A stretch of DNA of 35,856 nucleotides from a virus. Of this stretch, positions 1 to 35,856 are shown in pieces. The stretch lies in the IMG/VR virus record IMGVR_UViG_3300027518_000004; one strand, written 5' to 3'. Each line of letters opens with the position of its first letter. The first letter of the stretch is position 1. The notes beneath the pieces are model-generated. The model ran no database searches. It was not told the DNA's origin and was given only the letters and a program-made list of their open reading frames with translations. A program made the position numbers and the translations under genes.

Positions 1-75
1 GTTTTTTATTGATTTTTTATTGATTTTTATGACTGTTTATTGTTAATTTTTATTGATTTTTTATTGATTTTTATG
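1..75. repeat. Degenerate tandem repeat of GATTTTTTATT (~10-11 bp period, ~7 copies), cut by the window edge
   Basis: Seen directly: gttttttattgattttttattgatttttatgactgtttattgttaatttttattgattttttattgatttttatg. Confidence 0.8.
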
Positions 76-361
76 TAGCAATATTGGCCCGCAAAATATA
101 AACAATACATAAACTATTTATAAAAAAGAAAACTCCACCAAAAATCCCCCACAACCCGCAAATAAACATAAATCGCCAGAGGCCCCTAGAAGCCCCTAGA
201 AGGCCATCTGACCCATCCGATAAGCCACCAGTAGTCTGCTGCCTTAAGCCGCCTTCTAGCGTCTCCTGTGGCCCTCTGACCAATCCTAGAACTGTCCACT
301 GTTTATCCTATTTTCTAAATAATCTTGTATTGTTTAAGGGTAGTCAAGAGATCACCCTTAT

Positions 362-435
362 GGGAACATAGCTCAAGTGGTTAGAGCACCCACCTTATAA
401 GTGGGAGGTTCTGGGCTCAAGCCCCAGTGTTCCTA
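362..435 (+). tRNA. tRNA-Ile (anticodon UAU)
   Basis: Acceptor GGGAACA/TGTTCCT+A, D-arm GCTCAAGTGGTTAGAGC, anticodon arm CCCAC-CTTATAA-GTGGG, T-arm CTGGG-CTCAAGC-CCCAG; no encoded CCA. Confidence 0.92.
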
Positions 436-460
436 TTGGTTCTTATAAAGAACCAACATC

Positions 461-544
461 GCGCTCGTGATGAAATTAGTAAACATAGCGGTCTTAAAAA
501 CCGCTGGCCCTATGGCCTTGCAGGTGCAAGTCCTGTCGAGCGTA
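461..544 (+). tRNA. tRNA-Leu (anticodon UAA)
   Basis: Acceptor GCGCTCG/CGAGCGT+A, anticodon arm GCGGT-CTTAAAA-ACCGC, long variable arm GGCC-CTAT-GGCC, T-arm GCAGG-TGCAAGT-CCTGT. Confidence 0.9.
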
Positions 545-858
545 TAACTTTTATAACAACATAAAATACGTTTAAATAATCGGCACAAGGTCTATTGACT
601 TTTATAAAACACTAAATAATTCAGTGAACAATTCTTTTTGTGAATAAAGATCCCAAGAGCATTTATGTTCGGGCAAGTCTCCAAAACAAAAAAGAATTAT
701 CTTTCGTTTATTATAATCCTCTTAGTTGCTCCTACGGGATAAAGCATTAAAGATTATAATAAAAAAAGACGTATTATTCTTCTAATTGAATACTAGGTTA
801 GCCCCAGTCGCAAAAATGCGAAATCTTTAGGGGATTTTCTCGTATCCAATTATAATCA

Positions 859-918
859 GTAGACAATTAAATAATCGGCACAAGGTCTCTTGACTTTTTA
901 TAAAATCGTGATTAGAGT
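859..918 (+). promoter_or_regulatory. Early promoter: GTAGACA..TCGGCACA palindromic motif, TTGACT -35 and TAGAGT -10; near-duplicate at ~572-606
   Basis: ttaaataatcggcacaaggtct(a/c)ttgactttt(t)ataaaa occurs at ~572 and ~867. Confidence 0.55.
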
Positions 919-1051
919 GGGTTTGTCGCTTTAGAAGTCTAGTTGTAACTATTAGTTAATAAAGACTACTAGCCAATATGGAAACTGGCACAAGCATCTG
1001 ATTATCTCTCATAAAGTCCATTATTATTAGTGAGTCCTTAAAAAATACATT

Positions 1052-1363
1052 ATGCTTACTACAGAAGAATTGAAAACTGCATGGGTTATTGGTAGTTTGG
1101 AAAAACTAGCAGGGCTTGGTTATTTTAAAGAAATTGGTTATAAAATTGATCCAGAATTCGTTAATTTTTATTGGGAAGCAGATGAAAATCGTCATAATCT
1201 TATTAAATCTGAAGAGATTTTTATGATTGTTCTTGAACTTACCAGGGAAAGTGATATGAGTCTGGAACATGTAACAGAAATTCATAAACTTCTTATGGAA
1301 TACAAAGATGATAGGACTAAAGTATTTGCTTATGCAATGAAAAACCTGTTGATCAATAAATAA
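1052..1363 (+). CDS. Hypothetical early protein (103 aa)
   Basis: ORF track; preceded by AACTGGCACA motif and a TATTAT -10-like box. Confidence 0.8.
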   Translation: MLTTEELKTAWVIGSLEKLAGLGYFKEIGYKIDPEFVNFYWEADENRHNLIKSEEIFMIVLELTRESDMSLEHVTEIHKLLMEYKDDRTKVFAYAMKNLLINK

Positions 1364-1370
1364 TCTTTAT

Positions 1371-1399
1371 TTGACTTTTATTTGTTTGTGGGTTACAGT
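1371..1399 (+). promoter_or_regulatory. Sigma70-type promoter TTGACT-N17-TACAGT
   Basis: TTGACT 1371-1376 and TACAGT 1394-1399, 21 nt before ATG 1421. Confidence 0.7.
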
Positions 1400-1420
1400 A
1401 AGCACAGTTAAATCAAAACA

Positions 1421-1543
1421 ATGAACACTCCTAACTGGAAACACAATTCAGGTAAAAAAAAGAATACAAAAGGAATGTGTAAGGGTAAACTTAAGTCAAT
1501 TAAACAACGACTTAAGTTTATAAAGAAAAAATTTAGCAGTTAA
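1421..1543 (+). CDS. Small basic protein (40 aa, MNTPNWKHNSGKKK...), below the ORF-track cutoff
   Basis: Manual translation; has its own promoter; resembles the small TPNW-x-H basic proteins of cyanomyophages (from memory). Confidence 0.75.
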   Translation: MNTPNWKHNSGKKKNTKGMCKGKLKSIKQRLKFIKKKFSS

Positions 1544-1549
1544 TTCTGC

Positions 1550-1664
1550 TTTTTATTTTTTATTCTTTATTATGTTTGCAGGGTAAGTGACGAACATTTT
1601 AGTCCACAGAGTTACATCACTCCTCAACTAATTTTAATCAGGATTTGCAACTGATAGTAGTCTA
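1550..1664 (-). repeat. Intergenic element copy 1 (diverged) with leftward -10 TGC-TAGACT
   Basis: Core gcagggtaagtgac at 1578; T-rich tract to the left; agtcta 1659-1664. Confidence 0.75.
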
Positions 1665-1687
1665 GCAGGTTATGGTGGGATCTGGGC

Positions 1688-1724
1688 ATTAGCGTTGCTT
1701 ATGAGACCGATAAGTTTCGCTGAT
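1688..1724. promoter_or_regulatory. Tandem LysR-type boxes ATTAG-N5-CTTAT and ATAAG-N5-CTGAT, 22-bp offset
   Basis: Same arrangement at 3090-3126, 4936-4972 and 10060-10096; single boxes at 6529-6543 and 11870-11884. Confidence 0.6.
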
Positions 1725-1790
1725 CGTTAAGGGCTTCCCAGATCCATCTAGGTGCTGTATTGTATGGGAGTCGTTACGGGATCTGCTCCC

Positions 1791-2546
1791 ATGATTCTCA
1801 AGTTTTCTTTCGGCAACAGTAAACTTGCCAATGATACTTTGATCTTTAATCTTCCGGCTGGTAAGACTTGTCCGGGTGCGGATAAGTGTCTTGCATTTGC
1901 TAAGGAAGTTGACGGCAAGCGTGTTCTGGTTAATGGGCCGCAAATGGAGTTTAGGTGTTTTGCTGCATGTTCTGAGGCAATGTATCCTCAGGCTTATGAT
2001 TCTCGGCATTATAATTGGGAGACTGTAAAGAATCTTATTAAGACTTTCGGTGTAGGAAAGGCCGGTAAGATGGTGGCTGATCAAATTCAGTCTATGCGTA
2101 AAAAGTCTACTAAACTTGTCAGAATTCATGAGAGCGGAGATTTTTATTCTTCTGAGTATTTTGCTCTGTGGATGCACGTTTGTCGATTGATTCCTGACCT
2201 TACTTTTTATGCTTACTCTAAGAATCTTCCTATGATTCTTGAGTATGGTCTGGACATGATGCCTAAGAATTTTTATCTTACGGCATCTAAAGGTGGTAAG
2301 TTTGACTACCTTATTGATGAAGGATTCTTCCCCCGTTATTCTGTGGTGGTGAAGAATGAAGATGAAGCAGAGGCAATGGGGCTGGAAGTGGATCATGATG
2401 ATTCACACTGCTACAAGCAAGATGGGCCGTTTGCTCTACTTGTCCACGGTAATCAGCCTGCTGGTAGTGAATGGCGCCAGGCGATTAAAGAGCGTAAGAA
2501 TAAGAATCAGTTCACTGGTTACAGTAAAAATAAAGTTGCTGTGTGA
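1791..2546 (+). CDS. GP88-like phage protein (Cys-containing, probably Fe-S/radical-SAM-like fold); start reassigned to ATG 1791
   Basis: FNLPAGKTCPGA..C...CFAA and VRIHESGDFYS..Y..W motifs typical of the gene product 88 family; the upstream in-frame MLYCMGV segment is repeat DNA. Confidence 0.75.
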   Translation: MILKFSFGNSKLANDTLIFNLPAGKTCPGADKCLAFAKEVDGKRVLVNGPQMEFRCFAACSEAMYPQAYDSRHYNWETVKNLIKTFGVGKAGKMVADQIQSMRKKSTKLVRIHESGDFYSSEYFALWMHVCRLIPDLTFYAYSKNLPMILEYGLDMMPKNFYLTASKGGKFDYLIDEGFFPRYSVVVKNEDEAEAMGLEVDHDDSHCYKQDGPFALLVHGNQPAGSEWRQAIKERKNKNQFTGYSKNKVAV

Positions 2547-2625
2547 CACTTAAATAACCGGCACATGGGGATCATAAATGGTCCCCATCTTACATTAAAC
2601 TAACCTCAGTTCAAACACAGCAACC

Positions 2626-2940
2626 ATGAATCGTTCACTAATTGTTGTAAAGCATCCCAACAAAAGAAAGTTTTATAGTATCAGAATTCATTGGGAGTAT
2701 GGTCAATCTGTAGAGAATTGGTTGAAAGAAAATTTTAGTGATTATAGGAGAATTATGTCGCGTCTTCTTCCTGAAGGTCATAGGTCAACAATTAAAGAAT
2801 CTTATAAAGAATTGTTGGATAATCTTACAGCAGAAGATGTTAATTATTGGGAACATAAAACACTAAAGGAAGCAGTTAATAACTGTGAACATCTTACACT
2901 TGCTTATTTTAACAATAAATGGAAGTTTAAACATAATTGA
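2626..2940 (+). CDS. Hypothetical early protein (104 aa)
   Basis: ORF track; preceded by palindromic motif 2541-2565, hairpin 2565-2588 and TAAACT -10. Confidence 0.8.
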   Translation: MNRSLIVVKHPNKRKFYSIRIHWEYGQSVENWLKENFSDYRRIMSRLLPEGHRSTIKESYKELLDNLTAEDVNYWEHKTLKEAVNNCEHLTLAYFNNKWKFKHN

Positions 2941-2948
2941 ATAATTAT

Positions 2949-2973
2949 AAAAGGGGATTTAATCCCTTTTTTT
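2949..2973 (+). terminator. Intrinsic terminator
   Basis: aaaaggggat-tta-atcccttttttt; related hairpins at 4083-4112 and 5426-5447. Confidence 0.75.
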
Positions 2974-3067
2974 ATTGTTTATACTTTATTATGTTTGCAG
3001 GGTAAGTGTCGATCTTTATTGTCATCGAGGCTACTTTGCCTCTCGTTTGGTTGTTGAATACAGTCTA
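2966..3067 (-). repeat. Intergenic element copy 2 with leftward -10 TGC-TAGACT
   Basis: Core gcagggtaagtgtc at 2997; agtcta 3062-3067. Confidence 0.8.
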
Positions 3068-3191
3068 GCATGGCTCTGGCAGTTTTACGATAAGTGTTGC
3101 TTATCTGTTACATAAAATTCGCTTATCGTTAAGGGCTTCCTAAATCCGTCTAGGTGCTGTATTGTATGGGAGTCGTCAGGGAACACCACCC

Positions 3192-3347
3192 ATGGCCCGA
3201 ACATTCTCAATCGCCTGTGATCTGGAGACCAGACAATACGTCTGGTCGTGTTTCAATAACCAACAACAAATGGTTCAAAATTGTGAACCGGTTGTTCTTT
3301 CGGCGGCTACGATTTCCGCACACTTCGCACAAAGGTATTCAAAGTGA
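3192..3347 (+). CDS. Hypothetical early protein (51 aa, MARTFSIACD...)
   Basis: ATG follows the conserved gggaacaccaccc leader; same frame as ORF 3162..3347. Confidence 0.7.
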   Translation: MARTFSIACDLETRQYVWSCFNNQQQMVQNCEPVVLSAATISAHFAQRYSK

Positions 3348-3349
3348 AC

Positions 3350-3475
3350 ATGATTCAAACTTTTGATTTCTCTGGCAACATTGTGACCTTTATTGGTCTG
3401 TTTGGGGTTATTTTTACAACCACCATTCTGGCTGTTGTTTATACAGAATACTGGAAGTCGCCCTACAGGCGGTGA
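3350..3475 (+). CDS. Small single-pass membrane protein (41 aa, MIQTFDFSGNIVTFIGLFGVIFTTTILAVVYTEYWKSPYRR)
   Basis: Manual translation; one hydrophobic helix and a basic C-terminus; starts 2 nt after the previous stop. Confidence 0.7.
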   Translation: MIQTFDFSGNIVTFIGLFGVIFTTTILAVVYTEYWKSPYRR

Positions 3476-3558
3476 CAGTTAAACAACTGGCACAGGGGGC
3501 CGTGATTCGGCCCCATTCACCCCCTACAATGATCTCGTTCACCACAGGCACTACAGCC

Positions 3559-3852
3559 ATGAACATGACCAAAAAAGGCTACATCTTCACTTCTGAATAC
3601 AGTGGTGAAGATAGATGCGTGATGGCATCATCACTGGCAGAGGCAACTGGTAAGTTGCCGGATAGTTTTCAGTGGGATGATTATTACATTGATGAACTAT
3701 ACCACATCGCCAAGATGAGCGATTGCGGTAACTGGCAAATCCTGGAATCGTTCTGGGATTATGATGCGGCGGATCGCAAGATCGACAGGTATTCAAATAA
3801 GTTTTCGGGTGCCTATGTTGAGATCATCCGTAACAACCAACCGGTTGATTAA
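3559..3852 (+). CDS. Hypothetical early protein (97 aa, MNMTKKGY...)
   Basis: ORF 3472..3852 with the start moved downstream of the promoter (motif 3472-3494, hairpin, TACAAT -10). Confidence 0.75.
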   Translation: MNMTKKGYIFTSEYSGEDRCVMASSLAEATGKLPDSFQWDDYYIDELYHIAKMSDCGNWQILESFWDYDAADRKIDRYSNKFSGAYVEIIRNNQPVD

Positions 3853-3923
3853 CTGGCACAAGGGCACTGGACTTTAATCCGGTGCCCGGTTATTCTACTA
3901 TTGTTCATCACTCAAACAACACG

Positions 3924-4079
3924 ATGACAACCTACGAATCGAATCACGAAAGACTTATGCTGTTCGCCCAGAATTGGATGAACCACTTTAATTTTGTCCT
4001 TTCTCTTACTCTCTGGAGTGATAGTGAAAAAAGCATGTATCAAGAAGATTTTAATTATAATAAAGTTTATGATGTGTGA
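3924..4079 (+). CDS. Hypothetical early protein (51 aa, MTTYESNHER...)
   Basis: ORF 3882..4079 with the start moved after the promoter (AACTGGCACA motif, hairpin 3862-3887, TACTAT -10). Confidence 0.65.
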   Translation: MTTYESNHERLMLFAQNWMNHFNFVLSLTLWSDSEKSMYQEDFNYNKVYDV

Positions 4080-4103
4080 CATAAAAGAGGGATTTAATCC
4101 CTC

Positions 4104-4232
4104 TTTTTTTTTATTTTTTATATTTTTTTATGTTTGCAGGATAGATGACCAGTTTTATGTCATCACGCCCCTGCGTTCGTTAGTTTGTGGTTCAGGCTCT
4201 CAAGGTGGTTCCTTGCGGTTGAAGCAATCCTA
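4104..4232 (-). repeat. Intergenic element copy 3 with leftward -10 TAGGAT
   Basis: Core gcaggatagatgaccagttttatgtcatcacgcccctgc at 4136; atccta 4227-4232. Confidence 0.9.
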
Positions 4233-4349
4233 CAACACCACAACCACCAGCAGCCGCCTTCAGTGGACAGTTTTTAAGTGGCACAAGCAACTCACCATCT
4301 ACCGGTTCCCGTGGCCTATACTGAGCGAGTCGTTAGGCAATCACTTCTC

Positions 4350-4766
4350 ATGTCTTACACTCAATTCGTCGCCACTGCTTCCTGTTCCGTAGTGGATGAT
4401 TTCAACCTGCAATCCTATCTGGATGGTCTTTTGGTTCGATGTGTGGAGGAAGAAAACTTTATCTTTGAGTTTTATGGTCTTGATTCTAATGATAACCTTG
4501 ATGTAGACTTTGCTGATTATGTTCGCATCAGTGGTGGCAAACTTCTGATTGAATGTGACTCTGAAGAATCTAATGGTAATAGTGAGGTTTGGGATTGGTT
4601 GATTGACCAGTTTCCACCTATTATGACTTCTCAGTTTATGACTATTAAATCTGCATCGATTGATAGTCGTTCTGGTGTAGACGTTTGTGTTGTTTATGTT
4701 GATAAGGAAGGTAACGTTATGGACAGTGAAAGTATCCTTGAGCAATACATTAAAATGTCTAGTTGA
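4350..4766 (+). CDS. Acidic hypothetical early protein (138 aa, MSYTQFV...)
   Basis: ORF 4278..4766; start reassigned after the TATACT -10 at 4317-4322. Confidence 0.8.
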   Translation: MSYTQFVATASCSVVDDFNLQSYLDGLLVRCVEEENFIFEFYGLDSNDNLDVDFADYVRISGGKLLIECDSEESNGNSEVWDWLIDQFPPIMTSQFMTIKSASIDSRSGVDVCVVYVDKEGNVMDSESILEQYIKMSS

Positions 4767-4778
4767 CTTTTAGTAATC

Positions 4779-4809
4779 GTGGCTCTGGGTTAATTATACC
4801 TAGGGCCAC
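4779..4809 (+). terminator. Conserved-loop hairpin family, copy 1 of 7 (also 6373-6399, 9240-9262, 9896-9920, 10489-10519, 11075-11101, 11655-11685)
   Basis: GC-rich stem (GT)GGCCYGGRGT...ACYCYRGGCC(AC) with loop TAATTAT/TTATTAT/TAGTTAT, just after stop codons and usually followed by T runs. Confidence 0.7.
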
Positions 4810-4913
4810 TTTTTTATTATACTCAATTATCTTTTAATGTTTTATTGCAGGCTAGGTGACCAGTTTTATGTCATCACGCCCCTGCGTTCTTTTCTTTTGT
4901 TGAATACAGTCTA
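4810..4913 (-). repeat. Intergenic element copy 4 with leftward -10 TGA-TAGACT
   Basis: Core gcaggctaggtgaccagttttatgtcatcacgcccctgc at 4847; agtcta 4908-4913. Confidence 0.9.
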
Positions 4914-5037
4914 TCATAGCCCATGGAGATTTGAGATTAGTGTTGCTTATCTGTTACATAAAATTCGCTTATCGTTAAGGGCTTCCCAAATCCAGCCTGA
5001 TGCCGTATTGTATGGAAGTCGTCAGGGAACACCACCC

Positions 5038-5418
5038 ATGAAGAACGCCAACGGTGATCCGATTCTTTGCAAGGAAACCGTGAGAGTCTACCGCAATCTG
5101 CGGGAGAACTGCTGGAGCATCCAGCGTAAGACTGACAAAGGCTGGAGAGTCTGGCTTCGATGGGATTATGTTGTTCTCGATAATGCCCAGTTTGTTGTTA
5201 ACAAAGCAGGGCAAAATCGGGTTCGCAGAGAGAATAAAAAGTATGTTCATGCTTTTGTGTATGGCACACTTATGGCAAATACGTGTGGCCCAAGTGAAAG
5301 AATGGTAAAGGTAAATTATAATCCTTACCATAATGATTTCTTTCAAACTAGACATGGAGACATACATGAGGCTGGTCGAGTTTGGTTAACGAATGAAAAT
5401 AAAGTTTTTTGTGAATAG
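5038..5418 (+). CDS. Conserved phage hypothetical protein (126 aa; VYRNL..WS, RVRRENKKYVHAFV, YNPY motifs)
   Basis: ORF 4837..5418 with the start moved to the ATG after the gggaacaccaccc leader; motif pattern seen in a widespread phage family. Confidence 0.8.
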   Translation: MKNANGDPILCKETVRVYRNLRENCWSIQRKTDKGWRVWLRWDYVVLDNAQFVVNKAGQNRVRRENKKYVHAFVYGTLMANTCGPSERMVKVNYNPYHNDFFQTRHGDIHEAGRVWLTNENKVFCE

Positions 5419-5440
5419 TTATAACGGGGGATTCTCCCCC

Positions 5441-5568
5441 TTTTTTTATTCTTTATACTTTTTTATGTTTGCAGGGTAGGTGACTAGTTTTATGTCATCA
5501 CGCCCCTGCGTTAGTTAGATTTTAGATCAGGCCTTCAAGGTTCCTCCTTGGCTGCTGATAGAATCCTA
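5441..5568 (-). repeat. Intergenic element copy 5 with leftward -10 TGC-TAGGAT
   Basis: Core gcagggtaggtgactagttttatgtcatcacgcccctgc at 5471; atccta 5563-5568. Confidence 0.9.
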
Positions 5569-5685
5569 GCATGGCCTGGCCCGATCCTACCAGCCAGATC
5601 CAGCCAGTTCCTGAACCGGCCACCATCCGGCCCTGTTGCCGGTTCCTGGGGCCTATACTGAGCAAGTCAACCAACCGACACCACA

Positions 5686-6357
5686 ATGGACCGTCAGGCA
5701 GTTCTCGACAAGATTCAGGCGATGATGAATCTCAAAGATTCATCGACCTTTGAAGGTGAGGCAGCTAATGCTGCTGCGATGATTGACAAGCTCTGCGCAA
5801 AGTATGGCGTGAGTTTGGATGATCTTACCCCCCAAATTCTTGATGAGGTTGTTGCCTCAGGTCGCGTGAGATCGTATAACAAACTCATTTGGGAGGCTGT
5901 GGCATACTTTTATGATGCACAGTTGTACTATAAAAACAGTGCAAATGAAGTGCGTGTTATTGGATCTGAGGCTCAGCAGATTCAGGTCAAACTCTATTCT
6001 GAGTTTATCTGTGATTGTATGCATAATGAGGCCAATAAAGCCTATGAAGGTGAGAAGATCCTGGCAGAACTGACTGATTCTGTTATGCCTTCCCGAAAGT
6101 TTCTTGAGGCCTTCAAGGTAACTTTTGCGGCTGAAGTTCGCCGTCGGTTGAGTGAGATGAAGCGGGAAACGAATAGGGTGCATGAACATAAGCAACTTGT
6201 TGAGGGTGAGGTATCCAAACGTCGATGGGGACGAGCTAAGTCTATCCGAACATTTGCCTCTGGTAGTGGTGCAATGGCCGGTGCTTGTGCTGGCAATAGT
6301 GTATCCCTACATCGGCAGGCTAGTGGTAGCGTCCAGCGTCAACTTTGCGGGGGGTAA
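5686..6357 (+). CDS. DUF2786-domain protein (223 aa)
   Basis: N-terminal LDKIQAMMNL...EGEAANAAAMIDKLCAKYGV pattern and C-terminal G..AG..VSLHRQ match the DUF2786 family. Confidence 0.8.
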   Translation: MDRQAVLDKIQAMMNLKDSSTFEGEAANAAAMIDKLCAKYGVSLDDLTPQILDEVVASGRVRSYNKLIWEAVAYFYDAQLYYKNSANEVRVIGSEAQQIQVKLYSEFICDCMHNEANKAYEGEKILAELTDSVMPSRKFLEAFKVTFAAEVRRRLSEMKRETNRVHEHKQLVEGEVSKRRWGRAKSIRTFASGSGAMAGACAGNSVSLHRQASGSVQRQLCGG

Positions 6358-6399
6358 GTTATAGTAACTTGTGGCCTGGAGTTTATTATACTCCAGGCC

Positions 6400-6505
6400 T
6401 TATCTTTTTTTTTATTCTTTATAACATTATTAACTTGCAGGGTAGATGACCAGTTTTATGTCATCACGCCCCTGCGTTCTTCTTTCTTTGTCTGGAGTCA
6501 TTCTA
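6400..6505 (-). repeat. Intergenic element copy 6 with leftward -10 TGC-TAGAAT
   Basis: Core gcagggtagatgaccagttttatgtcatcacgcccctgc at 6437; attcta 6500-6505. Confidence 0.9.
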
Positions 6506-6640
6506 GCATCCTCTGGGGGATTCCGGTGATTAGCAGTGCTTATGGGTCGGTGGGTTGACCTGGGGGTGGGGGTGCTGGTATTCTATGGGAGTCGTCGGGA
6601 GCACGTTGCCCTGGCGATAATCACCCTCGCTTAAATCATC

Positions 6641-6856
6641 ATGGCTCTTACTACTGACCAACTCAATCAACTGGTTGAAGCCTATGCTGAAAGGTGTGTT
6701 AATGACATGGATACCAAGTGCCTTGAACAGTTTGTTTATGATACTATTGTAGAAAATCTTTCTCACATGGGAGAGGAAGATGTTATGGACCAGCTTTATG
6801 GTGTTTATGATGATGAAGTCATCCAAGAAATGGTGGAGAGTGTGACAGCTGATTAA
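6641..6856 (+). CDS. Small acidic helical hypothetical protein (71 aa)
   Basis: ORF track; YAERCVNDMDTKCL pattern typical of cyanomyophage early ORFs. Confidence 0.8.
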   Translation: MALTTDQLNQLVEAYAERCVNDMDTKCLEQFVYDTIVENLSHMGEEDVMDQLYGVYDDEVIQEMVESVTAD

Positions 6857-6894
6857 GTGTCACCTGGGGAGTCGGCAACGGCTCCCCGCCGTCC

Positions 6895-6985
6895 TATGCT
6901 TACATCAGCAACCAACCTAGCGCGGGCGGCGCGGTTACATAAAACAAGTCACCTACCCTGCATGTTTATAAAAATATAAACAATC
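6895..6985 (+). repeat. Inverted copy of the intergenic element with rightward -10 TATGCT
   Basis: gcgggcggcgcggttacataaaacaagtcacctaccctgcatgtttataaaaatataaacaat matches the reverse complement of the other copies. Confidence 0.85.
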
Positions 6986-7084
6986 AATCATAAGTTACGT
7001 TTAGTTCTTGTCAGTATCTCCAGGCCGCTTGTCAGGCCGCCGCCAACCTGCTACACTTAGGGAGTCGTCAGGGAAACCCCTACC

Positions 7085-8572
7085 ATGATCGCTCTCTCCC
7101 CCCAGCAGACCGCCGCCGTTGCCGCCGTTGCCTCCGGCCACGATTCGATCGTGCTGGAAGCCGTTGCAGGGGCTGGTAAGACTTCGACGTTGATTGAGAT
7201 GTTGCAGCAGACTAAAGGTTCTGTTGCGTTCTGTGCATTTAACAAATCAATCTCCAGTGAGATTGACTACAAGATTCAACCTAAGAATCTTGGCGATCGG
7301 GTTAAGGTGGGAACAGTTCATTCGTTCGGGTTTGGTGCTATCCGTCGCGCCATCAGTCGAGTCAAGGTTGATGGTAACAAACTGCGCAATCTTGCGCGGG
7401 AAGAGTTTAATGGAGAGTATGCGAATCTTCAGGGGTTCGTTACATCTTCCGTCGCAATGGCAAAGGAGGTCGGTATCGCGGCTTGCGCCGAGAATGATAA
7501 AGATTCATGGATTAGAATGTTCGATCATTATAATCTGTGGGAGAATCTCCCCGACAATGTTTCTACTGAGACGGCGATTGATGCCTCTCAGTATCTTCTT
7601 AACTGTAGCAATCAGCTGCGGAATGTTGTAGACTTCGCAGACATGATTTATCTGCCGATTCTTAATCGGCTGAAGATTTGGCAATACGATAATGTCTTCC
7701 TCGATGAAGCGCAAGATACTAATGCGACTCGTCGCGCACTGGTTAAGATGATGCTCAAGCCTAACGGTAGGCTAGTTGCAGTGGGCGATCCCCACCAGGC
7801 CATTTATGGCTTCACTGGTGCAGATCATCAGGCTCTCGATAACATTCGGGAAGATTTTAAGGCAGTTACGATGCCTCTCAGCATCACATTCCGCTGCCCC
7901 AAGAATGTTGTCGAAGTGGCAAATCAGTGGGTCGATCACATCGAGGCTGCTGATTCTGCCCCTGAGGGTATCGTAGACTCTTGCGAGTTGCAAGATGTTT
8001 ATAAGTTGGCATCGCAAGATGATGCGATTATCTGTCGCAATACCAAACCACTTGTCGAGCTGGCGTATAGCCTGATTCGCCGTTCTATCCCCTGTCGTGT
8101 AGAGGGTCGGGCGATTGGTGAGGGTTTGGTTAAACTTGCCCAACGGTGGAAAATTAAGACTGTGGCCCAACTTTTAGATAAGTTGGAAGAATGGAAGGAT
8201 AAAGAAATCAATAAGCATAAAGAAAAGGGTAACGATTCTCGTTGTCAGGTTATCGAAGATCAGGCAGAAACTCTGATGGTGTTTATCTCAGAGTGTAAGT
8301 TTGAGGATCCTATCTCTACTCTGGTGGAGAAGATTCGTGCCCTGTTCGGTGATACTGAGGGCCAGCAGAAAGTGCTGACCCTTAGCACAATCCACAAGTC
8401 TAAGGGTAGAGAATGGCAGCGAGTGTTCGCGCTCGGCATGAACAACTATTCTCCCAGTAAGTGGGCACGAAAGGATTGGGAGTTGACCCAGGAAGATAAC
8501 CTCTGCTATGTGCAAGTTACCAGGGCAAAGCATCACCTTACGATGGTGAATGTTCCCGAGAAGCTCAGTTGA
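7085..8572 (+). CDS. UvrD/Rep-family (SF1A) DNA helicase (495 aa)
   Basis: Walker A AVAGAGKTS, Walker B DEAQD, VGDPHQAIYGFTGA, TFRCP, STIHKSKGREW, YVQVTRAK. Confidence 0.95.
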   Translation: MIALSPQQTAAVAAVASGHDSIVLEAVAGAGKTSTLIEMLQQTKGSVAFCAFNKSISSEIDYKIQPKNLGDRVKVGTVHSFGFGAIRRAISRVKVDGNKLRNLAREEFNGEYANLQGFVTSSVAMAKEVGIAACAENDKDSWIRMFDHYNLWENLPDNVSTETAIDASQYLLNCSNQLRNVVDFADMIYLPILNRLKIWQYDNVFLDEAQDTNATRRALVKMMLKPNGRLVAVGDPHQAIYGFTGADHQALDNIREDFKAVTMPLSITFRCPKNVVEVANQWVDHIEAADSAPEGIVDSCELQDVYKLASQDDAIICRNTKPLVELAYSLIRRSIPCRVEGRAIGEGLVKLAQRWKIKTVAQLLDKLEEWKDKEINKHKEKGNDSRCQVIEDQAETLMVFISECKFEDPISTLVEKIRALFGDTEGQQKVLTLSTIHKSKGREWQRVFALGMNNYSPSKWARKDWELTQEDNLCYVQVTRAKHHLTMVNVPEKLS

Positions 8573-8595
8573 CCGGGCAAACAAATCAGTATCTT

Positions 8596-8622
8596 ACCCC
8601 TGGCAAGTGCCGGGGGTTTTTT
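8596..8622 (+). terminator. Intrinsic terminator after the helicase
   Basis: acccctggca-ag-tgccgggggt followed by T run. Confidence 0.8.
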
Positions 8623-8715
8623 ATAGTTTCTGTTTTTTTCGTTTCGGGATTGTGGACGTGCTATGGGTCGTTGGCTGCAATGTCGAAACGAAAAAAATGG
8701 TTTTTATAACTAACT

Positions 8716-8845
8716 TGTTTTTTTAGTTTTTTATAGTATTATTAACTTGCAGGGTAGGTGACCAGTTTTATGTCATCACGCCCCCGCGTTCGTTAGTTTG
8801 TGGTTCAGGCTCTCAAGGTGGTTCCTTGCGGTTGAAGCAATCCTA
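8716..8845 (-). repeat. Intergenic element copy 7 with leftward -10 TGC-TAGGAT
   Basis: Core gcagggtaggtgaccagttttatgtcatcacgcccccgc at 8749; atccta 8840-8845. Confidence 0.9.
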
Positions 8846-8962
8846 GCATGGCCTGGCCCGATCCGACCAGCCAGATCCAGCCAGTTCCTGAACCGGCCAC
8901 CATCCGGTCTGGTTGCCGGTTCCTGTGGCCTATACTCTAAGGGTCCCAAAGGGAGACCTCCC

Positions 8963-9229
8963 GTGGTCACTATCCGTCACTTCTGCGCTGACAATGATCG
9001 CAACGGTAACCCGCAGCGATTGTATGCCTTGATTGATCCTGAAGGCGAGATGCTCGCAGTATGGGATGAAGGCTATTCGGGCTCGGACGCTGTGCCTGGT
9101 ATCTGGAGAAAAGATGCTTATTTTGCAGAGCGTGAGAAAATCAGTGTCCGTAAGTATAAGAAATTGCTCAGGGATTATCCTTCGCCCGCTTATGCTTATG
9201 AGGTGAAAGGTTACTCTCATTTACGTTAG
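8963..9229 (+). CDS. Hypothetical early protein (88 aa, GTG start; DRNGNPQRLY..DEGYSG)
   Basis: ORF 8798..9229 with the start moved to the GTG after the gggagacctccc leader. Confidence 0.75.
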   Translation: MVTIRHFCADNDRNGNPQRLYALIDPEGEMLAVWDEGYSGSDAVPGIWRKDAYFAEREKISVRKYKKLLRDYPSPAYAYEVKGYSHLR

Positions 9230-9262
9230 TAACTCGTGGCCCGGAGTTTATTATACTCCGGG

Positions 9263-9360
9263 TTTTCTTTATTCTTTATACTATTATTTCATGGCAGGTT
9301 AGGTGTCCAGTTTTCTGTCGTTGCGGCCCCCCGCTCCCCCTGTTTGTTGAATACAGTCTA
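9263..9360 (-). repeat. Intergenic element copy 8 with leftward -10 TGC-TAGACT
   Basis: Core gcaggttaggtgtccagttttctgtcgttgcggccccccgc at 9294; agtcta 9355-9360. Confidence 0.9.
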
Positions 9361-9383
9361 GCACAGCCGTTAGCCGGTGACCT

Positions 9384-9397
9384 GTATCCCACGCTAC
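9384..9397. promoter_or_regulatory. NtcA box GTA-N8-TAC, 23 nt from the leftward TAN3T -10
   Basis: GTAtcccacgcTAC; repeated at 10644-10657 and 11227-11240. Confidence 0.7.
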
Positions 9398-9493
9398 AAA
9401 ATCCAGAATGTCCGGGTTCCGTGACAAACAGCCGTCAACCGCGCAGCTGGCCGGTCGATGGTGTAGACTTTAAGGGTCGTCGGGATTCCTCCC

Positions 9494-9886
9494 ATGCTCA
9501 CCGGTTCCGCTCTCCTGGCCCACCACACTGCCATCAAGGCGCAGGGTGGCAGCAACGCCACTACCGCCAGGCTGGCGGGTTACGTTACCATCAAAGATGA
9601 TGGAAGCGAGCGCATCAGGTTTACCGATTACTTCTCGGAGCTGATGGTAGCTCAGGGCAGAATGAGTAAGGTTCGTGTAACGATCACCGATACATTCGGT
9701 GGTGAACCCAACTACAGTTGGGTCAACTTCCACCAGGTTTATGTACCCGTAGATAGGGACCCGATTCGTTACATCAAGAAGCAAATCGGATGGGCTGGGA
9801 CCAAATGTGACAAACAGGATTGTGGGTCCTATGTTACACTTCGGCCCCGTGGCCAATGTGTAGTTATCATCATCGACTGGATGTGA
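9494..9886 (+). CDS. cyAbrB-like N-terminal domain fused to a phage hypothetical domain (TDTFGGEPNYSWV)
   Basis: MLTGSALL...ARLAGYV...GSERIRFTDYFSELMVAQG resembles the N-terminus of cyanobacterial AbrB-like regulators; in-frame ATG at 9662 begins the second domain. Confidence 0.7.
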   Translation: MLTGSALLAHHTAIKAQGGSNATTARLAGYVTIKDDGSERIRFTDYFSELMVAQGRMSKVRVTITDTFGGEPNYSWVNFHQVYVPVDRDPIRYIKKQIGWAGTKCDKQDCGSYVTLRPRGQCVVIIIDWM

Positions 9887-9920
9887 TAGCCAACTGCCCG
9901 GAGTTTATTATACTCCGGGC

Positions 9921-10049
9921 TTTATCTTTTTTTTTATTCTTTATAGTATTATTAACTTGCAGGATTAGTGTCTTGGTTTATGTCATCACGCCGCCCGCGT
10001 TCGTTTTCTTTGTTGTTTATAGTATAGCAGCCGTGCCCCATAGCGTCAA
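9921..10049 (-). repeat. Intergenic element copy 9 with a full leftward sigma70 promoter TTGACG-N17-TATACT
   Basis: Core gcaggattagtgtcttggtttatgtcatcacgccgcccgc at 9959; agtata 10021-10026; cgtcaa 10044-10049. Confidence 0.9.
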
Positions 10050-10159
10050 GGGGTTTTCCATAAGTGTTGTTTATCAGTCCCATAAGCACCGCTGATCGTT
10101 AAGGGCTTCCCAGATCCGTCTGGGTGCTGTATTGTATGGGAGTCAACAGGATTCGATCC

Positions 10160-10480
10160 ATGAACGACTACCGCCCGGAAGTCCGCTCCCTACTCAACGC
10201 GCTGAGCCGCGCAGGGTTTGCGCCCATTTCTGTTGATAACGGCGAGGAGATGATTCGCCGTTCGGATGTATCCAAGACTGAGTTCTTGGAGGAAATTGTT
10301 GCAACAGACGAGGCAACATTGCGCCTTCAACATAATAACAAAATGGTGGCAGTTTGGCTAGTTTTGGGTAGCGATCCTGGTGAGATTGCGGCAGATTATA
10401 CTGATTATGAACCGCTGGAGGTTGTAATCGAGGAGCATTATTCTCGATGGGAGAGTAGAAAACAGCCAGTCATTAAGTAA
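10160..10480 (+). CDS. Acidic hypothetical early protein (106 aa; VDNGEE, VWLVLGSDPGEIAADYT)
   Basis: ORF 10124..10480 with the start moved to ATG 10160. Confidence 0.8.
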   Translation: MNDYRPEVRSLLNALSRAGFAPISVDNGEEMIRRSDVSKTEFLEEIVATDEATLRLQHNNKMVAVWLVLGSDPGEIAADYTDYEPLEVVIEEHYSRWESRKQPVIK

Positions 10481-10522
10481 CACAAACCGTGGCCCGGAGT
10501 TAGTTATACTCTGGGCCACAAC

Positions 10523-10620
10523 TTTTTTTATTTTTTTATAGTATTATTTCATGGCAGGTTAGGTGTCCAGTTTTCTGTCGTTGCGGCCCCCCGCTCCCCC
10601 TGTTTGTTGAATACAGTCTA
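10523..10620 (-). repeat. Intergenic element copy 10 (near-identical to copy 8)
   Basis: Core at 10554; agtcta 10615-10620; similarity to 9283-9477 extends to ~10737. Confidence 0.9.
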
Positions 10621-10755
10621 GCACAGCCGGTGGCTGGTAACCGGTATCCCACGCTACAGAATCCAGAATGTCCGGGTTTCGTGACAAACAGCCGTCAACC
10701 GCGCAGCTGGCCGGTCGATGGTGTAGACTTTAAGGGTTCCAAAGGGAGACCTCCC

Positions 10756-11061
10756 ATGGCCAGCCTCACCATCAAGACCAACAACCGATCAAGGCACCTT
10801 TTCTATGCCTGCGAGGTTAACTACTCCGAGCGGGAGCGATTCCGCAAGGAGTTTGACTGGATGGAACAGGAGGAGTTTGACCGGGCTATGTTCTTTAAGT
10901 ACCGGGGAGAATACTATGCTCTCTCCGAGTTTGTTCGAGTGGAGGGTGACCTACTTGCCAAGGGTTGGCAGGGTCAACTAGGCCAAACTGCCTGGAGTTC
11001 TTTACTCCTTAAGATCGTAGATTCCTGTCAGTCCGTTATAGTTGGGCGGGCCTATTGGTGA
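10756..11061 (+). CDS. Conserved phage hypothetical protein (101 aa; FFKYRGEYYALSEF, GWQG)
   Basis: ORF 10630..11061 with the start moved to the ATG after gggagacctccc. Confidence 0.8.
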   Translation: MASLTIKTNNRSRHLFYACEVNYSERERFRKEFDWMEQEEFDRAMFFKYRGEYYALSEFVRVEGDLLAKGWQGQLGQTAWSSLLLKIVDSCQSVIVGRAYW

Positions 11062-11101
11062 TGTAACAAACCGTGGCCCGGAGTTTATTATACTCCGGGC
11101 C

Positions 11102-11203
11102 TTATCTTTTTTTATTCTTTATACTATTATTTCATGGCAGGTTAGGTGTCCCGGTTTGTGTCTTAGCGGCCCCCCGCTCCCCCTGTTTGTTGAATACAGT
11201 CTA
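11102..11203 (-). repeat. Intergenic element copy 11
   Basis: Core gcaggttaggtgtcccggtttgtgtcttagcggccccccgc at 11137; agtcta 11198-11203. Confidence 0.9.
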
Positions 11204-11338
11204 GCACAGCCGGTGGCTGGTAACCGGTATCCCACGCTACAGAATCCAGAATGTCCGGGTTTCGTGACAAACAGCCATCAACCGCGCAGTGGGTCGGTCG
11301 ATGGTGTAGGATACGGGGGTCCCAAACGGAACCGACCC

Positions 11339-11647
11339 ATGGCCAACGCTCAGCTCGATGCTATCATCCGCGCCTATCTTCAGGCCCATGAGGCTAAAGA
11401 TGAGGCTACAAAGAAGTATAATCAACTCCGGGATGAGTTGATGGAAGTTCTTGACGCTGAGGGGATCCAACGGTACACTGGAGCTTTCGCTAAGCTCACA
11501 GTATGTCAGAGGAAGGTTTATGGCTTTCCCGCTGAAGTCATCCTAGCTAAGGAGTTGGCTAAGGCTCAAGAACAGGCGGCGATTAAGACTGGAGCCGCGA
11601 GCGTGGTAGGGGTAACTCGCTACCCTAAAGTCACAGTGACTGAGTGA
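11339..11647 (+). CDS. Coiled-coil hypothetical early protein (102 aa, MANAQLDAII...)
   Basis: ORF 11042..11647 with the start moved to ATG 11339 after the TAGGAT -10. Confidence 0.8.
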   Translation: MANAQLDAIIRAYLQAHEAKDEATKKYNQLRDELMEVLDAEGIQRYTGAFAKLTVCQRKVYGFPAEVILAKELAKAQEQAAIKTGAASVVGVTRYPKVTVTE

Positions 11648-11716
11648 TGCAAACGTGGCCCAGGGTTAGTTATACTCTGGGCCACAACTAAATCTTTATT
11701 CTTTATAAGATAAAGA

Positions 11717-11814
11717 TTTTTTTATTCGTTATAGTATTATTTCATGGCAGGTTAGGTGTCTTGGTTTGTATCATTGCGGCGCCCCCGCTCCCCTTGATTG
11801 CTGAAGCAATCCTA
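11717..11814 (-). repeat. Intergenic element copy 12 with leftward -10 TAGGAT
   Basis: Core gcaggttaggtgtcttggtttgtatcattgcggcgcccccgc at 11747; atccta 11809-11814. Confidence 0.9.
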
Positions 11815-11836
11815 GGACGGATCGGCCCAGGCAACT

Positions 11837-11917
11837 GTATCGGCTGATACCAAACGGCAGATCCGACCCATAAGCGTGGCTGATCAAACGGATTCTGGAA
11901 ACGGTATCGCTTGCTAC
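11837..11917. promoter_or_regulatory. Two NtcA boxes (11837-11850, 11904-11917) flanking a LysR-type box (11870-11884)
   Basis: GTAtcggctgaTAC is 22 nt from the leftward TAGGAT; GTAtcgcttgcTAC is 33 nt from the rightward TATTGT. Confidence 0.7.
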
Positions 11918-11983
11918 CGTTTCGGGGTTGCCAGGCCGGGGCCGTGGGTGTATTGTATGGGGGTCGTTACGGGATCTGCTCCC

Positions 11984-12226
11984 ATGATCAATCGTCAAGA
12001 TCAGGCCAACGCTATCAACCTCTTCAGCCGCTGGCTGAAGATGAACCATTCCCCATTCCGGGGAATGTCAACTATGCGCATCCGGCGCATAGTCGCCCAG
12101 GCAGTGTATACTGCCGGATACGAAAGGCAGCCTGAGTATAGGCTACCGTTCACTGACGTAAGGTACGTCATGGGGTGCTTAGTTAAATGGGATCCACGAG
12201 GATTTAATGTAACTGTCGCATCCTGA
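11984..12226 (+). CDS. Basic hypothetical early protein (80 aa, MINRQDQANA...)
   Basis: ORF 11876..12226 with the start moved to the ATG after gggatctgctccc. Confidence 0.7.
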   Translation: MINRQDQANAINLFSRWLKMNHSPFRGMSTMRIRRIVAQAVYTAGYERQPEYRLPFTDVRYVMGCLVKWDPRGFNVTVAS

Positions 12227-12263
12227 CAGTTACATTGGGGGAGGCGCAATCCTCCCCCACCAC

Positions 12264-12305
12264 AGTATCACGAACTCACGGAATGTTGGGTGAGTTCGTG
12301 ATACT
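12264..12305. repeat. Perfect 16-bp inverted repeat with a 10-nt loop
   Basis: agtatcacgaactcac-ggaatgttgg-gtgagttcgtgatact. Confidence 0.9.
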
Positions 12306-12327
12306 ATTACAAAGTGTAACAGGCACT

Positions 12328-12355
12328 TGACAGTGTGCCGCCGCCGTGTTATGAT
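12328..12355 (+). promoter_or_regulatory. Near-consensus sigma70 promoter TTGACA..TG-T-TATGAT
   Basis: cacttgacagtgtgccgccgccgtgttatgat. Confidence 0.75.
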
Positions 12356-12535
12356 CGAAGCCTGGGCCTAACCATAAAAACCCCCCATAAAAAATAAACC
12401 CTTTTAAAATAAAAACCCAAATTCACACCAATTATCGGCCAATTTTATAAGGGACTAATTTTTATACGAAAACCCCAATTCGTTTCAAAAATATCAAAAA
12501 AATCCGCGCCCAAAAAAATACCCCAAAAGGGTCAT

Positions 12536-12543
12536 CATAAATA
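12536..12543 (+). promoter_or_regulatory. T4-type late promoter (CATAAATA)
   Basis: Matches (T)ATAAATA, 47 nt before ATG 12591; similar boxes at 14763, 15442, 18807 (+) and 16761 (-). Confidence 0.65.
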
Positions 12544-12590
12544 TCACTGGTTATCACCAATATTATTCTACATAAGGAGAACATTGAATC

Positions 12591-13544
12591 ATGGCAAAAG
12601 GCTTTACTGTTAAAGCAAAAGGGAATAAAGAAGAAGATTTTAGAACATTAGAAGAAATTATACAACATTCTTCTAATAAAGAAGAAGTAGAAGAAGCCAG
12701 ACAAAAACTTTCTGCATATTACGATAAAGTAAAAGCAAAGATGCGTGGTAAAAAAATCGTTTTTTGTTTACCAGGGAGAAATTGCTCTTATACTTTTTTA
12801 AAGAGTTTTGTACAGTTATGTTTTGACATGGTACAAAATCAGATGAGTATTCAAATTTCCCAGGATTATTCTTCTATGGTAAATTTTGCTCGTTGTAAGG
12901 TACTAGGTGCAAACGTTACTCAAGGCCCATGGCAAGATCCGTGGCAAGGTAAATTAGATTATGATTGGCAGTTATGGATTGACAATGACATTGTTTTTAA
13001 TACTGAAAAGTTTTGGCAATTATGTGATCTTGCCGTAAAGGATTATCCTAGTGAGAAAGAATTTAATGCAGAAGATTATCCTCTATGGGATGTCAGTACA
13101 GAAGAGTTAGCAGAAATGCATAAGAGTGATTTTAATGTCAGGAGAGAAAGAATTCGTCGTTTGAGTATTGATGTTAATCCGATTGTTAGCGGATTTTATT
13201 TAACCGAAGACGGGAGAACCACTTCTTGCGCTCATTGGTTAGAGGCCGATGATTTTGTAAAAAATGGCGGCGTTATGAATCATGAAACGTCTGAGAGTAT
13301 CAGCAAAAGGTCTAAACCTTTTTCCGTTGATTATATTGGCGGTGGTTGGATGATGGTTTCTAAAGGCGTTTTTGAAAATATGAAATACCCTTGGTGGGGT
13401 CCTAAACTCCAGGAATTCGAAAATGGCATAGTTGACTATACCGGGGAAGATGTCGGTGCTTCGTTAGACGCCCGTGAACTCGGTATTGATATTCTAGTTG
13501 ATCCTAGGATTAGGGTAGGACACGAAAAGTTGCGTGTCCTATAA
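12591..13544 (+). CDS. GT-A fold glycosyltransferase-like protein, conserved in cyanomyophages
   Basis: MAKGFTVKA start, IVFCLPGR, LWIDND (DxD motif), GEDV, DPRIRVGHEK; AAGGAG RBS. Confidence 0.85.
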   Translation: MAKGFTVKAKGNKEEDFRTLEEIIQHSSNKEEVEEARQKLSAYYDKVKAKMRGKKIVFCLPGRNCSYTFLKSFVQLCFDMVQNQMSIQISQDYSSMVNFARCKVLGANVTQGPWQDPWQGKLDYDWQLWIDNDIVFNTEKFWQLCDLAVKDYPSEKEFNAEDYPLWDVSTEELAEMHKSDFNVRRERIRRLSIDVNPIVSGFYLTEDGRTTSCAHWLEADDFVKNGGVMNHETSESISKRSKPFSVDYIGGGWMMVSKGVFENMKYPWWGPKLQEFENGIVDYTGEDVGASLDARELGIDILVDPRIRVGHEKLRVL

Positions 13545-13612
13545 AGCGAGAGAGATTGACAAATTGATGGATTTGGGCTATAAAAGACGGGTCCATCACT
13601 ACTACTTAAAAC

Positions 13613-14794
13613 ATGTCACAACTACAGAAAATAAAAATAAAAGAACACGCTGGCTACTATTTCTCTTACGACCCAGAAGATCCATTCGTTCCAGTAACCG
13701 TTAATAGTAACTGGCGAAAGACTGGCAAAACACCGGCAGTTATTGACGAAACTTATAGTCGCCCTCTAAAATCCGCCGACGATAGAGATCGCCTGTACGT
13801 GACAATTGCAACCATGGGTAAAAAAGAAAGACTATATCTTGATACCCTGGTTGCATCCTATTTAATTTCTAATCCCCATAATCACCAAAGGGTAATCCAT
13901 AAAGACGGAAGCATTTATAATTGCCACCCGTCTAATCTAAAATGGGCGTCAAAGGAAGAATACACTGTTTTTGCTGCGAACATAAATCGGGCAAAGGGTC
14001 GGATTAAAAGATTCCTTGCCACTTATACGGACGAAACCACAGAAGTTGTAACTGGCTTTCTTGATTTCCTTAAAAAGAAAAATATCCCAGAGCACATTTT
14101 ATATCAACTCCGTAAAGGAGAAATCAGTGAATATAATGGTCTGATTTCTTTTGAAGAAATTGATCGAGAAATTAAAGGAAAAAGTAGAGGGGTTCTCGAA
14201 AAGAAATTTGATCTAACGGGTTTTGATATTGTAGAACTAGATGATTGGCCTGGTTATTACGTTGTCTATAAAAAAGACGATGCTAATACCCATGTAAGAA
14301 TCTTCAGTAAGTGGAAAAAAGAAAAAGAGGGAATGTTTTTATGCGAAAATTTTGTAAGAGAAACTATCCAACACATTCATGTCACTGGTTACCCTCAGGT
14401 TAATATGAAACTCCCAGGTGAGAAGAAAATTGTCCAAAAGCTACATCGTCTAGTTGCAAAGCAATTGGTCGAAAATCCCGATCCAGAAAATTTTGATACT
14501 GTGGATCATATTAATAATGATAAGACAAATAGTCATCCGTCTAATTTACAATGGATCACCCTTTCTGGAAACACTAAAAAAGCAGTAGAGGATGGTTTGT
14601 TTAAATGTAACGATTATGAAATAACTTTTAGTGACGGGCGGGTTGAGACAATTTCTAATTTAAGAAAGTTTTGTAATGAAAGGAATTATAATTCCGCTGG
14701 CTGTTATAATGTAATAAACAACAAACAACCGGCTCATAAAGACATCATAAAAATAACAAAATCTAAATATGATAAATGTCCTTTACAAAAATAG
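13613..14794 (+). CDS. Free-standing HNH homing endonuclease with a tandem-duplicated HNH module
   Basis: HRLVAKQ...VDHINNDKTNSHPSNLQW plus a degenerate first copy LDTLVASY...VIHKDGSIYNCHPSNLKW. Confidence 0.85.
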   Translation: MSQLQKIKIKEHAGYYFSYDPEDPFVPVTVNSNWRKTGKTPAVIDETYSRPLKSADDRDRLYVTIATMGKKERLYLDTLVASYLISNPHNHQRVIHKDGSIYNCHPSNLKWASKEEYTVFAANINRAKGRIKRFLATYTDETTEVVTGFLDFLKKKNIPEHILYQLRKGEISEYNGLISFEEIDREIKGKSRGVLEKKFDLTGFDIVELDDWPGYYVVYKKDDANTHVRIFSKWKKEKEGMFLCENFVRETIQHIHVTGYPQVNMKLPGEKKIVQKLHRLVAKQLVENPDPENFDTVDHINNDKTNSHPSNLQWITLSGNTKKAVEDGLFKCNDYEITFSDGRVETISNLRKFCNERNYNSAGCYNVINNKQPAHKDIIKITKSKYDKCPLQK

Positions 14795-14900
14795 AATAAT
14801 TTTTAATAATGTGCCGGATGAAGAAATCAATAAGATTCTTCTTGAACTGGCACTTAATGAAAACATTGATGAAAACGAAATTGAAATTGAGGAGGTCTAA
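14769..14900 (+). CDS. Small acidic protein (43 aa, MINVLYKNRII...EIEIEEV)
   Basis: Manual translation; overlaps the HNH 3' end; its last codons supply the GGAGG RBS for the next gene. Confidence 0.65.
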   Translation: MINVLYKNRIIFNNVPDEEINKILLELALNENIDENEIEIEEV

Positions 14901-14903
14901 ACA

Positions 14904-15038
14904 ATGAAAAATAAAAATTCACAAGAAATCAAACCGGTAGAGAAAAAAAGTCGGCAGGGTAATGGAAGAAACACCAAATATGCAGCATCATCAAGAAATG
15001 GGGCCAAGAAAGCCTACAGAGGACAAGGTAAAGGCTGA
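14904..15038 (+). CDS. Small basic protein (44 aa, ...SRQGNG...KKAYRGQGKG)
   Basis: Manual translation; GGAGG RBS; C-terminal YRGQG motif of a conserved cyanomyophage family. Confidence 0.75.
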   Translation: MKNKNSQEIKPVEKKSRQGNGRNTKYAASSRNGAKKAYRGQGKG

Positions 15039-15450
15039 TATTCAAAATTGGATTAAGGAAGTCTCCGTGGTTCGCCCAGAACTCGGGGGCTTTTCCATAT
15101 GTCCTTTTGCCAATAAGGCCAAATATGAAATTTTAGAAATAGATATTGATCGAATTTATCCAATAGATGGTTGTGATGTTGTAATATACGTTTTAGAAGA
15201 AGATGATTTAGAAACAATCAATTGGTGGGTAGATTTTTATAATAACAAATATAAAGATTGGCTATTCTTTGAAGACTGTGCGACTTATGATACCTTTATT
15301 GGTGGGGTGCAAACTAATAACGGGAAGTATAATTTAATTTTGGGTCAGCCAAAAGAAAAATTACATAAATTTAGAAACATATTAAAAAAGACCGAATATT
15401 ATTCTTATTGGTCAGACGATTATTATAAAGAAATTGTTGGGGATAAATAG
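14962..15450 (+). CDS. Hypothetical protein with ELGGFSICPFA motif (true start possibly 14998)
   Basis: ORF track; 5' part overlaps 14904-15038 in another frame. Confidence 0.75.
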   Translation: MEETPNMQHHQEMGPRKPTEDKVKADIQNWIKEVSVVRPELGGFSICPFANKAKYEILEIDIDRIYPIDGCDVVIYVLEEDDLETINWWVDFYNNKYKDWLFFEDCATYDTFIGGVQTNNGKYNLILGQPKEKLHKFRNILKKTEYYSYWSDDYYKEIVGDK

Positions 15451-15468
15451 TTTTTTATACCTAAAGAC

Positions 15469-16059
15469 ATGGACGTTATAAGATATCTTATTGAAAATAG
15501 TTTCGCCCCGGATGAAAAATCGGCATTTTATATTCTAGAGGCCATGAGTGACGAATGGCTCGATATCATTTTAGAAGCAAACAAGGTAGACGAATATAGG
15601 GCAAAAAGATTTAAACAATCAGAAAAAGAATTACCTGGATATAGTTCAACAAAAGATATTGCAAGATCAAAATCAAACAGAAGAAACTATGCATTCTTAG
15701 ACAGGGACACTCATCCTGAAGTCGAGCCAAGACCCCGCCGTACTTACAGGGGGCAAATAGATACTAGTAATCTACGACCTCAACGACAATACGCCCATAG
15801 AGGAGAAAGAAATATAAGAAAACCACGACCAGGAACCTCACCTGAAGAAAGACGGTGGGCACAACTTTCCCCCGAACAGGGAAAATATGAGAAAATGCAA
15901 AGGCGTAAAAGAGAAGGGGTTGCTCCAACACCTCCTGATGAACCTAGTATCGAATCAAGAAAACAAGCATTACTTAAGCGCGGCGAAAGAAGGAGATCAT
16001 TACGTACTCAGGCTATCAATTCAATAAGAAGAGCCATTGGAAGTGGATTTGCATCTTAA
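15469..16059 (+). CDS. Probable capsid-internal protein: acidic leader ending ILE-A, then an Arg-rich body
   Basis: YLIENSFA..A..ILEAMSDEWLDIILE motif shared with 18150..18767; late promoter GATAAATA at 15442. Confidence 0.65.
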   Translation: MDVIRYLIENSFAPDEKSAFYILEAMSDEWLDIILEANKVDEYRAKRFKQSEKELPGYSSTKDIARSKSNRRNYAFLDRDTHPEVEPRPRRTYRGQIDTSNLRPQRQYAHRGERNIRKPRPGTSPEERRWAQLSPEQGKYEKMQRRKREGVAPTPPDEPSIESRKQALLKRGERRRSLRTQAINSIRRAIGSGFAS

Positions 16060-16089
16060 ATGATGAACTATCTGGAATTTCCGGTTAGT

Positions 16090-16737
16090 TCATTGTGGTT
16101 TAGGTACTTTTAATGTCATTCTTCCAGTGATATTAGAAACTTTTGATAATCCAGGGTGGATTTTAGAATAAAGTCTGGCTCTAGACCTCACTCCGGCTTG
16201 GTCTGGGCCACCTCTTTGTGTTTGGCCTGGTCTGGCTACAATGGTTGCCCCTGGCTTTACCCCAGCTGCCTTGAGGACTTCTGGAGCATTTATTGCAGCA
16301 GCCTTTAAATTTTTAGTGCGCTGTTTGATATTTTCTGTGTCGCCATGATCTCTTTCTAAATTTGGAGTAAAATCTATGGTTGCCACTTGTCCCCGTGGGT
16401 TTCTTCTATTTCTGGTTATTTGTTTTAAAAGTTGTTTCGCCTTGAATGCTCTAGTAGCACTAGAATGAACTATTTTTTTATCTCCAACTAATTCTACTTT
16501 AGGTACACTTGTTGCTGCATAATGAGCCGGATTCTTATAAACTCTTACTTCAGTTGATACATCATCTGGATCTGAGGTTGAATGTGTGTATTCTTGTGTT
16601 CCACCTCTTATGCTGGCCCTGGTTCCTAATCTTCTTTGTAAAATCTTAGAAAGATTTCTCCCTCTTTCGGCTCTTTGTTCTTTCTTGTTTCTAGGGCCAT
16701 GTCTAGCCTCAATAATGAACTGTTTGTATGTTTTCAT
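16090..16737 (-). CDS. Probable capsid-internal protein with MKTYKQFIIE targeting peptide
   Basis: N-terminus resembles the T4 IP capsid-targeting sequence MKTYQEFIAE; late promoter CTAAATA at 16761-16767. Confidence 0.8.
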   Translation of the reverse strand: MKTYKQFIIEARHGPRNKKEQRAERGRNLSKILQRRLGTRASIRGGTQEYTHSTSDPDDVSTEVRVYKNPAHYAATSVPKVELVGDKKIVHSSATRAFKAKQLLKQITRNRRNPRGQVATIDFTPNLERDHGDTENIKQRTKNLKAAAINAPEVLKAAGVKPGATIVARPGQTQRGGPDQAGVRSRARLYSKIHPGLSKVSNITGRMTLKVPKPQ

Positions 16738-16802
16738 ATATTAATCGACTAGTTTTTTAGTATTTAGAAAATACTATGAATTTATAAATTGCTTATAAGT
16801 TT

Positions 16803-17342
16803 TTATAGGTTATTTATCGGTAAAAATCTATTTCCTATTTTTACACTATATTGCTTTGATTTTGTTGGGCCTCTTTTCCCAAAATCCGCTCTTTCGGCGG
16901 CTCTTGACCTAGTATTTTTATCAGGGTTTATTGGAGACGGATTTGATTGTGGTACGCTAGAAACAATATGGCCAGAAGGAATTCTAGGTTGAATTTCATT
17001 TTTATAAGTTCTCAATGCGGCCCTGGCCATTCCGAATCTTTGGGCCGGGGTTAATTCTTCTCTACTTTTAGAGTGTGACCAAGATATTTCATGGGTAGGT
17101 TTGTTTGAATGGATCGTGTTCTGTAAATCTGGATCGGTATATTTTGAGTACTTTGGATCACCATGCCCAATTTTAAAAGTGACCCCGGAAGTCTTGTCCG
17201 TTATTGAGGTCTGCATCCCACTTCTTTTTCTTTTTATTGAAAGGTTCGGGTTTTTACTATAATAGTCAAATCCCTGAGACGAATCATATCTTTCCCCCCT
17301 TCTTCTTGTACTTTCTATTATAAACTGTTTATAAGTTTTCAT
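16803..17342 (-). CDS. Probable capsid-internal protein with MKTYKQFIIE targeting peptide
   Basis: Same N-terminal peptide; ATGA overlap with the upstream gene. Confidence 0.8.
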   Translation of the reverse strand: MKTYKQFIIESTRRRGERYDSSQGFDYYSKNPNLSIKRKRSGMQTSITDKTSGVTFKIGHGDPKYSKYTDPDLQNTIHSNKPTHEISWSHSKSREELTPAQRFGMARAALRTYKNEIQPRIPSGHIVSSVPQSNPSPINPDKNTRSRAAERADFGKRGPTKSKQYSVKIGNRFLPINNL

Positions 17343-17797
17343 TTTCTTCTTGGTCTAATTTTATTCCTCGGTTTAAACCGACTATTTGGATTTTCTTTGA
17401 AATATTTCTTCTGAAAACCTTTACCAACTTTTGGGGCATCAATTACACCCTCTTTTTCTTTTGATATATGCTTTTTTGCATAATCAGGATCCATTACTGT
17501 TGAATAATGTTCTCTTCCCCAATCATCAATTCCTCTTTGTCCAGTTGTTTTTACTACCTTTGCTGGAGGAGCATCTTTGATATCTTTTTTTGGAACTCTA
17601 AATGATATAGTCGTTGGGTCTTCTCCATGTCTGCTTCCAAAAGATTTTGCGATGTCTCTTGATGTCGAGGCATGAACTTCTGAAGTATTAAATCCTTTTT
17701 TCTCTATTTTATCGGCTGCTGGGGTTCCATGATACATTCTTACATATTTCAATGTTTGAGGAGCCGCTTCTAGCATAAACTGCTTATAAGTTTTCAT
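17339..17797 (-). CDS. Probable capsid-internal protein, ADP-ribosyltransferase-like
   Basis: MKTYKQFMLE peptide; MYHGT..I.KKGF..VHAST...A..F pattern of H-type ART folds. Confidence 0.7.
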   Translation of the reverse strand: MKTYKQFMLEAAPQTLKYVRMYHGTPAADKIEKKGFNTSEVHASTSRDIAKSFGSRHGEDPTTISFRVPKKDIKDAPPAKVVKTTGQRGIDDWGREHYSTVMDPDYAKKHISKEKEGVIDAPKVGKGFQKKYFKENPNSRFKPRNKIRPRRK

Positions 17798-18144
17798 CGT
17801 GGAGTTCTTATATATGGGCCATCTAATTCATCAACTGGTTTATATCCTAATCGTCTGTAAAATCTTCGCAGATCCCTTTCCTTTCCGGGTTCTGGTGATT
17901 GAGTTAGTCTGACTGATTTTCCATGTCTATCAGCAAATTTATGTAAGGTATTCATTGATGTAGTTCCAGTTCCTTCACCCTTATTCTTAGCGTATAAGTT
18001 GTGTACTACCACCCCGCTGGGTGTTGTTGATACTTTAAAAATTAAATTCCCTTTATGCTTTCTCTCTAAATTTTTGGCTATTGTTTCGGCCGCATCAGAT
18101 TTTGGGGGTCTAGCTTCAAGAATAAATTGCTTATAAGTTTTCAT
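17794..18144 (-). CDS. Probable capsid-internal protein, GNAT acetyltransferase-like
   Basis: MKTYKQFILE peptide; KGEGTGT (motif A) and LRRFYRRLGY (motif B). Confidence 0.75.
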   Translation of the reverse strand: MKTYKQFILEARPPKSDAAETIAKNLERKHKGNLIFKVSTTPSGVVVHNLYAKNKGEGTGTTSMNTLHKFADRHGKSVRLTQSPEPGKERDLRRFYRRLGYKPVDELDGPYIRTPR

Positions 18145-18149
18145 AAAAA

Positions 18150-18767
18150 TTAATCAAACCTAGAATGCATCAGTCGTTCTGCTTCGGCTGTTCTTCTTCT
18201 TATATCAGTAATAATTTGTTCTGGAGATCTTCTTTCCGAACCATATTCACCGGCCTTTGGTGGTTTTTGCCCTGGAACCTTTTTAACCCCTCTTGGTTGA
18301 ACTCCTGCCCTACCAGACCCCATTTTCTTTGCTACAAGTTCAAATGCAAGATTTCTTGGTTTACGGGGAATTCCTTTTTCGGCTCGCCTTCTTTCCATAA
18401 GAACATTCTTTACCCATTCCTCACTCATAGCCTCTAAAATACCGGCAGCCGAATCGTAATCATCAACATAACCTTCGTAAACTAGAATATCAAGAATATA
18501 TTCTAGTTCCTCTTTTCTTAGTTTAACTTCTTGATCTTCTCTTCTTTGGGTGTCAGTAACTGCCTTGGCCCTACGGCGTAATTTTAAGGCTGCTGGTGGC
18601 CGCTCACCCCACTGTTCTGGCGGGGAATCTCTCCAATCATCATGCTTACCAATATCTCTTTCTCTTGATTTTGGCTTTACGCTTGGTTTAGGGCCGCTTC
18701 TTTCGGGGTTGAATCTAAATTCACTTTCTTCGTAAATCCCTAAATAAGCCTCTAAAAGTTCATCCAT
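18150..18767 (-). CDS. Probable capsid-internal/head protein with EGY..A..ILEAMSEEW motif
   Basis: ORF track; perfect late promoter upstream; alternating acidic and basic segments with L/I-x-E sites. Confidence 0.7.
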   Translation of the reverse strand: MDELLEAYLGIYEESEFRFNPERSGPKPSVKPKSRERDIGKHDDWRDSPPEQWGERPPAALKLRRRAKAVTDTQRREDQEVKLRKEELEYILDILVYEGYVDDYDSAAGILEAMSEEWVKNVLMERRRAEKGIPRKPRNLAFELVAKKMGSGRAGVQPRGVKKVPGQKPPKAGEYGSERRSPEQIITDIRRRTAEAERLMHSRFD

Positions 18768-18791
18768 TTTTTTTTTGTTTTTACATAAAAG

Positions 18792-18799
18792 TATTTATA
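18792..18799 (-). promoter_or_regulatory. T4-type late promoter TATAAATA, divergent from CTAAATA at 18807-18813 (+)
   Basis: tatttata on the + strand. Confidence 0.75.
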
Positions 18800-18874
18800 T
18801 ATTAAACTAAATAACACTGGTGATTCAGAAACCACCTAAAAAGTTTCTCCTACCCTAAAATAAGGAGAATAAAA

Positions 18875-19069
18875 ATGACTGACCGAGACGTAAATTACAT
18901 GAGAGAAATGTGGGGAACCACTCAACTGGTAACCGACTATAAGCCCGAAAAGAAAAAACTTCTAAGAGAAGTTACTGATGAAAAATTTAAAAAAGAACAA
19001 GAACCAGTAGAAAATGAACTATTTGACTCTTGGGACTACGGACTAGAATCACTAACACCAATCAATTAA
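18875..19069 (+). CDS. Conserved cyanomyophage hypothetical protein (MWGT..L.TDY)
   Basis: ORF track; AAGGAG RBS; lies immediately upstream of gp25. Confidence 0.8.
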   Translation: MTDRDVNYMREMWGTTQLVTDYKPEKKKLLREVTDEKFKKEQEPVENELFDSWDYGLESLTPIN

Positions 19070-19076
19070 TAAAAAT

Positions 19077-19469
19077 ATGACAATAAGGATCAGCAACCAG
19101 TTTAAGGATATAAGTGGTACTTTTAAAATCAATCCGCTAAACAGCGATGCGATTGCCATAAAGAATGAAACTGCTATTGCCAGATCTATTCGTAATTTAA
19201 TTTTTACTTTGACCGGAGAGGTTCCATATTCTACAATCGGAAGTTCTGTTAATAGGCTACTTTTTGAGAATATGGACGCCTTTACCGCAACTGCTCTTGA
19301 AACTGAAATAAGAGGAGTTTTAACAAATGAACCCAGAATAAATGTAATAAGTGTCAATATAATTTCTAATTATGATGATAATGAATTTAACGTATCTCTT
19401 GTTTATGAAATTATAGGTATTGACGTACCCCCACAACAATTAAACATAGCCCTAGTATCAGCAAGATAA
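19077..19469 (+). CDS. gp25: Baseplate wedge subunit gp25
   Basis: AIARSIRNLIFT..GE.P...GS...LLFE, EPRI motifs; synteny with gp6. Confidence 0.93.
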   Translation: MTIRISNQFKDISGTFKINPLNSDAIAIKNETAIARSIRNLIFTLTGEVPYSTIGSSVNRLLFENMDAFTATALETEIRGVLTNEPRINVISVNIISNYDDNEFNVSLVYEIIGIDVPPQQLNIALVSAR

Positions 19470-21367
19470 TGTCTCTTACTCAGTTTACTAATCTAGATTT
19501 CGATCAAATTAAAACTTCCATAAGAGATTATCTCAGGGCGAATTCAGATTTTACTGATTATGATTTTGAGGGCTCAAACTTTACAATCCTCATTAACACT
19601 CTTGCTTATAATACTTACATAAACTCTTATAATGCAAGTGCAATTGCAAACGAAGTCTTTCTTGACAGTGCAACCTTAAGAGAGAATGTCGTTTCCAGAG
19701 CCAAAGAAATTGGTTATCTTCCACGATCAAAAACATCTGCTAGGGCAAATATTACTTTTTTTGTAAATACTAATAATTTATCAACTAATCCTTTAACCTT
19801 AACTTTAAAGAAAGGAACAGTATCAGTAACAACAAATCGTTTTAATTCAAAAAACTATGTTTTTTCAATTTTAGACGATATAACAGTGCCTGTTGTTGAC
19901 GGTTTAGGTATTTTTGATAATATTACTGTTTATGAAGGCAATTATATTCTAGAAAATTTTACTTATTCAAAAAATAAACGAATTATTTTAAGTAATAGTG
20001 GAATTGATACGTCATTAATTTCAGTTGTAGTCAAAAGTAGTCAAAATTCCAATTTTTCACAAAAATATACACTTAGTAGAGACATTTTTGAAGTAAAAAG
20101 TGACTCAAAAGTGTTCTTTCTACAAGAAATTGAAGATGAATACTACGAAATTTTCTTTGGGGATGATGTTTTTGGTAAAAAATTAGAAGATGGCAACTAT
20201 ATTGAGGTTACTTATATCACAAATTCAGGTGAAGAGGCTAACGGATCCGATAGTTTTTCATTTTCAGGAAGAATTTTTGATAATAATGGTGGATTAGTTA
20301 CAAGTGACTTATCTTTAGTCACCGTAAACAGCCCAGCATTTGGTGGGAAATCGATAGAATCCATCGAATCAATAAAACGTTATGCTCCGAGACTATATTC
20401 TGCTCAAAATAGGGCCGTTACATCAACAGATTATGAAACTATTGTTGCTCAAATTTACCCTGAAGTTGAATCGATTTCCGCTTTTGGTGGAGAAAATCTC
20501 AACCCTCCTCAATTTGGCAAGGTTTTTATTAGTATAAAGCCAGTAAATGGTGAATTTTTATCCAACAATGTTAAAAATAACATAAAAAACGCCTTAAGAA
20601 AATATGCTGTTGCTGGAATTGTCCCAGAAATCATTGATCTTAAGTACTTATATGTAGAATTTGATACAACTGCTTACTATAATCCTAATTTTACTGTTTC
20701 TCCAGAAGCCTTGAGGTCTAATCTTATTGACATTGTTAATATATACGCCAAATCTAATGACATGAATCGTTATGGCGCCAGATTTAAATATAGTAAATTT
20801 TTAAATCTTATTGATAATTCTTCCGAGGCTATTACTTCAAACATAACAAAAATTTCAATCCGCCGTAATTTAAAAGCAGCGATTAATACATTTGCTACTT
20901 ATGAGATTTGCTTTGGAAATTCATTTTATGTCAAAAATAATAACCGTAACAACATAAAATCAAGTGGTTTTTATGTTTCTGGTATTAATTCTTTAGTATA
21001 TTTATCTGATAATCCCATATCTAATAAAAGAGGTAGAATATTCTTATTTACAACTGACGATGGCACTACAGTTAATGTTGTAAGACGAAACGTAGGAGAG
21101 ATAAATTATGAAACAGGAGAGATTAATTTATACCCTATAAATATTAGAGATACTGTTAAAAAATTTGGATTTGATAACATTATAGAAATATCGGCTATAC
21201 CAAAATCAAACGATGTTATTGGCCTACAAGATCTGTATTTACAGCTAAACGTTCCTAATAGTACAGTAAATATGGTAACTGACAATATTTCTTCTGGTTC
21301 AGATATTACAGGATCTAATTATATTTCAACATCAAGTTATTCAGAAAATACAATTATTAGAAAATGA
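19469..21367 (+). CDS. gp6: Baseplate wedge subunit gp6
   Basis: LDFDQIK, FTDYDFEGS, EVFLDSATLRENVVS, QNRAVT..DYE, GKVFISIKP. Confidence 0.95.
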   Translation: MSLTQFTNLDFDQIKTSIRDYLRANSDFTDYDFEGSNFTILINTLAYNTYINSYNASAIANEVFLDSATLRENVVSRAKEIGYLPRSKTSARANITFFVNTNNLSTNPLTLTLKKGTVSVTTNRFNSKNYVFSILDDITVPVVDGLGIFDNITVYEGNYILENFTYSKNKRIILSNSGIDTSLISVVVKSSQNSNFSQKYTLSRDIFEVKSDSKVFFLQEIEDEYYEIFFGDDVFGKKLEDGNYIEVTYITNSGEEANGSDSFSFSGRIFDNNGGLVTSDLSLVTVNSPAFGGKSIESIESIKRYAPRLYSAQNRAVTSTDYETIVAQIYPEVESISAFGGENLNPPQFGKVFISIKPVNGEFLSNNVKNNIKNALRKYAVAGIVPEIIDLKYLYVEFDTTAYYNPNFTVSPEALRSNLIDIVNIYAKSNDMNRYGARFKYSKFLNLIDNSSEAITSNITKISIRRNLKAAINTFATYEICFGNSFYVKNNNRNNIKSSGFYVSGINSLVYLSDNPISNKRGRIFLFTTDDGTTVNVVRRNVGEINYETGEINLYPINIRDTVKKFGFDNIIEISAIPKSNDVIGLQDLYLQLNVPNSTVNMVTDNISSGSDITGSNYISTSSYSENTIIRK

Positions 21368-24300
21368 GGATTCCAGTTTCTTCTATCATAAATTATCAGC
21401 TTCCATCTTTTGTTAGAGAAGAATATCCCCTGTTTTCTAAATTTTTAGAACAATATTATCTTTCTGATCAGACGGAAATAATCACTCAGAATTTAGATAC
21501 TGATCTAGATATTGACGTTATTTTTAAATTAAGAGACTCTGCTATTTTAACATCTCCTGTTGGGTTTATTGACAGCACCATAACAGTAGATTCAACGGAA
21601 GGCTTTCCAGATAATTATGGTCTTTTAAAAATAGACAGTGAAATTATTTTATACACGTCTAAGACAGGAACTCAGTTTTCAAATTGCACCAGAGGGTTTA
21701 GTGGCATCACTAAAATCGATAGAGAATATCTAGAATTTTCTGAATCTGACCTTGAAACGCATCAGGTCAATTCTTCTGTAGTAAACCTGAGTATTTTATA
21801 TTTAAAGGAATTTGCATATAAGTTAAAGAAAAAAATAACCCCTGGATTTGAAGACCGGGAATTTTTTAGTGAATTAAATATAACTAATTTTGTTAAAAAT
21901 GTAAAAAGTTTCTACACTTCTAAAGGTTCAGATGAGTCGTTTAGAATTCTTTTTGGCGCTTTATATGGTAAGACAGTTGAAGTAATTAAACCTAGAGATT
22001 TTTTAATCCGACCATCAAGTGCTGAATATCGAACAGTAAAAAATATAGTAGTAGAACTTATTGAAGGTGATCCATATACCCTTGTAAATTCTGATATTTA
22101 CCAAGACAAGACTGATTTTATTGAGCCTGCTCAAGGAACAATAGTAGAAATAAGCGAAATATTGAGAGACAACAAAAAATATTACATATTAGGGCTTGAT
22201 TTTAGTTATAATAGAGATATTGACACTGCCGGAACACTAAAAAGTGAATTTAGTATTCACCCCAAAACGCTCTCAACTTCAAAAATATTAAAAAATTCTG
22301 ACTTTATTGATGTTGATTCTACTGTTGGATTTCCTGATTCTGGGAACTTAAAAATTGACTTACCATCAGGAGAGACAATAATTGTTCAGTATCAAGAAAA
22401 AGTTATTAATCAATTTCTGGGATGCTCTAACATTACTTCTGATATACCAGAAAAGACCGAAGTAAAAACAGAGGATTTTATTTATGGGAAGTCTGGCGAT
22501 TCTCCTTCAGTTTTAATGCGGGTAACTGGTGTTCTCGGAGACATTGATTTCCTAACCGACACTTATAATAATAAAAAGAAAGAAAAAATAAAAATTAAAA
22601 CTTTAGGTAATGATTCACAAGACTTTAAAGTAAATAATTGGTTTTTTAACGTCCCAGTTAAATATGACGTTCAAAACGTTCAGTTAATAAATTCTATTGA
22701 TTTTACATATAATATTGAGACTATTGATACACATAACTTTGTCTTGGGGGATTCACTCACATTAGAATCCTCTGACGGCAATACTTTTATCGGAGACGTT
22801 ATATTTGTTAGTAATGAAAAATCTATTAAAGTAAAAATTACACAGCTATTAAATTTAAATGCCACATATAAAGCAAGAAAAAATATTTCAAAAGTAAGAA
22901 TAGCTGATCAAAAATATTCGTACCTATCAAAATATAATTCTAATGTTCAAAATACATATACTGACTATAATCAAAATTTATATGTATCAACTCCATCTCT
23001 ACCATCTTATCTAGAGACTCCATTAGAAATAAAAGAATTTTTATCCCATGTTCCAAGTGGAAATTATACTGGTACAGATCAAATAACTTTTAATTCAAGC
23101 CATAAGTTTTATACTGGCGACTTAGTTGTTTATAAACCAAAAAATTTAGAAAATTCAATAACCACTGAAGGAACTTATTATGTTTACAAATTAAGTGATA
23201 CAAGTATAAAATTATCAAAAAGTCTTTTAAGTATAACCGATTCTGTTTTTGTTACTTTTAATGGGCAAATAAACCCTGGTTATGAAAGCACTATTGAACT
23301 AAAAGATTTTTATGATACCGAACTTAATAGACTTGAATTAAAGCCTAAAAATTCATTTATAAAATTAGAGCAACCTCAAATAATAGACGAAGAGCAAGAA
23401 ATACAACCAGGAACTATAGGGTTATTCATCAATGGGGTGGAGGCATTAAGTTATAAATCAAATGACAGAATATTCTATGGTAATATAAGAAAAGTCGAGG
23501 TTTTAGCCGAAGGTAGAGACTATAACATTTTAACTCCACCTCAAATAATTGTATCAGATTCTGTTGGTTTTGGTGCTACTCTTATACCTGCTTTAGAAGG
23601 AAGTCTCGACAAAATTAATATTATTAATCCAGGATTTGATTACTTAGAAACTCCCATTATATCAATAACCGGGGGCGGGGGTGTTGGTGCTCGGGCAATC
23701 GCTGAACTAAAGACATTTACCCATAGTATTGAATTTGATTCAGCAGTTTCAGTTGATAGTGCCCAGGATACTATTAGTTTTGAAGATGATCATAAATTTA
23801 GAGATAATGAAAAAGTAATTTACAAGACAGATGGATTGCCAAATATTTCTGGTTTAAGTACAAATTCAAAATATTTTGTCAGAGTAGTAGATTCTAAAAA
23901 AATTCGTCTTTATAATACCTTACAAGATTCTTCTGCTGGAATAAACACAGTAAACCTAACGGCGGTTAGTGGCGGAATTCATTCTATAGTTTCAACTAAA
24001 TTAAAGAAGAAATTAGCAAATGTTAAAATAGTCAGTCCTGGAGAAGGGTATAAAAATAAAAAAGTAAAGGTTTCAGGAATTAATACCGCATCAGATGAAA
24101 TACAAATCAAAGACCATCAATATTCATCTGGTGAAATAATAACTTATTATCCACAAAATAATGTTTTATCTGGTCTTTCAAGCTCTAGTTCATATTATGT
24201 TACCGTAGTTGATGAAGATAATATAAAACTTTCAGGGATTTCGACAATTTCTGACCCCGATTTCCAATTTAGAACTAAAAAATATATTAATTTAACTTCA

Positions 24301-27300
24301 AATTTAGTTGGAGAGCATTATTTTAATTACCCTGAGATAAAAGTTGAAATTATTGGTAAAACAGGAGTCTCAACCTTTGCTAACCAGGACTTTTCCGCTA
24401 AGTTACAGCCAGTCTTTTCTGGAAAAATAAAATCAGTATTTATAGAAAATGATGGGTTTAATTACGGTTCTTCTAATGTTTTAAATTATCATAAAAAACC
24501 TAATCTTAGAATAGAATCTGGTAAAAATGCTCAATTTACACCAATAATTTCTGGTGGCACTATAACAAAAGTTTTAATAAATTCACCTGGAAGTGATTAT
24601 CAACAAATTCCTGATTTAAAGATAATTCCAGAAAATAGTACTATAGTTTTAACTCCAATACTATCAAATGGTAAAATAGTCGAAGTTGTTGTTGTTAACG
24701 GCGGGGAAAATGTAGTTGAAAACAGTACAATAACCGCTGTTCCAAAAGGATTAGAAGCTAAATTTGACGTAACAATAAGGTCAAGGAGAATAAATTTAGT
24801 ACAAAAACTTATTGACACCCGCAATATTTCTTTGGATGATGGGTATATCTTTAGAACAGAAGATTCATTACAATATAGTCACTTATATTCTCCTAGATCA
24901 TTACGAAGAGTAGTAACTAGAAAAGTTGGAAATTTAAATCAAAGAGATTTAAATTTAAATGACAATAGTTTTGAATTACCATCTACTAATATTCATTCTC
25001 CTATTATTGGGTGGGCATATGATGGAAATCCAATTTATGGACCATATGGGTATGCTAATGGAAACTCTGGAGAGATTAAACGGCTTTCTTCTGGCTATTC
25101 TTTAAAATCAGATGAAAAATTAGTATCTGAAAATAGACCAGTAGGATTTTCAAAAGGTTTCTTTATTGAAGATTTTGAATTTACTGGAAATGGTGATTTA
25201 GATGAACATAATGGAAGATTCTGCAAAACCCCTGAGTTTCCCGATGGAACATATGCATACTTCTTGACTATCAGTGACGTTAACGATGACGTAGCTTCTA
25301 GTAATTTTTATGGTTACTTTACCCCAGTATTCCCTTATATTATAGGCCCAACATTTAAAAATAAAAATATAAAAGTAAGTACAATATTTCAAAATTTAAG
25401 CAAAAAATTAATTAGAAATACAACACCATATAATCTATTAAACAAAAATAGTTCATATGATTATATTGTAAACCCGAATAAAATAAAAGAAGAAGATATT
25501 GAAATCGTTACAACTAAATCTTCTACAATCGATAAAATTGATATTGTAAAACAAGGGAATGATTATAAGATTAATGATGTTATAACTTTAAGCGATAATA
25601 ATTTAGCGAAGGTCCAGACTATTTCTGGGGTAGCCGTAACTAACATTAGCTCTACTTACAGTAGTTTTTCTAATTTAGAAGTTGTTCCGTTTGCAAATCA
25701 GTTTATTGGAATTTTAACTGCCCCTCATAACATAAACTCAAGTAAAAAGTTTACTTTAAATTCAAAATATGAGATAAACAAAAAAATAATAGCGACGCCT
25801 TCAGTAAATACTCTACTTCTTTCTTCGCCAGTTGAGCCAACTGCCACAACTGGAATTGTGACATATTTTAATGTAAGTGGAAATCTAAACTTCCCTATAA
25901 AGGAAAATGATATTTTTACAATTGAAAGTGAAAAAATCAAAATATTGAACATTGATTCAGAGCTATCTAGAATTAAAGTAGAGAGAAATCAATCTGGAAC
26001 TGTAGGTGTTAATACTTACCAAAGAAATACAGAACTTAATGAAAATTCAAGAAAAATTTTATTTAATGTTGGGCTTTCAACAACTTATAATTTTAAGTCG
26101 AATAAAGAATTTTATTTTGTTCCATCCGAAACAGTAGGAATAGGAACTACTGGTAATTCCGTTCTCAATATTTTGAATCCTGGTCTCGGAAAAACCACTG
26201 TAACAATACCTAATGGTTCAATTTTTATAAAAAATCATGGTTTGAATTCTGGAGATGTGTTATTTTATGATTCAAAAAATAATCAACCAATTCAAGTATC
26301 ATTAGCTGGTATTGGAACAACTTCTTTACTGCAAGGTCAAGATCTCTTTGTAACAAAAATAGACAATGATTTAATTGGGATATCTACAATCAAATCCGGG
26401 CAGAGTAACTTTTATTTTCAGTCAATTGGCACGGGTTCTACCCATAGCTTTACTGTAAATTATCCAGACCGATTAGTTGCAGAAATATTCACCTCAACCG
26501 CTACAGTCTCTGTTAGCTCTAGTACTGGTCTTAGTATAAACGATAGGGTTAACGTTAATGTTACTTCTGGAGTTCAAACCAGTATTTCTTTTTACTATAA
26601 CGATTTTAATAAAAGAATCTGTGGAAATAAAAAAACAATATCTAGTGTTGATGTAATTAATAATGTAATTTACTCGACTAACCATCGATTTACAGCATCG
26701 GAAAAGGTAATTTATGTCTCTGCCTCAGCGGTTGGTGGATTAGAAACAAATAACATATATTTTGTTGTTCCGATAACAAAAGATAGTTTCAAACTTTCTT
26801 CCACTGCTTATGGTGCCACGTTAGAATTCCCCGAAGAAATTAATTTTACTTCTTCTGGTTCTGGGTATTTTTACTCTATAAATCCAAAAATAGAAATAAT
26901 CCCAGATCAAGATTTAGTTTTTGACGTTTCAGATTCTTCTTTATCATTTACATATCAAGGCCAACAGTTCTCAGCATTTGAATTGAAATTATTTTATGAC
27001 AACGCTCTATTGAATCCGTATGATACTTATTCTTTATCTCTTACTGGAGAAGTAGGAATTACTACTGCAAATTATATTTTAAAAACAACTGATCTACCAG
27101 ACAAATTATATTATACTTTTTCTCCAATAAATTTAAATATTTCCCCAGAAACCAAGAAAGGGATTTATTTAGATACCGACCAAATTAATTTCTCTGAATT
27201 AGTAAAAGTTTCTAGCAAATATTCTGGGCAATTTGCTGTTGTTGGTGTGACATCAACAAGTTTTACCTATGAGTTAAACTCTTATCCAGAAATAGAAAAC

Positions 27301-29856
27301 TATTCTTCGTCTACTTCAGAATTAAGTTACACTACAGATTCATTGAGTTCCATTGGGCCAATTAATTCTATTAAATTAACAAAACTAACAAAAACTGATC
27401 AATTACCTAAAGTAATATCTATAGAATCTGATCTTGGTAAAAATGCAGTTTTAAGACCATTTTCTTCTTCTATTGGAGCAATAAAAGAAGTTAAAAAGTT
27501 AGACGCGGGGTTTGATTATACTGTAGATTATACAATCAGACCTAAAGTAATAACTCCAGTTATAATAAAAATATCTCCACTTTATCATATAGATTCAGTT
27601 AAAGTAATCTCGACTGGTACAAATTATTCATTTTTTCCAAATTTAATTTTAATTGACTCTGAAACTAGGGCCGAATTTTCTGATGTAAAATTAGTTTATA
27701 ATGAAAACAATAATAAAATAAACATCTTACAAAATATAAATTCCCTACAAGATGATAATATTGAAATAATTCCTACTAATAATGATAATGGTTTTGAAAT
27801 TGATGAGCTGACATATAATTCTACAACTAAAATAGTTACTATTAAACTAAAAACTCCATTTAATTCTTTAAACGAGTTTCCTTTCGGTGTCAATGAGTTA
27901 TTTTATGTCGAGAACGTATCAACTGCTTCAACTAGTAGAGGTTACAATTCTAGTAAATATGATTATAATTTCTTTAAAGTTCTTTCTGCAACTCCTAATA
28001 TCGGAGGAATAGGTGCGACATTTACTTATAGTTTAGCTGACTATCTTGAAGTCGGGGAATCTCCAGGAACTGTAGATAATTTTTATACTAATGGATTTGT
28101 CATTCCTAAAAAGTATCTTCCAACTTTTGAAATAAAAATAGCCCCAAATGAGTTTTTCATTGACGAGGATATTATAACGTCCGAGGGAGTTACTGGTAAA
28201 ATTATTGGAAAGGAAATAGAAAATAATATTATAAAAATAGAAACAACCGGGACAATTAAAGTTGGTGATATAATTTATGGTAAGAGCAGTAATAATTATT
28301 TTTCTGCAGTTGATGTTTATTTTGTAGAAGGTTTTGTGAATATCTCTTCAAACTCTGTTGTAACTATCGGTTGGAAAGATAGAGTAGGATTTTTAAATGA
28401 TCCTCAACAGAGAATTCATGATAGTAATTATTATCAATATTTTTCATATGCCCTAAAATCAGAAGAAGATTATAGCAAATGGTCTGATTTAGTCGATTCT
28501 TTAAACCATACTGCCGGGTTTAAAAAGTTTGGAAATCTTCTAGTAAATAGCACTCATGATAATGTTGGAATAGTAACTAGTCAAGATTTTGGAACACTAG
28601 AAATAATAAATGATTTACAAGAGGTAATTGATGTCAATTGTCTTGTTGATTTTGATCTGGGAACAGAAAATTATTTCACGATTGATGATAATCTTAGATC
28701 AAATGAAATCTATTTTAATTCAAGGAGATTACAAGATTACATTGAATCACGGGGAAATAAAGTTTTACTAATTGATGACATCTCTGATAAATTTAAGCCA
28801 GTTGAACCAGAAGAAAATACTGTAGTAGACTCGTTTAAGTTAAATTTTATCAGATTCAAAAAATATGTTATAAGTGTATATGATAGATTAGACCAACAAT
28901 ATTCACAATCACTATTGTTAAACCTTCTGCACAATGGCACTGAAGTCGCTATAAATCAATATGTAATAAACGATAGCCAAGGTGAGTTGGGTTATTTTGA
29001 TGCAGAAATTTCTGATTTTGATATTGAATTGTTATTCTATCCATTTGAAACATCCAATAAAATATATTCTGTGAATAGTTTTTCCTTTAACATAAGTGAT
29101 TCTGATATAAACACTGGTGTTATTGATATTGGAAATGTGGCCCAAATAAGTTCAAATAAAGTTACTGGCATCGGAACAACTACAATTTGTTCTATTTCAA
29201 CAACTACATCTGCCGCAAAAATACTATTAACATTTTCCGATTTTGACAACAATTCATTTTATTCTGATGAAATTAATTATGTTCATAATGGCTCCTCCAT
29301 AGTTTATAATTCTTACAGTGAATTAAATTTAGGAAAAACTATTGGAATTGGTACATATAGTCTTTATTATAATGGTGGAAATATTAATGTTGATATACAT
29401 CCCTTTGAAACCGAAACATATGATGTTAATGTTTTACCAATATCAATTTCTGGAATTGCTACTACAACAGGAAATGTATTTTTAAGTGGCAATATTTTAC
29501 AATCGTCTTACGTTGGAGTGGCGACAACTGGAATACCACAAAAATCATTGATATATTCTCATCCTTCAGATTACACCGCTGGATTACATCATATTGTAAT
29601 AAAAGACCTTGATAATAATAGATTCAGTTCTACTGAAATCTTAGGTATGTTAAATACTACAGCCCAGGAAGTTTATTCTGTTGGTTTTGGAGAATTAAGT
29701 ACAAGTAATAATCTAGGCGTATTTGAATTAGAATACTCTAACATAAGTGGCGATCTTGAAATATATTTTACTCCGAATACAGATATAAATTACCAAGTAA
29801 GGATTTTTAGCACTTTAATATCAAAATTTAGGAGATCAGAAAGTTTAGAATTATGA
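21364..29856 (+). CDS. gp7: Baseplate wedge initiator gp7-like giant protein (2830 aa) with an embedded YHYH-like domain
   Basis: QLPSFVREEYPLF..FL.QYY, FYTSKGS..S..ILF; HSPIIGWAYDGNPIYGPYG...LDEHNGRF..TPEFP.GTYAYF; DSNYYQYFSY...HTAGFK; lies between gp6 and gp8. Confidence 0.88.
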   Translation: MRIPVSSIINYQLPSFVREEYPLFSKFLEQYYLSDQTEIITQNLDTDLDIDVIFKLRDSAILTSPVGFIDSTITVDSTEGFPDNYGLLKIDSEIILYTSKTGTQFSNCTRGFSGITKIDREYLEFSESDLETHQVNSSVVNLSILYLKEFAYKLKKKITPGFEDREFFSELNITNFVKNVKSFYTSKGSDESFRILFGALYGKTVEVIKPRDFLIRPSSAEYRTVKNIVVELIEGDPYTLVNSDIYQDKTDFIEPAQGTIVEISEILRDNKKYYILGLDFSYNRDIDTAGTLKSEFSIHPKTLSTSKILKNSDFIDVDSTVGFPDSGNLKIDLPSGETIIVQYQEKVINQFLGCSNITSDIPEKTEVKTEDFIYGKSGDSPSVLMRVTGVLGDIDFLTDTYNNKKKEKIKIKTLGNDSQDFKVNNWFFNVPVKYDVQNVQLINSIDFTYNIETIDTHNFVLGDSLTLESSDGNTFIGDVIFVSNEKSIKVKITQLLNLNATYKARKNISKVRIADQKYSYLSKYNSNVQNTYTDYNQNLYVSTPSLPSYLETPLEIKEFLSHVPSGNYTGTDQITFNSSHKFYTGDLVVYKPKNLENSITTEGTYYVYKLSDTSIKLSKSLLSITDSVFVTFNGQINPGYESTIELKDFYDTELNRLELKPKNSFIKLEQPQIIDEEQEIQPGTIGLFINGVEALSYKSNDRIFYGNIRKVEVLAEGRDYNILTPPQIIVSDSVGFGATLIPALEGSLDKINIINPGFDYLETPIISITGGGGVGARAIAELKTFTHSIEFDSAVSVDSAQDTISFEDDHKFRDNEKVIYKTDGLPNISGLSTNSKYFVRVVDSKKIRLYNTLQDSSAGINTVNLTAVSGGIHSIVSTKLKKKLANVKIVSPGEGYKNKKVKVSGINTASDEIQIKDHQYSSGEIITYYPQNNVLSGLSSSSSYYVTVVDEDNIKLSGISTISDPDFQFRTKKYINLTSNLVGEHYFNYPEIKVEIIGKTGVSTFANQDFSAKLQPVFSGKIKSVFIENDGFNYGSSNVLNYHKKPNLRIESGKNAQFTPIISGGTITKVLINSPGSDYQQIPDLKIIPENSTIVLTPILSNGKIVEVVVVNGGENVVENSTITAVPKGLEAKFDVTIRSRRINLVQKLIDTRNISLDDGYIFRTEDSLQYSHLYSPRSLRRVVTRKVGNLNQRDLNLNDNSFELPSTNIHSPIIGWAYDGNPIYGPYGYANGNSGEIKRLSSGYSLKSDEKLVSENRPVGFSKGFFIEDFEFTGNGDLDEHNGRFCKTPEFPDGTYAYFLTISDVNDDVASSNFYGYFTPVFPYIIGPTFKNKNIKVSTIFQNLSKKLIRNTTPYNLLNKNSSYDYIVNPNKIKEEDIEIVTTKSSTIDKIDIVKQGNDYKINDVITLSDNNLAKVQTISGVAVTNISSTYSSFSNLEVVPFANQFIGILTAPHNINSSKKFTLNSKYEINKKIIATPSVNTLLLSSPVEPTATTGIVTYFNVSGNLNFPIKENDIFTIESEKIKILNIDSELSRIKVERNQSGTVGVNTYQRNTELNENSRKILFNVGLSTTYNFKSNKEFYFVPSETVGIGTTGNSVLNILNPGLGKTTVTIPNGSIFIKNHGLNSGDVLFYDSKNNQPIQVSLAGIGTTSLLQGQDLFVTKIDNDLIGISTIKSGQSNFYFQSIGTGSTHSFTVNYPDRLVAEIFTSTATVSVSSSTGLSINDRVNVNVTSGVQTSISFYYNDFNKRICGNKKTISSVDVINNVIYSTNHRFTASEKVIYVSASAVGGLETNNIYFVVPITKDSFKLSSTAYGATLEFPEEINFTSSGSGYFYSINPKIEIIPDQDLVFDVSDSSLSFTYQGQQFSAFELKLFYDNALLNPYDTYSLSLTGEVGITTANYILKTTDLPDKLYYTFSPINLNISPETKKGIYLDTDQINFSELVKVSSKYSGQFAVVGVTSTSFTYELNSYPEIENYSSSTSELSYTTDSLSSIGPINSIKLTKLTKTDQLPKVISIESDLGKNAVLRPFSSSIGAIKEVKKLDAGFDYTVDYTIRPKVITPVIIKISPLYHIDSVKVISTGTNYSFFPNLILIDSETRAEFSDVKLVYNENNNKINILQNINSLQDDNIEIIPTNNDNGFEIDELTYNSTTKIVTIKLKTPFNSLNEFPFGVNELFYVENVSTASTSRGYNSSKYDYNFFKVLSATPNIGGIGATFTYSLADYLEVGESPGTVDNFYTNGFVIPKKYLPTFEIKIAPNEFFIDEDIITSEGVTGKIIGKEIENNIIKIETTGTIKVGDIIYGKSSNNYFSAVDVYFVEGFVNISSNSVVTIGWKDRVGFLNDPQQRIHDSNYYQYFSYALKSEEDYSKWSDLVDSLNHTAGFKKFGNLLVNSTHDNVGIVTSQDFGTLEIINDLQEVIDVNCLVDFDLGTENYFTIDDNLRSNEIYFNSRRLQDYIESRGNKVLLIDDISDKFKPVEPEENTVVDSFKLNFIRFKKYVISVYDRLDQQYSQSLLLNLLHNGTEVAINQYVINDSQGELGYFDAEISDFDIELLFYPFETSNKIYSVNSFSFNISDSDINTGVIDIGNVAQISSNKVTGIGTTTICSISTTTSAAKILLTFSDFDNNSFYSDEINYVHNGSSIVYNSYSELNLGKTIGIGTYSLYYNGGNINVDIHPFETETYDVNVLPISISGIATTTGNVFLSGNILQSSYVGVATTGIPQKSLIYSHPSDYTAGLHHIVIKDLDNNRFSSTEILGMLNTTAQEVYSVGFGELSTSNNLGVFELEYSNISGDLEIYFTPNTDINYQVRIFSTLISKFRRSESLEL

Positions 29857-32800
29857 GCAATATTTCTTTTTCTTCTGGCTATGGGGAATATACAAGTGGA
29901 GAATTTTTTAGGTCTGCTGCCTTTGAACTGACCTCTAATAAAAAAACAATATTTTCTAAGGAATTTGAATCTGATTCTGCTGAGTTTGTTGATTTACAAA
30001 ATAATTCATTTAATCTAACAGAGCACAACTTTATAACAGGTGAAGAATTAGTTTATGATTATACTTTAAATGGAAACAATTCACCCATTAAAATAGCCCC
30101 CACTGTAATTTCCGGGGTAAGTACGACTATTTTACCTAAAAAACTATATGCAGTAAAAAAAGATTTTTCCACACTACAGGTAGCTGCCGCAAAAACGGAT
30201 GCTCTGTTAGAAGTACCTAATATATTAAATTTAACCGAGTTTGGTACAGGTGAACATAAAATTTCATCAAAAAATCCAAATCTAAACACTTTAATCACCA
30301 TAAACAATGTTATTCAAGACCCGATAATATCGACATCATCAACAACAATTATTATTGAAAACATTTCTGAAATCGATTCATCTTTTAACGTATTAAATCC
30401 AGACCTGTTTCAAGGTGGAGATTTAATTAAAATTAATGATGAAATAATGCGTATTTTGTCAGTTGGGATTGGGACTACTAATAGTCTTTCTATCGAAAGA
30501 GAGTTATTAGGTACTACTGCCGGAATTCATACGCAAAATACATTAATAACAAAAGTAAAAGGTAATTATAACATAGTTGATAATTTCATTTATTTTACTA
30601 TTTCACCGTATGGTAATAGTTTTGATGAAAAGAGTGGGCTTACAAATGGCTCTACTTTTAGCGGGAGAGTATTTTTACGCTCTGGTAAGGAAAATACTTC
30701 TGTAGGCCCATATGATAATAATTACGCATTTGATTATATATCAGAAAATTTTACTGGTAAAAACGGAATTTTTACTCTAACCAATAATCTGAGTAATGTA
30801 ACCGGCATAAGCACTTATAATGCAATAGTAACAATAAACGATGTTTTTCAACCACCATCTAGAACAGCAGGGATTGCAATCAGTGGTGCTTATAATCTAA
30901 TAGAAAATGTTGGTATTAGTTCAATTGTTTTTAATGGGAATCCAAATTTTCCAGCATATGATGTGAATATATCAGAATACCCCAGAGGTGGTATTATTTT
31001 TTCAGTTGGTTCCACTGGTGGGCTTGGATATCAACCATTGATTTCTGCTGGCGGAACGGCAATTGTTTCTGTTGCAGGAACTATTCAGTCTATATCTATT
31101 GGTTACAGTGGTTCAGGTTATAGGTCTGGAATTCAAACTGTTAATGTCGGTGTCGGCTACAGTGATATAAATTTATTTGATATAGAAAACATTGGGACAG
31201 CAACAATTTCTAGTGGAATAATTGTTAGTGTTAATATAACAAACCCTGGTTCTGGTTATACAAGCACAAATCCACCAGAAGTATACTTTGATGCTCCTTT
31301 ATCATACAGCAATCTTCCATTAGTTTATTCTCCTGGATATTCTGGTGTCGGTACAGGGGGCAGCGTTAGTGTTGTCGTTGGACAGGGCTCTAGTGTTATT
31401 GATTTTAAATTAACTAATGTTGGGTATGGATACAAAAAGGGTGATGTTTTAACAATATCGACCAGTGGAGTTTCGGGTATACCGACTACATCTAATTTTA
31501 AAAGATTTGAAATATTTGTAGATAAAGTTTTTAATGATGATTCTAGCGTAAGAACATTAGGAAACTTAGTAATCTTTGATCCAATAGATAGTCTTTTTGA
31601 TAATAAAAGAAAAACTTTCCCCCTATTGTTGAATAAAGAGCAGACTTCAGTTCTCCCAAAAATTGGTTCAGATATTGATATTAAAAATTGTCTTTTAATA
31701 TTCATAGACAACGTTCTTCAGGTTCCAGGAGAAGCCTATTCATTTAGAGGTGGAAGTATTTTTACCTTTAAAGAAGCACCTAAAAAAGGATCTACATCGA
31801 CTATATTATTTTATTCGGGAACCCCAGATATTGACACAAAGTTAACTAAGGTACTTGAAACAATTAAAATCGGTGATTCGGTTAAAATCTTTAGTAACTC
31901 TGATAGAGAAAATGATCAAAATAGTAGAATAGTTTCGGATATAACTTCTGTAGATATTGTAAAAACTAACTTGTATGATAAGCAAGGGATCTCGGATCAA
32001 GATGAGATTAGACCAATAGAATGGTGCCCTCAAAATGTGGATAAATTTGTCATAGGATCTGGCTCAACTATTAATTTAATTTCTACTAAAGATAGAGTTA
32101 TCTACGAGCCTTTGATTCACCCAACTTCCTTTGCTATATCTGGAATCAGTAGCAATGCAACTGAAATATTTGTTGACAATGTTAAAACTATTTTTGATAA
32201 CTATAGTGAATCCCCTACAGAAAATGAAATTAATATAATTTCACAGATACCTCAGTCTACTGCAAAGTTGAGTGCGGTAGTTTCAATTTCAGGCACAGTT
32301 CAGACTGTGACTATTGATGAATCAGGATTTGGTTATACTAATATTCCTCAGATATCAGTGGCATCCCCTATTGGAGTCGGTACTACTGCTTTACTAACTT
32401 GCACTCTAAACTCTTCTGGTGGTATTGGTACAGTTACTATTGTTAATTCTGGTGTTGGTTATTCCGTGGCACCTTTAATTATTGTTGAAGAGCCCAGACA
32501 GAAAGTTGAAACCGCAAGTAATGTGTCATATCAAGGGGATTTTGGTGTTATTGTTGGTGTCGGCACAACTACTCTTGGTGTTTATTTTGATTTATTTGTT
32601 GAAAAAGAGTCTTTCTTAAGAAATACATCTATTAATAATGTTGGGTCTGCCATAACCGGCCCAAGTGGAATAACAACTAACTATTATTTCTATGTTTCTA
32701 ATAGTAATGTCGGTAACGGTTTGACTTCGTTAGATTCTTCTAATAACGTCATTGGAATAGGAACTACTTTTATTGATAATGTCTATCAAGTCAATAGTTG

Positions 32801-33050
32801 GAAAATAGAACAAAGGAATGTAGCCGGAGTTGGAAACACATTTGTTAACCGAGTTACCGTTAAAGTCCAAAATAATTCTTCGTTAGTCGGTATTTCTCAA
32901 ACTTCTTACTATGGCGATTTCAGTTGGGGCAGAATCTACAATGTTTCTAAGTCTGGAATTTCTAGTTTTGCAGCGTATTCTCCTGGAATAACCACATCAA
33001 CTATAGTACAGCGAAATAATCCCCTAAAATTTGTAAATTATTTAGTATAA
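29853..33050 (+). CDS. Virion structural protein (1065 aa), probably the continuation of a split gp7-type protein
   Basis: ATGA overlap with gp7; same GSGY/VGIGTT beta-repeats. Confidence 0.8.
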   Translation: MSNISFSSGYGEYTSGEFFRSAAFELTSNKKTIFSKEFESDSAEFVDLQNNSFNLTEHNFITGEELVYDYTLNGNNSPIKIAPTVISGVSTTILPKKLYAVKKDFSTLQVAAAKTDALLEVPNILNLTEFGTGEHKISSKNPNLNTLITINNVIQDPIISTSSTTIIIENISEIDSSFNVLNPDLFQGGDLIKINDEIMRILSVGIGTTNSLSIERELLGTTAGIHTQNTLITKVKGNYNIVDNFIYFTISPYGNSFDEKSGLTNGSTFSGRVFLRSGKENTSVGPYDNNYAFDYISENFTGKNGIFTLTNNLSNVTGISTYNAIVTINDVFQPPSRTAGIAISGAYNLIENVGISSIVFNGNPNFPAYDVNISEYPRGGIIFSVGSTGGLGYQPLISAGGTAIVSVAGTIQSISIGYSGSGYRSGIQTVNVGVGYSDINLFDIENIGTATISSGIIVSVNITNPGSGYTSTNPPEVYFDAPLSYSNLPLVYSPGYSGVGTGGSVSVVVGQGSSVIDFKLTNVGYGYKKGDVLTISTSGVSGIPTTSNFKRFEIFVDKVFNDDSSVRTLGNLVIFDPIDSLFDNKRKTFPLLLNKEQTSVLPKIGSDIDIKNCLLIFIDNVLQVPGEAYSFRGGSIFTFKEAPKKGSTSTILFYSGTPDIDTKLTKVLETIKIGDSVKIFSNSDRENDQNSRIVSDITSVDIVKTNLYDKQGISDQDEIRPIEWCPQNVDKFVIGSGSTINLISTKDRVIYEPLIHPTSFAISGISSNATEIFVDNVKTIFDNYSESPTENEINIISQIPQSTAKLSAVVSISGTVQTVTIDESGFGYTNIPQISVASPIGVGTTALLTCTLNSSGGIGTVTIVNSGVGYSVAPLIIVEEPRQKVETASNVSYQGDFGVIVGVGTTTLGVYFDLFVEKESFLRNTSINNVGSAITGPSGITTNYYFYVSNSNVGNGLTSLDSSNNVIGIGTTFIDNVYQVNSWKIEQRNVAGVGNTFVNRVTVKVQNNSSLVGISQTSYYGDFSWGRIYNVSKSGISSFAAYSPGITTSTIVQRNNPLKFVNYLV

Positions 33051-33053
33051 ATA
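33046..33053 (+). promoter_or_regulatory. T4-type late promoter TATAAATA
   Basis: Perfect consensus 19 nt before the gp8 ATG. Confidence 0.75.
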
Positions 33054-33072
33054 GCTAATAAAAAAATAAAAG

Positions 33073-34653
33073 ATGGCCGCAATTATAACAGATAATTTAA
33101 GAATCGCTAGAGCAAAAAATTTTGTATCTACTGCGTCTTCTTCAAATTATTATAGTTTTATAGGGTTGCCAAACCCGACAGAATATGCTTCTAATTGGAA
33201 TGAATCTCCATTAGTTCCAAAAGATAGTTTTGAGCAAGAATTATCTTATTGGGACACGATGATTGCCCTTAAAAAAATATATCCCACAGATATAAGACAA
33301 GCTGTAAGGAAAATAAAGTGGGAAAGTGGAATAATTTATGATATGTATAGGCATGATATCACCAGGGACAATGTATCAAAGCCTTCAGGTGCGACTAGTT
33401 TATATTCTTCAAATTTTTATGTTGTAAATAGTAACTATCAAGTTTATGTATGCTTATATAATGGGGTATCCCCTGAAAATCAAAATGGTCGCCCTTCCCA
33501 GTTTGAACCAACATTTACTGATTTAGAACCAAGAACAGCTGATATTGGCTCAGATGGCTATATTTGGAAATATTTGTTCACTTTAAACGCAACAGATATT
33601 GTAAAATTTGATAGCGTAAATTTTATCCCAGTGCCGATGAATTGGGGAGAGGATGGTCAAACTTCTCTTATAAAAAATAATGCTACCACAAGTGGACAAA
33701 TAAAAACTTGTGTTATAAAAAACAGGGGTAATTATGAAAATGTTTCAGGTGTAAGAAACCGAACTTTCTCTAATATTCCAATACGCGGAGATGGTTCTGG
33801 CGCACTTGTCTCGGTTTCATTTAATGATAATGCTGAAGTAGAAAATATCTTTGTCACTAATGGTGGAAGCAATTATACTTACGGTACAGTAGATCTTATA
33901 GCTGGCGGGCTATCTGCTCCTACAACAAATCCAGTTTTTGACGTTATTATCCCTCCAAAAGGGGGCCATGGGTTTGATGTTTATCGTGAACTTGGAGCAT
34001 TCTATGTTTCGGTATATTCTAGAATAGAGAATGATTTAGAAAATCCAGATTTTATAACTGGTAATGAAATTGCTAGAATTGGAATAGTAGAAAATCCAGA
34101 AAAGTTTAATTCTACCGATTTACTTAATGGCGACAAAGTGAGTGCATTGTCTGCTATAAAACTCGTTGGTATAACCAATTCAAATGATTATCAGGCAGCT
34201 AGTTTCACTCCAGATTCTTTTATAACTCAAACTGTGGGAACTGGGGTTACTGCAGTCGGAAGGGTTATATCATATGATAAGAATACTGGGATTTTAAAAT
34301 ATTGGCAGGATAAAACTCTAGTTGGTTTTGCAACTACTGGAGGACAAGCACAAGCAAATTATGGATTCAATCTTCAAAAATTTACGGCATCTCCGTCAAG
34401 TGGAGGCAGCCTAATTATTTCTGGTGGCAGTATTAATTTAAATATTGATGCTGGTTTTGGATCAACCGTAACTCCAGGTATAACTACAGTGATAAATAAT
34501 AAGACATACAAACTAGGGCAATCTTTTATTAATGGAATTTCAAACCCTGAGGTTAAAAAATATTCAGGAAATATTATATACGTTGATAATAGACCAGCTA
34601 TTACTAGATCTCAAAATCAAAAAGAAGACATTAAAGTAATTCTACAATTTTAA
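33073..34653 (+). CDS. gp8: Baseplate wedge subunit gp8
   Basis: MAAIITD, VYVCLYN, DGYIWKYLF, KYSGNIIYVDNR.AITRS..QKEDIKVILQF. Confidence 0.93.
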   Translation: MAAIITDNLRIARAKNFVSTASSSNYYSFIGLPNPTEYASNWNESPLVPKDSFEQELSYWDTMIALKKIYPTDIRQAVRKIKWESGIIYDMYRHDITRDNVSKPSGATSLYSSNFYVVNSNYQVYVCLYNGVSPENQNGRPSQFEPTFTDLEPRTADIGSDGYIWKYLFTLNATDIVKFDSVNFIPVPMNWGEDGQTSLIKNNATTSGQIKTCVIKNRGNYENVSGVRNRTFSNIPIRGDGSGALVSVSFNDNAEVENIFVTNGGSNYTYGTVDLIAGGLSAPTTNPVFDVIIPPKGGHGFDVYRELGAFYVSVYSRIENDLENPDFITGNEIARIGIVENPEKFNSTDLLNGDKVSALSAIKLVGITNSNDYQAASFTPDSFITQTVGTGVTAVGRVISYDKNTGILKYWQDKTLVGFATTGGQAQANYGFNLQKFTASPSSGGSLIISGGSINLNIDAGFGSTVTPGITTVINNKTYKLGQSFINGISNPEVKKYSGNIIYVDNRPAITRSQNQKEDIKVILQF

Positions 34654-34658
34654 TTATT

Positions 34659-35856
34659 ATGCCACAAGAAACTAATTTAAATGTATCCCCTTATTTTGAT
34701 GATTTTAATGTAGATAACAATTACTACAAGGTTTTATTTAAACCAGAATATCCAGTTCAAGCAAGAGAACTAACTGGGCTGCAGTCAATATTACAAAATC
34801 AAATTGAGCAATTTGGAAATCATATATTCAAAGAAGGGTCAGTCGTAATTCCAGGGCAACCTTCAGTTGATATTCCATTTCCTGCAGTTGAGATTGAGCC
34901 AGATTTTAATGGAATACCGATTTCTGCATATTTTAATAGAATTTTAGGTAAAAGATTAAGGGGATCTTTAAGTGGCGTAAGTGCAAAAGTAGTTTATGTT
35001 TTAGACCAATCATTATCTGAAAGAGGAACTTATACTTTATATCTGCAATATCTTGAAAGTGGCGGCGAAAATCTAGAAAATAAAACATTTTTTAGTGGCG
35101 AATCTCTAATTACAGAAAATCCTATAGAATATTCAAATTTTACTATACAATCAGGGCAATCTATTTGCAATACTATTGCTGAAAATGCGACTTCTGATGG
35201 ATCGTCTTTTAAAGTAGCAAGCGGAGTCTACTTTATAAGAGGTATTTTTGCTAAGGTACAAAATCAAAGAATACTTTTAGACCAATATGGAGTTACTCCT
35301 AGTTATAAAATTGGCTTTAATGTCATAGAAAGAATTGTAGATGCGTTTCAAGACGAATCTTTATACGATAATTCTCAAGGATTTTCTAATTATGCGGCTC
35401 CTGGTGCTGATAGATTTCAGCTTGAGTTGGAATTAGCAAAATATGATCTAGATGAAGATCCAGATAATTTTGTAGAAATAGCTCAGGTTGTTAATGGTTC
35501 ACTCCAAGTTCTCAATAAGAATCCTCAGTATAGTTTAATTAGAGATGAATTAGCAAGAAGAACTGCTGAAACTAACGGTGATTATTATGTAAAACCATTT
35601 ACTTTATTCGTAAGAGATTGTCTAAACGATAGAACATTAAATAATGGAATTTACTTTGAAGATCAAAAAACTGTAAACGGTAATACTCCTTCAGAAGATG
35701 TAATGGTTTACGAGATAGGCCCAGGAAAAGCCTATGTCAAAGGTTACGATGTTGAAAAAATTTCACCTACCCTATTAGAAGTACCTAAAACAAGGCAAAC
35801 CCTGACTAAAGAAAATCAAGTAATTTCATATGACGCTGGGCAACTAGTAAGCCTTA
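34659..35856 (+). CDS. VrlC/DUF4815-like large tail/baseplate protein, truncated by the window end
   Basis: Manual translation MPQETNLNVSPYFDDF..YYKVLFKP..PVQARELTGLQSILQNQIEQFG; APGADR and PGKAYVKGY further on; no stop seen before the window end. Confidence 0.88.
   Translation, partial: MPQETNLNVSPYFDDFNVDNNYYKVLFKPEYPVQARELTGLQSILQNQIEQFGNHIFKEGSVVIPGQPSVDIPFPAVEIEPDFNGIPISAYFNRILGKRLRGSLSGVSAKVVYVLDQSLSERGTYTLYLQYLESGGENLENKTFFSGESLITENPIEYSNFTIQSGQSICNTIAENATSDGSSFKVASGVYFIRGIFAKVQNQRILLDQYGVTPSYKIGFNVIERIVDAFQDESLYDNSQGFSNYAAPGADRFQLELELAKYDLDEDPDNFVEIAQVVNGSLQVLNKNPQYSLIRDELARRTAETNGDYYVKPFTLFVRDCLNDRTLNNGIYFEDQKTVNGNTPSEDVMVYEIGPGKAYVKGYDVEKISPTLLEVPKTRQTLTKENQVISYDAGQLVSL

Follow-up and report, generated by a model that had tools for sequence, protein, structure and literature searches.

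The window, by which we mean the whole stretch of 35,856 nucleotides analysed here (IMG/VR record IMGVR_UViG_3300027518_000004), comes from a virus of lake cyanobacteria; the element described below is also found in large ocean cyanophages. The preliminary description had reported a thirteen-copy array of one intergenic element, and this was borne out, as the GCAGG core is present at all 12 positions listed there and in an inverted copy ending at 6961. The features of the array, with reference to two freshwater relatives (phage B3 and the IMG/VR contig L004), are as follows.

1535..11101, plus strand: terminator-like hairpins of upstream genes, one per cassette, with G-U pairs on the plus strand; at 1535, 2949, 4083, 4779, 5426, 6373, 8596, 9238, 9896, 10489 and 11075
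1578..1664, minus strand: copy 1, ancestral type; −10 1664-1659, predicted +1 1652, hairpin 1623-1608, motif end 1578
1794..2546, plus strand: GP88-family gene (PF17338), the first cassette gene, first in B3 and L004 too
2997..3067, minus strand: copy 2, ancestral type; −10 3067-3062, predicted +1 3055, hairpin 3042-3027
4136..4232, minus strand: copy 3, long leader, extra 5′ hairpin; −10 4232-4227, predicted +1 4220, hairpin 4176-4165
4847..4913, minus strand: copy 4; −10 4913-4908, predicted +1 4901, hairpin 4887-4876
5038..5418, plus strand: phage L5 gp82-like gene (PF25735), missing from the L004 stretch read
5471..5568, minus strand: copy 5, long leader; −10 5568-5563, predicted +1 5556, hairpin 5511-5500
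5686..6357, plus strand: DUF2786 gene, missing from the L004 stretch read
6437..6505, minus strand: copy 6; −10 6505-6500, predicted +1 6493, hairpin 6477-6466
6641..6856, plus strand: DUF7326 gene, flanked by copy 6 and inverted copy 7; L004 lacks it
6895..6961, plus strand: copy 7, inverted; −10 6895-6900, predicted +1 6907, hairpin 6920-6932
7085..8572, plus strand: UvrD-like helicase gene
8749..8845, minus strand: copy 8, long leader; −10 8845-8840, predicted +1 8833, hairpin 8789-8778
9294..9360, minus strand: copy 9; −10 9360-9355, predicted +1 9348, hairpin 9334-9323
9959..10049, minus strand: copy 10; TTGACG-17-TATACT promoter 10049-10021, predicted +1 10014, hairpin 10000-9988
10554..10620, minus strand: copy 11; −10 10620-10615, predicted +1 10608, hairpin 10594-10583
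11137..11203, minus strand: copy 12; −10 11203-11198, predicted +1 11191, hairpin 11177-11166
11747..11814, minus strand: copy 13; −10 11814-11809, predicted +1 11802, hairpin 11788-11776

Promoters and a covarying hairpin in each unit

Each copy comprises a −10 box, a short hairpin and a fixed stretch of 23–25 nt ending in CCUGC. The unit pattern gave 10 matches in the window against none in each of 100 shuffles, and a covariance model (R1), proposed earlier as a check and built from the aligned window copies themselves, recovered 13/13 copies, all within 1553-11802, without a match in the rest of the window. The −10 boxes are as previously described and of sigma-70 type, with a TG extension in 10 of the 13 copies, the sequence TATGCT in the inverted copy and an A at the seventh base after the box in all thirteen. 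Copies 1 and 2 had been thought to retain only the 3′ core and the following tract; in fact, both possess TG-TAGACT, the A at the seventh base and a hairpin of 5 bp closing a 6-nt loop, the same form as in marine phages, and they are of the ancestral type, not truncated. The inverted copy 7 is directed at the helicase promoter, and no site resembling a terminator lies behind it.

The conserved structure is a hairpin of 4–6 bp. In the freshwater set, 91.5% of 212 cells are paired with 44 both-side changes, a result equalled by none of 500 shuffles. In the ancestral set, whose 30 rows were chosen by eye, 149 of 150 cells are paired with 63 compensatory (both-side) changes, as against 33–51% paired in slid controls, and 16 cells are G-U on the leftward strand; since the copies are mutually related, these counts overstate the number of independent events. 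The pairs vary through all Watson-Crick types, G-U being tolerated on one strand only, and unpaired residues at fixed spacing are invariant (66 copies, effective n of 30). The GCAGGG/CCCTGC end pairing proposed in the preliminary description shows no compensatory change, with 276 of 500 shuffles as high, and was rejected as the conserved structure; a rival long stem formed by these ends, which buries the motif, is the minimum-energy fold in 6 of the 13 window copies. The supposed G-cluster is the loop of the hairpin and reads AAAA or AGAA in many relatives. A pseudoknot between loop and 3′ part (H-type pseudoknot or riboswitch), examined in one named register, was likewise rejected, with 59% of cells paired, 331/500 shuffles as high, no both-side change and slid controls no better. 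In the window, the ancestral set and other homologues, the leftward strand carries no constant terminator or 3′ end. The predicted RNA length of about 90–130 nt would hold only if the RNA continued as far as the rear of the upstream gene's terminator; the conserved part measures 55–86 nt to CCUGC.

Relatives and the surrounding cassettes

The array recurs as one block in each of the freshwater relatives, phage B3 (7 copies) and IMG/VR contigs (8 in G002, 8 in G003, 7 in G004 and 12 in L004), while the marine phages P-SSM2 (AY939844, minus strand, at about 66,465-66,560) and S-SSM7 (NC_015287, at about 50,905-50,990) carry a single copy each. G011 and G013 have two each. Among 27 other homologues examined, all have a purine at the seventh base after the −10 box and 16 a TTG-type −35. 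The marine copies have no terminator behind them and one window copy is inverted, so the context of the element is not fixed. Homologues were not found in S-CRM01, S-PM2, Syn9, S-SM2 or Sf-FS3. As for known motifs, no Rfam 15 family reached its gathering threshold for the element, only tRNAs being at threshold and the remaining matches weak and unrelated. A convincing host homologue was absent from five genomes, with 150 candidates scored in each. The freshwater pattern had no match in prokaryote genomes, and the ancestral pattern had 10, of which nine were scored and only one (L330) was high, probably a misbinned phage contig. No ORF was present in all four carriers and missing from all five non-carriers.

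The genes between the copies are exchanged. A relative of 96% identity has other genes between its cassettes, the gene sets between copies differ in five genomes, and 9 of 9 ends of synteny blocks between the window and L004 fall within cassettes, which make up 34% of the stretch, a count biased by the tendency of block ends to run into repeats. Cassettes of this kind (PeSL) are known in the T4-type phages RB49/phi1, PST/T4 and nt-1/KVP40 (PMC2839356, PMC4122927). As in those, a repeated stem-loop and a sigma-70-like early promoter occupy the intergenic gaps of a variable region of small genes, whose repeat-bounded neighbours are inserted, deleted or swapped between close relatives. Unlike the PeSL unit, roughly one promoter and one stem-loop facing a gene, the present cassette spans 200–300 bp and is not just a stem-loop, promoter, Shine-Dalgarno sequence and start codon; it includes an added divergent promoter with a unit made up of the covarying hairpin and the invariant motif, and marine phages have kept this unit in a single copy. 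The PeSL description, as given in the relevant part of PMC2839356, mentions neither antisense nor cyanophages. The earlier comparison with PeSL elements is supported for the surrounding cassette but leaves the covarying hairpin unexplained.

A candidate small-RNA family and its alternatives

Promoter geometry and covariation support the core of the preliminary description, namely a divergent promoter and, leftwards from it, a predicted non-coding RNA of an undescribed family. We propose, with moderate confidence, that the thirteen units form an undescribed family of predicted small RNAs that would act in trans, on some component of the host. The units share with trans-acting small RNAs a (predicted) promoter of their own, the lack of a conserved ORF and a conserved structure. 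Early in infection, the host RNA polymerase would initiate at every leftward promoter, giving an RNA of 55–90 nt in which the short hairpin likely protects the molecule and presents the unpaired 3′ motif. The predicted partner of this motif is a conserved component of the host, possibly helix 38 of the 23S rRNA through its 5′ strand, the one partner that could be named, or otherwise a host RNA-binding protein. We infer transcription, its early timing, action in trans and a host partner, the last because no phage ORF tracks the element. Recombination of the PeSL type between terminator-promoter cassettes likely raised the copy number to 7–13 in a freshwater lineage and, with it, the dose.

Similar behaviour is known from the cyanobacterial small RNAs Yfr2 (1–9 copies) and NsiR1 (a tandem array), which are also short, multi-copy and built on a conserved core (PMC6596454); in contrast to these, the present units are phage-encoded, interleaved with genes and have neither an Rfam match nor a host homologue in five genomes. 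Non-coding RNAs reported from T4-like cyanophages, namely CfrI, wcaG, manA, glnA and abiF (PMC5931967, PMC9964418), differ in place and structure, and the predicted RNA matches no Rfam family. The intergenic repeats of halovirus HF2 likewise carry promoters, together with counter-transcripts; however, those promoters are archaeal, the repeats measure 29–58 bp, and the account of them in PMC8707807, as far as it was available, describes no conserved RNA structure.

The alternative that survives best, although we consider it rather unlikely, is that hairpin and motif act in cis as a leader, with polymerase reading leftwards through the upstream terminator to make a long antisense transcript by which early mRNAs would be timed, protected or silenced. 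Of the 13 copies, twelve are directed at the rear of a gene's terminator, and on the leftward strand only three of these hairpins score as terminators; a word resembling the host boxA occurs in the three long leaders, and S-PM2 is known to make antisense RNA (PMC5931967). However, no terminator is faced by inverted copy 7 or by the marine copies, which are single; the boxA-like word is restricted to 3 of 13 copies and is possibly left over from a −35, and the core has no boxA.

With regard to the partner of the proposed small RNA, a post hoc and doubtful lead is that it captures the 5′ strand of 23S rRNA helix 38 during transcription, hindering 50S assembly. The 3′ motif would copy the native partner strand of this helix and seize the picocyanobacteria-type 5′ strand as the rRNA is made; the shut-down of host ribosome assembly would divert nucleotides and polymerase to the phage, and the 7–13 promoter-driven freshwater copies may offset weaker pairing by a higher dose. 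The rRNA strand concerned is identical in the seven picocyanobacteria read, and the site ranked first in 3/3 host rRNA operons, a rank reached by permuted motifs 0–2 times in 150. The pairing holds for the 10–11-nt core only: 22-nt duplex energies equal those of shuffled sequences, in each subfamily 4 of the 6 segments chosen for comparison lose the match, and pairing is poor for several of the copies in the window. The same 10-mer also occurs outside rRNA in Synechococcus G009. The unbulged 11-mer target is not in rRNA. A single-bulge constraint on purines was not seen (0.154 vs 0.152), and a search of five host genomes for a long strict complement gave one match with one mismatch against three for the control. 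A phylum-wide rRNA pattern, mis-sized so that it missed picocyanobacteria, matched 6 of 121 genomes, four of them at the rRNA site.

Transcription-primed origins, the first hypothesis of the preliminary description, appear improbable. The RNA would remain hybridised in the AT-rich tail, as an R-loop, and prime DNA synthesis, as at oriF and oriG of T4, where a promoter is also followed by an AT-rich stretch; the strong predicted promoters, the 30-nt tails of 83–97% AT in the window copies and the position of all copies in one block adjoining an AT-rich gene-free region agree with this. T4 origins, however, share no motif, form R-loops independently of sequence and need a MotA middle promoter, as far as PMC3016281 describes them, whereas 7–13 copies of a sequence-specific unit with invariant residues are found here, behind host-type −35/−10 promoters; cyanophages are stated to lack motA (PMC5780444, citing Doron 2016). 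The AT content of the tail falls to 53–90% in the ancestral set, the G-rich loop is not kept, and no switch in strand bias was seen near the block in two genomes (G002 and P-SSM2), a test of little power for phages with recombination-based replication.

An equally low probability is assigned to a cassette working at the DNA level only, as PeSL-type promoter-terminator repeats with protein-binding sites and any leftward RNA as a by-product. The gene exchange and block ends described above fit such a cassette, as do the indel-free spacing and a −35-like GACA within the motif. Variation of the hairpin through all Watson-Crick types with G-U on a single strand does not, nor does the retention of one copy in P-SSM2 and S-SSM7, without a twin to recombine with.

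It is very unlikely that the functional RNA comes from the opposite strand or from both, with a rightward RNA starting just before GCAGG and terminating where the hairpin and the U-rich tail lie, or pairing with the leftward RNA. An opposing −10-like hexamer (TAnnnT) does precede the core by exactly 11 nt in 66% of weighted copies (shuffles 10%, maximum 29%) and in 11 of the 13 window copies; however, it is absent from the four marine-type copies in the offset test, it has no −35 or TG, and the G-U pairs become A-C on that strand. In the freshwater copies this hexamer is left unexplained by the small-RNA model.

From the second earlier hypothesis, a constant scaffold with variable 5′ guides, the scaffold stands, but guides are scarcely credible: leader length varies, yet the leaders are A-rich, of low complexity, common to several phages and reduced to about 1 nt in L071:2271 and L080:4762, copies that largely refute them, and no partner protein tracks the element. 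A tRNA mimic, CsrA sponge, Xer/att site, CRISPR-repeat mimic and DnaA-type unwinding system were dropped, their defining motifs not being constant in the alignment.

In oceans and lakes alike, T4-like cyanophages rank with the most abundant viruses; to our knowledge, few non-coding RNAs are known from them. The element adds a well-defined candidate RNA with strong covariation, and it extends PeSL-type shuffling to cyanophages, with a candidate RNA gene inside the cassette. Since the cultured phages P-SSM2 and S-SSM7 carry a single copy and the cultured B3 seven, expression, ends and partners are directly testable, expression partly in existing infection transcriptomes. If the rRNA lead were true, host shut-off would be achieved by an RNA aimed at a folding intermediate of the ribosome.

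The repeated unit and its predicted RNA

All thirteen copies of the promoter-driven non-coding unit claimed in the preliminary description are present in the window (copy 7 inverted, the others leftward), where a search with the element pattern gave 10 matches, against 0 in each of 100 shuffles. Each copy consists, in order, of a -10 box, a leader, a short hairpin, 23-25 nt, CCUGC and an AT-rich tail. In 12 copies the tail leads into the terminator of the upstream gene from behind. The -10 box is TG-extended in 10/13 copies and the seventh base after it is A in 13/13. The box precedes the hairpin by 19-22 nt in nine copies, by 35 nt in copy 1 and by 50-51 nt in three copies with an extra hairpin, and the predicted RNA measures 55-86 nt up to CCUGC. 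Copies 1 and 2, previously thought to keep only the 3' core, are not truncated, since both have the ancestral form shared with marine phages, i.e. a 5-6-bp stem and a 6-nt purine-rich loop with GUA at its end.

In the freshwater set (53 copies), the 4-bp hairpin is paired in 91.5% of cells with 44 both-side changes, a level reached by 0/500 shuffles, and RNAalifold on freshwater copies returned the same four pairs and no others. Among 30 copies of ancestral type, 149/150 cells pair, with 63 both-side changes and 16 G-U pairs on the leftward strand; this set comprises 22 of 29 scan loci and 8 others, and their choice by eye inflates the pairing figure, although the pattern that found them did not contain the hairpin. 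The proposed pairing of the ends (GCAGGG/CCCTGC) showed no compensatory change, yet it is the minimum-energy fold in 6/13 window copies; a pseudoknot was tested and found no support. Across 66 copies (effective n 30), two A, one G, one A and CCUGC keep a constant spacing and vary little or not at all. In the non-freshwater or distant homologs the seventh base after the -10 box is a purine (27/27), and a TTG-type -35 is found in 16/27. Judged from sequence, the hairpin covariation, the invariant residues and the promoter geometry are characteristic of an RNA that is transcribed and folds, the transcript being a predicted one.

On the opposite strand of freshwater copies, a hexamer resembling a -10 box lies exactly 11 nt before the core (weighted frequency 66%, 11/13 window copies; shuffles, mean 10%, maximum 29%), the search pattern having included part of this stretch, though not the sixth base of the hexamer. 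This hexamer may serve as a PeSL-type promoter located behind the terminator, or it may give rise to antisense RNA. The long leaders at 4136, 5471 and 8749 contain an extra 5-bp hairpin, the 3' arm of which resembles the boxA of the host rRNA spacer; the boxA-like word lies between tRNA and 23S in 4/5 host matches. The arm may instead be a relic -35.

Distribution and genomic setting

The window comes from a T4-like cyanophage. Its right side carries baseplate-type genes, and its left side a GP88 gene, a UvrD-like helicase and small uncharacterised genes. Host-type promoters and small ORFs lead us to infer an early class for the genes of the left block. Two tRNA genes are found at 361-544. Among cultured phages, the freshwater Synechococcus phages B3 and B23 are its nearest relatives (67% across the helicase); the part of PMC7171214 consulted gives no description of the repeats. 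Further features of the window are the following:

1-360, gene-free, T-rich tandem repeats and then A-rich sequence ahead of the two tRNA genes; B3 has a similar stretch in front of tRNA-Leu, the end of contig L004 lies 45 nt past window base 1, and every leftward promoter points toward the stretch; candidate origin or assembly break
361-436, tRNA-Ile with an unusual TAT anticodon
1710, 3090, 10082 and 11870, ATAAG-N5-CT(T/G)AT boxes between divergent promoters
4264-4285 and 6841-6863, TGTGCCA/TGGCACA-type palindromes at early-type promoters, as at 14470-14500 of contig L056 and 1600-1630 of contig L102; the type is common to P-SSM2 and S-SSM7
4779, 6373, 9238, 9896, 10489 and 11075, terminator hairpins whose loop or arm has TTATAC, as it does in B3 and further relatives; either strand then shows TATAAT or TATACT
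8616-8714, inverted repeat of 37 bp, flanked by the helicase terminator and copy 8, present in L004 too
12327-12590, promoter TTGACA-17-TATGAT, then a non-coding, A/C-rich stretch of ~230 nt; B3 has a counterpart
16090-18144, minus strand, four consecutive ORFs with the identical N-terminus MKTYKQF

A pattern scan of IMG/VR yielded 35 loci on 15 contigs, four single-match loci being excluded (L040, without hairpin; L025, L027 and L042, filtered out). The covariance model built from the window copies matched 7 times in B3, 8 in the complete contig G002, 8 in G003 and 7 in G004, each set in one 5-7-kb block, and 12 times in L004, whose identity with the window is 94-97% across shared blocks. Two copies occur in G011 and another two in G013. 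Of 50 loci from a second scan, 39 were distinct; promoter and hairpin were seen by eye in 29, and the other 10 look like chance matches in coding DNA. The marine cyanophages P-SSM2 and S-SSM7 have a single copy each, with a near-consensus promoter in front of it and, alongside, a divergent promoter and a palindrome of TGTGCCA type. No copy was found in S-CRM01, S-PM2, Syn9, S-SM2 or Sf-FS3, which were searched for homologs. A 60-bit match at L330:1479-1557 lies in a Lishizhenia MAG, on a contig of 5 kb that is probably misbinned phage DNA.

Cassettes, proposed origins and a putative partner for the RNA

The proposal that the units are recombination cassettes like the promoter-stem-loop (PeSL) elements of T4-type phages holds up as a description of the surrounding cassette, as gene swaps and block ends at the cassettes match PeSL behaviour. 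The gene sets between copies differ across the window, L004, B3, G002 and G003, and 9/9 ends of synteny blocks between the window and L004 fall inside cassettes covering 34% of the stretch, a count biased by alignments running into repeats. In the parts of PMC2839356 and PMC4122927 consulted, gene swaps are bounded by PeSL repeats, and PeSLs are described without a divergent RNA unit, whereas the cassettes here have one. Recombination cannot account for the single-copy marine elements.

A duplex scan of the motif against host rRNA gave one site, on the 5' strand of a 23S helix placed by Rfam alignment, which we take to be helix 38. The site is identical in 7/7 picocyanobacterial genomes compared, four cyanobacteria with larger genomes are without the part facing CCUGC, and the phage motif resembles the native partner strand. 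With the 11-nt core, in a motif window picked after the site was seen, it ranked top in three operons (22.4 vs 17.9) and scored above about 680,000 genomic sites that were sampled; permuted motifs reached it in 0, 1 and 2 of 150 cases. Prochlorococcus SS51 has a single occurrence of the exact 10-mer, within the 23S gene. Against this lead, duplex energies at 22 nt equal those of shuffled sequences, and per subfamily 2/6 windows hold (2-5 of 60 permutations) while 4/6 fail (29-60 of 60). The 10-mer also occurs about nine times in Synechococcus G009 among the first 100 places listed, the invariant G and AA are left unexplained, and copies with two purines pair poorly. Targeting of this 23S strand by the 3' motif seems unlikely.

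Transcription-primed replication origins, another proposed function, are disfavoured, since neither the G-rich loop nor the AT tail is constant among copies, a skew switch is absent in the two genomes checked, and T4 origins have no motif in common (PMC3016281). Small RNAs with variable 5' guides are contradicted by the existence of leaderless copies.

No phage ORF was present in all four carriers and missing from all five non-carriers, and a search of five genomes for a host homolog of the element found none. These results suggest a host or core-phage component as the putative partner of the RNA; a long strict complement of the motif is absent from five hosts. The element has no match in Rfam and is undescribed in the portions of the literature searched, including PMC9964418, PMC5931967, PMC6596454, PMC5780444, PMC10690425 (supplements 1, 2 and 4 of which lay outside the search and may list the motif unnamed) and PMC8707807. 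The element is a real, conserved and undescribed candidate small-RNA family, with a function that we infer, carried within PeSL-like cassettes.
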